A DNA stretch of 64,000 nt, taken from contig CAWGRW010000009.1 of the NCBI GenBank assembly GCA_963825135.1, positions 416,001-480,000 on the forward strand, given 5' to 3'. Positions 1 through 64,000 of this stretch are shown here, in pieces. The notes under the pieces were generated by a model. It was not told the origin of the DNA. It ran no database searches and saw nothing but the letters and a program-made list of their open reading frames with translations. The stretch is from an uncultured bacterium (GTDB taxonomy: Bacteria; Desulfobacterota_D; UBA1144; Nemesobacterales; UBA2774). Positions within the stretch are counted from its first letter, which is position 1, and the number at the start of each line of letters is the position of its first letter. A program made the translations under genes and the position numbers.

Positions 1-1034
1 TTGAGCAGGTCCTTGAAATCGAGCGCGGCTTTCCCGAGGTCGTTCAGCCCTTCTTTCCCGGCGGGCACTTTCAATTTTACGAGTATGTCCCTGTCCTGCC
101 CCCCGAAGAGGTCGCCGAGCTTTATCTCGGTAACGCCGTCCGGGGTTTTCGTGAACGTGTATCCGTAAATCTCCTCTATCTCCACGCCCGGCGCGAGCCC
201 GATCCTGATCACGGGGTCCTTGGCGACCGTGGCCGCGATCTGACCGAACTCCTTTTGGAAAATTCCCGCAAGCTGTGTCGGGGACTCTATGAAGTAGTAA
301 TTGCCCGCGCCGTATTCGGCGAGGTTCATCATGAGGTTCTCGTCGTAATCGACGCCAAGCCCCATAGTGGTTATGTGTATGCCCTTCTCCGATGCGCGGC
401 TCGCGACCCTGCCGAGCTCGCCCAGGTCCGTAATGCCCGCGTTGGCGAGCCCGTCCGAGAGCAGTATGACGCGGTTCACGTACCCGTCACGCTTGACCGA
501 TTCGAGCTGCTCGATCCCCATGACGAGCCCTCCCGACAGGTTGGTCGAGTCGGTCGGATAGAGTGCGTTCACCACGGACGAGGCCTTGTCCTTATCCGTG
601 AGGGCCTGTATCGGGTACAGAAGCTCGACGTCCGTCGAATACGCGACCACTGCGAGCCTGTCCTTTTTATCGAGCCCGGCGATTATCTGCTTCGCCGCCT
701 CCTTCGCGTACTCGATCTTCCCCTTGTCGTTCATGGAGCCGCTCCTGTCTATGACGAGCACCAGGTTTACGGGCGTCCTCTCTTTTAACTCCGCCTCCTT
801 CCCCTTTATCTTCATGTTGAGCATAAGCTCCCTGAGAGAGCCCGTCTCGACGTACGGGTGGCTCAATTTGATATCCCACGTCACCGTATCCGTATTCGAG
901 CTTGTTCCCGTATTCGTGTCCTGCCTATCCGGCTTTGGAATAGTCGGGAACGCCGATATGTATTTCCCTCCGGCGAGCACCGCTAATATAAGCAGAAAAA
1001 TTCCGATTATTACCTTGTTATTCGACCTGTTCAT
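1..1034 (-). CDS. von Willebrand factor A (vWA) domain protein, YfbK-like, membrane-anchored; 3' end runs off the window
   Basis: Not in ORF track (truncated). Manual translation from ATG 1034: MNRSNNKVIIGIFLLILAVLAGG (TM/signal)...VNLVLVIDRSGSM (MIDAS DxSxS)...TNLSGGL...VILLSDGLANAG...TTMGLGVDYDENLM. Start overlaps the pspA stop (ATGA). Confidence 0.9.
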   Translation of the reverse strand, partial: MNRSNNKVIIGIFLLILAVLAGGKYISAFPTIPKPDRQDTNTGTSSNTDTVTWDIKLSHPYVETGSLRELMLNMKIKGKEAELKERTPVNLVLVIDRSGSMNDKGKIEYAKEAAKQIIAGLDKKDRLAVVAYSTDVELLYPIQALTDKDKASSVVNALYPTDSTNLSGGLVMGIEQLESVKRDGYVNRVILLSDGLANAGITDLGELGRVASRASEKGIHITTMGLGVDYDENLMMNLAEYGAGNYYFIESPTQLAGIFQKEFGQIAATVAKDPVIRIGLAPGVEIEEIYGYTFTKTPDGVTEIKLGDLFGGQDRDILVKLKVPAGKEGLNDLGKAALDFKDLL

Positions 1035-1696
1035 TTCTTACCGCCTCCCTTGCCGAGATTCTTTTTCATGCTTTCCACTTCCTCACGTATGAGCCTCTCC
1101 TCGCGCTCGCGCTCTTCCCTCTCCTTTTCACCGTCTGAGACGAAGAGCACGGTCTCTTCCGCGACCCTCTCCTCGACCTTCCTGAAAATATCGAACGGCC
1201 CTTCGGCGAAAGCGCCCGCGCATCCGGTGATGTCTTCCTTCGCCGCGGGCGCTCCCTTCATGACGCCGATCTCTTTGAGAAGTAGAGACCTCTTCGTCTT
1301 CGCGTTCTCTACCCTCCGTTCGAGGTCCGCGTAGCGCGCCTCATACTCCGCGAGCCTGGCCCTGTCGCCCGACTGCGTAAGGGCGAGCTTCCTCCCCTTG
1401 TCCTCGAGCGTCCTCCTTTTTCTCACGGCCTCGACCGCGTTCTCGTCCATGCTGCGCCCCGCGTAGTCTATGGCCCTCTCCCGCCAGTACTCCTCCTGCT
1501 CCCCCGTCCTCTTCGAGAGCTTCTCCTGCTCGTCTATCCTGAACCTGAGCGCCCCGATCTTCACCCTCGCCCTTTCGAGCCCCTCCTCCATCTCCTCGAC
1601 GGCCTGGTTGAGTATCTTCTCCGGGTCCTCCGCCCTCGACACCCAGTCGTTCAACTGGGACTTCACGATGAGTCCGACTCGTTTCTTCAATCCCAT
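1031..1696 (-). CDS. PspA/IM30 family protein
   Basis: MGLKKRVGLIVKSQLNDWVSRAEDPEKILNQAVEEMEE matches the PspA N-terminus (EDPxKxLxQ); long coiled coil; AGGAG RBS ahead of ATG 1696. Confidence 0.85.
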   Translation of the reverse strand: MGLKKRVGLIVKSQLNDWVSRAEDPEKILNQAVEEMEEGLERARVKIGALRFRIDEQEKLSKRTGEQEEYWRERAIDYAGRSMDENAVEAVRKRRTLEDKGRKLALTQSGDRARLAEYEARYADLERRVENAKTKRSLLLKEIGVMKGAPAAKEDITGCAGAFAEGPFDIFRKVEERVAEETVLFVSDGEKEREEREREERLIREEVESMKKNLGKGGGKK

Positions 1697-1732
1697 AACT
1701 TTTCTCCTTACTACTGCGGATTTAATGATTAG

Positions 1733-1758
1733 TACGAACGGGGGGGAGGAAAGATTTA
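1733..1758 (-). promoter_or_regulatory. Putative ECF sigma promoter for pspA-vWA (TAAATC-N16-CGTA)
   Basis: Minus strand TAAATC tttcctcccccccgtt CGTAC; nearly the same as the motif upstream of the sigma gene. Confidence 0.6.
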
Positions 1759-1783
1759 CACACGCAACGTGTCTCCGCGATTG

Positions 1784-1806
1784 TCGCGGCTGGAAGCCGC
1801 TCCTGC
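1784..1806. repeat. GTAG-family REP-like element (single copy)
   Basis: Reverse complement GCAGGAGCGGCTTCCAGCCGCGA; nearly identical to 3783-3805. Confidence 0.75.
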
Positions 1807-1881
1807 AACCGTGAAGATTTATTATTGCAGGAAGTACCGCCACATCTCCGGATAGGACATGCCAAGAATGATTATTAATAT

Positions 1882-1928
1882 TGTCATTTCGACCGGAGGG
1901 AGAAATCCGTTATTGAAGCGAAATGACA
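1882..1928. repeat. Short palindromic element with 10-bp terminal inverted repeats
   Basis: TGTCATTTCG...CGAAATGACA enclosing ACCGGAGGGAGAAATC. Confidence 0.6.
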
Positions 1929-1968
1929 TCGGAGGGGCGTACAGGTGGGACAAGCTAAAACAGGGACG

Positions 1969-2982
1969 TTAATTTACAGGCGTAGGCCCGGGCGTGGGGC
2001 TGGCGCTCCCGAGCTTCAGCACGGACTTCTGCCTCAACTCCTGGATCCGGGAATCGGCGTAGGAGCTTTCTCCGGGTGAGACCTCGCGGAGCTGCGTGTA
2101 GTTCGCGACGGCCAGGTCGAGCTTCCCCTGCCTCTCGTAGCACTCGGCGAGAGAGCGGTAGGACCGGGCGCGGACGTCACCGGGCAGCTCAGGGGAGGAT
2201 TGCAGAAGCGTCTCGTTCGTCCTTATCGAGGCGTCGCAGTCCCCTTCGGTCTGCTGCCTGAGCGCGAGGCCGAGGAGGCCGCCGTAATCCTTTGACGCGA
2301 CTGCCGATAGGGATTCAGCCTGCGCGAGAGGCCGCGCGGGTGAGGATTTTTTGGCCGCCGCTTCGAGGGGCGCCTGTCCTTTGGCATCGGAGTCCTCTCC
2401 GGTGGCTGCAGTCGTGCCCGGCGCTTCGTCGGAGAGGGAATACATATCCGCCTGAGGAGGCGCAGGAGCCGCAGGCCTCCCCTCGTCGGCCGCCCCTCTC
2501 TCGCTTATCGCGGACGAAGATTCGGCCTCGACGGGATATTCCCTCTTCATCTCGGGCGCGGCCTGTCCCCTGGTTTCAATTCCGCTCCCCGTCTCCTTCA
2601 TTTTGTTCGCCATTACGTCGCGGGACACCATATCCGCGTACCTCCCGCCGCCCTGTCCGTAATAGAACCAGACCGTAAGCGCTATGGCGGTCGTGAGCGC
2701 GGGGATCAGTATCGGAGAAAGGGGAAGCCTCCTCCAGAAAGGGCGCTTCTCGCGGGCGACGCTGTCCCCGGCGGCTTTAGACAGCCTCGACACGACCTCA
2801 CGCGAAGGCTCGGGCAGAACCGATTCCTCCGTGACCACCCTCCTTATCTCGGCGTACTCCTCGAATTCGCGAGAGCACTCCTCGCAACCACCCAGGTGCG
2901 CGGCCACGGACTCCCTTTCTTCAGGGCCGAGCCCGCCGTGTATGTATTCAATTAATAATTCGCTGCATCTCCCGCAGTTCAT
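1969..2982 (-). CDS. Zinc-binding (ZAS) transmembrane anti-sigma factor with C-terminal TPR-like helices
   Basis: N-terminal C..HLGGCEEC (HxxxCxxC), one TM segment near aa 92-110, low-complexity linker, TPR-like SLAECYERQGKLDLAVANYTQL; directly downstream of an ECF sigma. Confidence 0.85.
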   Translation of the reverse strand: MNCGRCSELLIEYIHGGLGPEERESVAAHLGGCEECSREFEEYAEIRRVVTEESVLPEPSREVVSRLSKAAGDSVAREKRPFWRRLPLSPILIPALTTAIALTVWFYYGQGGGRYADMVSRDVMANKMKETGSGIETRGQAAPEMKREYPVEAESSSAISERGAADEGRPAAPAPPQADMYSLSDEAPGTTAATGEDSDAKGQAPLEAAAKKSSPARPLAQAESLSAVASKDYGGLLGLALRQQTEGDCDASIRTNETLLQSSPELPGDVRARSYRSLAECYERQGKLDLAVANYTQLREVSPGESSYADSRIQELRQKSVLKLGSASPTPGPTPVN

Positions 2983-2991
2983 ATTATCCCT

Positions 2992-3624
2992 TCACACCCC
3001 TTTCGCTTTCTGTCTTTCCTCGAAATATCCGGACTCCGCGAACACCCGCCGGAGACCCTTGTACGCGTATCTCAAACGGCTCTTTACCGTGCCGAGCGGC
3101 GACTCCGTGACCTCGGCTATCTCCTCGAACGAAAGCCCTTCCACTTCCCGCAATAAAAATACTTCCCTGAACTCCTCTTTCAACCCTCTCACGCCTATAT
3201 CGATAAGCTCCTTCACCTCGAGGTCAAAAGCCCTCTCCTCCTGGTCCCTGTCCCCGCTCCTGACCATGTCTATCACCACCGCGCCCCCCTCACCGCCCGC
3301 AAGCGGCGCGTCGAGCGAGCTGTGCCTCCTGTAGCTCTCCGTACGCAGATAATCTATGCAGTGGTTCCGCGCTATGCTGTAGAGCCACGTCGAGAATTTC
3401 TGCCCCGGGTCGTAATCCTTCCTCCGCTCTATCACCTTCATGAAGATTTCCTGGAGCAGGTCCTCGGCCTGTGCCTTCTGCGCGCCGGTCATCTTTATAA
3501 TGAACCTGAGCACGCCGGCCCCGTGCCGGCCGAGGAGGAGGTCGAAGCTCCCCTCGCCGCCGTTTTGAAATTTCCGCATCGCCTCTTCGTCCGATAACCC
3601 GCTTTTCGTATTTATTCCAAACAC
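2992..3624 (-). CDS. ECF RNA polymerase sigma factor
   Basis: Region 2 AEDLLQEIF...FSTWLYSIARNHCIDYLR; region 4 LREVEGLSFEEIAEV...GTVKSRL. Confidence 0.95.
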   Translation of the reverse strand: MFGINTKSGLSDEEAMRKFQNGGEGSFDLLLGRHGAGVLRFIIKMTGAQKAQAEDLLQEIFMKVIERRKDYDPGQKFSTWLYSIARNHCIDYLRTESYRRHSSLDAPLAGGEGGAVVIDMVRSGDRDQEERAFDLEVKELIDIGVRGLKEEFREVFLLREVEGLSFEEIAEVTESPLGTVKSRLRYAYKGLRRVFAESGYFEERQKAKGV

Positions 3625-3663
3625 CGGATACCCGTCTCAGCTCATATCTGATATACCATTAAT

Positions 3664-3691
3664 TATACGATGGAAAAGGGAGAAAGTTTTA
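3664..3691 (-). promoter_or_regulatory. Putative autoregulatory ECF promoter (TAAAAC-N16-CGTATA)
   Basis: Minus strand TAAAAC tttctcccttttccat CGTATA about 40 nt upstream of the sigma start; resembles SigW-type TGAAAC-N16-CGTA. Confidence 0.65.
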
Positions 3692-3746
3692 ATGTTTCGC
3701 CCTGCTGCCTTACGCGAATCATTTGCTCCGTCAATCTCCTACCCCT

Positions 3747-3805
3747 GTAGGAGCACCATCCTGGTGCGATAATCAGGTTCAATCGCGGCTGGAAGCCGCT
3801 CCTAC
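3747..3805. repeat. Inverted GTAG-family REP doublet (REPIN-like)
   Basis: GTAGGAGCACCATCCTGGTGCGAT - 11-nt spacer - ATCGCGGCTGGAAGCCGCTCCTAC. Confidence 0.8.
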
Positions 3806-3950
3806 GGATTTGAGGATCGGGAATCTCCAGGAATACTCGTAGAGCCGCGTCGAGATGAAAAGTGAGCTGCACGAAGGATTACATCCTTGTTGAATTGCTG
3901 CGCCTCTTAAAGTAGATTCGTTTATCTCATTTTCGAGTGAGGGAAGGAAA

Positions 3951-5660
3951 CTGACGACCAAGCCGAAGGACCTCATATACTCAGTCGCGGAAATGCCCCC
4001 GATTGGGAGGCTAATCCCGCTCGGATTCCAGTTCACGGTCTATATAGCGGTCACGCTCGTCTACATCGTCCTCATCGGGAAGGAAGGCGGGGTCAGCGAC
4101 GGCGTCACGGCGAGCGCCATAAGCATGGGCATGATCGCCATTGGCATAGCGACGATGCTCCAGTCCCTGTGGATAGGCCCCGTCGGCTCCGGGTATTTTG
4201 CATCCCCCGTTTTCTCGGCCGTTTACCTGGGCCCTTCGATACTCGCGGTCAAGGCGGGCGGGCTCCCGGCCGTGTTCGCCATGACCATATTCGCGGGGGC
4301 GGTCGAGGTCGTTCTCTCGATATTCCTCCGCCGCCTGAAGCCCGTATTCCCCCCGGCGGTGTCGGGGTTCATAGTCCTCGTCATAGGGATAGAGTTGGGC
4401 CTCGTCGCGCTCGACAACTTCCTCGACATAAAAGGCCTCGGCAAGCCCGCGTACACGGAGAACCTGATAGTCGGCGTCATCGCGCTCTCTATAATTATGG
4501 GGTTCAGCGTCTGGATGAAGGGCATACTCAGGCTCCTCTGCTCACTCTTCGGAATCGCCGTAGGTTTTATAATCGCGGTCTTTCTCGGCATAATCCCCGA
4601 GAATTCTATCGCGCTATTCAAAAGCTCCGCCGTCTTCTCTCTCCCTGACCCTTCATACATTTCATACAGCTTCGACCTCTCCCTCGTCCCCGCGTTCCTC
4701 ACTGCGGGCATAGCTGCGTCGCTCCGGACGATAGGGGTAATCACCACGGCCGAGAAGATAAACGACTCCGACTGGAAGAGGCCCGATTTCGGCCCGATAA
4801 AGAAGGGCATGCTCGCCGACGGCATCGGGTGCATGCTGGGAGGGCTCATGGGCGCGCCCGGTATGAACGCCACGCCCGGCATAGTGGGCATCTCCCAGGC
4901 CGCGGGCTCGACTAGCCGGTACATGGCCATCCCGACGGGCATATTCCTCATCGTGCTCGCGTTCTTCCCCAAGATATCCGCCCTCTTCCTGATGCTCCCG
5001 CTATCGGTCGTTGGCGCGTCGCTCATGGTGAGCGGGGCGTTTATGATCTCGGGCGGCATCCAGATAATGACCGCGAGGAACCTCGACTCCAGAATGACGT
5101 ACGTGATTGGAATCTCGCTCCTGCTCGGCGTTGGAAGGAAGGTGTTCCCCGGCTACTTCAACGGCTTCCCCGAATGGCTCAGGCTCATGACCGATACGAC
5201 GCTCTCTCTCGCCCTGATTTCATCGGTCGCGCTCGTCCTCATATTCAGGCTCGGCATAAAGAAGAAGGACGTATTCATTTACGACGAGGCGTGCCCGTCC
5301 TGCGAGCGTCTCAGGGAGCGCCTGAAAGACCGCGAGAAGGAATGGAGGCTCGACGGCGAGATAATAGACCACGCCGTCTCCTCGACTGAGCAGATAATCG
5401 ACCACCTGACGGAGGCGAATCTCCCGCGCGGGCCGATAAAGATCGAGGCGGGCTATGACGAGGTGTACCTCGAAATAATCATCGAGTACAAGGGGACACT
5501 CCTCGCGCTCCCGGCCGTCGGGGCGAAGCACGGCCATTTCATGGAAGAAGACGCCTTCGTACACGGCATAAGGGATTTTCTCACCGGGGTCTATCCCGAC
5601 AGGATAGAGACCTCGGCGAAACACGAGGACGTGAAGATAAGGCTGTTCTTTAATGTGTGA
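3951..5660 (+). CDS. NCS2 (xanthine/uracil permease) family transporter with soluble C-terminal extension
   Basis: Multiple TMs, FPPAVSGFIVLVIG, GMLADGIG, FFPKISAL. Start may be CTG 3951 (LIYSVAEMPP, RBS GGAAGGA) rather than ATG 3993. Confidence 0.85.
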   Translation: MTTKPKDLIYSVAEMPPIGRLIPLGFQFTVYIAVTLVYIVLIGKEGGVSDGVTASAISMGMIAIGIATMLQSLWIGPVGSGYFASPVFSAVYLGPSILAVKAGGLPAVFAMTIFAGAVEVVLSIFLRRLKPVFPPAVSGFIVLVIGIELGLVALDNFLDIKGLGKPAYTENLIVGVIALSIIMGFSVWMKGILRLLCSLFGIAVGFIIAVFLGIIPENSIALFKSSAVFSLPDPSYISYSFDLSLVPAFLTAGIAASLRTIGVITTAEKINDSDWKRPDFGPIKKGMLADGIGCMLGGLMGAPGMNATPGIVGISQAAGSTSRYMAIPTGIFLIVLAFFPKISALFLMLPLSVVGASLMVSGAFMISGGIQIMTARNLDSRMTYVIGISLLLGVGRKVFPGYFNGFPEWLRLMTDTTLSLALISSVALVLIFRLGIKKKDVFIYDEACPSCERLRERLKDREKEWRLDGEIIDHAVSSTEQIIDHLTEANLPRGPIKIEAGYDEVYLEIIIEYKGTLLALPAVGAKHGHFMEEDAFVHGIRDFLTGVYPDRIETSAKHEDVKIRLFFNV

Positions 5661-5932
5661 ACTCAAAAAAGGTACACCCTCACCCTACCTGTTTTGGATT
5701 AATCGGCAATGTGCCGGGTATATAAGCTCTTCTCTGCCATCGGACAGAGGCGACCGGATGCTTTCACTTGCTCGCATTCGTTCCCTCAAGGGAGAGGGAA
5801 ATACTTTGGATGAACGATCATGTCTAGCTGATGAAGCAGTGAATCATTGTTACGCACCCCCTCACATTAGAAAAAAATCCCCGATATGGCATAATTATTT
5901 CTCCCTAAACACATAAGCCAAGGAGGAGTTTC

Positions 5933-7339
5933 ATGGCCAGCAAATCTACGAGAACAGAATACGATTCGATGGGGGAGATGGAAGTCCCCTCGAACGCATA
6001 TTACGGAGCCCAGACGGCGAGGGCGATAGAGAATTTCCCCATAAGCGGCATACGCAAGCACAGCCTTCTCATAAAGGCGATGGGGATGATTAAACTAGCC
6101 GCCGCCGAATCCAACATCCAGCTCGGCATTCTAAGCAAGAAGGCCGGGGCCGCTATAGTAAAGGCGGCGAAAGAGGTCATCGACGGGAAGCTCGACGACC
6201 ATTTCGTGCTCGACGTCTTCCAGACGGGCTCCGGGACGTCGACCAACATGAACACGAACGAGGTCATCGCCAACCGCGCGAACGAAATAATAGGCGGCAG
6301 GAAGGGGGACAAGTCCGGTATCCATCCGAACGACCACGTGAACATGGGGCAGTCGAGTAACGACGTCTACCCGACCGCCATACACGTCTCCGCAATACTC
6401 GCTATCAACGACCTCCTCCTGCCCTCGTTAAGGAACCTCGAGAAGGCGCTCTCGGCCAAGGCGCGCGAGTTCGACAAAATAGTGAAGATCGGTCGCACGC
6501 ACCTCCAGGACGCGACGCCGATAAGGCTCGGACAGGAATTCAGCGGCTACGCGAGCATGATAAAGCACGGGATCAAGAGGGTCGAGCACGCGAGGGAAGA
6601 GCTTTCGGAGCTCGCTATCGGCGGCACGGCCGTGGGGACAGGCATAAACACGCACCCGAAATTCGCCGGGCTCGTCGCCGGGAGACTCGGCAGGATGACG
6701 GGCACGAAGCTCTTTGAGGCGGAGAACCATTTCGAGGCTCAGGGCTCGAAAGACGCCGTTGTCGAGGCAAGCGGGTCACTCAAGACCCTCGCCGTGAGCC
6801 TTATGAAGATCGCGAACGACATAAGGTGGCTCGGGAGCGGCCCCCGCTGCGGCATAGGGGAGATAATGATACCGGCCGTCCAGCCGGGCTCGTCGATCAT
6901 GCCGGGCAAGGTGAACCCCGTAATCCCCGAAGCGGTGTGCCAGGTCGCGGCTCAGGTAATAGGGAACGACCTTACGATCACGATAGGAGGAACGTTCGGC
7001 AACTTCGAGCTAAACGTCATGATGCCGGTCAAGGGCCACAACCTGCTCCAGTCGATAGAGCTTCTGGGCAAGGTCTCCCAGGTATTCGCGGATAAGTGCG
7101 TGAAGGGGATAAAGGCCGATAAAAAACGGTGCGAGGAGATGATAGAGAAGAGCCTCGCCATGTGCACGAGCCTCGCCCCTGTAATCGGATACGACAGCGC
7201 GGCAAAGATAGCGAAAGAGGCGTACGAGACCGGGAAGACGGTGAGGCAGGTGGCGCTCGAGAAGAAGGTGCTGCCGGCGGAGAAGCTGAAGCGGTTATTG
7301 GACCCCTGGTCCATGACCGAGCCGGGTACGAAGAAGTAG
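5933..7339 (+). CDS. fumC: Fumarate hydratase class II
   Basis: QTGSGTSTNMN, HPNDHVNMGQSSND, GRTHLQDATP and the GSSIMPGKVNP signature. Confidence 0.95.
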   Translation: MASKSTRTEYDSMGEMEVPSNAYYGAQTARAIENFPISGIRKHSLLIKAMGMIKLAAAESNIQLGILSKKAGAAIVKAAKEVIDGKLDDHFVLDVFQTGSGTSTNMNTNEVIANRANEIIGGRKGDKSGIHPNDHVNMGQSSNDVYPTAIHVSAILAINDLLLPSLRNLEKALSAKAREFDKIVKIGRTHLQDATPIRLGQEFSGYASMIKHGIKRVEHAREELSELAIGGTAVGTGINTHPKFAGLVAGRLGRMTGTKLFEAENHFEAQGSKDAVVEASGSLKTLAVSLMKIANDIRWLGSGPRCGIGEIMIPAVQPGSSIMPGKVNPVIPEAVCQVAAQVIGNDLTITIGGTFGNFELNVMMPVKGHNLLQSIELLGKVSQVFADKCVKGIKADKKRCEEMIEKSLAMCTSLAPVIGYDSAAKIAKEAYETGKTVRQVALEKKVLPAEKLKRLLDPWSMTEPGTKK

Positions 7340-7366
7340 AAGGGGGCTTTGCGAAAAGCATACGGA

Positions 7367-7448
7367 AAATCCCCCTGAATCCCCCTTTTCCAAAGGGGGA
7401 GAGTGACTTTAATTCCCTCCTTAGAAAAAGGAGGGTTAGGGAGGATTT
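7367..7448. repeat. Paired palindromic CCCCCTTT-N-AAAGGGGG-type intergenic repeat
   Basis: AAATCCCCCTGAATCCCCCTTTTCCAAAGGGGGA followed by TTCCCTCCTTAGAAAAAGGAGGGTTAGGGAGGATTT; related copies at 15476-15566. Confidence 0.8.
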
Positions 7449-7491
7449 GAATTTACGCCCTTTCAAACACGAGCATTATCGGAGGCAAACG

Positions 7492-8277
7492 ATGAACGTA
7501 AAAGAGCTTTTCGATCTCTCGGGCAGGACGGCAGTGGTCACGGGCGGGTACACGGGAATAGGCAGACAGATGGCGCTCGCGCTCGCCGAAGCAGGGGCTG
7601 ACGTGGTCGTATGCGCGCGGAACCTGGAGGGCTGCGTGGTCACGGCCGAAGAGATCTCGAAGAGCACGGGGGTGAAGACGCTCCCTCTCAGATGCGACGT
7701 GTCCGTCGAGGCGGACGTGATAAAGATGGTCGCGGACACGGTCGCGGAATTCGGCAAGCTCGACATACTCGTCAACAACGCAGGCATCGCCATGGGCGGA
7801 CTGCCGGAAGACACCTCGCTTGAGGACTGGGAAAAGGTCCTCCGCATAAACCTCACCGGCACGTTCTTATGTTCGAGAGAGGCCGCGAAGAAGATGAAAA
7901 AGGCCGAGCGGGGGAAGATAATCAACATCTCCTCCGTCATGGGCTACCAGACGACGAGCGTCGTGAGCGCGCCTGCCTACGTGGCGTCCAAGGGCGCCGT
8001 GGTCACCCTCACGAAGGACCTCGCCGTGAGGTGGATAAAGCACAACATCAACGTAAACGCGATTGCGCCCGGATGGTTCCCGACCAACATGACCGAGCCC
8101 GTGATAAGCCCCGAATTCATGGACAAGGGGTCAGAGCTCCTCGCTTCGATCCCCGCGGGGAGGTTCGGGGGAGAGGACGATTTGAAGGGGGCGACGGTGC
8201 TCCTCGCGTCGAGGGCGTCTGACTACATCACCGGGGAGATCATCGTAGTCGACGGGGGGACGCTTTCGAGTTATTGA
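7492..8277 (+). CDS. Short-chain dehydrogenase/reductase (gluconate 5-dehydrogenase-like)
   Basis: TGGYTGIG, NNAG, YVASK, NAIAPGWFPT; RBS GGAGG ahead of ATG 7492. Confidence 0.92.
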   Translation: MNVKELFDLSGRTAVVTGGYTGIGRQMALALAEAGADVVVCARNLEGCVVTAEEISKSTGVKTLPLRCDVSVEADVIKMVADTVAEFGKLDILVNNAGIAMGGLPEDTSLEDWEKVLRINLTGTFLCSREAAKKMKKAERGKIINISSVMGYQTTSVVSAPAYVASKGAVVTLTKDLAVRWIKHNINVNAIAPGWFPTNMTEPVISPEFMDKGSELLASIPAGRFGGEDDLKGATVLLASRASDYITGEIIVVDGGTLSSY

Positions 8278-8351
8278 TGCGCTGAATGCGCGCCCGAATC
8301 ACAGACGGCTGCCCGCTTCTTCCGGGCCTGAAACCGATACATATCCACTAT

Positions 8352-8381
8352 CTATATTTACACGAACTATATTTACACGAA
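8352..8381. repeat. 15-bp perfect tandem duplication
   Basis: CTATATTTACACGAA x2 in an intergenic region. Confidence 0.8.
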
Positions 8382-8537
8382 CCCGCGCGTAACAGCCGCG
8401 GCATAACCCCTGCCATTTAAAGGAAAACCCGTACCGGGAAACTCGCGAGACCGGCCGCCCGGAATTACCGGGATCGAGCGTATATGAATCCAATGGCCGA
8501 TTTCGCGTGTCTAAGACCGTATATAAGGAGAACAAGA

Positions 8538-8927
8538 TTGAGAACATTAATACCTTTTATACTGATAATGCTTGCTGCAACATCCTTCTCGGCCGCCGGG
8601 GACAACGGGAAGGGAGACGAAGGGCTCCTGGCTAAAGCCGAAATCCATACTCTGAGCGTTCCGTATAACATCCGGGAGGACGAGACGTTTAAGAGGAATT
8701 ACGCGCCCCGCGGCGGGGACGCCGGAAAAGATCATCGATCGGATGCGGGCAGGGACGATATTTCTCAGGCCGTCAAAAACGAGATGGAGTCCGAGAGGAA
8801 TTCCGACCCGTCTTACCAAGCGTCTTCGTTCAAGGTCGAGGACATCCCGCTGGTTATGTCGAGCGCGGACAAAAATACCATCAGCGTCGTACTGCCGCCG
8901 TTTCTTTATTTCAAGACGCAGTTCTAG
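8538..8927 (+). CDS. Hypothetical secreted protein
   Basis: AGGAG RBS then TTG 8538; signal-peptide-like LIPFILIMLAATSFSA; ends LYFKTQF. Confidence 0.6.
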   Translation: MRTLIPFILIMLAATSFSAAGDNGKGDEGLLAKAEIHTLSVPYNIREDETFKRNYAPRGGDAGKDHRSDAGRDDISQAVKNEMESERNSDPSYQASSFKVEDIPLVMSSADKNTISVVLPPFLYFKTQF

Positions 8928-8974
8928 TACGTGGAAGTTATCGTAACCGGCGGCATTTCATCCGTGTATCGAAA

Positions 8975-9148
8975 TCAGAAATCTTCATAGGCGAGCCTGA
9001 ACGCTTCCTTCCCGTCCTTCTCTATAATGTCCTTATGCGCGAGCAGCACCCGGTCGAAGGGCGGAGTTTTTCCTTCCCCGCCATTACACAATTTGCGGCG
9101 GGTGAGCACCCGCAGGCGTACGACCTCGAGCATCTCCTTTCCCGTCAT
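8975..9148 (-). CDS. Small hypothetical protein (possible fragment)
   Basis: 57 codons with host-like codon usage; no recognised motif. Confidence 0.3.
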   Translation of the reverse strand: MTGKEMLEVVRLRVLTRRKLCNGGEGKTPPFDRVLLAHKDIIEKDGKEAFRLAYEDF

Positions 9149-9583
9149 TTCGAACAACAGTTGCAAGCGCGCGCGCAACTGGTCGCCGTTGGTTGATTGC
9201 AAATAACCTGAATCGACATCGTATATAATCCGCGTAAACCAAAACGAGAAATCCGTCTTTCGTCTTTCTCTTCCCGACATTACAGAATTTGCGTTAAGAA
9301 AATCGCGTGTTTAAGCGTAAAGAAATCTTTGAGCAGTCCAATTGAAAGATTTTAGCTTAAACATAAGATTTTTAGCAAATTATGTAGTCGGATGATTTTT
9401 GCTTCTTTTCATCAAGGAAAAGAAGGAATTAAATTAGCCTTTGTCTTTTCCTTCCTTTGCCTTTTCTTTTTCGAATGATCACACTATGTATGTTCATCAA
9501 GGAAAAGAAGGATAAAAAAAATATCCTTTCTCCTTTCTTTGTCTTTTCATTTGACCCACATTCCCTCTTTCGAAAACGAAATA

Positions 9584-10162
9584 TCAAAATAGCCTCCCCT
9601 CCCGGTACGCGTGATATATGGACTTCATGTGCTCGTCCACGCCCGGGGCGAGGAACTGGAGAAGGAGGCATTCGAGCGACGAAACGACCAGGAGCGCGAG
9701 CGCCGCGTAGAAAAACGCCTCGTTGTAACCTATGACGAACGTGTATATGACGAACACGTACGCGGCTACTCCAGCGGCCTTGGTCAGATAGAGGTGGAGA
9801 TTCGCGATCCTCCTGAACTTTATCCACCCGAGGAGGATCGAGGCCGCCTCGATCGCTATCCATGCGCCGAGTACGAGCGCGTGGCCGGTAATGATCTCAG
9901 GCTTAAGCAGCAGGAGAGCGCCCAGGGCCGATATTTCCATGAGCGTATCCGCTATGGAATCGAGCCTGCTCCCGTAAGCCGTGGCGATGTTCCGCCTCCG
10001 CGCGATAAAGCCGTCGAGCACGTCGGTGAGACCCGCCGCGAGGAGCGCGATCCCTGTGTAGAACGGCAGCCCCGATGCCGCGAGCGCCAGGACTACCGGG
10101 ACCAAGAGGAGCCTCGCGAAGCAGAGCAGATCGGGGACTGATTTAAAGGATATGTATTTCAT
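9584..10162 (-). CDS. CDP-alcohol phosphatidyltransferase family protein
   Basis: Signature DVLDGFIARRRNIATAYGSRLDSIAD; multi-TM. Confidence 0.92.
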   Translation of the reverse strand: MKYISFKSVPDLLCFARLLLVPVVLALAASGLPFYTGIALLAAGLTDVLDGFIARRRNIATAYGSRLDSIADTLMEISALGALLLLKPEIITGHALVLGAWIAIEAASILLGWIKFRRIANLHLYLTKAAGVAAYVFVIYTFVIGYNEAFFYAALALLVVSSLECLLLQFLAPGVDEHMKSIYHAYREGRLF

Positions 10163-10318
10163 CCCGGGCAGTGAGGCTTAACCCCCTGATAAAATTGCAT
10201 CATGGTTCCGGGGGACCTTGCCGTTTTATTAGCATGTGCGTCTCTTAACACTCCATTAACACATCTATCCGTCTAATATGAAAGGAATATTAATATGTGC
10301 AGTTGCGAATAAAAACCC

Positions 10319-10346
10319 TTGACAACGCCCGTTTCCTGTTTATATT
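10319..10346 (+). promoter_or_regulatory. Sigma70-type promoter
   Basis: TTGACA-N16-TATATT upstream of AGGAGG RBS and ATG 10379. Confidence 0.55.
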
Positions 10347-10378
10347 GTACATAGAAATCAAAATCAGGAGGTAATACC

Positions 10379-10816
10379 ATGTCAGAAACATCCAAGAAAG
10401 TCGCTTCAAAGGTTAAGGAATTTTCGGAGCCCGCAAAGGAATTTACGGGCCTCGTAAAAGAGAATTATTTAAACGGCCTGGATTTCACGTTCTCGCTCTT
10501 CGAGCAGAACATGAAGGCATTCGGCGCACAGGCGGAGCATATGCTCGGGCTCGAGAAGGAGTTCATATCGAACGTAAGCGGGTTCTACAAGGATTTCCCG
10601 AAGGACCTTCCGTTCGTAAAGGATCTTCCTTATGACGGCAGCGCCAAAAAGGTCACCGAGCAGCTCGACCGCTATATTTCATACCGGAAGGAGCAGATCG
10701 AGACCGTAAAGAGCACGGCCGAGAAGTTCGCGAAGGACGCCCGCACCATGGCGCAGGAAAACATCGAAAGGGCTTTTTCGCTTTTCGGTGAGTACTTCAA
10801 CCTCTTCGGCGCCTGA
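10379..10816 (+). CDS. Helical protein, phasin-like
   Basis: 145 aa amphipathic K/E/A/F-rich helices; strong RBS; own promoter and terminator. Phasin label is by composition only. Confidence 0.55.
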   Translation: MSETSKKVASKVKEFSEPAKEFTGLVKENYLNGLDFTFSLFEQNMKAFGAQAEHMLGLEKEFISNVSGFYKDFPKDLPFVKDLPYDGSAKKVTEQLDRYISYRKEQIETVKSTAEKFAKDARTMAQENIERAFSLFGEYFNLFGA

Positions 10817-10867
10817 TACTCCCACTGTATTTCTCACATCCGGACTCCTAAAAGGTCGATGATGGAA

Positions 10868-10906
10868 TTCCGGGCCGGTGACAGGCTCACCCGCCCGGAA
10901 TATTTT
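10868..10906 (+). terminator. Probable intrinsic terminator
   Basis: TTCCGGGC-CGGTGA...TCACC-CGCCCGGAA hairpin followed by TATTTT. Confidence 0.55.
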
Positions 10907-11033
10907 CCCCGTGCTTCCCGTTCAAGCGGCTGTTTTAATCCGCACCCCGGGATTAGCCCTGCTTCCGAATTTCGATTATAATGTTGCCATTGACCGCCAT
11001 GCCGGTCCAACAAATATCCCCGGGGGTAATAAA

Positions 11034-11315
11034 TTGATCCGCCGTCTTCTCCTTATATCTCTGACCGTCATATCCATCCTCCCCGCCGTATGCTGCAGCA
11101 CGTTAAAGACGGGGAAGGACATCGCCATCGACAACCCGATGAGCGAGTCAAAAAACAAGCAGTCCCTGAACGAGGCGAGGCAGCAGGTCGAGAAATCGAG
11201 GAACGCGCTTGACCAGTGCATGAAGGCGAGCTCGGGCGACCAGTCGAGGTGCGGGACCGAAAAAGCGGCCTACGACCAGGACGTACAGAAATACGTCTCC
11301 CTCCAGTCCGAATAA
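11034..11315 (+). CDS. Small predicted lipoprotein/secreted protein
   Basis: TTG start, RRLLLISLTVISILPAVCC, then a helical hairpin with a Cys pair (C-x9-C). Confidence 0.55.
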   Translation: MIRRLLLISLTVISILPAVCCSTLKTGKDIAIDNPMSESKNKQSLNEARQQVEKSRNALDQCMKASSGDQSRCGTEKAAYDQDVQKYVSLQSE

Positions 11316-11382
11316 GGCGCTGGGAGACGAGACACCGCCCCGGAGGCCATTGAAAGACTGCGCGGAACAAGGAGGGTTCTCG

Positions 11383-11796
11383 ATGAAAGTCTTGTTTTCC
11401 GTTCTTACCGTTTTATTTATCCTCTTTTCGGCTTACGCCTCGTCTGGGGCGGACGCCGGTCAAACTCAGGCAAGCCCCGCCCCCCCTCAGGACGGCGTCC
11501 GGAAGATCGAGATAGTCGTAGACAGCTACTCCTTCGACCCGGACGCCATAACCGTGACCGCAGGAAAGCCCGTCGAATTGACTCTCAGGAGCATCACATC
11601 CCTGGTCCCCCATAATTTCACGATCGACGACCCCGCCTCGGGACTCGACCTCAACGTCGATATTCCCTCGGGCGAAGACGTTACCGTCACGTTCACCCCA
11701 CAGAAGACCGGCAGGTTCCAGTTCTACTGCGCGAAGAAAGGCCTCTTCGGCTCCCATCTGAAAAAGGGGATGAAGGGCACGCTGATAGTGAATTGA
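11383..11796 (+). CDS. Secreted cupredoxin domain protein
   Basis: Signal peptide; SYSFDPDAITV, PHNF, FYC...H...GMKGTLIV (type-1 Cu ligands H, C, H, M). Confidence 0.88.
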   Translation: MKVLFSVLTVLFILFSAYASSGADAGQTQASPAPPQDGVRKIEIVVDSYSFDPDAITVTAGKPVELTLRSITSLVPHNFTIDDPASGLDLNVDIPSGEDVTVTFTPQKTGRFQFYCAKKGLFGSHLKKGMKGTLIVN

Positions 11797-11847
11797 AATT
11801 TCGGGACAATTCCGCGATCTAATCACCACGCTTCACGACGAACGCAT

Positions 11848-12855
11848 ATGGTTAAATTAAGGCTTATAAAAAGGGACGAAAAAATAGCAATAGCCATACC
11901 GACAAAAAACCGTCCTTCCTACCTTGCCGCTTTACTGGCCTCTCTGCTTAACCAAACATACACGAACTTTATGATCGTAATTAACGACCAGAGCGATTCG
12001 CCGGTCGAGCGCGACGACGTGCTGACGGATCTTTTTACGCTCGCAAAGACCGTCGGGCACGAGATTAAAATCATCCGTACTGAAGGCGGCTGGAAAAGGC
12101 ACCAGCAGGCGATGGAAGCGGTGCCGGAATCGATAGAGTTTATTCTGAGGATAGACGACGATATGCTGCCGGACTCAGGTTTCCTTGAAAACATACTGAA
12201 GCCGTTCCGTTTTTTCGCCGACAGGCCGCTGGCAGCCGTGGGCGGATGTTGTCCGGATCCGAAAATGAAAAAGGTAAGCCTGGACGTGAAGCTGACGGAA
12301 AGGTCGTGGACGTTGACTCTTGATGAACTGACATGGAGATTGCAGGGCTACCGCTATTATAATGATCCGGAGGTCGTAGAAGTCGAGAGTCTCATCGGGG
12401 GGGCGATATGTTACCGCCGCGGAGCGGTAGAGGAGGCGGGGGGCTGGGCCGTTGAGGGGTACTCCGACCAGGCCTATCGGGAGGAGAGCGACCTATGCGC
12501 GAGGCTCGTCGAAAAAAACTACACTCTCATGGTCACAACGGAGGCCCTGGCGTGGCATCTTCTCGCCCCCGGAGGGGGTGCGAGAAAGTACCTAAAAACC
12601 CCCGGGGGTAATTTATTGGTATCGGACAAAACCGGTATGGAATCCGACGACAAGCTCTTCAACGAGAGAATGAAAGCCATCCTCGAAAAAAGAGGCCCGA
12701 CTGTGGGCGAGCCGAAGCGTTATAAAATTAGTAATCTGGAGAAAAACGTCTTTGTGGGATCCCCTCTTCGAACTTTAAAGGGGAGAACGCTTGGGATAAT
12801 CGAAAGCAGGGTTCTAAGAAAGTTTAGAGGGCTTTGCCGGTATTTCACAAAATAA
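11848..12855 (+). CDS. Glycosyltransferase family 2
   Basis: IAIPTKNR, VINDQS, RIDDD (DxD), REESDLCAR. Confidence 0.88.
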   Translation: MVKLRLIKRDEKIAIAIPTKNRPSYLAALLASLLNQTYTNFMIVINDQSDSPVERDDVLTDLFTLAKTVGHEIKIIRTEGGWKRHQQAMEAVPESIEFILRIDDDMLPDSGFLENILKPFRFFADRPLAAVGGCCPDPKMKKVSLDVKLTERSWTLTLDELTWRLQGYRYYNDPEVVEVESLIGGAICYRRGAVEEAGGWAVEGYSDQAYREESDLCARLVEKNYTLMVTTEALAWHLLAPGGGARKYLKTPGGNLLVSDKTGMESDDKLFNERMKAILEKRGPTVGEPKRYKISNLEKNVFVGSPLRTLKGRTLGIIESRVLRKFRGLCRYFTK

Positions 12856-12890
12856 TTGCATCGATCGAAACCCGAGACGCGGAGCGTTAC

Positions 12891-13616
12891 GTGAGTTACA
12901 TAACGAGGGTCATTAAACGGGCGGCTAATCTGGCCGGCTTCGACATCCGGAGGCTGGGCCATGATTCGAATGCGGTCCGCGAGCTGGTGAAAGGGATCAG
13001 GCGTTTCGAAATCGATCTTATCCTGGACGTAGGCGCGAACGAGGGGCAATTCGCGGAAGAGCTCCTCTCGCTCGGATACAAAGGCCGTATGGTCAGCTTC
13101 GAGCCGCTTTCAGAGGCCCACCGGAAGTTAGAGCGGGCCGCGGGGCGCTATTCCGGATGGACCGTGCATCCCCGCTGTGCGCTCGGCGCAGAGGACGGCG
13201 AGGTCACGATAAACATCGCCGGCAACTCCGTATCCTCTTCCATACTGCCGATGATGGCCTCGCACGTATCGGCATCCGCGGGCTCGGCCTATATCGGCGC
13301 CGAGAAGACGCCCGTTTACAGGCTGGACACGGCCGCCGCGCCCTATCTGCGGGATGCGCTCAGGCCGTTCCTGAAAATCGACACTCAGGGTTACGAATGG
13401 CAGGTGCTCGACGGGGCGGGCGGGATACTCCCGCGCATGAGCGGCGTGCTCTGCGAGCTCTCGCTCGTGCCGCTTTACGAGGGCCAGCGCCTCTGGCTCG
13501 ATCTTGTCCGCCGCCTCGAGGGCGAGGGCTTTACCCTCTGGTCGATGCACGGGGCATTCACCGATCCCGGGGACGGGCGCACGCTTCAGGCGGACGCGGC
13601 GTTTTTCAGGACGTGA
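12891..13616 (+). CDS. FkbM family SAM-dependent methyltransferase
   Basis: LDVGANEGQF, SFEP, LKIDTQGYEWQVLDGA; GTG start at 12891. Confidence 0.92.
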   Translation: MSYITRVIKRAANLAGFDIRRLGHDSNAVRELVKGIRRFEIDLILDVGANEGQFAEELLSLGYKGRMVSFEPLSEAHRKLERAAGRYSGWTVHPRCALGAEDGEVTINIAGNSVSSSILPMMASHVSASAGSAYIGAEKTPVYRLDTAAAPYLRDALRPFLKIDTQGYEWQVLDGAGGILPRMSGVLCELSLVPLYEGQRLWLDLVRRLEGEGFTLWSMHGAFTDPGDGRTLQADAAFFRT

Positions 13617-13640
13617 GCAGGGGCATCCCCTTCGCCCCCC

Positions 13641-15155
13641 TCAGAACCTGATCTGGAAGTCGAACATGTAATCGGCTTCGGCGATTCCCTTGGTCGGCCC
13701 GTAGACGGGGACCTGGATCGCGACACCGGGGCTCCATTTGTTCCCGAACCTTATGGCCGGAGCGATGAAGAGGTCCGTGCCGCCGCCGGGGCCGTCGTCG
13801 GTCGTGATCGTGTATCCGTCGAACTCGCAGGAGAGAGTGGGCGAACCCGTCATGGGGACGTTAAGCCCCGCGGCCGCGTGGTAGTTGATCCTGAACTCGA
13901 AGTCCTGCCCTTCGAAGTGCTTGGCGTTGAATATGAAGTCCGTGCCCACTGCGCCCTGGATGCTGAAGGGCCCCTTCCACGCCCCCGCCGACAGGTACGG
14001 CGAAACCGTCGCCGCCCGGTAGAGGTACATCGGGAAGTCCCTCCTGTACTTAACAATCTGCTGGAGCCTCTGCTGGTCGTCCGTGAACGTGGTCGGCATG
14101 TACGCCTCGAGCCCCGCCGCTATGGCGAAGTTCTTCGATTTGGCCGCGAGCGCTTTCACTCCGATCAGGAGGTTGCCGAACTCGAACCCGTCCCTTATCT
14201 GCGTATCCCCGTCCTTCACGTTGTCGACGCCGCCGTAGGGCACGTCCGTGTATATGCCCCAGAAATTGCTCTCCGAAGGGAACTCGAGCCTAGTGGGATA
14301 GAGTATGAACTTCCCGCCCACGTCCTTCTTGAGCCTTATCAGCTCCAGGCTGGGCGCCACCCTGCCGAGCGGCAGAGGGGGCTCGAAAAAGCGCGGGTAC
14401 GCGAGATCGAGCGCCCTGCCCTTCGTCGTGGATATGGTGAACTGGCCCTGGTACTGGAACGAGCCCGTTACCGGGTTTATGAGTCCGAAGGACGTGTCCC
14501 GGACGAATAGCCTCGTGGGGTTGGTGATATATGCGGCGACGTGCGCGGCCTTCGAGTCCTGCTCGATGAGCCAGTTGGAGAGCTGCTCCATGCTCCATCC
14601 GAGCGGGATGCCGAGAGCGGGGGTCACTATGAGATCGACGCCCGAGGGCCTGACGGCCCAACCCTCGATGCCGTATTCGAACAGCGTGCTCTGTATGATC
14701 GAGCCCAGGGCGGACGCCCAGACGCTGTGCCCCCTCGCCCTGTAGAACTGGTATGAGAGCATGCCGAAGAACGGGTGGAGCACCCAGTTGACGACGAAAT
14801 CGTCCTGGTCGTTCCAGAGCGGGTCGCTCGTGAGGTTGTGCCAGAAGGTGTGGAACGAGCCGTCGAATATCTTGATGTTCTTGTCCCTCACCCACCAGAG
14901 CCTCCCCGCCCACTGCACGCCGTACCAGATCGCCGTGTCGCCCATATAGGTCTTGAAGCCGGGGGGCCGGAGGTTAGGATTCGGAGTGGGCTTCGGTTTC
15001 GCGTCCCCGACAGGCGTTACGGCGTCGCCCGGATCGTGCGGCTTGCCCGCGTCTTCCGCGGAAAAATTGTCGGGCGGGGTTTGGGCGTATGAGACAACAG
15101 GGGCAGCGAGCTGTATTAATGCCAGCAGAATAAGACCGGCTGTTTTCGCCATCAT
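13641..15155 (-). CDS. DUF3943-domain outer-membrane protein (paralog 1)
   Basis: Signal peptide; PLWNDQDDFVVNWVLHPFFG...YRARG...STLFEYGIE...PSGVDL (DUF3943 pattern); beta-strand-rich C-half ending FDFQIRF. Confidence 0.75.
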   Translation of the reverse strand: MMAKTAGLILLALIQLAAPVVSYAQTPPDNFSAEDAGKPHDPGDAVTPVGDAKPKPTPNPNLRPPGFKTYMGDTAIWYGVQWAGRLWWVRDKNIKIFDGSFHTFWHNLTSDPLWNDQDDFVVNWVLHPFFGMLSYQFYRARGHSVWASALGSIIQSTLFEYGIEGWAVRPSGVDLIVTPALGIPLGWSMEQLSNWLIEQDSKAAHVAAYITNPTRLFVRDTSFGLINPVTGSFQYQGQFTISTTKGRALDLAYPRFFEPPLPLGRVAPSLELIRLKKDVGGKFILYPTRLEFPSESNFWGIYTDVPYGGVDNVKDGDTQIRDGFEFGNLLIGVKALAAKSKNFAIAAGLEAYMPTTFTDDQQRLQQIVKYRRDFPMYLYRAATVSPYLSAGAWKGPFSIQGAVGTDFIFNAKHFEGQDFEFRINYHAAAGLNVPMTGSPTLSCEFDGYTITTDDGPGGGTDLFIAPAIRFGNKWSPGVAIQVPVYGPTKGIAEADYMFDFQIRF

Positions 15156-15409
15156 CCCGACCCTCCCGGACGGTAATTTGCCGAAACCCGGACGGCTCAT
15201 AACGCTCGGGACGAATGTCCCGCCGTCCGGCTCCTGACACATTCTAACAATAATTGACCGGAAATAAAAGAAGAATTATCAGCCGGCGCGATATTCGCCC
15301 CTGCCCGGAGAAATTTCCGGAAAATCAAAATCGTCTCTTGCGCAATGCATATACATCATATAGTTTATATATTAACGGGCGTCCTGCACTCGCGGGCCGC
15401 CGAAAGTGT

Positions 15410-15464
15410 AAAGGAGAAAATACAGGGTCGGGCACATGCTGCCGCCCGGTGTTTTCTCCTTTTT
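15410..15464 (+). terminator. Long hairpin with T-tract; terminator of a possible small RNA
   Basis: AAAGGAGAAAATAC...GTGTTTTCTCCTTT stem closing a GC-rich inner stem. Confidence 0.5.
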
Positions 15465-15475
15465 GGTTCTTTATT

Positions 15476-15566
15476 TTCCCCCTTAGAAAAAGGGGGATTA
15501 AGGGGGATTTAAAAAGAATAAAAGAAAATCCTCCCTGGCCCTCCTTTTCCTAAGGAGGGAATTAAA
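15476..15566. repeat. Second pair of CCCCCTT-N-AAGGGGG-type palindromic repeats
   Basis: 15526-15566 is a near-perfect reverse complement of 7408-7448. Confidence 0.8.
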
Positions 15567-15917
15567 TAAAAAAGAAAAATGAAAGAAACCAACAGGGAGG
15601 GGATTGGAGGAGGCGTTCTTCGACAGGTTCAGGACAAACGGGTTTTTTAAATTCCCAATCGGCGTCAGGAATGGCAGAATACAAAAACGAGATTGCCGCG
15701 CTGCTTCGTAATTTGGTTTCTGTGACTTAGGGGCGAAGATGAAGGGGCTTATTTGCAATCAGTCCGGGGCGACCGATTCGTTTTGCCTTCACACGGTCTA
15801 TGCATGGAATATCGGCATTTGAGTAATCAGCGGGAGTCGGCCTATTTCTCGCATGCTCGAAACAGTACCAGCTCGCAATCGTTGCAATGACAGATTAAAG
15901 GAAAGAATGCGGAAGGA

Positions 15918-17432
15918 CTAGAACCTCACCTGGAAATCGAACATGTAGCTCCACCTGTCTACGGCCTTGTCCACGCCGTAAACGGGGAACTGCACGGCGA
16001 AGCCGGGGCTGTATTTCCTTCCGAACCTCGCGCCCGACGTGACGAACATATCGGTCTTCTTGAACGTATCCGCGGTGAGGAACGAGTACCCGTTGAACTC
16101 GGCGAAGAGCACGGGGGACGCGATCACGGGGAGGTTTGCCCCGACAGCGGCCGCGTAATTCACGTTGAACTCGGCGCTATGGCCCTCGAGCTCGTCCGCG
16201 TTCAGCACCAGAGGGGCCGACACCATCGCCTGCACGTTGAACACCCTGCCCCAGGCGGCGGCAGTGACGTAGGGCGCCGCGGTCCAGGCCTTCTGCAGAT
16301 TGATCGGGTAGTTCCTTCTGAACATGGTCACGGTGGTAAGCCTGTCGATGTTGTCCTTGTACGAGGTCGGGAGTATGACGTCGAGGCCTCCCGATACAGC
16401 CGAGTTGTGCGTCTTGAACATGAGGCGCTTGCCCCCGATAAGCACGTTCGCGAATTCGAACCCGTCCCTCACGTCATCGCCGTTGACGACGACCGCGTTC
16501 ACCCCCGACTGCGCAATCTTCACGTAAACGCCCCAGAGCTGGTTCGACGAAGGGATGTCCGCGCGGAGCGAATAGAATACGAACTGCCCGCCCAGGTCCC
16601 TCTTCAAGTTCACGATCTCGAGGTCGGCCCTGAACCTTCCGAGAGGGAGCGGCTGCTCGATGAAGAACGGGTACGCCAGGTCTATGGCGTCCTGCTTGTT
16701 CGGAGTGAACACTATGGGGCCGCTCACGGACATGAACGTCTTGGTGAACGGGTTGTAGAGCCCGACCTGCCTGTCGGAAATGAAATTCCTCATCGGGTTC
16801 AGTATATGGGCGAGTATCTTCGCCGGAACGAAGTTCGTGGAGGCGAGCAAATTCGAGGACTGCTCGAGCGCGATGCCGAGCGCCGTGCCCACAAGGGGGG
16901 TCGAAATGAGGTCCTGGATCGACGGAGTTTCCACCGTACCCTCGATCGTGTATTCGAACAGCGTGCTCTGGACAACGACTCCGAGAGCGGACACCAGCAT
17001 GCTGTGCCCCATCTGCCTGTAGAAGAGATATTCCACCGAGCCTATAGCCGGATGCGTAACCCAGTTCGTGAAGAAGGAGTCCCCGTCGTCCCACACCGGG
17101 GCCTGCGAGATGTTGTGCCACCACTTGGATAAGGAGGTGTCGAATATCCTGCTGTTCTTGTTCCTTACATAGAAGAACCTGGCCGCCCAGAGGCCCGAGT
17201 ACATTATGGCGGAGTCGCGGAGAAAGGCCTTTACCCCGAGGCGCTCATTCGCCTCCTCGCCCGTGACGAATTCCCCGTCCTTCGCGGGCTCTTCCTTTTG
17301 CGCCGCGGCGGAGCTCCCGGGGACTGAGGAATCGTAGAGGTCCTTTATCTGCACGTCCTCCTGTGCCGCTGCCCGGAGCGCGAAGAGGACGATAAAAAAC
17401 ATAAAAAAATACCTGTAAAGCTCCCTCACCAT
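15918..17432 (-). CDS. DUF3943-domain outer-membrane protein (paralog 2)
   Basis: PVWDDGDSFFTNWVTHPAIG...STLFEYTIE...PSIQDL; colinear with paralog 1 (DLAYP.F.E.PLPLGR, RDGFEF.N); ends FDFQVRF. Confidence 0.75.
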   Translation of the reverse strand: MVRELYRYFFMFFIVLFALRAAAQEDVQIKDLYDSSVPGSSAAAQKEEPAKDGEFVTGEEANERLGVKAFLRDSAIMYSGLWAARFFYVRNKNSRIFDTSLSKWWHNISQAPVWDDGDSFFTNWVTHPAIGSVEYLFYRQMGHSMLVSALGVVVQSTLFEYTIEGTVETPSIQDLISTPLVGTALGIALEQSSNLLASTNFVPAKILAHILNPMRNFISDRQVGLYNPFTKTFMSVSGPIVFTPNKQDAIDLAYPFFIEQPLPLGRFRADLEIVNLKRDLGGQFVFYSLRADIPSSNQLWGVYVKIAQSGVNAVVVNGDDVRDGFEFANVLIGGKRLMFKTHNSAVSGGLDVILPTSYKDNIDRLTTVTMFRRNYPINLQKAWTAAPYVTAAAWGRVFNVQAMVSAPLVLNADELEGHSAEFNVNYAAAVGANLPVIASPVLFAEFNGYSFLTADTFKKTDMFVTSGARFGRKYSPGFAVQFPVYGVDKAVDRWSYMFDFQVRF

Positions 17433-17525
17433 CTCTCCCGTCGATGTCCCGCTAAAACCAGTCCTGATGAAAACAGATTAAATTTGAAGTGATAAAATAC
17501 CCTAAAAATTATACAACCTGAAGAG

Positions 17526-18668
17526 CTAATCCATACCGAGCAATTTTTTCGCCCTCGCCTCCCATGTATAGTCCCTGACGTCCGAGGCGGCCCTTTCGGA
17601 GACGGCGCTCGCGAGCGCCGGGTCTTCGAGCGCCCTTTTTATGCCGGCCGCTATGGCCTCCGGGCTGTCGGGCGGCACGAGGACGGAGTTCACCCCGTCC
17701 GTGAGTATCTCCGAGACGGAGGGGATGGATGTAGCTACAATCGGGCGCCCGGACGCCATGTACTCGAAGAGCTTTATCGGGGAAGTGAAGTCGCGGGCCA
17801 GCGTGCCGCCCCTTATCGTCACGCGCGACGTGTAGGGCATTACGAGGACGTCAGAGGCCGCCAGATAGAGGGGGACAGTCTGGTGGGAGACGTAGCTCGT
17901 GAATTTGATGTTGTCCGCCTTCATTTCACGCGCGAGGTTCCGGCACCGGACCACGTCGCCCTCGAGCCCGCCCACGATGAGAAAGAGCACGCCGCTCATG
18001 CCGGGGGCGATCTCTATCAGGTGCTCCACGCCCCTGCCCTCGTATATGTTGCCTGCGTAGCAGACTATCTTTTTATCAGCCGGCAGTCCGAGGTCGGCCC
18101 GGGCCCGGGCCTTGTCGGGAAGCGACCTGTACCCTTCCAGGTCCACCCCGTTGTGGGCGACGACGAGCTTCTCCGGCGGGAAACCCAGCTTCAGGTATAT
18201 CTCCCCGAGCCCGCGCGAGTTCGTCGAGAACCGCACGAGCCGCTTCGAACGCTTAAACGTCTTAAAAAGCGCGCGCGCGCCCGTAACCGGGGGATGGTGG
18301 GCGTCGTACACAGTGGGCACGCGGAATATGTTCGTCGCGAGCGAGGCGAAGACGATGTTCCTCGTGACGGCCAGATCGAACTCCTTCCTGTGCATCCCGG
18401 CGTAGATAGAGGCGAGGACGCCGTGCGTGATGTTCCTCACGGACGTATTGCCGAAGTAGTGGAACGGGACGATATCGAAATTCGACTCGACCCCGTAGTA
18501 CTGGAAAATCTCCCCGGGCGTACGGTAGGCGGGGGCGAGGAGTGTCGTCGCTACGCCGAGCCTCCCCATCGCCTGGCACATCTTCATGATGTGTATGGCG
18601 CTCGCGCCCCGTGAAAAGAGCTCGGGGCTTCCTATGTAGAATACTCTCGAGGGGGTTGCGTTCGGCAT
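17526..18668 (-). CDS. Glycosyltransferase family 4
   Basis: HNGVD, SPIKLFEYMASGRPIVAT, YTWEARA. Confidence 0.92.
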   Translation of the reverse strand: MPNATPSRVFYIGSPELFSRGASAIHIMKMCQAMGRLGVATTLLAPAYRTPGEIFQYYGVESNFDIVPFHYFGNTSVRNITHGVLASIYAGMHRKEFDLAVTRNIVFASLATNIFRVPTVYDAHHPPVTGARALFKTFKRSKRLVRFSTNSRGLGEIYLKLGFPPEKLVVAHNGVDLEGYRSLPDKARARADLGLPADKKIVCYAGNIYEGRGVEHLIEIAPGMSGVLFLIVGGLEGDVVRCRNLAREMKADNIKFTSYVSHQTVPLYLAASDVLVMPYTSRVTIRGGTLARDFTSPIKLFEYMASGRPIVATSIPSVSEILTDGVNSVLVPPDSPEAIAAGIKRALEDPALASAVSERAASDVRDYTWEARAKKLLGMD

Positions 18669-18873
18669 GTTCGGCCCGGCGCCGCGTCTGTCGGCTACAT
18701 CAAATAGTATATGCGATATTCGGGCGTTGACGAATCCGGCGGGCCGCTTCGGGGATTTTAAGGCCGATTAGAAATAGCCCCGGGCGTTGGATATAATTAA
18801 CCGGCGTTCGGCCGGGGCCGCGCGCGGCGTACGGCCCCGGACGGTGCGGGAAACACGCAATCAAGGGAGCGCA

Positions 18874-20142
18874 ATGGAAACGAGATCGATAAGAGGGTTC
18901 CACGACGTACTGCCCGAGGATATCAAGAGATGGCATCACGCGGAAGAGCAGGCGAAGACCCTGTTCGAGCTCTACGGGTTCTCGGAGCTCCGTATGCCGG
19001 CCCTCGAATTCACCGAGCTCTTCGCCAGGAGCCTCGGCACGACTACCGACATAGTGGAAAAGGAAATGTACACGTTTACCGACAGGGACGGCTCGTCGCT
19101 CACGCTCCGCCCCGAGGGCACGGCCGGGGTGGCGAGGGCGTACATAGAGAACTCGATGTGGACCAAATCGCCCGTGACGAAGCTCTACTACACGGGCATG
19201 ATGTTCCGTCACGAAAGGCCTCAAAAAGGACGCTTCAGGGGGTTCTACCAGATAGGGGCGGAGCTTTTGGGGCCGGAGGAGCCCTCGTCCGACGCGGAGC
19301 TCATCGCGATGGTCTGGAAGCTCCTCGAAGGCATAGGGATAACGAAATATCTGAGGCTCGAGCTATCCTCACTCGGAGACAGGAACTGCCGGCCGCAGTA
19401 TAAGGAAATGCTCGTCGCGTTCTTCACGCCGGAGAGGGAGCGTCTGTGCGAGGACTGCAGGAGGAGGCTAGAGACGAACCCGCTCCGCATACTCGACTGC
19501 AAGGTCAGGGGGTGCGGGGAGATAGCCGCGCGCGCCCCGAAGATGATAGACAACCTCTGCGCGGAGTGCAGCCTGCACCTGGGCGAGGTAAGGGAGAGCC
19601 TGGGCGCGGTGGGCGTCCCCTACGTCATCAACCCCGGCATAGTGAGGGGGCTCGACTACTACACCAGGACGGTATTCGAGATAACCACGGAGGAGCTCGG
19701 ATCGCAGAACGCCGTGGCCGCCGGGGGCCGCTACGACGGGCTCGTCGAGGAGTTGGGGGGGCCCCGTACGCCCGCGGTCGGGTTCGCCATGGGGATGGAG
19801 AGGACGATGCTCCTGCACAGGACGGCCTTCCCCGAGGGGTTCGGCAGAGAGGTGAGGGTATTCATCGCGCACATGGGGGAAGAGGCGCGGAAGAAGGCGT
19901 TTCAGCTCGCGTCCGAGCTCAGGCAGAGGGGCGTCCCGACCGAGATGGAATACGGCGGAAAGAGCCTGAAAAGTCAGTTCAAGCGCGCCGACAAGCTGGG
20001 GGCCAAGTTGACATTGATAATAGGCGAGGACGAGATCAAAAGGGGGGTCGTGAAGGTGAGGGATATGGATACGAGCAGTGAATATGAGATGAAGGAAATG
20101 AATCTGGGCTTAGAAATCGCCAAGCGCCTTGGCGGGAAGTAG
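18874..20142 (+). CDS. hisS: Histidine--tRNA ligase
   Basis: RGFHD, DIVEKEMY, LRPEGTA, FRHERPQKGR, RGLDYY, GGRYDGL. Confidence 0.97.
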   Translation: METRSIRGFHDVLPEDIKRWHHAEEQAKTLFELYGFSELRMPALEFTELFARSLGTTTDIVEKEMYTFTDRDGSSLTLRPEGTAGVARAYIENSMWTKSPVTKLYYTGMMFRHERPQKGRFRGFYQIGAELLGPEEPSSDAELIAMVWKLLEGIGITKYLRLELSSLGDRNCRPQYKEMLVAFFTPERERLCEDCRRRLETNPLRILDCKVRGCGEIAARAPKMIDNLCAECSLHLGEVRESLGAVGVPYVINPGIVRGLDYYTRTVFEITTEELGSQNAVAAGGRYDGLVEELGGPRTPAVGFAMGMERTMLLHRTAFPEGFGREVRVFIAHMGEEARKKAFQLASELRQRGVPTEMEYGGKSLKSQFKRADKLGAKLTLIIGEDEIKRGVVKVRDMDTSSEYEMKEMNLGLEIAKRLGGK

Positions 20143-20146
20143 TAGC

Positions 20147-20689
20147 TCACTGCTTCCGGAGCTTCTCCTGCTCCTGCTTCCACTTGAGCGTGTTCACCTC
20201 GACGTAGTCCTTGATGAAGAGGTCCGTAAGCTCCGAGACGTTTGACCCGACGCAGTCCTTTATCGCGGCCGCGCCGCATGAAACGAGCTTCCCTATCGAC
20301 CACGTGGCGGCCGCGGTGTTGATATTCTGCCCGAGCCTTTTCCCCAGAAGCACCACGGTCTGATAGAGGTCCATGTCGATGTACACGGCGTACCTGTCGC
20401 CGCTCACGGCCTTGCTCGCTATTACCTTTACGCGGAGGTACGAGCCCCCGAACACGCTGAACCAATCGCGGCCCTCTATCACCTGGATATTGGCCCTCGT
20501 GAGCTTGTCCTCGACAAGCGCCTTGAGCGCGGCTTCCCTTAGCCCGTCCTCCCTCGCCGCCTGCGGCGCATCGTCCACCACGACGGCGACGCCCGTTATG
20601 TCGGTGAGCGTTTCCTTCCCGACGGCGAAGGCCGCCTCGCCCGCCAGAAGCACGGTCATGAAAAGGACAATGGAGAGCGCAATCCTCAC
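20147..20689 (-). CDS. Hypothetical secreted protein
   Basis: Signal peptide MRIALSIVLFMTVLLAGEAAFA; alpha/beta mature domain. Confidence 0.7.
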   Translation of the reverse strand: MRIALSIVLFMTVLLAGEAAFAVGKETLTDITGVAVVVDDAPQAAREDGLREAALKALVEDKLTRANIQVIEGRDWFSVFGGSYLRVKVIASKAVSGDRYAVYIDMDLYQTVVLLGKRLGQNINTAAATWSIGKLVSCGAAAIKDCVGSNVSELTDLFIKDYVEVNTLKWKQEQEKLRKQ

Positions 20690-20754
20690 GATGTCAATTA
20701 ATATATTCGGTAGCGCGGGGAAAGTAAAAAGTTTCAGCCGGCCCGACGCGGCTC

Positions 20755-23700
20755 TTACGGGGCTGCCGACGAGGCCCTCTGGCCGCTGAATTCGCAGAGG
20801 AGCTCGAGGTTCGCTTTCACGATCTCGTGCTGAGCCGGGTGCGTATTTTTCGTAAACACCTTGAGCGCCTCCTGGTACGCCTCGGACGCCTTATCGCAGT
20901 TCCTGACCCTGTCCTCTTCCTCGGCCAGGGCCGTGTAAGCCCCGCCGATGTTGTTCTGCGTCGTAGCGTACTCCAGCGGGAACCTGCCTATGGTATAGAT
21001 TATGAGCGCGGTCTCGTAGGCGTTTATCGCCCTCCTGCAGTTCTTCGCCCTGTCCTCGACCTCCGATAGCATCCTGTGGACGACGCCCAGGTTATTCTGC
21101 GTCGCCGCGAACTGCATCGGGTAATTCTGAATGGTCCTGACCTTGAGCGCCTCCTCGAAAGCGCTCCGCGCCAGCCTGCAGTTGGCCTCCTTGTCCTCGA
21201 CGTCGGCGAGCGTCATGTACGCGGTGCCGAGGTTGTTCTTCGTCGATCCGTACTGTACGGGGCGCTCTTTTTCGTTATATACCCTGAGCGCCTCCCTGTA
21301 TGAATTCACGGCCCTCTTGCAGTTCTTCCCCTTCTCCTCCCGCTCGGCGAGGGTCCTGTACACGATGCCGAGGTTGTTCTGGGTGGCGGCGTATTCGAGC
21401 GGGTATTCCTTTAAATTATAGACCCCGAGCAGGCGCTCGCAGCACCCGACCGCCTTCCTGCAGTTCCCGGCCGCGTCCTCCCGCTCGGCGAGCCGCCGGT
21501 ATATGGCGCAGAGGGCGCTCAATACGGAGGCGTACTCGGCGGGCATGCGCTCGCGCGTATAGTACCGGAGCGCTTCTTCGTACGACTCGGCGGCGGATTT
21601 CAGGTCTTCCGCGGAGTCCGAGAATCCCGAGAGGCTTTCCCAGGCCGAGGCGGCATTCCTCATGATGAGCCCGTAGTCCTTGGGGGAGGTCTCGAACGTA
21701 ACGACAGAGAGTGCTTTCCTGTAGGCCTCTAAGGCCCTCCCGAAGCATTCGGGGACCCCGTCCCTCTGCGCAATATTGCCCCACGCGATGCCCATGTACT
21801 TATGTATTTCGGCATGATCGGAAGGAGTTATCCCCGCGCCGTACGCGGCGAGCGCTTTCTCAAACGCCTCGACCGCCCGCGTATAATCCTCCGAGCGGTC
21901 ATCCACCTCCGCGAGAACGCCGTATATGAAGCCCATATTCTTTTGAATCCTGCCGTACTCGGCCGGGTGCTCCCCCGCCGCGAAGACCTCAAGCGCCTCC
22001 GTATATTCCGAAAGCGCCTTCCTGTACTCGGCCGCGTCCCCCTTTATATGGGCGAGCGTCCGGCGTATGTCGCCGAGACTTTCCTTTACCGCCGCCCGCT
22101 CTACCGGGGCGGACTCCCCCGCCATTACCCCGAGCGCCTCGCTGTAAGATGCGGCCGCGCGCTCGTAGCCCTTGACGTCCCCCGTCTGCTCCGCGAGCTT
22201 CTCCCACGCTGAGGCGGCCCCTCTCTGCGCTTGAACGAATTCGACGGGGAAATTTTCACTCGTGTAATAGGCGAGCGCTTCCTCGTACGCCCTGAGCGCG
22301 TTCCTCAGAATATTGGCGGCCCCCCTCGCTGACCCGATCTCCCCGTACGCCCTGCCCAGGCGGAGTTTAAGAGAGGCGTACCCGGCCGGGGATTCCTCCC
22401 TCGAAGCGCGCTTCAGGACTTCCTCGTAATGCGCGGCAGCCTCTTCCGGATCGTCGAATTCGACTTCGTCCGCAAGCGTTATTATCTCATCTTCATCCCC
22501 TGACGCGGGACCGGCAGCTTCAGCCCCTTCGTGCTCGTCCTCTTTCACGATCTTGAGGACGGGCCTTTCTTTTTCAGCCTCGCTCTCTACGCCGCCTCCG
22601 GCGCCGTTTCCCCCGGACAGAAATGCACGCGCCTCTTCGAGCCTCTTCGCGGTCTCCTCGCGCTCGGGGGCGAATTCCCCGGCCGTGTTCACGGCCAGTG
22701 CCTCTTCGAAGTCGCGGACGGCGAGCTCCATCTGCCCCCGCTCTCCCGTAATCAGGCAGAGCGCCGCCCGGAGCTTCCCGGTCTCGAGCCTGACCCCCGC
22801 GCACTCGCGCGGATACCCCGCAGGGCTCAGGACGGCGAGCGCCCGCCCGTAGGAGTCAAGCGCCTTGAGCGAGTTCTGAACCGGGTCTTCGGCCCCGCCC
22901 AGGCGGGCGTACGCCGACCCCAGGGACGCGTGTAAAAGGGCGTGCTCGTAAGGGAAATGCGCCTCCGAATAATAGCCGAGCGCTTCCTGATAGTATCCGA
23001 TTTTATTGCTGACGTTTCCCGTCCATTCCTCCGCGAGCTCTTTGAGGAGCCCGCCCAGGAGCCCGCATATCTCTCTCCTCTTTTCGGGCTGCTCCTCCTC
23101 CGTATAGAAGCCGAGCGCTTCCCTGTAGGAATCGACGGCCAGCTCCGCGCTCGCGGCCCTGCCCGATTTCTCCGGCAGACCCCTGTAGAAATCGCCCAGT
23201 CTTACGTGGGCCTCCGCGTACTCCCGCGGGCGGCCGAGCGCGTCATAGAGGCCGAGCGGCCCTCTAAGGGCCTCGGCCGCCCCCTCGTAGTCGCCCGACC
23301 CCTCGAGGGAACGGGCGAGCGACGCGTATAGCCCCGCGAGAGTGAGGGCCCTTTCCTCGCAGCCCCCTTCCCCGCCGGCTGCGGCCGCGTAAATGGAGGC
23401 CGAATACGCGGCTATGGCTCTTTTCAGATCGAGCGCGTCCCCGCCTTCGCGGTAGAGCCTTTCGAAGACCTCCCCGAGCTTCCTCCCGTTGGCCGAGTGC
23501 TCCTTACGCGCGATCTCCTCCGGGTAATAAAGGAGCGCCTCGTCGTAGTATTCTATAGCCCTGTCCGGGTTATTAGATTCGGCTTCGATGTCGCCAAGCG
23601 CCTTGTACACGTTCCCGATCCTGATATTGAGCCCGGCGGTCTCCGCGTCCCCGCCCCGGCCCGTATGCGAGGAGAGAGCTTCCTTATAGGCGGCGAGCGC

Positions 23701-24927
23701 CCGTTCGTATTCGCGCGGGTCCACGCTCTTTTGCGCGAGCGAGACGCACGCGTCGCCGAGGTTGCTGTTGGCGAGCGCGCGGTCTGACGGGGAATATGCG
23801 AACCCCCCCGATGAAAGGCATTGCCTGAGAGACTCCGCGGCATCCCTCGCGTATCCCGTCTCACCGGTCATGAGGCAGAGCGCGTTTAACGCTACGCCCA
23901 GGTTGTTGCCGACCGCCGCGAACTCGTGCGGGTACCTGTCCCTGGTGAAATGGCCGAGGGCGGTCCTGTAAAGATCAGCCGCCCTCAGGAGGCCTTCAGT
24001 GTCATCCCGCGAATCGGAATTTCGGACGAGGAGGTCGGCGAGCTTCTTCGAGGTGACGGCAGCGAGCGCCCCGGGCTTTTCACGTTCCAGTATCGATTCA
24101 TATATGGAGGCGCATCTGCCGGCGTACTCTCCGCTTAAGACGGCGCCGTCCCCGGCGGCGATTAGTCCGGCGTAGAGAGATGCGAGACAGCTGAGGATGC
24201 GGGAAGGGACCGTCCTGCCCGAAACCGCCTCCCATTCCCTGAGCCTCCCGTACAATTTATCGAGATCGGGGAATCCGAAACCCGTCCTCGATGCGAAGTG
24301 CCGGGAGATCCTGAGCGCCGTTTCTCTGAGATCCCCGTCCCCCGCGGATCCGGCGGGCCGGAGGCAGTCCTCCATGTACCTGTCGATTATTCCGGGGAGC
24401 GCTTCGTCGATTTTATTCCTTATCTGCTCCGAGGGGCTTTCACCGCTCCGGGCAACCGCTCCGGAATCCGTTTCCGGGCTCCCGGTCACGCCGGATTGTG
24501 CGAATTTATCCAAATGCGCCTGCGCGCGGCCGCGCCCGGGCTCCCCCGCCCCGTGACCGCTTTCATGTTTCGCCCCCTCAGGGTCTCCGAACGTGATTAC
24601 GAATTTCCCCCGCCCCCTGAGATATCCGAACTGGTACAGCTCGTCGGGCCCGAGCCTGTCGAGTATGAGGACGCCGAGCACGCAGTCCCCCGCGAGCTCT
24701 TCGAAGCGCTCCATGTAATGTCCGTTTAATATATTGAGATCGGAGAGGAGACTGACGCGTATGCCCTTTTGCGGGAGGTAATCCCTGAGGGCGTCCAGGA
24801 TTCGACGGGCGCTTTCCCCGTCCCCTTTTTCCGCATGCAGCACTACGCAGTTGAACTCGCTGTCGTTACCGATGAGCAAGCTCAATTCCCTCGCGCCGCG
24901 TGAGCCGGAAACAGTTCCGCTAGACAT
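20755..24927 (-). CDS. Large TPR-repeat protein with N-terminal TIR/NDT-like domain
   Basis: Many ~46-aa repeats such as YPLEYAATQNNLGIVYRTL and FPLEYATTQNNIGGAY; N-terminal GDCVLGVLILDRLGPDELYQFGYLRGRGKFVITF. Confidence 0.85.
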   Translation of the reverse strand: MSSGTVSGSRGARELSLLIGNDSEFNCVVLHAEKGDGESARRILDALRDYLPQKGIRVSLLSDLNILNGHYMERFEELAGDCVLGVLILDRLGPDELYQFGYLRGRGKFVITFGDPEGAKHESGHGAGEPGRGRAQAHLDKFAQSGVTGSPETDSGAVARSGESPSEQIRNKIDEALPGIIDRYMEDCLRPAGSAGDGDLRETALRISRHFASRTGFGFPDLDKLYGRLREWEAVSGRTVPSRILSCLASLYAGLIAAGDGAVLSGEYAGRCASIYESILEREKPGALAAVTSKKLADLLVRNSDSRDDTEGLLRAADLYRTALGHFTRDRYPHEFAAVGNNLGVALNALCLMTGETGYARDAAESLRQCLSSGGFAYSPSDRALANSNLGDACVSLAQKSVDPREYERALAAYKEALSSHTGRGGDAETAGLNIRIGNVYKALGDIEAESNNPDRAIEYYDEALLYYPEEIARKEHSANGRKLGEVFERLYREGGDALDLKRAIAAYSASIYAAAAGGEGGCEERALTLAGLYASLARSLEGSGDYEGAAEALRGPLGLYDALGRPREYAEAHVRLGDFYRGLPEKSGRAASAELAVDSYREALGFYTEEEQPEKRREICGLLGGLLKELAEEWTGNVSNKIGYYQEALGYYSEAHFPYEHALLHASLGSAYARLGGAEDPVQNSLKALDSYGRALAVLSPAGYPRECAGVRLETGKLRAALCLITGERGQMELAVRDFEEALAVNTAGEFAPEREETAKRLEEARAFLSGGNGAGGGVESEAEKERPVLKIVKEDEHEGAEAAGPASGDEDEIITLADEVEFDDPEEAAAHYEEVLKRASREESPAGYASLKLRLGRAYGEIGSARGAANILRNALRAYEEALAYYTSENFPVEFVQAQRGAASAWEKLAEQTGDVKGYERAAASYSEALGVMAGESAPVERAAVKESLGDIRRTLAHIKGDAAEYRKALSEYTEALEVFAAGEHPAEYGRIQKNMGFIYGVLAEVDDRSEDYTRAVEAFEKALAAYGAGITPSDHAEIHKYMGIAWGNIAQRDGVPECFGRALEAYRKALSVVTFETSPKDYGLIMRNAASAWESLSGFSDSAEDLKSAAESYEEALRYYTRERMPAEYASVLSALCAIYRRLAEREDAAGNCRKAVGCCERLLGVYNLKEYPLEYAATQNNLGIVYRTLAEREEKGKNCKRAVNSYREALRVYNEKERPVQYGSTKNNLGTAYMTLADVEDKEANCRLARSAFEEALKVRTIQNYPMQFAATQNNLGVVHRMLSEVEDRAKNCRRAINAYETALIIYTIGRFPLEYATTQNNIGGAYTALAEEEDRVRNCDKASEAYQEALKVFTKNTHPAQHEIVKANLELLCEFSGQRASSAAP

Positions 24928-25121
24928 ATCCCTTTTTCCTCTAAAGTAAAGAAGCCGCGGAAAAGGCCAGGTCCCGCAATATCCGGAGGGACCCGAAGCC
25001 GTTTTCGGTTACCGTCGGCAAACAATCCGCGGGGGGGGATGCGAAGGACGCGGCGCCGTTAAAGACGCTTCGGGCCGAGAAATGCGCGTACGAAGACGGA
25101 GAGAACCTAAAGGAATGTCCC

Positions 25122-25215
25122 GACTTCGGCGGCCCAGCCGCCATCATGCCCCCGAGAGAGCATTAAGGCCTGTGGCTTTGCGTCCCACCCTTTCGAATGG
25201 TTTGCCTTTTCGGTC
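25122..25215 (-). ncRNA. c-di-GMP-I (GEMM-I) riboswitch
   Basis: Minus strand GACCGAAAAGGCAAACCATTCGAAAGGGTGGGACGCAAAGCCACAGGCCTTAATG...CATGATGGCGGCTGGGCCGCCGAAGTC; matches the GEMM-I consensus including the GAAA tetraloop and GGGACGCAAAG core. Confidence 0.93.
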
Positions 25216-25416
25216 ATGGAAATTAATGACCCCAACTTGTCAAAATTTATATCCGATTCGGTGCGATGTCAATATAATTTCAATAATATTTGCGACTTAG
25301 ACCGGAACAAGCCGTATGACCCGGAGCCGCCGGAATCGCCCCCGCATACGGAAGAAACAAGCGTTTACGGGCGCTTTTACTATAGAAACCGAATTCCCCC
25401 GGCCCGCCCCCGCCGC

Positions 25417-25848
25417 TCAGTCGTATTTTTTGAAGCATTCGCCGCAAAACCTCGTCCCCTCGTAAATTTCGGCCCCGCAGTCGCAGTATCCCGCGACCCT
25501 GGGCTTGGCCAGGGCCGTTACGGTTCCGAGCGCTTTCTTCGCGTTTACATGGACGAGCCTCAGATTCTCCCGCCATGTTTCTATCTCCGTTTCTATCCTG
25601 TCTATATCCGCGCATCTGGCCCCGACGGTCTCCGGGGCGACCTTGCCCGTGTGTTTGAAGGTCCTGTAGACCGAAGCCCCCATATCGAAGAGCGCGTCTT
25701 TTCTCCTCCGCTCCAGAGCCCCGATGGTGTTTTTGATTTTAAGCGTGTCGTATGCCTCCCTCGATCTTATATTTATCACCCTGAGTCCTTTATTTACCCC
25801 GTCTTTGAATATTGTCAGCAAATCCCTTTCTTCTCTCTCGTCAGGCAT
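25417..25848 (-). CDS. Coiled-coil protein with C-terminal zinc ribbon
   Basis: Helical N-part (ALFDMGASVY, CADIDRIETEI) and CDCG...RFCGEC; RBS GGGAGGA. Confidence 0.8.
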   Translation of the reverse strand: MPDEREERDLLTIFKDGVNKGLRVINIRSREAYDTLKIKNTIGALERRRKDALFDMGASVYRTFKHTGKVAPETVGARCADIDRIETEIETWRENLRLVHVNAKKALGTVTALAKPRVAGYCDCGAEIYEGTRFCGECFKKYD

Positions 25849-26138
25849 CGTGTTCACTCCTCCCGGCCGCGCAGAAATCCTTACGGCACGGCCTTGAAAA
25901 ATAATACTCGATTCGATCGAAAGGATAAACCGCTTCTCCGGAGCCGGCCGGAATAATGTTTGACTGCGGGATGAGATAGGATAATATTTTAGGAGTCTTT
26001 CTTCGTTATGGATGTTATAAGGAGTAACAGGGATACCGTCTTTCCATTCGCACAGCCCAGCCGTCCATCATGAAAGCCCGGGCGTAGGGCCGACCCGCCA
26101 GGCAAAATAAACAGGAAAAACCAAGAGAGGGGAGCGTT

Positions 26139-28628
26139 ATGAAATTATCGCACAGAAACGGTTACGTTCCGGATAAAACGGCATGTGAACAAACCCCGGC
26201 GCGTCCGCGTTTTCTTTTCGCGCCCCGGTTAATTCTTCTGACGGCCTTGATAGCATCGGCGTGCGTGTACTCGCCTGTCGAATCGGTATGCGCTGAATCT
26301 CCGCTTAGAAAAGAAGATAAACCCGTGATTCTCGAGACATGGCAGGTCGAGGGTCTTTCCGCCGCGCTCAGGGACCCCAATCCGAAGGTCGGGGAGGAGG
26401 CGGTCAACGAGCTTGCCAAATCAAAGAACTGGCGGGATATCCCGGAGCTCCCCTGGCTCTTGAGGGATGAAAGCTATCTAATCCGAAGGGCCGCGCTGAA
26501 TGCGGCGGGCGAGATGGGAGACTCCGAACGGGACCTGATCCCGCTCATCATCGAGAACCTGGACGACGCGAACAACGGCATCAGGTATAACGCGGCCCTT
26601 GCGCTGGAGAGGGTCGGGAACCTGGATACGAAACAGGTCCGGGCGGTTGTCCCCCTCCTCGGCGATAAGGACAAACTGGTTACCCGCGCGGCCGTCGACG
26701 TTATCGCGGGCAACCCCGAGGCCGCGGCCCCGCTCATACCCGAAATCGAACGCCTTCTGAAAGACAAAAATCCTGATGCCCGCTCCTCCGCGGCCATAGC
26801 TCTCGGCAGGACGGCGCCCGCGGGGACCGGTCAAAGCGCGAGGATAGCCAAACTTCTCAACGACGAGGACCGGAACGTGAGGATAAGCGCGGCCGTCGCT
26901 CTTGGCGAGCTGGGGGCGGAATCAAAACCCTATGCGGGTAAAATCGCGAATCTTTTGAAAGACAATTCCGAATTCGAGAGAGTCAGCGTAATAAACTCGC
27001 TCGGCAATATCGGCGATGTACCGAAAGCGGAGAGGGACCTCGTCCTCGCGCTGCTCAAGGACAAGAACAGCACCGTCAGTACAGCGGCCGCCAAGGCGCT
27101 TGGCAAGATAGCAGCGGGGAAGAGCGACACCATGGACGAGCTCGTTTACATGCTGAAGAATCTCGATCCCCACGACAGGTTGAATGCTCTGCACGCGCTC
27201 GAAGAGCTGGGGAACAACGCTCAGGATAAGGCGCCCCAGGTGGCGGAGCTGCTGAACGACCCCGAGCCCGCGATACGCATCGCCGCGATCAACGCGCTGG
27301 GGAAGATGGGAGAGCGGGGAAAAGAATACGCTCCGCAAATTATCGAGCAATTGAAGTACCCAAAGACAAACGTGGTATATACCGCGCTCATAGTATTGCG
27401 GGAGATGGGCCAGAATGGGACGAATTTCACGGACACTCTCTCGCCGCTGCTCAAAAGTAACGACAAGATAGTGAGGGCGAACGCGGCGATCGCCCTTGTG
27501 TCCATGGACGAATTCACCGAACCGCAGAAGGAGCAGATCGTGGGGATGCTGAAAAACAGGGAGAACAAGTTCCGCGGCACTTCTATCTTCATATTCAGCG
27601 AGCTCGGGGAAAAAGGGCGCCCCATGGCTCCCGCGGTGGCCGGCGTTTTAAAAGACCCCAGTCCCGTCATCAGGGCCGCGGCGCTCGAAGCCCTGGGAGA
27701 GATCGGTCCCGGCGCCGACGGACAAATGCCGCAGATCACGATGATGATGAAGGACCCCGACGAGGACGTGCGCGCTGAAGCCGTATGGGCGCTCGGACAA
27801 ATCGGTCCCCCGGCTTACCCTGAGCTGCCGGAGATGGCGAAATTGTTGAAGGACAAGTCCGCCAAGGTGCGTATCAACGCCGTGGACGCCATGCTAAGCC
27901 TGGGTGAGCCCGCAAGGAAGTATAATTCCGATATAGCGGCTCTCCTGAAAGACGAGAACGATAATGTCCGCAGGCTGACAGCGACCGCCCTCGGACGGAT
28001 GGGCGCTCAGGCGGCCGGCCAGGCGCCGAGGCTGGGTGAATTCGTAGAGCTGCGGAACGACGACGCGATAGAGAATATGAGTGGAATAATCGCCGCTATC
28101 GGAGCCCTGGGAGAGATCGGCCCCGCCGCGGCCGCCGAGTCGGACATAGTCGCCGGCACGCTTACGAGCAAGAGGCCGTTAATCCGCATCACGGCCAGGG
28201 ACGCGCTCTGGAAAATGAGCCCCATCCGGGGAAAAGACACGACGCTCAAGATTCTCGCCGCGACGTACGTCTATCCCGGGGAGTCGAACAGGCTCAGGCT
28301 GCTCGCTCATTACGGAAACGGGGGAGACGAGGCTTCGGAGCTGCTGGTTAAATGGATCGGGACGGGCGCGTATAAAATACCCCCTTCCCTGGACCGTAAA
28401 GAAGCCGCACAGGCGCTCGGCGTCTATCTCGACAACTGGGAGTTTACGGCGCAGAGGCAGAATATGCGGGAAGATTTCGTGCTGCGGATTTCCGAGACCG
28501 TGGAGGCCGGGAAATGGACCGGCGAAGACCTGCCGCTGTTAAAAAAAGCGGAGGAGGCTCTTAAATCGGGCAAATTCGAAGACCAGGCGAACGCAGTAAA
28601 CCTGAAGATAGGGAAGGTCCAGGGATAG
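26139..28628 (+). CDS. Exported HEAT-repeat (PBS lyase HEAT-like) protein
   Basis: About 18 repeats of ~33 aa (LLKDxxxxVRxxAAxALGxxG); hydrophobic segment LILLTALIASAC near N-terminus. Confidence 0.9.
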   Translation: MKLSHRNGYVPDKTACEQTPARPRFLFAPRLILLTALIASACVYSPVESVCAESPLRKEDKPVILETWQVEGLSAALRDPNPKVGEEAVNELAKSKNWRDIPELPWLLRDESYLIRRAALNAAGEMGDSERDLIPLIIENLDDANNGIRYNAALALERVGNLDTKQVRAVVPLLGDKDKLVTRAAVDVIAGNPEAAAPLIPEIERLLKDKNPDARSSAAIALGRTAPAGTGQSARIAKLLNDEDRNVRISAAVALGELGAESKPYAGKIANLLKDNSEFERVSVINSLGNIGDVPKAERDLVLALLKDKNSTVSTAAAKALGKIAAGKSDTMDELVYMLKNLDPHDRLNALHALEELGNNAQDKAPQVAELLNDPEPAIRIAAINALGKMGERGKEYAPQIIEQLKYPKTNVVYTALIVLREMGQNGTNFTDTLSPLLKSNDKIVRANAAIALVSMDEFTEPQKEQIVGMLKNRENKFRGTSIFIFSELGEKGRPMAPAVAGVLKDPSPVIRAAALEALGEIGPGADGQMPQITMMMKDPDEDVRAEAVWALGQIGPPAYPELPEMAKLLKDKSAKVRINAVDAMLSLGEPARKYNSDIAALLKDENDNVRRLTATALGRMGAQAAGQAPRLGEFVELRNDDAIENMSGIIAAIGALGEIGPAAAAESDIVAGTLTSKRPLIRITARDALWKMSPIRGKDTTLKILAATYVYPGESNRLRLLAHYGNGGDEASELLVKWIGTGAYKIPPSLDRKEAAQALGVYLDNWEFTAQRQNMREDFVLRISETVEAGKWTGEDLPLLKKAEEALKSGKFEDQANAVNLKIGKVQG

Positions 28629-28794
28629 GTCGCTCAATACCCGTACTCCGGCGCCCCGGGATATTCACCCGGTCAAATTACCATTTTTTTCAGGTATGAT
28701 TACCCCCCTTAACGAATGACGCGTTGCCGCGAAATCCTGAAACCCGGGTAACGCGGATTTCATTGAGCTGCCCAAAGGAAACAAGAGAGACTGC

Positions 28795-30036
28795 ATGTTC
28801 GGGAAAAAGATATTCTACGGCTGGTACATCGTCGCGGCCTCCCTGGTGATAATCATACTCGACGGACTCCTCCTTTATTCGTTCGGCGTATTCCTCCCTT
28901 ACCTGAACCAGGACTTCGGGCTCAGCCGCGCGGCGGGCTCGTCGCTCTTCTCTTTCAGGTCTTTAGTCCAGGCCCCCGCTTTCATACTCGCCGGGAGGAT
29001 GATAGACAGATTCGACCCGAGGGTGGTTATCTTCGGGGGCGGCCTTATCGCCGCGCTCGGGATGTTCCTTTCCGGAATCGCGGAAACGACCTGGCAGCTC
29101 TACATCTCCTACGGTTTCTGCGTGGGGCTCGGGGACGCCGTGCTTTATATCACATGCGTGGCCCTCGTCAGCAGATGGTTCGTCAAGAGGAGAGCCCTCG
29201 CAATAGGAATAATAACTACCGGAGTCCCCCTGAGCGGGCTCATTACCAACCCCCTTACGGCATGGCTGATACACGGGTTCGGCGTCAGGAACGCCCTGTT
29301 CGCCCTTGGCGCGCTCATGTTGACTGCCCTTATGGCCGCCTTCGTGCTGAGGTCCAGGCCCGAGGACAAAAACCTCAGGCCGTACGGCGAGGAGGGCACC
29401 GCGGCGGACGCGAAGACGGGCAAAAAAGGCGCCCCGGAAAATGTAAACGAATGGACGGCGCTCGAGGCGATTAAGACGCCTAATTACTGGCTCATGTATG
29501 CAATGTACTTCCTCGGATTCACGACGTTCCTTATAATCGTAACCCAGTTCTATAACTTCGAGATCGACCTCAAGGTAACGGCTCTGGCGGCGGCGGGCCC
29601 TCCGGCCGCTATAGGCCTAGGGAGCATAATAGGAAGGACGGTCCTCTCCTCCATACTCGCCGAGGTGCTGGAGTACAGAAAAGTCCTGCTCATATGCTTC
29701 CTGGCCCAGGGGAGCAGCGTTATTCTCCTGCTCGTCTTCGACCATATCTGGGCGTTTTACCTTTTCGGTTTTCTCTTCGGCTTTTTCTACAGCGCCTGGG
29801 TCCCCATATTCCCCACGCTCCTCGGAAAGTTTTTCGGACTGCGAGCGCTCGGAACCATATACGGGATATTCGGCACCTCCTATTCCATAGCGGCGATCGG
29901 CGGGCCCATACTGGCAGGATATGTGCACGACCTCACGGGGAACTACGTGTACCCGTTCGTCTTCACGATAGTATGCTGCTGCCTCGCGGCCACAGGCGCC
30001 TTTTTCATGAAGTCCCCCGTACGTAAAACGGCGTGA
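28795..30036 (+). CDS. MFS transporter (OFA/MCT-like)
   Basis: FYGWYIV, GRMIDRFDPR motif A, RWFVKRRALAIG; about 12 TMs. Confidence 0.92.
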   Translation: MFGKKIFYGWYIVAASLVIIILDGLLLYSFGVFLPYLNQDFGLSRAAGSSLFSFRSLVQAPAFILAGRMIDRFDPRVVIFGGGLIAALGMFLSGIAETTWQLYISYGFCVGLGDAVLYITCVALVSRWFVKRRALAIGIITTGVPLSGLITNPLTAWLIHGFGVRNALFALGALMLTALMAAFVLRSRPEDKNLRPYGEEGTAADAKTGKKGAPENVNEWTALEAIKTPNYWLMYAMYFLGFTTFLIIVTQFYNFEIDLKVTALAAAGPPAAIGLGSIIGRTVLSSILAEVLEYRKVLLICFLAQGSSVILLLVFDHIWAFYLFGFLFGFFYSAWVPIFPTLLGKFFGLRALGTIYGIFGTSYSIAAIGGPILAGYVHDLTGNYVYPFVFTIVCCCLAATGAFFMKSPVRKTA

Positions 30037-30145
30037 TCCCGCTCCCCGGGGGCCGGACGACAGGTCCCCTACTAATGAAAGACCGCGTCTTATATAATTT
30101 CACGAGCCGCGCTTAAGGCAGATACATCAATAAGGAGATGCGCAA

Positions 30146-31624
30146 TTGAACGAAAATACCGTCCGGTCCGTTAGGTCCGCGGGAGAGAAGCTCCTGAACG
30201 AGCTTTACGGAGAGCTGTTCATGAACCTGGCCGGGAGAAAAACCGGGACCGGGGTAACGGGCATCTACAACTCCCGAAGGGAGCTCCTCGAGCCCGATCT
30301 TTTTTTATCGTGCCGGGAGGCGGGGGACGGAGGGGAGGAGCAGGTCCGGTTTGGGCTCATATCCTCGTTCCTCGCGGGGGCATTCCTAGGGGGCAGGTCG
30401 GCAGAGCTCACCGACAGGATACTGGCGCTCGAAGCGGGTGAGGAGTTCCGTGCGGGAGGGAGAAGAATGACCGTACGGACCCTCAGGGCCGCGGCCATGA
30501 CGGAGCCAAAAAAAGATAAGAGGCGGGAGATCGAAAGCAGGAGCGGCGGAATCCTGACCCGCCTCAACGCGCTATACCTTCGGAAACTCGAAAGCCATAA
30601 CGAATGCTCCGGGGAGCTCGGATACGGGAATTACGGGGAGCTCGCGGATAAAACCTCCGGACCCGGAATTACGCGCCTGATAGAAGAAGCGGGGAGGTTT
30701 CTCAAGGATACCGATCATATCGCGGGCGATATGCTGGATTGGTTTTTTATGAAAAAGATGGAAATGAAGCTCGGGGACGCGTCCATTTCCGATATGTGTT
30801 ACCTGCTGAATTCGGCCGAGCTCAGAGGGTTTTTCCCCAAGGCCGATCCCGCGTCTTTCTCGAGGTCCGTGCTCGAAGGGCTCGGCCTGACGGCCGCGCC
30901 CGAATCGAGCTTCGATGCGGAGAGGAGAGCGGGAAAGGAGACGGACGGCGTATCGCTCCCGCTGAGCCCGCCTTTTAAATGCGCTGTCTCCATATACCCC
31001 GCGGGCGGAATTCACGATTACGAATCCCTTCTCGGATGCCTCGGCCGCGCGCTCTGCTTCGGGTTTACGGATCCGGGGGAGGACTTCGAATTCAGATACC
31101 TGAGGGACGGGGCATTCACGGACATCTTCTCCATACTGTTCGGGAGCCTGCTCTACGAGCCGAAATGGCTCGGAAAATACCTGAGAGCGGATACCGGCAG
31201 GGATTTCATGCATTTCCTGAGCCTGAGGCGCCTCATGTCGGCGAGGCTCGACGCGGGACGCGCTGTCTACGCCCGTGAGCTCTTCGGCAGCGGAGAGCGG
31301 GGCGAATTGCCCGAGATATTCTCCGAAATCATGGGCGGAGCCGCGAAGTGCAGCGCCGACCGGAACCTTTATCTGAGGGATTTCCTGGCCCCCCTCTCTA
31401 CGCCCTTCCGTTTTAAGGCGGTGCTCGCATGGCCGGGCCTCAGTCATTTCATGAAGGAATCGTTCGACGAGGAATGGTGGAGGACGGCGGGGGCGGGCGA
31501 GTTTCTGAAAGGCGTCTGGTCGGAGGGAGGAAGGGTAACGTCAGACGCGCTTACGGAGAGAACGGGATCGGCCGGGTCCGGTGCCGGCGCTCTTATTCCT
31601 ACTTTCGAAGAGAGACTCCGCTAG
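30146..31624 (+). CDS. M2/M3 peptidase-like fold protein, probably catalytically inactive
   Basis: ELGYGNY, AGGIHDYESLLGCLGRALCF at the expected HExGH position, FDEEWWRTAGAGEFLKGVWSEG. Confidence 0.55.
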   Translation: MNENTVRSVRSAGEKLLNELYGELFMNLAGRKTGTGVTGIYNSRRELLEPDLFLSCREAGDGGEEQVRFGLISSFLAGAFLGGRSAELTDRILALEAGEEFRAGGRRMTVRTLRAAAMTEPKKDKRREIESRSGGILTRLNALYLRKLESHNECSGELGYGNYGELADKTSGPGITRLIEEAGRFLKDTDHIAGDMLDWFFMKKMEMKLGDASISDMCYLLNSAELRGFFPKADPASFSRSVLEGLGLTAAPESSFDAERRAGKETDGVSLPLSPPFKCAVSIYPAGGIHDYESLLGCLGRALCFGFTDPGEDFEFRYLRDGAFTDIFSILFGSLLYEPKWLGKYLRADTGRDFMHFLSLRRLMSARLDAGRAVYARELFGSGERGELPEIFSEIMGGAAKCSADRNLYLRDFLAPLSTPFRFKAVLAWPGLSHFMKESFDEEWWRTAGAGEFLKGVWSEGGRVTSDALTERTGSAGSGAGALIPTFEERLR

Positions 31625-31636
31625 TGAGGCGAGATA

Positions 31637-32428
31637 TCAGGGGACGGCAGCGTCGATCTTCTTCTGAAGCTCGATCATCGGCAGCTGGCTCACCCGGATC
31701 GCGCCCCCCAGGCTGCGGTCTATATCGGCGATAAGGTAAATGACAGCCGAGAAGGTGAGTGCGAGGAGAAGGCTTATGACAACGCTCCTTCCTCCCGTAA
31801 TCCCGAACTGATAGCCTACGGCTCCCATCGCTAAGACGGTAACGAAAATGAGGGCATACCATATGACGGCGGGAATACGGTACATGAGGGCCACGGTAAC
31901 TCTCTTGGTATGAAAATCTATAACCTCGTTAAGCGATTCTATGTAGCTTGACGTGATCTCCTGGTTCGGGGTTTTCGCCACTGCCTCGACCGACCGGGAC
32001 CACAGCTTGTCCTGTATCTCTTCGGACTCCGCTAACATCTCCGGAAGCCTCTCCGGGTCTTTTACCCACTGTGTGCGGATATCCACGTAATCGCGGAAGA
32101 GCTTCTTAATATCCGTGCGGTAGGGCTCGACGAGAAAATCGGTACGGAGAAACGCCGTCCCTATCGCGTTCACTTCGTCGAGAAGGAGCTGTTTTCTGGT
32201 GTCGAATCGGGAAGCCGTTATACCGAACGTGAAAGCCAGCAGGAAAGCCAGCAGGCCGAGCGTCGCGCCGACGACAGAGCCTATGGGCGCGTCACCCCCG
32301 CCGTCGGAATGCTTCCTGTGATAGCTGCCCATCCTGTAGCCGAGGAAAATCGACAGGAGCACGAGGGAAAATATGCCTATCAGCACCCCCCATAGCGGTA
32401 TTTGCGGCGTTAGCGTATTTGTTTCCAT
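31637..32428 (-). CDS. DUF4239 / bestrophin-like membrane protein
   Basis: LGLLAFLLAFTF...RFDTRK...EVNAIGTAFLR, SLNEVID, LIADIDR. Confidence 0.75.
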   Translation of the reverse strand: METNTLTPQIPLWGVLIGIFSLVLLSIFLGYRMGSYHRKHSDGGGDAPIGSVVGATLGLLAFLLAFTFGITASRFDTRKQLLLDEVNAIGTAFLRTDFLVEPYRTDIKKLFRDYVDIRTQWVKDPERLPEMLAESEEIQDKLWSRSVEAVAKTPNQEITSSYIESLNEVIDFHTKRVTVALMYRIPAVIWYALIFVTVLAMGAVGYQFGITGGRSVVISLLLALTFSAVIYLIADIDRSLGGAIRVSQLPMIELQKKIDAAVP

Positions 32429-32504
32429 TCAATGACCTCTTCAGGGCGGGATGCTAGTCCCCCCGGAGCCCGTATGTGTTGTAATCCCGTACTCCGTACG
32501 GGTC

Positions 32505-33506
32505 TCAGGGGTTCAATATCACCTTTCCGAATTGGCTCCTGTCCTCGAGCATCTTCTGGGCCTGTGCGGCCTCTGACAGAGGGAACCTCCTGTCTATCAC
32601 GGGCGAGAGCCTTCCGAGCGAAACGAGGTTGATAACGTTTATGAGGTTACTCCTCGGGGCGTTGAATACCGTGACGCCGAGAACCGAAAGGTCCTTTACG
32701 ATGACGGGGCCGAAATTGAACGTGGTCTGCCCGCCGCCGACTACCCCTACCAGAAGGAGACGGCCCTTCATCTTGAGCGACTTGAGGTTATTCTCCCAGA
32801 CGGAGGCGCCTATCTGGTCGAATATAAGATCGACGCCCTTATTTTCCGTTATCTTCTTCACCTCTTCCGAGAAGTCGGTCGTGTTGTAGTTTATCGTGGC
32901 GTCCGCGCCCAGCTTGCGGACCTTCTCTAATTTCTCGTCGCTCCCGGCCGTCGCGATGACGAAAGCCCCTCCTTCCTTTGCAATCTGAACGGCGGCGCTG
33001 CCCGTCCCGCTCCCGGCCGCATGGATGAGCACCGTTTCTCCGCTCTGCATACAACCCCTTTCGAAGAGCCCGTACCACGCGGTCACATAGCATATCGGCA
33101 GGGTGGAGGCGTCGTCATAAGACACCTCATCGGGTATCGGGACCGCGTTCGCCGCGGGGACTTTCACGTATTCGGCAAATCCTCCGTAGAAATTGACTCC
33201 GATGACCATGGGCCCTTTCGGGGTCTTGACGGTCGGGTCTATGACCACGCGCGTGCCGGGCGCGATGTCCTTTACGTTCCTGCCCGTTTTCTCCACGTCC
33301 CCCGCGACATCGACGCCGCCTATGTGCGGGAGGTCGACCGGACGCGGCGATTTCCCCGATCTCAGCCTCAGGTCCAGATGGTTCAGGGAAGCGGCCCTTA
33401 CGCGGACAAGCACCTCGTCGTCCCCGAGCTCAGGCTCGGGCACGTCTTCGTATTTAAGAACATCGACTTCTCCGAATTCGTGATAACGGATCGCTTTCAT
33501 AAACAC
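32505..33506 (-). CDS. MDR-family NADPH:quinone oxidoreductase-like protein
   Basis: SLNHLD, GGFAEY, HAAGSGTG, FGKVIL; no structural-zinc cysteines. Confidence 0.88.
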   Translation of the reverse strand: MFMKAIRYHEFGEVDVLKYEDVPEPELGDDEVLVRVRAASLNHLDLRLRSGKSPRPVDLPHIGGVDVAGDVEKTGRNVKDIAPGTRVVIDPTVKTPKGPMVIGVNFYGGFAEYVKVPAANAVPIPDEVSYDDASTLPICYVTAWYGLFERGCMQSGETVLIHAAGSGTGSAAVQIAKEGGAFVIATAGSDEKLEKVRKLGADATINYNTTDFSEEVKKITENKGVDLIFDQIGASVWENNLKSLKMKGRLLLVGVVGGGQTTFNFGPVIVKDLSVLGVTVFNAPRSNLINVINLVSLGRLSPVIDRRFPLSEAAQAQKMLEDRSQFGKVILNP

Positions 33507-33684
33507 ACTCCTTGTGTTCCACTATTTAATTTCTCAACCGTTTCATTTTACTACATGCGCAGAAGAATTGTAGCACAATATCACGGACGGGGTATCGGAC
33601 CCCGGTTGAACATACCGGCTTATTGAGGTAGCCTTTTAAGTACGGGTACGCCCGGGCGGCGGTAAAGGGTCACATCAGAAAATT

Positions 33685-33957
33685 ATGTTCGGAATAGGCA
33701 CGAGTGAAATATTGATAATACTGGTCATAGCGCTTCTGGTGCTCGGGCCTAACGAGATCCCCAAGATCGCAAAGACGCTCGGCAGGGGGATGCGGGAGCT
33801 GGAGAGGGCCAAGAACGAGCTCAAGGATTCTATCAATTTCGAGATGGAAGAGAGCGAAGCCCGCGAGAAGAAGACCCCCGAAAAAAACGAAACCCCTGAA
33901 GGCGAAGAAAACAAGGAAAGTACGGTCGAGAACCCCACCAGCAATTCGCACGTCTGA
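33685..33957 (+). CDS. TatA/TatB family twin-arginine translocase subunit
   Basis: MFGIGTSEILIILVIALLVLGPNEIPKIAKTLGRGMREL. Confidence 0.92.
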   Translation: MFGIGTSEILIILVIALLVLGPNEIPKIAKTLGRGMRELERAKNELKDSINFEMEESEAREKKTPEKNETPEGEENKESTVENPTSNSHV

Positions 33958-35817
33958 TCAGAACGCCTGTCCGATGCTGATAAAGAACTGTACCCTCCTT
34001 ATACCCGGCTCCGGATTGAGCGCGTACCCCACATCGAACCTCACGGGCCCGATTATTGTATCGTACCTGAGCCCCACACCGGGGGCGTACTTGATGTCTC
34101 CGAGCGGAAAGCTCCATTCGCTGGCGTAGACGTTTCCGTAATCGAAGAAGACCACTCCCCCGAACTCTCCGTAGATCGGATACCTCACCTCGAAACTGCC
34201 CACGAGGAGAGAATTGCCTCCGAGCGGGTCGCCCCCGTCGCTCAGCGGACCCAGCTTCTGGAAGGGGAAACCCCTCATGCTCGTGCTGCCGCCCGCGAAG
34301 AACCTCTTGAAGATAGGGATATCGAACGTGCCCGTGGAACCGAAAGGCTGTATGACGCCCATTGTGATCCTTTTTGCCAGGACCATCCTGTATAATTTTT
34401 TATATCCCCTCAATTCGACCGTGCCTTTAAAATAATTCACGTCGGAAAGGAGCGCTCTGAAGGACGATTCGAGACCCGTGGAGACGACGAACCCCCGCGT
34501 GGGGTTGAGTATGTTGTCCGTGTTATCGTATTCGAGTCCGGAGTTAAAGAAGGTTAGGAAGAAATTTTCCCTGCTCTTCTCTTCAGGGGTCCGCCTTGCG
34601 CTCTTCTGGACTCTCGAGAACTGTACATTCGTTGAGCCGAACGAGGAATAGTGCTGCGCGAAATCCTTTTGAAGCTCGGCGGTCGCCAGGAAGCTCTCGC
34701 CCTCGAAGCTCGGGACGTCGTCCCTCTGGAAATTGAGCGAGCCCGTGAGACTCGAGTCCCTGCCTACTATATACGGCTGTATGACGCTCGTCTCAAGACG
34801 CTGAGTAATAAAAGAGGCTTTTCCCGCGACTTCGAGCCTCCGTCCGCCGCCGAAGAAATTCCTCTTTGTCCAGATCACCTGCCCCCTCAGCTTGTCCTCG
34901 GTGCCGAAACCGACTCCGAACTTCACCGAGCCCTGTTTCCTCTCTTTAACGACTATTCTCATGTCGGCGATTTTCTTCTCCTCGTTATAAACGGGATCTA
35001 TCACGACCGACCTGAACAGCCCCAGCTGAAAAATATTGGCCTGGGTTTCGTTAATCTTTGTCAGCGAGAACTCTTCGCCCGGCTTGAAAAGCGCTTCCCG
35101 CGAAATAATATAACTCTCGACTTTCTCGTTGCCTTCCACAATGACGGTCCCGAACTTGTAAATCGGGCCCGGTTTGACTACGAAGGTGGCCTTCGCCCAC
35201 TTTTCCTTCCTGTTGACGAGCGCTTCGCCCTGTATATCTGCCTTCGGGTAACCCTTGTCCGAGAGAATCTCCGAGATTGCGCCCTTTGTCTGCTGGTAGC
35301 CGTTCGGCGAGAAATTTTTATCCACTTTAAGCGGCACCGCTTTCTCTATCTTCTTTTTGATTTCATCGCTCAGGTCCCCTTCATACTCAACGCTAAGCTC
35401 CGTAAGGATTACCGGGTCCCCTTCCTTGATCGTTATCGTTATCTCAACCCTCGTATCGTCTTTATTGTATTTAAGCTCGTATGAGGCCTGGGCGTCGTAA
35501 TAGCCTTCGTTCGAATAGAGCCTCTTTATCCTGACCATGTCGTCCTTGAGGACTTCCTCGTTAAACTCAGGTTTCTTCACCCAGAATTTGATAGAAGGAG
35601 CGCCCGTCCCTATGTTCTGCTCTATCTCCTGCTTCGTGAGGACTTTCGCCCCCTTGATTCTCAATTTGGAAATGCGGATCGCCGGCTCCGCGGCTTCTTC
35701 CTTTTCCGCGCTTCCGGCATCCTTCTCTTTTTCCTGTGAAAACGAAATAACGGGGGCGTGCATGAATGAAAAACAGAAAAGCAGGAATGAAAAAGATATA
35801 AATATATATTTTTTCAT
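33958..35817 (-). CDS. Omp85-family outer-membrane assembly factor (TamA-like, 3 POTRA domains)
   Basis: Three POTRA repeats, RFFAGGSTSMRGF lid-lock, GPVRFD, C-terminal ISIGQAF. Confidence 0.88.
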   Translation of the reverse strand: MKKYIFISFSFLLFCFSFMHAPVISFSQEKEKDAGSAEKEEAAEPAIRISKLRIKGAKVLTKQEIEQNIGTGAPSIKFWVKKPEFNEEVLKDDMVRIKRLYSNEGYYDAQASYELKYNKDDTRVEITITIKEGDPVILTELSVEYEGDLSDEIKKKIEKAVPLKVDKNFSPNGYQQTKGAISEILSDKGYPKADIQGEALVNRKEKWAKATFVVKPGPIYKFGTVIVEGNEKVESYIISREALFKPGEEFSLTKINETQANIFQLGLFRSVVIDPVYNEEKKIADMRIVVKERKQGSVKFGVGFGTEDKLRGQVIWTKRNFFGGGRRLEVAGKASFITQRLETSVIQPYIVGRDSSLTGSLNFQRDDVPSFEGESFLATAELQKDFAQHYSSFGSTNVQFSRVQKSARRTPEEKSRENFFLTFFNSGLEYDNTDNILNPTRGFVVSTGLESSFRALLSDVNYFKGTVELRGYKKLYRMVLAKRITMGVIQPFGSTGTFDIPIFKRFFAGGSTSMRGFPFQKLGPLSDGGDPLGGNSLLVGSFEVRYPIYGEFGGVVFFDYGNVYASEWSFPLGDIKYAPGVGLRYDTIIGPVRFDVGYALNPEPGIRRVQFFISIGQAF

Positions 35818-35969
35818 TTAGAGGACATGTGTAACTCTTCTCGTCGAAGTCGAAAGAAATCCAAGTTTCTATTATGCCGAGCTTCGATTATTATGCAAGA
35901 GAATACCACAAATTGCAGCCGTATATATCTAAGTTCCGGAGGCCGCGGGGATATTAATCGATACCGGTG

Positions 35970-35999
35970 TTGACAACGAAGCGGAAAAGTTATTATAAT
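35970..35999 (+). promoter_or_regulatory. Sigma70 promoter of the respiratory operon
   Basis: TTGACA-N18-TATAAT. Confidence 0.7.
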
Positions 36000-36053
36000 A
36001 ATTGAGGGTTAGTTTTATCAACTGATTTTTCTTCTTCGCGCCTGCAAACGACA

Positions 36054-36998
36054 ATGGAAAACCTTGGCGGCCTCTTTAATCCCAGCTCACCCGAAATGGA
36101 GGCAATGGCCAGCCTGACCTACTATACCGTTGCCATCACGGCCGTGATACTCGCCATTATAGTATTTGCGGTCGTATACATAACGATCAGATACAGAAAG
36201 AAGACGGGCGACGACGAAGAGCCTTACCAGGATTTCGGCAACCTCAAGCTCGAGATAGTCTGGACCGTCATACCGGTTGCGATCGTCGCCGCACTTTTCC
36301 TCCTCACATGCAGCACGATGAGGGCCGTGGATCCCCCGCCCGGGGACAAGGAGCCCGACCTCGTGGTCATAGGACATCAATGGTGGTGGGAGATTCGCTA
36401 CCCTGCGACAGGGGTAATAACCGCGAATGAGCTGCACATACCGGCAGGGGAGAAGATGCTCGCCCGCCTCGAATCGATAGACGTCGTACACGACTTCTGG
36501 GTGCCGGAGCTGGGAAGAAAAATAGACCTCGTGCCCGGACACCCCAATTATATGTGGATAGTGGCCGGTGAGCCGGGCGTATATATCGGCGCATGCGCGG
36601 AGTTCTGCGGTGATCAGCATGCCAACATGCGCATAAGAGTCGTCGCACAGACATCCGAAGAATTCAAAAAATGGCAGGAAGAGCAGCAGGCAGTGCCGCG
36701 CACGCCGACACACGGCATAGCGCGGGAAGGAGCGGCCCTCTTTCAATCGATGGCCTGCATGAACTGTCACACGATACGCGGAACGGCCGCCGCCGCAAGG
36801 ATCGGGCCCGACCTGACGTATCTCGCCGACCGCGATACCATAGGCGCGGGGGTGCTGACGAATACGCCCGAGAATCTCGTGAAATGGCTCTCCAATCCTC
36901 AGAAATATAAACAGGGGTCGCTAATGCCCAACATGAAGCTCACAGATACCGAAGTTAAATCGATTGTCGCATATCTGGAGGCGCTCGATGAGCAGTAG
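36054..36998 (+). CDS. coxB: Cytochrome c oxidase subunit II with fused cytochrome c (caa3 type)
   Basis: HQWWW, DVVH, CAEFCGDQHANM (CuA), C-terminal CMNCH. Confidence 0.95.
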   Translation: MENLGGLFNPSSPEMEAMASLTYYTVAITAVILAIIVFAVVYITIRYRKKTGDDEEPYQDFGNLKLEIVWTVIPVAIVAALFLLTCSTMRAVDPPPGDKEPDLVVIGHQWWWEIRYPATGVITANELHIPAGEKMLARLESIDVVHDFWVPELGRKIDLVPGHPNYMWIVAGEPGVYIGACAEFCGDQHANMRIRVVAQTSEEFKKWQEEQQAVPRTPTHGIAREGAALFQSMACMNCHTIRGTAAAARIGPDLTYLADRDTIGAGVLTNTPENLVKWLSNPQKYKQGSLMPNMKLTDTEVKSIVAYLEALDEQ

Positions 36999-38658
36999 AA
37001 TCCCTCTCGTTCCGGAAAACGTCACGCCCCTGCCCTCACTCAAGGAAAACAACGGACTCCTCAGCTGGGTCGCCTCGATAGACCACAAGCAGATAGGGTT
37101 AATGTATCTGATCATCACGCTCGTCTATTTCCTCCTGGGGGGGCTCGAAGCGCTCCTCATACGCATACAGCTGGCTCAGCCGGGAAGCCACTTCCTCACG
37201 CCCGAGCAGTATAACCAGCTCTTTACCATGCACGGCACTACCATGATATTTTTCGTCGTGATGCCTTTTCTCATCGGCGTCGGCGTGTACCTGCTGCCGC
37301 TCATGCTGGGGGCGCGCGACATGGCTTTTCCGCGGCTTAACGCTCTGAGTTTCTGGCTCTTTTTCTTCGGCGGAATACTCCTTTATTACAGCTTCTTCAC
37401 CCAGAGCGGCGCTTCCGACGTCGGCTGGTTCGCATACTCGCCGCTTAGTGAAAAGCCGTTCTCCCTGAACAAGGGCCCGACCTACTGGGCGCTCGGACTC
37501 CTCGCTTCGGGCATAGGCTCGGTGGCCTCGGGGCTCAACAACGTCGTCACCATTCTGACGATGAGAACACCGGGGATGACGATGCGCAGAATCCCGCTCT
37601 TCGTGTGGATGATGCTCGTCACGTCGCTGCTGCTCGTTTTCGTAATACCCATAATCACGGCCGCGTTCGCCATGATGCTCCTCGACAGCCTGCTGGGCGC
37701 GACGTTCTTCACGCCGGCCCACGGGGGCTCGGCCATTCTGTGGCAGCACTTCTTTTGGGGGTTCGGCCACCCGGAGGTCTACATACTGATACTCCCCGCT
37801 TTCGGAATAATCTCAGAGGTGATACCGGTGTTCTCCAGGAAACCCATTTACGGCTACGAGTTCGTGGCAGCGTCCACCGTCGCGATAGGGCTTCTGAGCC
37901 TGGGCGTATGGGCGCACCACATGTTCGCGGTCGGGCTCGGTAACGTCACGAACGCGTATTTCTCCCTCGCGAGCATGCTCATAGCGATCCCCACGGGGGT
38001 CAAGGTGCTCAACTGGGTCGCCACGATGTGGGGGGGGAAGATAAATTTCGCGACCCCGATGCTCTTCGGTACGGCCTTCATCATAGAGTTCGTAATCGGC
38101 GGTCTTACCGGAGTGGCCATAGCCTCGGTCCCCATAGACTGGGTCGTAACGGACAGCTACTTCATCGTGGCTCACTTCCATTACGCCATCTTCGGCGGCT
38201 CGGTATTCGCGATATTCGCCGGCGTGTACTACTGGTTCCCGAAGTTCACGGGGCGGATGCTCTCGGAGACCCTCGGCAAATGGCACTTCTGGCTCACCGT
38301 CATCGGATTCAACATGACGTTTTTCATACAGCATTTCCTGGGCGTAATGGGGATGCCGAGGCGCACGTATACGTATTACGACATGCCCTACTGGGGGTCG
38401 ATGAACCTCATATCGACCATAGGCGCGATGATACTGGGGCTGTCGGTCATAATTTTCGTCTGGAATATTCTGGTCAGCCTGAGGAGCGGCAAGCCCGCGG
38501 GCGACAATCCCTGGAACGCCTGGACGCTCGAATGGGCGACCACGTCGCCGCCCGCGGTCGAGAATTTCGAGCTTGTTCCGCCCGTAAGGGGCAGGCGTCC
38601 GCTCTGGGACCTGGCGCACCCCGAGATGCCGGACGAACCGGACGCGAAAATTGTTTAG
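36988..38658 (+). CDS. coxA: Cytochrome c oxidase subunit I, type A1
   Basis: DHKQIG, TMHGTTMIF, GHPEVY, WAHH, AHFHY, GMPRR. Confidence 0.97.
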   Translation: MSSRIPLVPENVTPLPSLKENNGLLSWVASIDHKQIGLMYLIITLVYFLLGGLEALLIRIQLAQPGSHFLTPEQYNQLFTMHGTTMIFFVVMPFLIGVGVYLLPLMLGARDMAFPRLNALSFWLFFFGGILLYYSFFTQSGASDVGWFAYSPLSEKPFSLNKGPTYWALGLLASGIGSVASGLNNVVTILTMRTPGMTMRRIPLFVWMMLVTSLLLVFVIPIITAAFAMMLLDSLLGATFFTPAHGGSAILWQHFFWGFGHPEVYILILPAFGIISEVIPVFSRKPIYGYEFVAASTVAIGLLSLGVWAHHMFAVGLGNVTNAYFSLASMLIAIPTGVKVLNWVATMWGGKINFATPMLFGTAFIIEFVIGGLTGVAIASVPIDWVVTDSYFIVAHFHYAIFGGSVFAIFAGVYYWFPKFTGRMLSETLGKWHFWLTVIGFNMTFFIQHFLGVMGMPRRTYTYYDMPYWGSMNLISTIGAMILGLSVIIFVWNILVSLRSGKPAGDNPWNAWTLEWATTSPPAVENFELVPPVRGRRPLWDLAHPEMPDEPDAKIV

Positions 38659-38669
38659 GAGAATTATGT

Positions 38670-39221
38670 ATGGCGAATAACAGAATGCTTGTCGGTTTCT
38701 TCATAGCCTCGGAGTCAATCTTCTTTCTGATGCTTATACTCGCGTACGTAAATTTCCACGGCTCGGTAACGGACGGGCCCACAGCGGTAAACAGCCTGAA
38801 CCCCGTGACTACGGGGATATTCAGCCTGTTCCTCTTCGCGAGCAGCTTCACCGTATGGCTCGCGGGCAGGAGCCTGAGGAACAAAAACCACCTCATGCTC
38901 AAGGTCTGGATTCTGGCGACGATCATTCTGGGCGCGGTCTTTATTTTCGGACAGGGCCTAGAATGGAAGGGGCTCATAGACAAGAATATAACGATCAGCC
39001 GGAACGTATTCGGCACGACGTTCTTCACTCTTACCGGGTTTCACGGCTTTCACGTATGCGTCGGCCTCATAATGCTGACGCTGCTCCTGGGTCTCTCGCT
39101 GGCGGGGGATTTCAAGGGACCCAAGTCAGACGCCGTCGAATGCATTTCACTCTACTGGCACTTCGTAGACGGGGTGTGGGTGGTGGTCTTTTCGGTGATA
39201 TACCTTTGGGCGTTTTTATGA
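38670..39221 (+). CDS. coxC: Cytochrome c oxidase subunit III (short form)
   Basis: FIASESIFF, TGFHGFHV, YWHFVDGVW; lacks the first two TM helices. Confidence 0.92.
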   Translation: MANNRMLVGFFIASESIFFLMLILAYVNFHGSVTDGPTAVNSLNPVTTGIFSLFLFASSFTVWLAGRSLRNKNHLMLKVWILATIILGAVFIFGQGLEWKGLIDKNITISRNVFGTTFFTLTGFHGFHVCVGLIMLTLLLGLSLAGDFKGPKSDAVECISLYWHFVDGVWVVVFSVIYLWAFL

Positions 39222-39255
39222 ACGGGATTTTATCGAATATTTCGGAGAGGCGAGT

Positions 39256-40104
39256 ATGAACATACTACATTTTCTCGGCACGGCATGGTCGTTTGAGCCC
39301 TGGGTCGCCGCGTTCGCCCTGGCTCTTTTCGCGTCCTATGCGGCCCTCCCCGGGTCCCGCCCGGACGGGAAGGCCGCGCTCTTCGCGGCAGGAGTAATCC
39401 TTATGGTACTGGCGCTCGTGTCCCCGCTAGATTATCTCGGGCGAAATTATCTGTTCAGCGCACACATGGTCGAGCATATACTCCTCCTCCTCGTGATACC
39501 GCTCATGCTCCTTTCGGGAATCCCGGTATCGGCCGCGGAGAAGGCGTCACGCGCGCCTGTCGCGGGCGGTGTAATTAAATTCCTCGGGAACCCGGTCCCG
39601 GCGTGGCTCCTCGGCGTGGGCGCGATGTGGGTCTGGCACATGCCGTCCCTCCACCAAACCGTCATGGAGAACGAGAGTCTCTACATAGCCCAGCAGGTAA
39701 GCTTCGTCTTTACGGGATTGATATTCTGGTGGCCCGTGTTCTCGCCCGACAAGAGCGCGAGGCTCTCGCCGCTCGCCTCCACTCTCTACCTGGCCTCAGC
39801 GTGCCTCGGCTGCACCATACTCGGCATGCTCATCACGTTCGCCGGAGCGGGACTCTACCCCGCGTACGCGAATCCTGCCGATTCGGCGGGGATTCTGTCT
39901 TATCTGAGAAACGATCTATGCATCACCCCGGGGGTGGACCAGCAGATAGGCGGCCTCACTATGTGGGTCCCGGGATGCCTCATATACCTGGCCGCGAGCT
40001 TGGTTACCATAGCCAGGTGGTACTCATCCCCGGAGACTGAGACCGCAGCTCCGACGGGGACTCGAGGCGTCATGACGAGCGCCGGATCTTACAAGAGGAA
40101 TTAG
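39256..40104 (+). CDS. ctaG: CtaG (caa3-type) cytochrome c oxidase assembly protein
   Basis: SPLD, LFSAHMVEH, WHMP, DQQIGGLTMWVPG. Confidence 0.88.
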   Translation: MNILHFLGTAWSFEPWVAAFALALFASYAALPGSRPDGKAALFAAGVILMVLALVSPLDYLGRNYLFSAHMVEHILLLLVIPLMLLSGIPVSAAEKASRAPVAGGVIKFLGNPVPAWLLGVGAMWVWHMPSLHQTVMENESLYIAQQVSFVFTGLIFWWPVFSPDKSARLSPLASTLYLASACLGCTILGMLITFAGAGLYPAYANPADSAGILSYLRNDLCITPGVDQQIGGLTMWVPGCLIYLAASLVTIARWYSSPETETAAPTGTRGVMTSAGSYKRN

Positions 40105-40148
40105 CATATGAAAACGAAACCATACTATAGAAACGTAACGGAGACCGT

Positions 40149-40499
40149 ATGAGCACAGGAAGCGAGTTTCGGGCGCCGGGATCAGCAACACCCGCAGCCG
40201 GCATTCAGACGTCCGCCCCGGGGGCCTTCGATTTCCAGGCGATGGAGGCGGAGGCCTTGAAAGCGGGCATCCCTCCGGGCTGGCACAAACCCCTTCCGGA
40301 AAGGCTGCCTTCGCCGGGCTACTGGCCGGCGATAATGGCGCTCGGGATAACCTTCATGCTATGGGGGCTCGCCGTCGGGTTCAACCAGGTCGTCAGCACT
40401 ATAATAATAATTTTCTTTATCGGGCTCGTGCTATTCGTAACGGCGCTTGCAGGATGGATAGGAGACCTTAGAAATGAGCGAAAAGACTGGAACGGGTGA
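40149..40499 (+). CDS. Two-TM accessory oxidase subunit (subunit III N-terminus / CtaF-like)
   Basis: LPSPGYWPAIMALG...GLVLFVTALAGW. Confidence 0.7.
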   Translation: MSTGSEFRAPGSATPAAGIQTSAPGAFDFQAMEAEALKAGIPPGWHKPLPERLPSPGYWPAIMALGITFMLWGLAVGFNQVVSTIIIIFFIGLVLFVTALAGWIGDLRNERKDWNG

Positions 40500-40983
40500 G
40501 TGCAGCAGAAGGCAGTTCTTCATGCACGTGAGTATCGCTTTGGGCAGCATTGCCGCGGTACTCGTGGGAATCCCGATCGTGGGCTCGATACTCGGCCCCA
40601 TAATAAAAAAGCCCAAGCCCGAGTGGAGGGCCGTGGGGGCGCTCGACAGCTTCAAGGTCGGGGGAGGCTACGTGAAAGTCGACTACGTGAACACTTCTCC
40701 GCTGCCGTGGGCGGGCGTGACCGCGCAGTCGGCTGCCTGGCTCAGGAGGGAGAGCGAGGATAAATTCACCGCGTTCTCAGTGAACTGCGCGCATCTGGGC
40801 TGCCCGGTAAGGTGGATAGACGGAGCGAAGCTCTTTATGTGCCCGTGTCACGGCGGGGTTTATTACGAAGACGGGTCCGTCGCTGCGGGTCCGCCGCCGA
40901 GGGGCCTGTACCAGTACCCGGTAAGGGTCAATGACGGTCAGGTGGAAATAATGGCAAGCCCCATCCCGATCACGACCGCATGA
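40474..40983 (+). CDS. qcrA: Rieske iron-sulfur subunit of quinol:cytochrome c reductase
   Basis: Tat motif SRRQFF; CAHLGC and CPCHGG boxes. Confidence 0.95.
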   Translation: MSEKTGTGECSRRQFFMHVSIALGSIAAVLVGIPIVGSILGPIIKKPKPEWRAVGALDSFKVGGGYVKVDYVNTSPLPWAGVTAQSAAWLRRESEDKFTAFSVNCAHLGCPVRWIDGAKLFMCPCHGGVYYEDGSVAAGPPPRGLYQYPVRVNDGQVEIMASPIPITTA

Positions 40984-41032
40984 ATCTTGAAAAAATGGAG
41001 AGGACGATAAACCTGATTACGGGATACCGCAG

Positions 41033-42433
41033 ATGAATTTCCTTAAACGAATATGGCTCTGGTTTGACGACCGCACGGGCCTGGCCGGCGCGATAGGACC
41101 CATAGCCAAACATGCGGTCCCGCCTAACACCGCCACGTGGTTCTATGTCTTCGGAAGCGCCACGCTCTTTACGTTCATGCTCCAGGTCGCAACAGGGGTA
41201 ACGCTCGCGTTCATATACGTCCCATCGTCGGGCGAGGCCTACCAGAGCCTCCAGTACATCACCACGCAGACCACTTTCGGAAGGATAGTAAGGGGCATGC
41301 ACAACTGGGGCGCATCGGCGATGATACTGCTCGTGGGCATACACATGATACAGGTCTACCTGACGGCCGCATACAAGTTCCCGAGGGAGATGAACTGGAT
41401 TTCAGGCGTAGTGCTCCTCGCGTTAACCGTGGTAATGGGGTTCACGGGGCAGGTCGTGAGGTGGGACCAGACGGCCGTATGGTCGACCATAGTGGCCGCG
41501 GAGCAGGCCGGGCGCGTCCCGCTCATAGGGGGCTGGGTCGCTGACTTCGTCCTGGGGGGAGACACGGTGGGCGGCACGACTTTGAGCCGTATGTTCGCCT
41601 ACCACGTATTCCTTATCCCGGCGCTCCTCTTCGTCTTTATAGGGTTTCACCTCTACCTCGTCATCAAGAACGGAATCTCGGAGTTCCCGAAAGCGGGCGA
41701 TCCGGTCGACCCGGCGACATACAGGGAGAAATACGAAAAGATGGTGAAGAGCAGGGGCATACCTTTCTGGCCCGACGCGGCATGGAAGGACATGGTCTTC
41801 GGCTTCATAGTGATATGCACCATACTCGTGATAGCAATCGTAATAGGTCCGCCGGAGCTGGGTCCGCCCCCGAACCCGTCCGACATCCACGCGCTCCCCG
41901 TGCCCGACTGGTATTTCGTATTTTATTTCGCATTCCTGGCGCTCATGCCGCCCCAGATCGAAACGTACCTCATGGTGTTCGGCCCTCTCATGGTGGGACT
42001 CCTTCTCTTCTGCCTCCCGTTCATCTCGAACAGGGGGGAAAGGAGCCCGCTTCGCCGCCCGTGGGCGGTCGCGATAGTGGCGCTCACCATAGCGACCATA
42101 TCCGGGCTCTGGGCCATAGGCATTACGTCCCCGTGGTCACCCAACTTCGACGCGAAGCCCCTTACTGCCGAGATAATCGGCGCCGGCAGCGGCCCCTTGT
42201 GGCGGGGAGGGGTGAACTTTAACGACAAAGGCTGCCTCTACTGTCACACCGTATCGGGGCACGGGGGGCAGAGGGGACCCGACCTCACGTATGTGGGCGA
42301 CAGGTTAAACTCAAACGAGCTCACGTGGAGGATTATGAACGGCGGGCTCAATATGCCGGGATTCGGCGGTACCCTGAGCAATCAGGAACTGAGCGACCTG
42401 GTCGCGTTCCTGAGCTCGAGAAAGAAGAATTGA
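41033..42433 (+). CDS. qcrB: Cytochrome b with fused C-terminal cytochrome c
   Basis: RGMHNWGA, IHMIQV, YHV...FHL heme ligands; PDWY Qo motif; CLYCH and MPGF. Confidence 0.93.
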   Translation: MNFLKRIWLWFDDRTGLAGAIGPIAKHAVPPNTATWFYVFGSATLFTFMLQVATGVTLAFIYVPSSGEAYQSLQYITTQTTFGRIVRGMHNWGASAMILLVGIHMIQVYLTAAYKFPREMNWISGVVLLALTVVMGFTGQVVRWDQTAVWSTIVAAEQAGRVPLIGGWVADFVLGGDTVGGTTLSRMFAYHVFLIPALLFVFIGFHLYLVIKNGISEFPKAGDPVDPATYREKYEKMVKSRGIPFWPDAAWKDMVFGFIVICTILVIAIVIGPPELGPPPNPSDIHALPVPDWYFVFYFAFLALMPPQIETYLMVFGPLMVGLLLFCLPFISNRGERSPLRRPWAVAIVALTIATISGLWAIGITSPWSPNFDAKPLTAEIIGAGSGPLWRGGVNFNDKGCLYCHTVSGHGGQRGPDLTYVGDRLNSNELTWRIMNGGLNMPGFGGTLSNQELSDLVAFLSSRKKN

Positions 42434-42436
42434 CCA

Positions 42437-43747
42437 TCAGCGCCTGTCGGTCGCGCCGGACTGACGAATCCTCATCAGGAATTTAAGCTGCACAACGTCC
42501 TTCGGAAGGAAGATGTCCAGGAGCCAGTCTATCGCCACGCGTATCTTCCTGTCCCACCCGGGCAGCTTCCCGAGATAGATACATCGCCAGAGCATCCACG
42601 CGAAGAACCCCGAGAACTTGAGCCCCTGAATCTCCGCGACAGCCGACCTGCGGCCGAGCGGGGCGAGCATGCCCTGGGTTTTGTATATGAAAGGCCTTTT
42701 ATCCGCTTCTTTCCCGTTTATCGCAGCGGCAATGTTGTACGCCGTACGCTTGCCCTCGCGGGTCGCGTGCTGAGCTGTGGGCGGATAAGGTTTCCCGGTG
42801 TGCGGGTCTGGGATTACCGCGCAGTCTCCCAACGCCCAGACCCCGGGGAACCCAGGGACTTCCATATAATCGTTTACCTCGATCCTGCCTTTCTTGTCGG
42901 CGCAAGGCAGAGAGGCGATAACGGGCTGGGGGGAAGTGCCGGCGGCCCAAATGGGGGTATGCGTTTCGACCTTTTCTCCGTCGGCCGTCTCGACGGAGTC
43001 CTGAGTGACTTTCGATATCCTGGTGTTGAGACGGAATTCCATGCCCCGTTTCTTGAGCAGCGCCGTCCCGTATTCCGCGAGCCCCTCGCTCATTTCGTGC
43101 ATTATCCTGTCCCCCGGATCGATGACCACGACCTTGACCTCGTCGGATTTTACGTTCTTGTAGAACCTCCGGCTCGCGCCCACGTAATCGTTGAGCTCCG
43201 CGGCGACCTCTATGCCGGTGTAGCCCCCTCCCACCACCACGAACGTCAGGAGCCTCCTCCTGAAGTCGTGGTCCTCCTCGAGGTCCGCCATCTCGAACAT
43301 GTCTATCACATGACTCCTGAGCTCCATCGCGTCGGTGAGGTTCTTGAGCGGGAACGCATACTCCTCGGCCCCTTCGACCCCGTGGAACCCCGTTATAGAC
43401 CCCATGGCGATTACAAGGTAGTCGTATCCGAGAGTGAATATTTCCTGAGTGTCCTGGCGGTAACACGTGACGGTCTTTTTGTCGAGGTCGATAGAGTCCG
43501 CTATGAGCTCTTTGAACCTCGCTTTGTTCACGCATTCTCTGAGCGGTATGACGATATTTTTTGCTTCGATGCTGCTCGAAACGACCTCGGCCAGCATTGA
43601 GGTAAAAACAAGGTAGTTGTTCTCGTTGACGAGCGTTATCTCGACGTCGTCCCGCTGCTTAAAAATTTTTTCGAGGTTCTGAGCGACTTCAAGTCCCGCG
43701 AAGCCGCCGCCCAGAATAACAATGCGCTTGGAAACGGTATCGGTCAT
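42437..43747 (-). CDS. ndh: Type II NADH:quinone oxidoreductase
   Basis: GGGFAG, VVGGGYTGIE, WAAG, ALGDCA, PPTAQHA, AWMLWR. Confidence 0.9.
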   Translation of the reverse strand: MTDTVSKRIVILGGGFAGLEVAQNLEKIFKQRDDVEITLVNENNYLVFTSMLAEVVSSSIEAKNIVIPLRECVNKARFKELIADSIDLDKKTVTCYRQDTQEIFTLGYDYLVIAMGSITGFHGVEGAEEYAFPLKNLTDAMELRSHVIDMFEMADLEEDHDFRRRLLTFVVVGGGYTGIEVAAELNDYVGASRRFYKNVKSDEVKVVVIDPGDRIMHEMSEGLAEYGTALLKKRGMEFRLNTRISKVTQDSVETADGEKVETHTPIWAAGTSPQPVIASLPCADKKGRIEVNDYMEVPGFPGVWALGDCAVIPDPHTGKPYPPTAQHATREGKRTAYNIAAAINGKEADKRPFIYKTQGMLAPLGRRSAVAEIQGLKFSGFFAWMLWRCIYLGKLPGWDRKIRVAIDWLLDIFLPKDVVQLKFLMRIRQSGATDRR

Positions 43748-43968
43748 ACGGATCGGTCCTCCTCATCGTATTTTAGGGTATATAGGCCCGGAAACAAGCT
43801 TATTCCCGAGCCCCGCGTGAATTGTATGAATCATTCTCGCATGAAAGAAGACGGCGTGTCAATAAACCCTGGAGACCGTTTCTTTAATCCGGGCAGGAGA
43901 ATCAGCCCATTTAACGCGCCCGCATCCGTCCGAACTCTTCCTGACGCCGGAAGAAAGCCGGATTCGGT

Positions 43969-45522
43969 TTAGTTCGATTTTTGCTTATCGCTCCCGCTTT
44001 CCACCCGGACCGCCGCATAGATAGTATTTTCGCCTCTCTTCACGAGGAAAAGCATGGTGCTTCCGGGTTTCCCCTGAGAAACCGCGGCCGTATAGTCTTT
44101 AAGATCTGTTAAGTGATTCTTGTCGATCTCCAGAATTACATCGCCCGGCCTTAACCCGGCGTCATCCGCGGGGCTCCCGTTGGCGACGTCCGCGATGATT
44201 ACACCCTTATCCACGGCGAGGTTGAACCTCTTGACCATTTGAGGGGTGAGTTCCTTTACGCTGAGACCGAGCCGTTCTTCCGCTTGTTCTTCCTCGCCCT
44301 CATCGGGGACCTGATCGTCCGGGAACTCGGCGAGCTTTATCGTTAAGTCCCTGGGCTTGCCGTCATGTAACAGCGTCAACGTCACATCGTTTCCGGGCTG
44401 CGCGACGGCCGCCATGGTAGTCAGGTCAGTCACCTCGTTGACCTTCTTGCCGTCGAATTCGACGATGACGTCGCCCCTCTTAATCCCCGCTTTCTCGGCG
44501 GGGCTGCCGGGAGTGACGTCGCTGACCACTACCCCCTCGTCTTCTTTAAGGTTCAGGCCGGAGGCGATTTCGGGGGTGAGCTTCTGGACGAAGACACCCA
44601 GCCATCCGCGGACCACTTTACCGCCCTCTTTAAGCTGGTCGATAACGAACTCAGCCATCTTTATCGGTATCGCAAACCCTATCCCCTGCCCCTGCGCGAT
44701 AATAGCCGTGTTCACTCCCACGACCTCCCCGTTTAAATTAAAGAGCGGCCCGCCGCTGTTTCCGGGATTGAGCGACGCGTCGGTCTGTATAAAATCATCG
44801 TATGCGCCCAGACCGAGCGAGCGGCCCTTCGCGCTCACAATGCCCGCCGTAACCGTATAGCCAAGCCCGAACGGGTTCCCGATGGCGATGACCCAGTCGC
44901 CTATCCTGAGGTTATCCGAATTCCCGAAGCTCACGGCCTGGAGCTTGCCCTCGGGCTCGAATTTTACAACCGCGATATCGGTTTTCGGGTCCTTTCCTAC
45001 AACTTTAGCCTCGTATTTATCGCCGTTTTCCAGTATCACGCTTATATCCACCGCTCTTTCAACGACATGATAGTTAGTAACCACATATCCGTCCTCGCTG
45101 ATTATAAACCCCGAGCCCAACCCCTGTCGCTTGAATTCCTGCTGCGGCGTGCCTTCGAAAAATTTCTTGAAGAATTCCTCGAACGGGTCGTTCTGGCCGT
45201 AAGGAGAGCCCTGCCGGTTCCCCTCAAAGCCCCTCGGTTTCACCACGCTCGTGGTGCTGATATTGACGACCGACGGCTTAAGCTTCTCCACAAGGTCGGC
45301 AAACGAGGGGAATTCGTGAGTCCTTATATCCCGCACTATCCCTTTGTCCGCGGCCGCTTCTGTCCGTTCTGTTTCTTTTTGGGGCGGGGCGGCCTTTTCG
45401 GATTGTTCTTGCTTGACCGGGCTTTTTTTCGCGGGCCCGGACTCTTCAGCCCTTTCACAACCTATATTAATGACTGCAATCAATAGTGGAATAATAAAAA
45501 GAAATGCGAATGACCGCTTCAT
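43969..45522 (-). CDS. degQ: HtrA/DegQ serine protease with two PDZ domains
   Basis: GSGFII, TNYHVV, TDIAV, GNSGGPL; RBS AGGAGG ahead of ATG 45522. Confidence 0.93.
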   Translation of the reverse strand: MKRSFAFLFIIPLLIAVINIGCERAEESGPAKKSPVKQEQSEKAAPPQKETERTEAAADKGIVRDIRTHEFPSFADLVEKLKPSVVNISTTSVVKPRGFEGNRQGSPYGQNDPFEEFFKKFFEGTPQQEFKRQGLGSGFIISEDGYVVTNYHVVERAVDISVILENGDKYEAKVVGKDPKTDIAVVKFEPEGKLQAVSFGNSDNLRIGDWVIAIGNPFGLGYTVTAGIVSAKGRSLGLGAYDDFIQTDASLNPGNSGGPLFNLNGEVVGVNTAIIAQGQGIGFAIPIKMAEFVIDQLKEGGKVVRGWLGVFVQKLTPEIASGLNLKEDEGVVVSDVTPGSPAEKAGIKRGDVIVEFDGKKVNEVTDLTTMAAVAQPGNDVTLTLLHDGKPRDLTIKLAEFPDDQVPDEGEEEQAEERLGLSVKELTPQMVKRFNLAVDKGVIIADVANGSPADDAGLRPGDVILEIDKNHLTDLKDYTAAVSQGKPGSTMLFLVKRGENTIYAAVRVESGSDKQKSN

Positions 45523-45712
45523 AAACGCCTCCTGATATCTCTTTACGGATAGAGATAATATAGCCAGCAAATGCCCGTTCGCAAGAAAAAATTCGACCTT
45601 TCTTTATTAATATGAATTGAAATCCGATACGGCGGGGGTTTTGCGAAAGCCAGGAAAATCTTCCTGCACTCCGGGCGGCTGCGATATTAATTCCAATGTC
45701 CGTAATGTTTTA

Positions 45713-45741
45713 TGAAACCGGATCGACATGAGCCCCGTATA
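45713..45741 (+). promoter_or_regulatory. Putative ECF promoter
   Basis: TGAAACC-N16-CGTATA upstream of the sigma gene at 45842. Confidence 0.5.
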
Positions 45742-45841
45742 TAAAGGGTATGACCGGAGAGAGGCCGGGTGAAGATATAAATCTCACGGGGAACGATACA
45801 GTGCTCTAACCGGGCGCACGCGACGTAATAAGGATTATCAA

Positions 45842-46582
45842 ATGAAAGCAAAGGAAAGGATGAGGCGCCAAAATGCTGAAGCTCCGGGGCCTGGAGAACC
45901 GGATGCCTTCCGGGGTCGATTGAACGCCTCTCGGGTTCCGGGGGGTGATACGGAAGAGCGGCGTACGGACGGACGGGTCCCCCCCGACTACGATTCCTGC
46001 GAGGACGAGGGGCTCGTGAAGCTCTATGCGGAAAGAAGATACGCCGAGGCCTTTAACAGGATCGTATCAAGGTATAGCGATATCGTATTGGGATTCGCTT
46101 TAAAATTGACGAGGGACGTCCACGACGCGGAAGAAGTTCGGCAGGAGGTATTCATATCGCTTTTCGAAAACATGGAAGGCTTCAGGGGGAATTCCAGGTT
46201 CTCGACCTGGCTCTACAGGATAACCCTCAACGCGTGCTATATGAAGCTCAGACAAAAAAGAAGAAAGACCGAATCGGAGCTTTTGATAGACTCCCGTAAC
46301 ATCGGTCCGGATGCTGAAGCGTCGAATCTCATATCGAACAGGAGCCCCGACGAGCTCACTTCGTACAGGGAGGGGATGGAGCTCATCAGCGAGGCCGCCG
46401 GGGAGCTGCCCGAGAGTGCCAGGATGGTGTTCGATATGAGGGATATAAAGGGGCTGACCAACTCAGAGGTGGGGAAGATTCTCGGCATATCCGAATCCGC
46501 CGTCAAATCACGGATACTCAGGACGAGAATATTCATACGAAAGAGAATCACGGCCCGCATTCGGGAGAGGGAGATTCGATGA
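45842..46582 (+). CDS. ECF sigma factor with N-terminal extension, no adjacent dedicated anti-sigma
   Basis: DAEEVRQEVF, FRGNSRFSTWLYRI, GLTNSEVGKILGISESAVKSRI; true start uncertain. Confidence 0.9.
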   Translation: MKAKERMRRQNAEAPGPGEPDAFRGRLNASRVPGGDTEERRTDGRVPPDYDSCEDEGLVKLYAERRYAEAFNRIVSRYSDIVLGFALKLTRDVHDAEEVRQEVFISLFENMEGFRGNSRFSTWLYRITLNACYMKLRQKRRKTESELLIDSRNIGPDAEASNLISNRSPDELTSYREGMELISEAAGELPESARMVFDMRDIKGLTNSEVGKILGISESAVKSRILRTRIFIRKRITARIREREIR

Positions 46583-46834
46583 GCCCGGGGCATCGGGGGA
46601 CGCGCCCGCGAGCAATATCATGCAGCGGCACGAAGGCTCCGCAAGTCAGGGCAATACGGCGGCTGTTAGAGTACATACGGACCGACGATGCGAGCGGAGG
46701 CGTATACGGTTTGAATACAACAAATTATCTATGAGGGCCGGCGCACACGAGATATGAACCACGGGATCAAACCATCGATTGACAATACAACCGAATTAAA
46801 TACAATGGTTCGAAAGTCCGGAACCGCGTCAAAC

Positions 46835-47407
46835 ATGGATAAAAGTTCGGTCCGAAGTGCTGACCAGTCATTGATGGAACGTATAAAAGAAGGGGATAAA
46901 TCCGCTTTCAGAGATCTCTATTCCAGATTTTCCCAGGTCGTCTTTAACCTAGCGTACCGTATGCTCAGGAGCAGGGAAGAGGCCGAAGAGGTAGTTCAGG
47001 AAATATTTCTGCAGGTATGGAACAAGGCGGACTCGTACGACTCCGAAAGGGCGGCCGTATCGACCTGGGTGATCAACATAGCAAGGAGCAGATCGATAGA
47101 CAAGCTGAGGACGCTCGGTTTCAAAGAGCAAACCACGGAATTAATTGAAGACAGAGTGAACTCTAAATCCGATTTTACTCGTATAGTAGAGGACAGGGAG
47201 GAGAGTAAAAAGATAATCCGGCAGGCCCTGGAAAGCCTCCCTGATAACCAGAGGCTCGCGATAGAGATGGTTTTCTTCGAAGGGCTAACGCACATGGAAG
47301 CGGCGGAGAGGCTGAACGAGCCCGTGGGGACGATCAAAACGCGTATCAGGCTCGGGGTATCGAAGCTGAAAGAACAGATTTCACCCTATTTCGGGGATTT
47401 GATTTAA
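46835..47407 (+). CDS. ECF sigma factor, SigK-like
   Basis: EAEEVVQEIFLQVW, IARSRSIDKLR, GTIKTRIRLG. Start set at 46835 because TTGACA-N16-TACAAT lies at 46779-46806; ORF track start is 46754. Confidence 0.9.
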   Translation: MDKSSVRSADQSLMERIKEGDKSAFRDLYSRFSQVVFNLAYRMLRSREEAEEVVQEIFLQVWNKADSYDSERAAVSTWVINIARSRSIDKLRTLGFKEQTTELIEDRVNSKSDFTRIVEDREESKKIIRQALESLPDNQRLAIEMVFFEGLTHMEAAERLNEPVGTIKTRIRLGVSKLKEQISPYFGDLI

Positions 47408-48181
47408 ATGACACATAAAGCGGAATACGAAGATCAAATAGCGTTATACTCACTCGGCCTCCTCGAGGGTCAGGAGTTAAGAGAGCTCGAAGAGCACCTC
47501 CGGGAAGGCTGTGACATATGCGGAGCCATTCTTAAGGACAGCGATTCGGTTTTTACGAGCCTGCCTTTTTGCCTCGAAGACGAGCCCCTTTCGAAAGACG
47601 TCGAAAAGAAGATATTCGACCGCCTTCAAGACAGGGAGCCGCTTCAGGAGAAACATTCTGTCTTTGATTTCTGGAAGAACCTGAGCCCCGTGTGGCTCAA
47701 TCTCGGGTCGGCCGTCTCTCTCGCAATCATAATCTTCCTCGTAGTCACGAACATATCCCTCAGGCGCGATCTCGAACTCCGGGAAAAGAGCATGAGCGAG
47801 ATGCAGGCGAAACTCTTGAATGACCGGAAAATCATGGAGTTAGCCTTGAAACCCGACGTAAACGAGGTGGACCTCGGGAGCAAGATGCCGGATCTCAAGG
47901 CATCGGGAAGGCTCTACTGGGACAAGGAAACGGATAAAGGCTTGTTTCTCGTATCCAGCATCCCCGTCCCCGAACAAGGCAAGACCTATCAGCTCTGGGC
48001 GATCGAGGGCGGGAAACCAGTCAGCATGGGCGTATTCGACGTGGACAAAGACGGGAAAGGGATGATGGAAATCAAACTCATGCCCGAGCCCGGAGGGCCC
48101 ATGCAGTTCGCCGTTACGCTCGAGCCCGCGGGCGGTATGCCCCAGCCCACGGGCGACATGTACCTCTACGGAACGCTCTAG
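47408..48181 (+). CDS. RskA-like anti-sigma factor (ZAS, TM, RskA C-domain)
   Basis: HLREGCDIC, one TM, KTYQLWAI, FAVTLEPAGGMPQPTG. Confidence 0.92.
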   Translation: MTHKAEYEDQIALYSLGLLEGQELRELEEHLREGCDICGAILKDSDSVFTSLPFCLEDEPLSKDVEKKIFDRLQDREPLQEKHSVFDFWKNLSPVWLNLGSAVSLAIIIFLVVTNISLRRDLELREKSMSEMQAKLLNDRKIMELALKPDVNEVDLGSKMPDLKASGRLYWDKETDKGLFLVSSIPVPEQGKTYQLWAIEGGKPVSMGVFDVDKDGKGMMEIKLMPEPGGPMQFAVTLEPAGGMPQPTGDMYLYGTL

Positions 48182-48266
48182 AGCCGCAAACGAAACCGGC
48201 CTGCCCGCCCCTCCGAAACAGGGTACACGGGCATTTTGTAAATTCCCGCATACTCAAGAAAAAAAA

Positions 48267-48294
48267 GGATCCATGCACTTGAATCGAGCGTATA
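48267..48294 (+). promoter_or_regulatory. Putative ECF promoter upstream of the DUF547 gene
   Basis: GGATCC-N16-CGTATA. Confidence 0.5.
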
Positions 48295-48345
48295 TTGGAT
48301 AGATAATCCGGGAGGCGCAATTGGTAAAACGGGACGGGCTTTAGA

Positions 48346-49113
48346 ATGAATTACATCTCCGGTCTGCTTACGGTTTTCGTCTTACTGTCTTTCGTTTTCA
48401 TTCGCGGGGCGTCGGGGGAGACGTTTGACCGCTCGCACAAACTCTACGGTGAAGTTTTGTCCCTCTACGTGAAGGACGGCCTTGTCGATTACATTGGGCT
48501 CAAATCGAATCCCGGAGATCTCGAGGCATATCTCGAATCGACCGCGCAGGTAACCGGGCGGGAATTCGAGGGCTCGACCCGCGAAGAGCAGCTCGCATTT
48601 CTCATCGACCTCTACAACGCCCGGACGCTCCAGCTGGTAGTCGATAATTACCCCGTAAAAAGTATACGGGATATAGGGAGCGGCGCGAAAGGGCCGTGGG
48701 ACATAGACTTTATTCCCCTGTTCGGCGAAAAGATCTCGCTGAACACGCTTGAGAACGGCATAATAAGAAAAAAATACGGCGAGCCCCGAGTGCACTTCGT
48801 CCTCGTCTGCGCGGCAATGGGATGCCCTCCCCTCCTGAGCGAGCCTTACGTCGCGGACAAACTGGACAAACAGCTCGAAACACAGACCAAAAAATTTCTC
48901 GACGACCCGCGGAGGAACTCCGTCGACAGGGGGAATAAAATTTTACGGCTCTCCCCGATATTCAAATGGTATAAGGCGGACTTCGAGACGAAGTCGGGAT
49001 CGGTACAGGATTTCCTGAAATCACATTACACGGACGTCCCGCCCGGGGAGTACAGGATTGTATATGCAGAATACGACTGGTCGCTGAACGATAAATCCGC
49101 TAAAGTGAAATAA
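48346..49113 (+). CDS. DUF547 domain secreted protein
   Basis: LAFLIDLYNA, EPRVHFVLVCAAMGCPPL, LSPIFKWY, YDWSLN. Confidence 0.9.
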   Translation: MNYISGLLTVFVLLSFVFIRGASGETFDRSHKLYGEVLSLYVKDGLVDYIGLKSNPGDLEAYLESTAQVTGREFEGSTREEQLAFLIDLYNARTLQLVVDNYPVKSIRDIGSGAKGPWDIDFIPLFGEKISLNTLENGIIRKKYGEPRVHFVLVCAAMGCPPLLSEPYVADKLDKQLETQTKKFLDDPRRNSVDRGNKILRLSPIFKWYKADFETKSGSVQDFLKSHYTDVPPGEYRIVYAEYDWSLNDKSAKVK

Positions 49114-49183
49114 TAGTTAGCTGGTCAAAATAAAATAACACCGAAGATAAACGCGACGCATATACCCGGATCAAGGAGATGAG

Positions 49184-51563
49184 ATGTTCGGAATAATAAA
49201 AAGATATACGAGGTGGCTTCATACGCAGTGGCCCGCCGGGATCGTGGAGAAGCTCCCGGAAGTAAAAGAGGACTACTCGACCAACGTGCCGGGATTATAC
49301 ATCGTTGGAGACCTCACCGGAATACCGCTCCTGAAATTCTCCTCCGATTCCGGCGCAAGGGCCGTGATGAATATACTCCGGGACGAGGGGTTCCTGAAAA
49401 GCCGCGAAACCATCAAGGACGGGATACTCGACCTCGTTATAGTCGGGGCCGGAGTCTCGGGAATGGCGGCGGCGCTGGAGGCGAAAAAGAACGGGCTCAG
49501 GTTCGAGATACTCGAAGCCACGGAGCCCTTTTCCACCATTATCAACTTCCCGAAGGGAAAACACATCTACACGTACCCGACCGACATGGTCCCCGCGGGA
49601 GACCTGCAGTTCACGAAGGAAATCAAAGAGCCGCTGATCGACGAAATAAAGGGAGAGACCCTCGACAAAGGCATCACACCCAGGATTCAAAGGGTCGAGA
49701 AGGTCGTCAGCAGGGACGGGCTCGTCGAAGTCGTGGTCCCGGACGCCGGGAGCATTAGAGCGCTCCGGGCAATAGTGGGCATAGGCCGCTCAGGCAATTT
49801 CAGGATGCTCGGAGTACCCGGAGAGAACAAGGACAAGGTCTTCAACAGACTCCACGACCCGAAGGACTTCGAGGGCAGGAACGTGCTCGTCGTCGGCGGA
49901 GGCGACAGCGCTCTCGAGACGTCAATAGCCATTGCGAAGGCGGGGGGGAACGTCACGCACTCCTACAGGAACGAGGAGTTCTCTCGCCCCAAACCCGAGA
50001 ACATCGAGTACATAAAGATGCTCATGGCGGACCCGATGGCGGACGTCTCCGTCGAAACGCCGACCTCCGAGCGCGTAACGACGAGCACGGGAGGCTTCAT
50101 GCCCGGAGAGCACAAGCCCGGGAAGTTGAGCCTCATGATGAAGAGCCGCGTAAAGAGCATCGGCGACACAGATGTGACACTCGCAGCCGGTGACGGTAAA
50201 GAGGTCACAATCCCCAACGATTCGGTATTTACCATGATAGGGCGCGAAGCCCCGCTCGATTTCTTCAGGCGGAGCGGCGTAAAAATCAAAGGCGAGCTGG
50301 GGTCGAAGGGACTGTCGCTGATGATACTCTTCCTTCTCTTCTGCGCATTCGTTTACAACTGGAAAGCGGGCGGCTCCCTGACCATGCTCTTCGAGAAGGG
50401 CGGATGGTTCCCGTTCAACATACCGGCCCTCCTGAGCGGCCTCGGCGGGACTATCGCGGCCTCGGCAAAAGACCCCTCCACGTTTATCGGAACCATGGCG
50501 ATTACGCTCGAAGAGCCCGGTTTTTACTATTCTCTCGCGTACTCCACGCTCATAGTAGTTTTCGGCATCCTGCGCATAAGGAGGAGGAAGACGCCCTATA
50601 TCGCGGCGCAGACGGCTTCGCTCGCCCTAGTCCAGCTCATACCTCTATTCCTGCTGCCCTACATCCTCCTCCCTTATCTCGGGCACAACGGCCTTTTCGA
50701 CACGGGGTTCATGAAGACAGTAGGGGACGCCCTCTTTCCCGTGGCCAATTACGGGCAAGGCCGGGAATACTGGAGGGCTTTCGGTTTCATCCTCGCGTGG
50801 CCCCTTTTCATATGGAACGTTTTCAGCTACCAGCCCCTCTGGACGTGGCTCGTCATCAGTCTCATACAGACGTTCGTAATAATCCCTCTCATCATCTACT
50901 TCTGGGGCAAGGGGGCATACTGCGGCTGGCTATGCTCCTGCGGCGCGATGGCCGAGACGCTCGGCGATACCCAGCGGCACAAGATGCCCCACGGGGCGAA
51001 ATGGAACAGGCTCAACATGGCGGGGCAGGTCATACTCGCCCTCGCATTCATCATCCTCTTTGCGCGCCTCCTCAGCTGGGCGGTCCCGAACACCTGGTTC
51101 GGACAGTCGGTGGGTAAGTTCTACGAGAACGCGCTCTACGGATGGCATCCGTTCGGGGTCCAGCTCAACTACAGGTGGGTAGTCGACCTCTTCCTCGCGG
51201 GGATCGTGGGGTATGGACTTTATTTCTGGTACAGCGGAAGGGTATGGTGCAGGTTCATGTGCCCTCTCGCCGCGCTCATGCACATATACTCCAGGTTCAG
51301 CCGGTTCAGAATCCTAGCCGACAAGAAGAAGTGCATATCGTGCAACGTATGCACCTCGGTCTGCCACCAGGGGATAGACATAATGAACTTTGCGAACAAG
51401 GGCCTCCCGATGAGCGACCCCGAGTGCGTGAGGTGCAGCGCGTGCGTCCAGTCATGCCCGACAGGGCGTGCTCACGTTCGGGCAGATAGACCGCAAAAGC
51501 GGAAGGGTAATCAAGGTCGATTCCCTCGCCGCCTCCCCGGTCCTGATGAGGGAGAGGAAATGA
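49184..51563 (+). CDS. FAD/NAD(P)H flavoprotein fused to a membrane 4Fe-4S (NapH/YccM-like) domain; +1 frameshift near 51465
   Basis: GAGVSG, GGGDSALE, TMs, CGWLCSCG, CRFMCP, two CxxCxxCxxxC motifs. Removing one G after CPT restores CPTGVLTFGQ...RERK-TGA (51563). Confidence 0.85.
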
Positions 51564-51727
51564 GCTTGGTATAAAAGCCCGGCCCCGTCTCACGCTACAG
51601 CGGCTCAGAACGAAAATACTCCGGAAAATATGAGACGCTTATACGGCAGAGGCGGAAGAATCCCCGGTCACTTTCACTCGCCGCGGCGGGACGGGTACTA
51701 TGTAGTTAACCGCGCGCGGATAACTCT

Positions 51728-52423
51728 ATGACGCCAAAAATCCTCGTTATAATCCCGGCATTGAATGAAGAGAGCTCGATCGGAAAGGTTATAGCCGATA
51801 TTCCGCGGGACCTCGTGAGCGAGGTCGTCGTTACGGATAACGGCTCTGCCGACGGGACCGCGAAGACCGCCGCCCGGGCGGGCGCCACGGTGCTCAGGGA
51901 ACAGAGGCGCGGGTACGGCTACGCCTGCATGAAGGGTATGGATTACGCACTCTCGAAACCGGCGGGAGAACAACCGGATATTATCGTGTTCCTCGACGGG
52001 GATTACTCGGACTACCCCGGGGAGATGCGCTCTCTCGTAAAACCGATCATCGAAGACGGGTTCGATATGGTCATCGGCTCGCGGACACGAGGCGCACGCG
52101 AGAGAGGGGCGCTCCTCCCCCAGGCGCTATTCGGAAACGCGCTCGCGACGACGCTCATGAAACGGCTCTACGGGGTGGAGTTCACCGACCTCGGCCCCTT
52201 CCGCGCAATCAGATTTGATAAATTGATGACTCTCGGAATGTCGGACATGACCTACGGATGGACGGTGGAGATGCAGATAAAGGCGGCGAAAAAAGGGCTC
52301 AGGTGCGGGGAGGTGCCCGTGAGCTACAGGAAGCGCATAGGCGTCTCGAAGGTGACGGGGACTCTCGGGGGCACTGTCAGGGCGGGCTATAAAATACTGT
52401 GGACGATATTTAAAAATATATGA
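51728..52423 (+). CDS. Glycosyltransferase family 2 (DPM1-like)
   Basis: IIPALNEE, DNGSADGT, FLDGDYSD, TDLGPFRAI, YGWTVEMQ. Confidence 0.92.
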   Translation: MTPKILVIIPALNEESSIGKVIADIPRDLVSEVVVTDNGSADGTAKTAARAGATVLREQRRGYGYACMKGMDYALSKPAGEQPDIIVFLDGDYSDYPGEMRSLVKPIIEDGFDMVIGSRTRGARERGALLPQALFGNALATTLMKRLYGVEFTDLGPFRAIRFDKLMTLGMSDMTYGWTVEMQIKAAKKGLRCGEVPVSYRKRIGVSKVTGTLGGTVRAGYKILWTIFKNI

Positions 52424-52435
52424 GGCCTAATACCG

Positions 52436-53545
52436 TTAGTACAGGAAATCCACGAGGCTCCCTATGCGGAGCCATAGTCTCGCGAGCGGGTTTAGTATTA
52501 TGCTCTCGCCCGTGAACACCGCGACACTCACCGACGCCCCTATCCTGAGCTTGTATTTATTTTTGTCGATGTCCGTGATCCTGAGCCGCACCGGAAAACG
52601 CTGGGCGAGCTGCACCCAGTTCTCGGAGTTGTCCACGACCGGGAGCTCTCCCGAGGGGATCCCCTGCCCGGAGCTCACGCCCCAGTCCGTACTCTCGACG
52701 ACCGCATTGAAGATCGTCCCCGGGTAAAGAGCGAGGCTTATCTCCGCCCTCTGCCCGGCCTTGATCCGCCCCACGCTGTTCTCCCTGAAGTTCGCGACGA
52801 CCCGCCAGTTATCGTCGTCCACGAACGTGAGGGCGGGCTCGCCCGTTTTTACATAAGCCCCGACGGTGAGCTGCAGATTGCTGACGTATCCGTCCGTAGG
52901 GGCGTAGTACGTGGCCTGTGAGAGGTTGTACTCTGCGAGCGCGAGATTGGCTTCTACCTCTTTTATTATCGCGTAATCCCCGTCTATCTTGTATTCGAGA
53001 GCCTGCTTTGCCTTCTCAAAATCGGCTTTGGATTGATTCAATTGGGCCTCGGTCGAATTTAGCTGTTCCGTGGCCTTGTCGAATTCGAGCCTGGCTATGT
53101 AATTTTTCTCGACGAGCGGCTCGAGGTCTTTATAGCGCTTCGACGCGTACGCGTGATCGGCCATGGATTTCTTCACAGCCTGATCGGCGGCCGCTATATC
53201 ACTCTTGATCTCGTCTATATTCTGCCTCGTCTGTACGAGCTTCGCTCTCAGCTGCTGGACCTGGTACGCGTAGGGTCTCGGATCGAGGCTGAACAGCTTC
53301 TGCCCCTTATCCGCGTACTCGTTATTCCTTACGTAGACTTCGATTACCTGCCCGTCCACTTGAGGCGCAACCTGAAGCACGTATGCCTGTACATATGCGT
53401 CGCTCGTATAAGGCGTGTACCTGTCGAGAAGGATATAGTAAACGATCAGCAGGGCGATCAGGGAAATGATAAAAATCACCCAGAATTTCGCCGTGTAGGT
53501 CAATTCACCGAGCTTGAATCTGGACGTAATGTCTTTAAGGCTCAT
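52436..53545 (-). CDS. HlyD/EmrA-type membrane fusion protein
   Basis: TSDAYV, VAPQVDG, APTDGYV, ANFRE, WVQLAQRFPVR. Confidence 0.92.
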   Translation of the reverse strand: MSLKDITSRFKLGELTYTAKFWVIFIISLIALLIVYYILLDRYTPYTSDAYVQAYVLQVAPQVDGQVIEVYVRNNEYADKGQKLFSLDPRPYAYQVQQLRAKLVQTRQNIDEIKSDIAAADQAVKKSMADHAYASKRYKDLEPLVEKNYIARLEFDKATEQLNSTEAQLNQSKADFEKAKQALEYKIDGDYAIIKEVEANLALAEYNLSQATYYAPTDGYVSNLQLTVGAYVKTGEPALTFVDDDNWRVVANFRENSVGRIKAGQRAEISLALYPGTIFNAVVESTDWGVSSGQGIPSGELPVVDNSENWVQLAQRFPVRLRITDIDKNKYKLRIGASVSVAVFTGESIILNPLARLWLRIGSLVDFLY

Positions 53546-53647
53546 TGAATCATGGCACCGGGAAAAACTCTAAAGACCTTATCGATAAATTGCCGGATGT
53601 GTTATCGGCTCCGCCGTTCGATCCGGGCGGACAGGACCGGCATACCC

Positions 53648-54052
53648 TCACCAGCCCCAGGGACCGCCCGCCCAGCCCCACAAGCCGGGTCCGAACTCGG
53701 CCTGCTCGGCCATCATCGCGGTCTCTTCCTCTTCGTTGACGATGTTGGACTGGTAAACCATCTGCTGGTACCTGTCATAAGCCGCCTGGTCTCCGGTCCA
53801 TATGCATTGACAGTTATTCGGGTCGGTATACCAATATAGTGGCTTGTTGTCCCGTACGCTGAACTGGATCTTGTAAGGGGTAACGGAATTCAGCATGTTC
53901 AGCTGTTCGGGCGTATCGGCCGAGACAATCTGGAACCCCGCGGCGGCCAGCATCTCCTCTGTGCTCTTCGACTGCTCGCCCTGTATCGTAGCGCAGCCCC
54001 CGAATATAACCGCCGCCGCGAATAGCGATAAAGCCAATCCGAACTTAAGCAT
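53648..54052 (-). CDS. Hypothetical lipoprotein
   Basis: Lipobox IFGGC; EMLAAAGF, DPNNCQCIWTGDQAAYDRY; W/G/P tail. Confidence 0.75.
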   Translation of the reverse strand: MLKFGLALSLFAAAVIFGGCATIQGEQSKSTEEMLAAAGFQIVSADTPEQLNMLNSVTPYKIQFSVRDNKPLYWYTDPNNCQCIWTGDQAAYDRYQQMVYQSNIVNEEEETAMMAEQAEFGPGLWGWAGGPWGW

Positions 54053-54154
54053 AAAATAACTCCTCCTTTACAATCTCGCCGGATAGCGCGTGTCGGGCCG
54101 CCGGCGGCCAACGTAAAACTAACACCTAAATCAAAATAATTAAATAGCCCGCCG

Positions 54155-55420
54155 TTATTTGGAATTCGTCCTCTTATTGTTCCACTTCACGGCGGTTTCC
54201 AGAGTGAGGCCCTGAACGATAATTGAAAACACCACGACGACATACGTCATGAGCACTACCAGGTCCCGTTGAGGCGAATCGACCAAAGCGAGCGCGAGCG
54301 CTATGGATACCCCTCCCCTTATGCCGCTCCAGGTCATTATAAAACCGGAGAGCGAGGGGATATGTCTGAAGAATTTTAAAAATACGAGCGGCACCTCGAC
54401 GCTTACATACCGGGCCGCAGTGATGAGAGGGATAGCGATTATGCCGCAGATTATATAAGACTTCCTGAGGTGGAGCACGAGCACTTCAAACCCTAGCAGA
54501 ACGAACAGAATTGCGTTCAGGACGTCGTCTATAACCTCCCACAGGCTCTTCACGTAAGACCTCACCTGATCGGCGGAGTGCGGCAGGAACCCTCGCCTCC
54601 TGGCGAGAAAGAGACCCGCCACGACGCATGTCAGCGGGCCGGAGACGTCGAGCAGCTCGGCCAGGATGTATCCCCCCGATACCAGCGAAAGCGTAATGAG
54701 CGCCACGACGATCCTGCCGTCCGGGCTCCGCTTGGTTATCTCGTAGATCATCCTGTGGCTGATAAATCCGAGCACGATACCCAGGGCGAGGCCGCCGAAG
54801 GCTTCTTTTAGGAAAAACTGGGCTATATGAAACGCCGAGACCTGGGTCTCTCCCGAAGCGATTTCGGTGAAGAGGACGAAAAGCACCACCGCTACCGCGT
54901 CGTTAAAGAGGGACTCTCCCGAAATTATCGATTCAAGCGTCTTCCCGGGCTGAACGCGCCTGAAGAGCTTGAGGACGATAATGGCGTCTATGGGAGATAT
55001 AACCGCGCCGAATATCAGCGAGTAGACCAATGGCAGGTTGACGCCCAATGCCCCGAATATCCACCATACGATAACTCCGGTCAGAAAGGTGGCGATGATC
55101 ATTCCCAGCGTCGCCAGATACGCGATAGTCCACCTGTATTCCCCCAATTCGTCGATGTTCACGCTTGAAGCGCCCGCGAAAAGCAAAAAACTCAGCATGC
55201 CGTTCATCAACAGATGGTCGAAGTCGGCCGCGTCCACGATCTTGGCCGCCCATTCCACGCCGTCGACCCCAAGATACCCGAGAGCGATTATGAGGACGGA
55301 GGCTATGAGCGAAGCGAGCATCACCCCTATCGTCGTGGGGAGCCTTATGAACGCCTCATTGATGAAACTGAATAGAGCCGTAATTGTAATTAGTATTGTG
55401 AATATCGCGAATAGATCCAT
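54155..55420 (-). CDS. CPA1 Na+/H+ antiporter (NhaP-like)
   Basis: LSFLLFAGA, ISPIDAI, GESLFND, WSGIRGG, IVQGLT. Confidence 0.92.
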   Translation of the reverse strand: MDLFAIFTILITITALFSFINEAFIRLPTTIGVMLASLIASVLIIALGYLGVDGVEWAAKIVDAADFDHLLMNGMLSFLLFAGASSVNIDELGEYRWTIAYLATLGMIIATFLTGVIVWWIFGALGVNLPLVYSLIFGAVISPIDAIIVLKLFRRVQPGKTLESIISGESLFNDAVAVVLFVLFTEIASGETQVSAFHIAQFFLKEAFGGLALGIVLGFISHRMIYEITKRSPDGRIVVALITLSLVSGGYILAELLDVSGPLTCVVAGLFLARRRGFLPHSADQVRSYVKSLWEVIDDVLNAILFVLLGFEVLVLHLRKSYIICGIIAIPLITAARYVSVEVPLVFLKFFRHIPSLSGFIMTWSGIRGGVSIALALALVDSPQRDLVVLMTYVVVVFSIIVQGLTLETAVKWNNKRTNSK

Positions 55421-55526
55421 CGAGTTTAGAGCCCGGACTCCTCTTCCAAATATATCTCGATATTCATCACGCCATTATACAAAGCGGGCCCGGGATTGTC
55501 CAGAAACCCCGCACAAAAGTGCGGAG

Positions 55527-57758
55527 TCACGCTTTCGAGGCCGTGAGACTCATGCCCGCCGGCAGCTCGGATGCGTTAATCTTGTTGATGCATACGGTAA
55601 TTTTATATAGCGAGGAGAGCACCCCGTCGACGCTCGTCGCGATTAGCACGTCCCTTTCCAGATCCTCGAGGGGAAATTGTTTCCAGAAACCCGTCTCGCG
55701 GAATTCCTGCCTGTGGTCCTTAATCCTCGGCATTAGGGCCGCGAGCGGAAGGCTCGTATCCTCGCGCGTCCTGAATTGTCTGGACGCCTCGTCGAACAGG
55801 ACGCAGACCGTCTTGTAATCGGGCGCCAGGTGTTCGAGGTATTTCTTTATCAAATCGTTTTCCATCTCGCCGTAGATAGTTCTTTTCAGAGTCTCGAGCT
55901 CGGCGAATATTACCTCGAGGGCTTCTATTATCTCTATAAACTCCTCCGCGTGCAGCTTGTCGTCGCTGATAATGAACTGGGCGTCAAACAACAGGGACGT
56001 GCTCGTGGGCATTGTCGCGGCGAGCGGGTCTACGAGCGATTCAATCTTCTCCCTCTCCTTCTCGTCCAGCATGAGCAGTTTCCCGAATATGGTCCCGCTG
56101 ATGCCTAGCGCTCTCGATATCTTCTTCTTGAGCTCGTTGTAGGGACTTACCGGCCACACGTTATAGAGCACGAGCAGCCCTATCGCGGAAGCCATTAGAA
56201 GCGCGGAGAACCTCATCATCGCGAGATCGAGGTTAACCGGAGGGCCTGTGCCCGTGAGGAAGACGTACGGGACCATGAGGCCGGCCTGAAGACCTGAGAA
56301 CGCCACTTTCTGACTCCCGCTCGTAACGTACGCGGAAACAAAAAATCCTAGAGAGAAAAGGAGTACAAGTATTAAAAAGTGGGGTATCAGAGCGACTATA
56401 TATAAACCCGCTATGCCGTAGAGGAGCCCCAGCAAGACGCCTATGATCGCGAGCTTCCCTCTCAGGTGCGCCTGCCCGGTATTGGGGATGGAGCCGAACA
56501 GCACTCCGTAGAACGAAGCCTGGAAACCGCCCGGCAGATGGATGACGAGCTCTCCGAACAGAAGCAGCATTATTACCAGGATCGTCTTCAGGGATTGATG
56601 AGCGGTCTCTTCCGTGATATAGAATTTCTTCTTCGCCCGCTCTTTTACCACTTCGGGGGCCCTTGTCACCCTCTCCGCAGCCAGCTTATCGTATCCGTGG
56701 TCGCGAATCACGCCCCAGACGCCGTAAGATTTCCGGAGAAGCGTCACGGTGTCTTCGAGGAGCGGCAGGATCGCGCCGAACGCCAGGAGGTCCTCGAAGT
56801 AGTCCTGGTCTTTTCCCTCGGCCGAATGCATGCTCTCGTAGCGCTCCTTCAAAGCCGCGATTTTATCGTCGAGCCCGCTATCCGCATTCGCCGCGGAACG
56901 GTTTTCTCCCATCGCGGAAGCCATATCCCCGAACCCGTCCGAAAGCGCGCCGAACAGGTCCTTCAGCCTGCCCGTAACATCCTCGTCCTCGAGGCACGGG
57001 TGCTCATCTCCCATGAAACCGCCGATCAGGTCGAGCTTGATATATACGCTCTTTGCGTACGCCACGAGCATCAAAAAAGGGTCCGTCGGAAACCCCTCCC
57101 CTCTCGTCTCATGCCCCGTCCGCCGCACGAGATTGACCAGGTTGGTAAAGGTATCGAGCGTGGAGGACGCGAATTTCAGATTCCCCGTGATTTTCCCTTC
57201 GCAGCGGGCGTAGCTCCCGAAGCGGTCCGAATAATCTTTATACACGGTCGAGAGCGTGAGAAATAATGCTTCCCTGCTCCTCTGGGGCCAGATAATTTCA
57301 TCCACGAGCCACGAGACCGTGACCGCTATAAAGAGCTGAACCATATAGTTCTCGACAGTGATCGTAGTTTGGGAGACCGTGCTGAATATCGCGACGAACA
57401 TCGAAATCGCCGTGAGTATCGCGCTCAGCACGGAGGCAATAGTGTACTTCCCTATAAACGTGATACAGAAAAAAATCCCGATCGACCCGAGGATCAGGTA
57501 AAGCGGCTTCGAATCGAGGAAATAATAGACGATCAGGAGTGAATAAATCCCGCTCAATATGCAGCCGATGAGGGACTGGACGCCGACCTCGAGCGTCTTG
57601 CCGTGATACCCGGTCATTATCATGTAAAGGATGACAGGAGACAGGTAGCTCGAAGGGAGGTGGAAGTAGTTACATATGAGGATGCATATTATCCCTCCAA
57701 GAGTGATTTTAAGCGCGGCTTTGACGCGGAAGACGGCAAGATAATGTTTAAGGTTCAT
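55527..57758 (-). CDS. FUSC-family (aromatic acid exporter-like) membrane protein
   Basis: Two TM blocks each followed by WP and a long helical domain; HlyD gene nearby on the same strand. Confidence 0.75.
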   Translation of the reverse strand: MNLKHYLAVFRVKAALKITLGGIICILICNYFHLPSSYLSPVILYMIMTGYHGKTLEVGVQSLIGCILSGIYSLLIVYYFLDSKPLYLILGSIGIFFCITFIGKYTIASVLSAILTAISMFVAIFSTVSQTTITVENYMVQLFIAVTVSWLVDEIIWPQRSREALFLTLSTVYKDYSDRFGSYARCEGKITGNLKFASSTLDTFTNLVNLVRRTGHETRGEGFPTDPFLMLVAYAKSVYIKLDLIGGFMGDEHPCLEDEDVTGRLKDLFGALSDGFGDMASAMGENRSAANADSGLDDKIAALKERYESMHSAEGKDQDYFEDLLAFGAILPLLEDTVTLLRKSYGVWGVIRDHGYDKLAAERVTRAPEVVKERAKKKFYITEETAHQSLKTILVIMLLLFGELVIHLPGGFQASFYGVLFGSIPNTGQAHLRGKLAIIGVLLGLLYGIAGLYIVALIPHFLILVLLFSLGFFVSAYVTSGSQKVAFSGLQAGLMVPYVFLTGTGPPVNLDLAMMRFSALLMASAIGLLVLYNVWPVSPYNELKKKISRALGISGTIFGKLLMLDEKEREKIESLVDPLAATMPTSTSLLFDAQFIISDDKLHAEEFIEIIEALEVIFAELETLKRTIYGEMENDLIKKYLEHLAPDYKTVCVLFDEASRQFRTREDTSLPLAALMPRIKDHRQEFRETGFWKQFPLEDLERDVLIATSVDGVLSSLYKITVCINKINASELPAGMSLTASKA

Positions 57759-57824
57759 CTATAGTCCGGATGCAGCGGAGAATAACTCCACACGCTCATC
57801 GTAGTTCGATTTATCTTGCCCCTG

Positions 57825-57896
57825 ATTATCACACGCACCCTCCGGCCGTGTCAATCCTCGATAAAGTTGACAAACCGCTCGCATTGATGAGATAAT
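57825..57896. promoter_or_regulatory. Back-to-back divergent sigma70 promoters
   Basis: Minus: TTGACA(57854-57849)-N18-GATAAT; plus: TTGACA(57867-57872)-N18-GATAAT. Confidence 0.6.
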
Positions 57897-57947
57897 GGCA
57901 CTGGACAGGTCTTAATCGAACGATATTTCACCTATACAAGAAATCTT

Positions 57948-58781
57948 ATGATAATACCGGACACGATGACGGGGGCGCGCTTCTCCTCTGGTATTTACTC
58001 ACCGGAGCGTCTCTTCTATTCCTCGTCTATGACCTCGAAACGAATACCCCCGCCCAGTGGGTGATGAAGCTCGCCTGGATACTGATAGTCCTGTACACGG
58101 GTCCCCTCGGGCTTTTCATATACATGCTCTCCTGCCGTGAGCCCCTGCCCGGGACGCACGACGCATTCATCGCGCCCCACTGGAAGCAGTCGGTCGGCTC
58201 TCTCATGCACTGCGTCGCCGGGGACGCGACGGGGATCATACTGGGCGCTATCGTCACGTACCATCTCGCTCTCCCAAACGGCATAGACCTCATCATCGAA
58301 TACGCGGCCGGCTTTCGTCGTGGGGCTCCTGATTTTCCAGGCGCTGTTCATGAAATCCATGGCCGGGGGGAATTACCTCGAAGCCGTAAAAAAGACCTTC
58401 TTCGCCGAGACCGTATCGATGAACTTCGTAATGGTCGGCATGATCCCCGTGATGGCGATATTGAGGATGAAGATACCGGGCGGGGCCGACCCGAAGGGGC
58501 TCATGTTCTGGGGGATATCCTCTATAGCGACGATTGCCGGGGCCATAGCCGCGTATCCGGTAAACTCCTGGCTCGTAGGGAGCGGGCTCAAGCACGGCAT
58601 GATGTCGGCGGTATCGGGGAAAACGTCCATGCAAGGGATGCCCGGCATGCCCGGGCAAGAGCATCACGAACCCCCTCATGTGCCGCTCATGAAAAAACTT
58701 GGCGTGTTTCTCATCTCGGCGGGGTTTCTTCTGGCCGCCGTGTGGGCCACGTCGCTCGTCGTGGAGTTAAAGCTCCGCTAA
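57948..58781 (+). pseudogene. DUF4396 membrane protein with two frameshifts (pseudogene or sequencing artefact)
   Basis: ALLLWYLL...MKLAWILIVLYTGPLG...MHCVAGDATG (one frame) then GLLIFQALFM...FAETVSMN...AYPVNSWLV.GLKHGM (next frame); shifts near 57976 and 58313. Confidence 0.8.
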
Positions 58782-58837
58782 CTTTATCGCTCCCCGCAAA
58801 CATTGTTACGGAGTGAACAGGTGATAGAATTACGCTA

Positions 58838-59488
58838 ATGGTAAGCGGCAAATCCCTCGAAGAGTTAAAATCCGAATATGCGCGCAGGAAAGAGTCGATA
58901 GAAGCGCAGCTAGGCGAGTTCAGGAAGATACGGGATAGCGCGGACGACGGGAGGATTTTCGAAGAGCTCGCGTACTGCATACTTACATCCGCAGTGGGAC
59001 CGAGGGTAGGGCTCAGGTCGCTTGAAGCGATAAGAGACATACTGCCGGACGGGACGGCCGAGGAGCTCGAAAGCAGACTGAAAGGTATCCACAAGTACCC
59101 CGAAAAAGCATATTACATAGTTCACACGCGCGAGTACCTGAAAAAGGAGTACGGCTTTCACCTGCGCACGCTCGTCGATTCATTCGATGACCCCCGGGAA
59201 AGGAGGGACTTCTTCGCTCTCAACAGGGATATAAAGGGGCTCGGCTACACACAGGCGAGCCATTTTCTTAGAAACATCGGCTTCAGCGGTTACGCCATAC
59301 TGGATAAGAACGTCGTAAAATCGCTATACGAGTTAGGCATTATAGATTCCGCGAAGCCGCCCTCGACAGGAAAGAAATACAAGGAGATAGAAGAAAGGAT
59401 GAAGGCCCTGGCTGGAGAGCTCGGGATAGGACTGGACGAGCTCGACATGTTCCTCTGGAGCGTTAAAACGGGCCGGATACCGCTATGA
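58838..59488 (+). CDS. Ogg2-type N-glycosylase/DNA lyase homolog (archaeal/Thermotoga 8-oxoguanine glycosylase family)
   Basis: FEELAYCILT, IKGLGYTQASHFLRNIG, AILD, YKEIE, ELDMFLW. Confidence 0.85.
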   Translation: MVSGKSLEELKSEYARRKESIEAQLGEFRKIRDSADDGRIFEELAYCILTSAVGPRVGLRSLEAIRDILPDGTAEELESRLKGIHKYPEKAYYIVHTREYLKKEYGFHLRTLVDSFDDPRERRDFFALNRDIKGLGYTQASHFLRNIGFSGYAILDKNVVKSLYELGIIDSAKPPSTGKKYKEIEERMKALAGELGIGLDELDMFLWSVKTGRIPL

Positions 59489-59520
59489 CCGTGGAATAAT
59501 CCATTCGGGGAGCGAACCGT

Positions 59521-60189
59521 CTACAATCCAAGCTCGATGAATACTTCCGCGTACTCCATTATCGTCATACCCGAGGTCTCGCCGAAGACCGCCCTGTACC
59601 TGTTGAGTCCCCTCATCCCGTCGGTGTAATCCTTGTAGTCGATCTGGCTCCGGTGGGCGTCAATAGCGGCTGTTTTCAGGTGCATCTGGAGAGAGATGTC
59701 TTCGATCCTGTCGTATGTCCCGAAAGGCGTCCATACCTCGTAGCACCAGACTTTAAGGGAAGGCGGCAGGCCGCCCGCGGGAACGGCTCTCACGGTTTCA
59801 AGCGCTATCGATGACACCGCCCTGTGCGTCGGGTGCTTGTCGATCTCGGGATGGGGCATATAAATCTCTTCGGGCTTGAACCTTATTAATGCCGCGCTCA
59901 GCTCCGACCGGAACTTGCTCTTGTTTTCGTCGCTCTTCACGTCCCCGAGCCCGAGGAGTATAAGGTATTCGATTCCCAGAATACCGACGGCCTCCCTGAC
60001 CTCGGACTCCCTCAGCCGGGCGACCTCGTCCTCGCTGAGGCCGTAAACGCTCGTGCTCCGCCTCCCGTCCGTTACGACCAGTGAGACCACGTTGAGGCCG
60101 CCGTCGATAAGCTTGGCCGCCGTGCCGCCCATTCCTATCTCCAGGTCGTCGGGGTGCGGCGAGATCACGATTACGTTTCTTTCCTGCAT
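59521..60189 (-). CDS. PIG-L / LmbE family deacetylase
   Basis: SPHPDDLEIGMGG, TDG, R..E, HPTH, HRSQ. Confidence 0.9.
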   Translation of the reverse strand: MQERNVIVISPHPDDLEIGMGGTAAKLIDGGLNVVSLVVTDGRRSTSVYGLSEDEVARLRESEVREAVGILGIEYLILLGLGDVKSDENKSKFRSELSAALIRFKPEEIYMPHPEIDKHPTHRAVSSIALETVRAVPAGGLPPSLKVWCYEVWTPFGTYDRIEDISLQMHLKTAAIDAHRSQIDYKDYTDGMRGLNRYRAVFGETSGMTIMEYAEVFIELGL

Positions 60190-60259
60190 GGTTTTAGTAT
60201 TCCTTGACAATTCCCTCTTATCAATCACCATTAATTTAACTGAAAGGAGACCGAGGGAT

Positions 60260-61688
60260 ATGGAATACGAGCCCGTTATAGGACTTGAGGTCCACGCGCA
60301 GCTTGAGACTAAATCTAAAATATTTTCGCCGGCGGCTACGGAGTTCGGAGCGCCGCCCAATACGCAGGTAAACCCCATTTGCATCGGAATGCCGGGCGTG
60401 CTTCCGGTGCTTAACAAAAAAGCACTCGAGTACGCCGTGAAGGCCGCGCTCGCGCTCAACTGCGAGATACACGGCCGCTCCCGGTTCGCCCGAAAAAACT
60501 ACTTCTACCCGGACCTGCCCAAGGGGTATCAGATTTCACAGTACGAGGAGCCCTTCTCGACGAACGGCTGGATCGACATAGGCGCGGACGGGGCTGTCAA
60601 AAGGATAAAGATTACGAGGATACACATGGAGGAGGACGCAGGAAAGCTGATACACGAGAATACGGGCAGCTCGAGCTACGTCGATCTCAACCGCGCCGGG
60701 GTACCGCTCATAGAAATCGTGAGCGAGCCAGAAATATCGGACGCCGAAGAGGCGGTTCTATACATGAAAAAGCTCCGCTCCATTCTTAGATATATCGGGG
60801 TCTGCGACGGCAACATGGAGGAAGGGAGCCTTAGGTGCGACGCCAACGTGTCGATCCGCCCTCGAGGGACAAAGACGCTCGGCACGAAAGTCGAGATAAA
60901 GAACGTGAACTCGTTCAGGTTCGTGCAGAAGGCAATCGAGTACGAGATTAAGAGGCAGATTTCGGTCGTCGAGGCGGGTGATAAAGTAGTTCAGGAAACG
61001 AGGCTCTTCGACGCGAATAAGGGCGTCACGTTCTCGATGAGGACAAAGGAAGAGGCCCACGACTACAGGTATTTCCCGGACCCGGACCTCCTGCCGGTGG
61101 CGATCGGGAATGAGAAGATAGAGGAGCTGCGTGCGTCCCTGCCGGAGCTCCCTGACCTGAGGCTCGGGAGGTTCATCGGCGAATACAAACTGCCCGCGTA
61201 CGACGCTGCCGTGCTTACGGCGTCAAAAGAGATCGCCGACTATTTCGAGGAATGCCTCGTCACCTATAATAATCCGAAAGCGGTGAGCAACTGGATAATG
61301 ACCGAAGTCCTCAGGGAGATGAAGGACGAGGACGATTCGGGGGAGATGCCCGTCAGTCCCCGGAGTCTTTCGGAGCTTCTTCAACTTATCGATGACGGGA
61401 CGATAAGCGGGAAGATAGCCAAGGACGTTTTCGCCGATATGGTTTCGAGCGGCAAGTCGGCGAAGCAGATCGTCGGGGAAAAGGGCATAAAGCAGATATC
61501 GGACAGGGGAGAGCTCGAAAACATAATAGCGGATATCTTGAAGAGCCATCCGGGAGAAATCTCGAGATTTAAAGCTGGCGACGAGAAGCTCATCAGGGTT
61601 CTTCGTCGGCAAGGTGATGAAGGCGACTCAGGGTAAGGCGAACCCGAAGGTAGTGAACGAGATATTGACTGAAGAGCTTGCGAAATAA
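60260..61688 (+). CDS. gatB: Asp/Glu-tRNA amidotransferase subunit B; +1 frameshift near 61594
   Basis: [44 protein letters not shown]; removing one base restores [24 protein letters not shown]...TAA. Confidence 0.96.
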
Positions 61689-61735
61689 TATTCTGTGGCG
61701 GGCTTCCGGCTTTACCAGCCGGTACTGCTGCGGGC

Positions 61736-62860
61736 TCAGACTTTATATTTACTCAACTCGAACATGAGATGTTTCAGGTACTCCGAGCTTGAACCGGCGA
61801 CGCGCTTTTTGATGTCCTTCCATTCCTCTATAGGGATTTCCGTGAACACTTCGACAACCTCGGGATCGAACTGGGAGCCCGAGGCCTCGGTTATCCTCTG
61901 CACGGCGTCCTCGAAAGATATCGCCTTCCTGTAAGTCCTCCGCGAGGTCATCGCGTCGAGCGCGTCCACTACCGAGAATATTCTCGCGCCGAGCGGTATC
62001 CCGTCTCCTGAAAGCCCCGCCGGATACCCCTGCCCGTCGTACCTCTCGTGGTGCGTATGGACTATCCTGGCGGACTCCTCGAGGAAATCTATCTTGTTCA
62101 GCAGCGCGTATCCGAATTCCGCGTGCTTCCTCATGAGATCCCACTCTTCTTCCGTGAGCTTGTCGGGTTTGAGGAGAATATGATCGGGCACGCCTATCTT
62201 TCCGATGTCGTGGAGCAGCGCCCCTTTCGCTATTACCGAAAGCTCCTGATCGCTGAGGTTCATGTGCTTGCCGAGGTTGATCGCGTACTCGGTAACCCTG
62301 TAGGAGTGATAACCCGTTTCATGCTCCCTCAGGTCGAGAGCCAGAATCATAGCTTCGAGAGTGCCCGAATACGCCCTGACCAGCTCCTCCGTCTGCGCTA
62401 TGACCTTCTTCTCGAGATTCTTCTGATAATCCTTATTCGACTTTATGAGATTCGACCTTTCTATGGCACGCCTAATTACGGTATCCACGTCGTTCACGTT
62501 GAAAGGTTTGAAGACGTAATCATACGCCCCTTCCTTCAAGGCGGCCCTTACGTTTTCTATATCACGCGACGCCGATACCATTATGATGGAGAGGTCGGGC
62601 GAGTAGGCTTTCAGCTTTTTAAGGGTCTCAATGCCGTTTAGCTTCGGCATCTGGATATCGAGGAGGACGACGTCGTAGTCCTTCACCCGGTAGAACTTCT
62701 CCAGGCATTCGAGACCGTTCCCGGCGACGTCGCACCTGTAACCGAGCTCTTCGAGAGCCTCGACGAAGAGACTCCTTATCGAGTCCTCGTCGTCCACAAT
62801 GAGGACCTTCTCCCCGGTTATTCTCACAGGATCATATGAGATCTGTTTGGCCATTTCCAT
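61736..62860 (-). CDS. Response regulator with HD-GYP domain (RpfG-like c-di-GMP phosphodiesterase)
   Basis: REC (VDDE, LLDIQMP, FKPF); HSYRV, HDIGKIG, HHERYDGQGYP. Confidence 0.93.
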   Translation of the reverse strand: MEMAKQISYDPVRITGEKVLIVDDEDSIRSLFVEALEELGYRCDVAGNGLECLEKFYRVKDYDVVLLDIQMPKLNGIETLKKLKAYSPDLSIIMVSASRDIENVRAALKEGAYDYVFKPFNVNDVDTVIRRAIERSNLIKSNKDYQKNLEKKVIAQTEELVRAYSGTLEAMILALDLREHETGYHSYRVTEYAINLGKHMNLSDQELSVIAKGALLHDIGKIGVPDHILLKPDKLTEEEWDLMRKHAEFGYALLNKIDFLEESARIVHTHHERYDGQGYPAGLSGDGIPLGARIFSVVDALDAMTSRRTYRKAISFEDAVQRITEASGSQFDPEVVEVFTEIPIEEWKDIKKRVAGSSSEYLKHLMFELSKYKV

Positions 62861-63021
62861 ATTGACTATTATCCACGAAGCTGCAAATTCTTCCAAGCAG
62901 AGTTTTCGTTCGATTCCCATATACTCCGCTTGCCGAGATTAAACGGGAGGGCATCCACTACCCATCACCCCGATGAGCGCTGCATATAACCCCCTATATC
63001 GTTAAATATACTGTAAAAAAA

Positions 63022-63050
63022 TTGACACTGGCATTTTTAGTATGTATTTT
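63022..63050 (+). promoter_or_regulatory. Sigma70-type promoter of carA
   Basis: TTGACA-N17-TATTTT just upstream of the ATG. Confidence 0.5.
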
Positions 63051-63062
63051 CCAACCGAATTC

Positions 63063-64000
63063 ATGAAACCAGCGACTCTCGTAGTTGAAGACGGTACTGT
63101 TTTTGAGGGTTTCAGCTTCGGAGCCGAGGGTGAGGCCTATGGAGAGGTCGTATTCAACACCTCCATTACCGGCTACCAGGAGATAATCACCGACCCCTCC
63201 TACAACGGTCAGATAGTAACCATGACATACCCGGAAATCGGGAATTACGGGGTCAATACCGAGGACGTAGAATCGAGAAAGCCCTTCTTAAAGGCTCTGA
63301 TTGTTAAAGAATATTGGAAGGACCCCTCGAATTGGCGCTCCGGCGGCAGCCTTGGAGCATATCTCTCGGATAACGGTGTCGTGGGGTTGGAAGGGATAGA
63401 CACGAGGTCCCTCACGAAGCTCATACGCTCGAAAGGGGCCCAGAAAGCCGTAATATCGACTATAGAGTCCGACCCGAAGAAATTAATTAAAAAAGTACGC
63501 GCTTCACAGGGGATAGTGGGTATCGACCTGGTAACCGAGGTCAGCTGCGAGAACCCTTATAAGTGGGATGAAGGAACAGGGGCGTGGAGACCGGCGACTG
63601 AGAAACCGTCTGTGGACAGGAAGCGGTTCAGGGTGGCCGCGTACGATTACGGGCTCAAGCAAAATATACTGAGAAAGCTGGTCGACCACGGCTGCGACGT
63701 CTCGGTGGTCCCGTCGAGGACGCCTCCTCACGAAATACTCTCTATGAAGCCTGACGGAATATTCCTCTCGAACGGTCCCGGAGACCCGGCGGCGGTCGCA
63801 TACGCGGTCGAGAGCATAAGGACTCTTATAGGAAAGAAACCCATATTCGGAATCTGTCTCGGTCATCAGATACTGGGCCTCGCCCTGGGAGGATCGACAT
63901 ACAAGCTGAAATTCGGGCACAGGGGGGCGAACCAGCCGGTCAAGAACCTGAGAACCGGCAAGGTCGAGATCACCTCACAGAACCACGGTTTCGCCGTGGA
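63063..64000 (+). CDS. carA: Carbamoyl-phosphate synthase small subunit (partial, runs off window)
   Basis: Manual translation: [59 protein letters not shown]. Confidence 0.96.

Follow-up and report, generated by a model that had tools for sequence, protein, structure and literature searches.

We propose, with a probability of about 55%, that a canonical c-di-GMP-I riboswitch aptamer turns off translation of the gene that follows it when c-di-GMP binds, and that this gene encodes a catalytically dead descendant of a TIR-TPR defence protein that has been reused as a scaffold. The locus lies on the minus strand of the window, by which we mean the whole 64,000-nucleotide stretch of DNA analysed, from an uncultured, pilus-bearing lineage. 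Its promoter, aptamer, 196-nt platform, gene and terminator constitute one unit that is kept or lost together in relatives. The aptamer itself is ordinary and belongs to a known class, and its target gene is undescribed in the literature searched. In the available parts of that literature, we found nothing linking a c-di-GMP-I switch with a gene for a TPR or TIR protein, in line with an earlier suggestion that the system is undescribed, and no report of a riboswitch-controlled defence gene.

A canonical c-di-GMP-I aptamer

A first-pass annotation had described a near-consensus GEMM-I aptamer, co-directional with a gene for a 1390-aa protein, and had proposed an Rfam covariance-model check. The aptamer passes this check: RF01051 matches positions 25215-25124 (minus strand) at 68.8 bits (E 2.5e-13; gathering cut-off 35), and the aptamer ends 196 nt before the ATG. 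The same family search gave a c-di-GMP-I match in none of 14 control genomes. The fold comprises two stems, one capped by a GNRA (GAAA) tetraloop, and its closing stem is extended by an eight-pair outer helix (25118-25220, minus strand). Across 19 aligned leaders, 94.1% of cells in the aptamer fold are paired (22-45% in slid controls) and 10 of its 26 pairs show two-sided changes, a test that leans towards the aptamer fold because the structure came from the Rfam model. By the same pairing counts, the outer helix is paired in 85.5% of cells, with two-sided changes in four of eight pairs.

Rfam clan competition (clan CL00126) names the element differently, as the 'GGC' variant RF03167, which matches the same positions at 67.2 bits (cut-off 59). 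We reject this name. We take it to refer to a G/A difference at the A47 position, presumably part of the c-di-GMP-I ligand pocket; here the RF03167 consensus has G, while the window has A (25179), as do all 19 leaders. The sequence is therefore canonical c-di-GMP-I.

G20 (25206), the Vc2 equivalent predicted by the first-pass annotation, and C92 (25129) are likewise invariant in 19/19 leaders, as is A47. According to the available part of PMC6140456, G20 and C92 read the two guanines of the ligand, wild-type Vc2 binds cGAMP only at 10 uM, and A at position 20 is the mark of the cGAMP riboswitch (GEMM-Ib). The literature on G20 and C92 thus points to c-di-GMP as the probable ligand, and a GEMM-Ib assignment is rejected on the G at position 20 in every leader. 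The element resembles Vibrio cholerae Vc2 and other RF01051 members in covariance-model score, GAAA tetraloop stem, G20/A47/C92 and position in a 5′ leader. It differs from known c-di-GMP-I switches in its target, a giant soluble repeat protein.

The genome (94% complete) encodes c-di-GMP turnover, as had been claimed, with five GGDEF and two HD_5 domains. One of its proteins, a receiver-HD-GYP protein within the window (61736-62920, minus strand), is a predicted c-di-GMP phosphodiesterase on its HD and GYP motifs and a domain search; no EAL domain was found in the genome at this completeness. Synthesis of cGAMP by Hypr GGDEF enzymes follows a rule of Ser/Thr at the GacA 348 position (PMC6456294), and all five GGDEF domains found carry Asp where Hypr enzymes have Ser. 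Nine other c-di-GMP-I copies in the genome precede genes for pilM-type pili, polysaccharide export, secreted proteins and others, and no flagellin was found there.

A leader predicted to switch translation off

The riboswitch sits in the 5′ leader, on the strand of the gene and downstream of a consensus-predicted sigma-70-type promoter, TTGACA-17-TAAATT (25244-25272, minus strand; 10/12 matches, predicted start ~25237). The scan found one such site against 0.5 expected in shuffles, a consensus match that does not imply a mapped start. TTGACA nevertheless lies 5′ of the aptamer in 19/19 leaders, mostly with a 17-nt spacer and TAnnnT. Upstream, a terminator-like hairpin (25376-25359) separates this promoter from a 146-aa coiled-coil/zinc-ribbon gene (25857-25417; both within 25359-25857, minus strand) that is syntenic in families f1, f2, f7 and f8. 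Another terminator-like hairpin directly follows the stop codon (20736-20753, minus strand; consensus scan, two found against 0.9 expected), and the transcript is likely monocistronic on this arrangement. Beyond it, outside the module, a gene with a promoter-like site of its own (20147-20728, minus strand; site at 20728-20700) encodes a 180-aa protein whose N terminus resembles a signal peptide.

Predicted folds give moderate support to a translational OFF switch. Without ligand, a strand at 25043-25016 (minus strand) would pair with the aptamer core, leaving the ribosome site half open. With ligand bound, the aptamer would fold and free this strand to pair with bases before the AUG, its 5′ part (25040-25036) doubling as an anti-RBS strand. 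As aptamer folding would close the ribosome site, the protein would be made at low c-di-GMP. The predicted duplex between this strand and the aptamer core has -33.1 kcal/mol (200 shuffles: -24.1 +/- 3.0; p 0.02) and reaches p <= 0.05 in 7 of 18 leaders; the strand itself occupies the same position in genera g1 and g6. In the ribosome-binding region (GAGG...GGGAT, 24928-24941, minus strand), enforcing the aptamer fold brings the pairing probability of GAGG from 0.51-0.72 up to 0.98-0.99. In 13 of 18 leaders, which are kin and not independent samples, aptamer folding raises the computed cost of opening the site by over 0.5 kcal/mol; the mean is 2.3, against 0.5 in platform shuffles.

The alternative that survives best, which we nonetheless judge unlikely, is that the switch is real and acts otherwise: as an ON switch, through Rho-dependent or intrinsic termination, or as a stable small RNA with another promoter for the gene. 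Several observations lean this way. In the window leader alone, 6 of 40 shuffles attain the effect (+3.1 kcal/mol), which is therefore not significant; 5 of 18 leaders lack any effect at the ribosome site, and among 17 relatives only 6 exceed every one of their 14 shuffles. In some genus-g4 leaders, hairpins precede runs of U. The first-pass annotation had named a promoter downstream of the aptamer as the case against riboswitch control; sigma-54-like sites lie there in both family-f2 genomes (G038 and G054), and a weaker one in G011. Against these stand the 15 of 18 leaders whose OFF shift equals or exceeds their own shuffle mean and the shared position of the anti-aptamer strand in g1 and g6. 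Further, neither a minus-strand terminator nor a second sigma-70 site lies between aptamer and ATG in the window leader, and a sigma-54-like site occurs in none of the nine genus leaders; a downstream promoter was thus not found in the window itself.

A conserved unit at a core locus

The switch precedes the orthologous gene in 23 of 29 genomes from four families, which answers in the affirmative the earlier question of whether TPR orthologues keep it. By family, it is present in 19/19 (f1), 2/2 (f2), 1/1 (f3) and 1/1 (f8), and in 0/1 (f5) and 0/5 (f7), leaving six of 29 orthologues without it; among eight loci newly added to the orthologue count, four have it. The gene is single-copy, occupies a fixed place next to hisS as a core locus across the order, and has native composition (GC 0.63 and GC3 0.78, compared with 0.61 and 0.83 for hisS). 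In G013 (95% complete), the zinc-ribbon gene, the small 180-aa gene and hisS are kept, and switch and repeat gene are both missing.

GGDEF domains are found at E <= 1e-30 in 28 of 29 carriers against 53 of 120 genomes, and in family f8 the sole GGDEF-bearing genome of 37 is also the sole carrier. Among those listed, genomes without GGDEF measure 1.2-2.1 Mb; given this small size, the co-loss may reflect general genome reduction. Switch-less families appear to connect this gene with c-di-GMP by other means: a divergent receiver-HD-GYP gene in G028 and G049, and a sigma-54-like promoter in G047 and G049.

A giant repeat protein with a conserved, predicted C-terminal groove

The gene (20755-24927, minus strand) encodes a soluble protein of 1390 residues consisting of a TIR-like head, an N-block of repeats, an acidic linker and a C-block of repeats. 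The first-pass annotation's cytoplasmic TPR protein is confirmed: of 13 Pfam families that match at E <= 0.1, the only models above their own cut-off are TPR-type, and the highest 19-residue hydropathy is 1.48, hence no membrane helix. A home-made profile finds 21 repeats of about 47 aa. No CHAT, NB-ARC or TIR model is among the 13 families, and the suggested link to CHAT or NB-ARC effectors is not supported, since neither domain occurs in the protein or its flanking genes and no CHAT was found in the genome (94% complete).

The N-block (residues 290-770; 22618-24060, minus strand) holds about ten TPR-type repeats here, and across orthologues ranges from none to over 30, up to 40-odd, with protein lengths of 782-3771 aa in the order. 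It may be a spacer. The acidic, flexible linker (residues 771-832; 22432-22617, minus strand) carries two short conserved hydrophobic motifs and, in 8/8 genus members, stops 558 residues short of the C terminus. Conservation is far higher in the last four to five repeats than in the remainder. In the last 220 residues (20758-21417, minus strand; model pLDDT 95), identity is 83-90% within the genus, 65-67% within the family and 49-55% within the order, against 43-51%, 24-32% and 22-28% for the head. This region contains an Asn ladder, invariant Arg1191, Arg1264 and Arg1285, and a predicted peptide-binding groove.

These C-terminal repeats fold like the peptide grooves of LGN and kinesin light chain (Foldseek to LGN/Pins TPR: TM 0.74-0.78, E ~1e-5), a match that comes easily to helical repeats, Asn-ladder grooves being common among TPR arrays. 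The superhelical groove and Asn ladder are shared; identity is only ~20%, the repeat here is 47 aa and the counterparts are eukaryotic, so the likeness is one of fold, not of membership. By analogy with LGN and kinesin light chain, the groove may recognise an extended peptide in a conserved cellular partner.

A TIR-like head that has lost its motif

The head (residues 23-184; 24376-24861, minus strand; model pLDDT 83) has a TIR/NDT/SLOG-type fold, in agreement with the original TIR/NDT-like call. Its structural matches are tied: the SfSTING TIR (Z 9.8, rmsd 2.7, 119 aligned), MilB and NDTs (9.7), and the ThsA SLOG (9.6). Homology to the intact family has 99.7% probability. Of 106 outside relatives, 97 have the complete R-x-N...E motif of that family, against 0 of 18 switch-bearing copies. 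Arg and Asn are lost, together or singly, in all 18 switch rows; Glu is kept in nine of them, and the window protein, whose decayed motif spans residues 90-101, has Gln99 at the Glu column, a column assigned by alignment with relatives, not from a substrate-bound structure. The motif is also broken in three further switch loci and has decayed in some switch-less orthologues, and intact, half-decayed and dead heads all exist inside one order. The tree node uniting the switch rows has a support of 0.77 on 94 columns.

An E-to-Q change at the catalytic Glu abolishes related NADases, according to the available part of 10.64898/2026.09.04.749371, and the head probably lacks NADase activity on its sequence. 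The Gln99 and the lost Arg and Asn speak against an active TIR NADase, and the same Gln against a nucleoside 2-deoxyribosyltransferase or MilB enzyme, whose fold is tied with the TIR. PF10137 (CAP12/Pycsar-type TIR) and PF05014 (nucleoside 2-deoxyribosyltransferase) match 47 and 40 of 79 aligned family members at E <= 0.1, with a single member above the PF10137 cut-off. Neither model matches the window protein, nor does any TIR or defence-system profile; its relatives match such profiles weakly.

Probable immune ancestry and proposed present role

As far as the available parts describe them, TIR-II of E. coli (TIR + TPR; PMC11350192) and BcTir/Tpr, in which BcTpr repeat number tunes the head (bioRxiv 10.1101/2023.05.26.542521), likewise join an NAD-glycosidase-type N-terminal fold to TPRs in fused or split form. 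By the same descriptions, the window protein differs in its decayed motif, core locus and riboswitch, and BcTpr has 415 aa compared with the 782-3771 aa of this order. Intact relatives of the window protein are also fused or split TIR + TPR genes, and no switch was found at their loci. In the split operons, 7 of 9 candidate TPR partners are 45-53% identical to the last 220 residues, so this similarity is partly repeat consensus.

That the protein still serves immunity, with the TPRs as sensor, the head weakly active or nucleating an active TIR in trans, and c-di-GMP setting the amount, seems to us improbable. The TIR-II-like organisation of the intact relatives fits this idea, as do the SLATT, GmrSD + HEPN, integrase or SIR2-TPR genes that adjoin some of them, a paralogue on a low-GC stretch by a tRNA, the two TIR_2 matches over cut-off in the genome, and the Glu retained by half of the switch copies. 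However, all 18 switch rows have lost the motif Arg, the Asn or both, the window protein has Gln for Glu, and the active site was required in each of the 12 E. coli TIR systems (PMC11350192, available part). The single-copy core locus and the placing of greatest conservation, not greatest variation, at the putative sensor end argue in the same direction. PADLOC gives no match for the protein and, at 1e-10, matches only 5 of the 66 genes next to intact relatives, leaving out three generic TPR/kinase matches.

Very unlikely, in our view, is a dead head that acts as a receptor for an NAD-derived signal or cyclic dinucleotide and allosterically controls the repeats, a sensor instead of a passive scaffold. 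In its favour, the fold ties include the 3′cADPR receptor ThsA SLOG and substrate-binding NDTs, Cys27, Tyr98, Gly101 and Gly105 are near invariant in 21 heads, and every order member with an assembled 5′ end has the head at its N terminus. Against it, the pocket-facing positions 90-99 vary freely between genera, head identity outside the genus is 22-32%, and the invariant residues look structural. For the earlier proposal of a sensor/scaffold system, the sensor is doubtful, as few parts of the protein are as poorly conserved as the head, whose pocket motif has decayed; the scaffold fits better.

We tentatively suggest how the scaffold arose: an anti-phage TIR-TPR protein may have been domesticated in one order, losing catalysis stepwise, settling by hisS, growing a spacer and becoming a c-di-GMP-repressed cytoplasmic adaptor for lifestyle switching. 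Such an adaptor would be the bacterial counterpart of TIR adaptors in animals and of LGN-type scaffolds. A role in the pilus or surface programme run by the genome's other c-di-GMP switches is our guess. The genes behind riboswitches reveal what c-di-GMP controls, and the one here would add an output without a described family, a giant soluble repeat protein. Should the head still serve immunity, the locus would be a riboswitch-controlled defence gene; if the scaffold reading is true, it would offer a traceable case of an immune enzyme becoming a housekeeping scaffold.

A canonical c-di-GMP aptamer

We place at roughly 0.55 the probability that the gene encodes a TIR-TPR scaffold without catalytic activity, its translation repressed by c-di-GMP and its C-terminal groove binding a conserved partner. 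The only Rfam match in the window, at 25215-25124 on the minus strand, is to RF03167 (67.2 bits), while the c-di-GMP-I model RF01051 scores 68.8 bits over the same bases (cut-off 35), confirming the near-consensus GEMM-I aptamer reported in the first-pass annotation. The RF03167 label is attributable to clan competition and the window RNA is canonical, since it has A at the A47 column (25179), where the RF03167 consensus has G. The predicted G equivalent to Vc2 G20 is present at 25206, and C92 corresponds to 25129. According to PMC6140456, G20 and C92 read the two guanines of the ligand, and A20 marks cGAMP switches. All three positions are unchanged in 19/19 aligned leaders, and covariation is seen in the aptamer stems.

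Turnover of c-di-GMP is indeed encoded in the source genome, by five GGDEF domains and two HD_5 proteins; no EAL domain was found there. All five GGDEF domains carry Asp where Hypr cGAMP synthases, as described in PMC6456294, have Ser. Tandem GGDEF domains encoded at L099 and L100 (C9:2760138 and 2761401 of this genome) read GGDEI rather than GGDEF.

The genome holds ten c-di-GMP-I copies, the window aptamer included, and the remaining copies (among L001-L010) all have G20. Genes following the other copies, named from their sequences, comprise a PilZ-like/aminotransferase fusion, pilM-N-O-P-Q-like genes, polysaccharide export, lytic transglycosylase-like and secreted proteins, and a 919-aa unknown protein. 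At L004 (C9:2332743-2332828, minus strand, and downstream), an aptamer precedes a subtilisin-like protease, two near-identical Cys/Trp-rich ORFs of 98-99 aa and a second protease gene, which we take to resemble a cyanobactin protease. This locus looks like a riboswitch-led peptide cluster.

Transcription unit and predicted switch mechanism

The aptamer ends 196 nt from the ATG of the co-directional repeat gene (24927-20755, 1390 aa), close to the distance first estimated. A promoter-type site (TTGACA-17-TAAATT) lies at 25272-25244, separated from the upstream gene by a terminator-like hairpin at 25376-25359, and the stop codon is followed by a terminator-like hairpin and then the promoter-like site of the next gene. 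Neither a minus-strand terminator nor a second promoter was found in the window's platform, the stretch between aptamer and ATG, and an intrinsic terminator was looked for in this leader and not found.

A promoter downstream of the aptamer had been named as one observation that would undermine the regulatory link. None was found in the window platform, but both genomes of family f2 have a sigma-54-like site in this position; no such site was found in 9/9 genus leaders. Sigma-54-like sites lie 17-62 nt ahead of the ATG in the leaders of L143, L144, L088, L149 and L077. They stand alone in G047 and G049, and follow the aptamer in G038, in G054 and, as a weaker match, in G011.

In folding models, the duplex between strand 25043-25016 and the aptamer core has an energy of -33.1 kcal/mol, vs -24.1 +/- 3.0 for 200 shuffles (p 0.02), and this anti-aptamer duplex reaches p <= 0.05 in 7/18 leaders. 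Once the RNA is constrained to the aptamer fold, 25040-25036 is paired to the five nucleotides just ahead of the AUG, and the pairing probability of the GAGG, otherwise 0.51-0.72, reaches 0.98-0.99. The ribosome site also becomes more costly to open, by more than 0.5 kcal/mol in 13/18 leaders (mean 2.3 vs 0.5 for platform shuffles), although the leaders compared are kin, so that counts over them share ancestry. Binding of c-di-GMP would fold the aptamer and free 25043-25016, which would occlude the ribosome site and lower translation. Given a working switch, these models make translational OFF control fairly probable. Against it, 6/40 shuffles of the window leader do as well, and five of the 18 leaders show no effect. 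These counts leave some room for a real switch of different logic, the best of the alternatives, which is nonetheless unlikely beside the predicted closure of the ribosome site. The leader of G023 was left out of folding: its repeat gene is in several frames and its hisS is broken too, making assembly errors the likelier cause of this split orthologue (L084).

Distribution of the gene and its switch

The head, the N-terminal TIR/NDT/SLOG-type domain of the repeat protein, occurs in 29/120 genomes of the phylum, and most orthologues keep the riboswitch, with 23/29 carriers having it ahead of the gene. By family, the switch is present in f1 (19/19), f2 (2/2), f3 (1/1) and f8 (1/1), and absent from f5 (0/1) and f7 (0/5). 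Six negative or control loci, among them G028, G030 and both paralogues, were rechecked at E <= 0.05. Two genomes were left out of the counts: G034, the 5' end of which is not assembled, and G005, where the small gene sits at a contig start and the repeat gene was not found. One close relative, of 1513 aa, is labelled Thermodesulfobacteriota at NCBI.

G013 keeps the zinc-ribbon gene, the small exported gene and hisS in the standard arrangement but lacks switch and repeat gene alike. Because the neighbours remain where both are missing, switch and repeat gene travel together, with the small gene outside the unit. The 180-aa small gene was rejected as a co-regulated partner. A strong GGDEF match is found in 28/29 carriers vs 53/120 genomes, the 29th carrier having weaker matches; since genomes devoid of GGDEF are small, this association may reflect general loss.

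Beside two switch-less repeat genes lies a divergent receiver-domain gene (L086:3053-4186 in G028; L144:1856-2947 in G049), the former with HD and GYP motifs. The shortest orthologue (L087:2921-4972, G030; 782 aa) consists of head and C-block only and converges on a caspase-like gene (NCBIfam match below cut-off). We did not find a c-di-GMP switch paired with a TPR/TIR gene described in the titles and abstract openings of open full texts, though riboswitch-survey tables may list TPR targets.

A conserved repeat surface

The product is a cytoplasmic TPR protein, as first annotated, that lacks a membrane helix and contains 21 repeats, each about 47 aa long; NCBIfam gave two TPR-type matches, both below cut-off. 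Whole orthologues span 782-3771 aa and 12-54 repeats. In the window protein an acidic linker separates the repeats of the N-block, which is variable, from those of the C-block, which measures 558 residues in 8/8 genus members. Identity over the last 220 residues is 83-90% within the genus, 65-67% within the family and 49-55% within the order, well above that of the head. This segment, modelled at pLDDT 95, finds its closest structural matches in LGN/Pins and kinesin light chain, with TM values reaching 0.78. It carries an Asn ladder and three invariant Arg. Against PDB sequences, profile A2 matched TPR proteins only and profile A1 had no match below E 0.38; the N-terminal 342 aa, used as query in a related-locus scan of named genomes, gave two weak, unrelated matches.

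Polarity hubs of the Myxococcus/Bdellovibrio type were considered as a model and rejected, the roadblock/MglB family not being found in the source genome. PilM, present in 38/41 genomes, is non-discriminating.

Elsewhere in the window, two related tandem proteins of about 500 aa (13641-15242 and 15918-17432, minus strand) have signal-peptide-like starts and no NCBIfam match; their C-terminal Phe suggests outer-membrane barrels. A 619-aa BamA-family protein (33958-35817, minus strand) scores above the TIGR03303 cut-off.

Decay of the head motif

The TIR/NDT-like assignment holds for residues 23-184, which match SfSTING TIR (Z 9.8), MilB and deoxyribosyltransferases (9.7) and ThsA SLOG (9.6) in a tie. 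The head model (pLDDT 83), searched with Foldseek, gave weak NDT/TIR rows and no match at E <= 0.001, and ESM Atlas offers TIR clusters at 0.87-0.90 as a lead. A profile search with the head returned 144 related clusters (45 Pfam-scanned, mostly head plus TPR; 61 aligned in A2), sharing the motif D-G-F/L-R-P-N-V-x-x-E-x-G. At E <= 0.1, 47 of 79 aligned members touch a CAP12-type TIR model and 40 an NDT model.

Among tree rows (155/173 long enough, some duplicates), the Arg, Asn and Glu trio is complete in 97/106 outside the switch-holding clade and in 0/18 switch copies. Glu is kept in 9/18 switch copies, and the window has Gln99; according to 10.64898/2026.09.04.749371, E-to-Q at this residue kills the activity of related NADases. 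The order contains several grades of the motif, which is whole in G049, a genome lacking the switch, half-decayed in G047 and dead in others. That the head still senses a nucleotide, as its NDT and SLOG likenesses would allow, is improbable given this decay.

Intact relatives and origin

Several loci with intact motif are split into abutting or overlapping head and TPR genes (L170, L179, also L157, L169, L174, L178 and L180), and 7/9 split TPR partners are 45-53% identical to the window C terminus, although L157 may represent a single gene interrupted by a stop. Two of these operons follow a DUF4231-SLATT gene and one follows GmrSD and HEPN genes; the split operons are a candidate defence system. 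Some intact-motif loci adjoin SLATT, GmrSD plus HEPN, integrase or SIR2-TPR genes, and few neighbours matched PADLOC (of 140 neighbour ORFs, 36 were scanned with Pfam and 66 with PADLOC). One intact relative comes from a Hodarchaeota archaeon. Short intact-motif genes of 174-204 aa (L211, L213, L215, L218, L220-L223, L229, L232, L234, L235) are mostly followed immediately by a 114-162-aa gene; none of the six such partners scanned had a Pfam match at 1e-8. An aptamer pattern search, which is weaker than Rfam and recovered 10/12 positive controls, found none at 80 metagenome loci with intact motif (66 with >350 nt upstream).

Such neighbourhoods would suit a protein that keeps an immune role, a possibility we consider slight for the switch-bearing gene, with the complete motif in none of its copies. 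Our preferred reading remains the disarmed, c-di-GMP-repressed scaffold. A switch-less paralogue of 1571 aa (L091:4159-8874, own genome, C9 near 1.78 Mb; L090:4365-9086) has a GC of 0.33 vs 0.53 for the genome and lies beside a tRNA, with a tyrosine integrase upstream in G007. The switch-bearing gene has native GC. Together these features fit a mobile TIR-TPR defence family, comparable to BcTir/Tpr and to TIR-II (PMC11350192), of which one copy may have been fixed and disarmed. The direction of change is read from motif counts and a midpoint-rooted tree of weak support.
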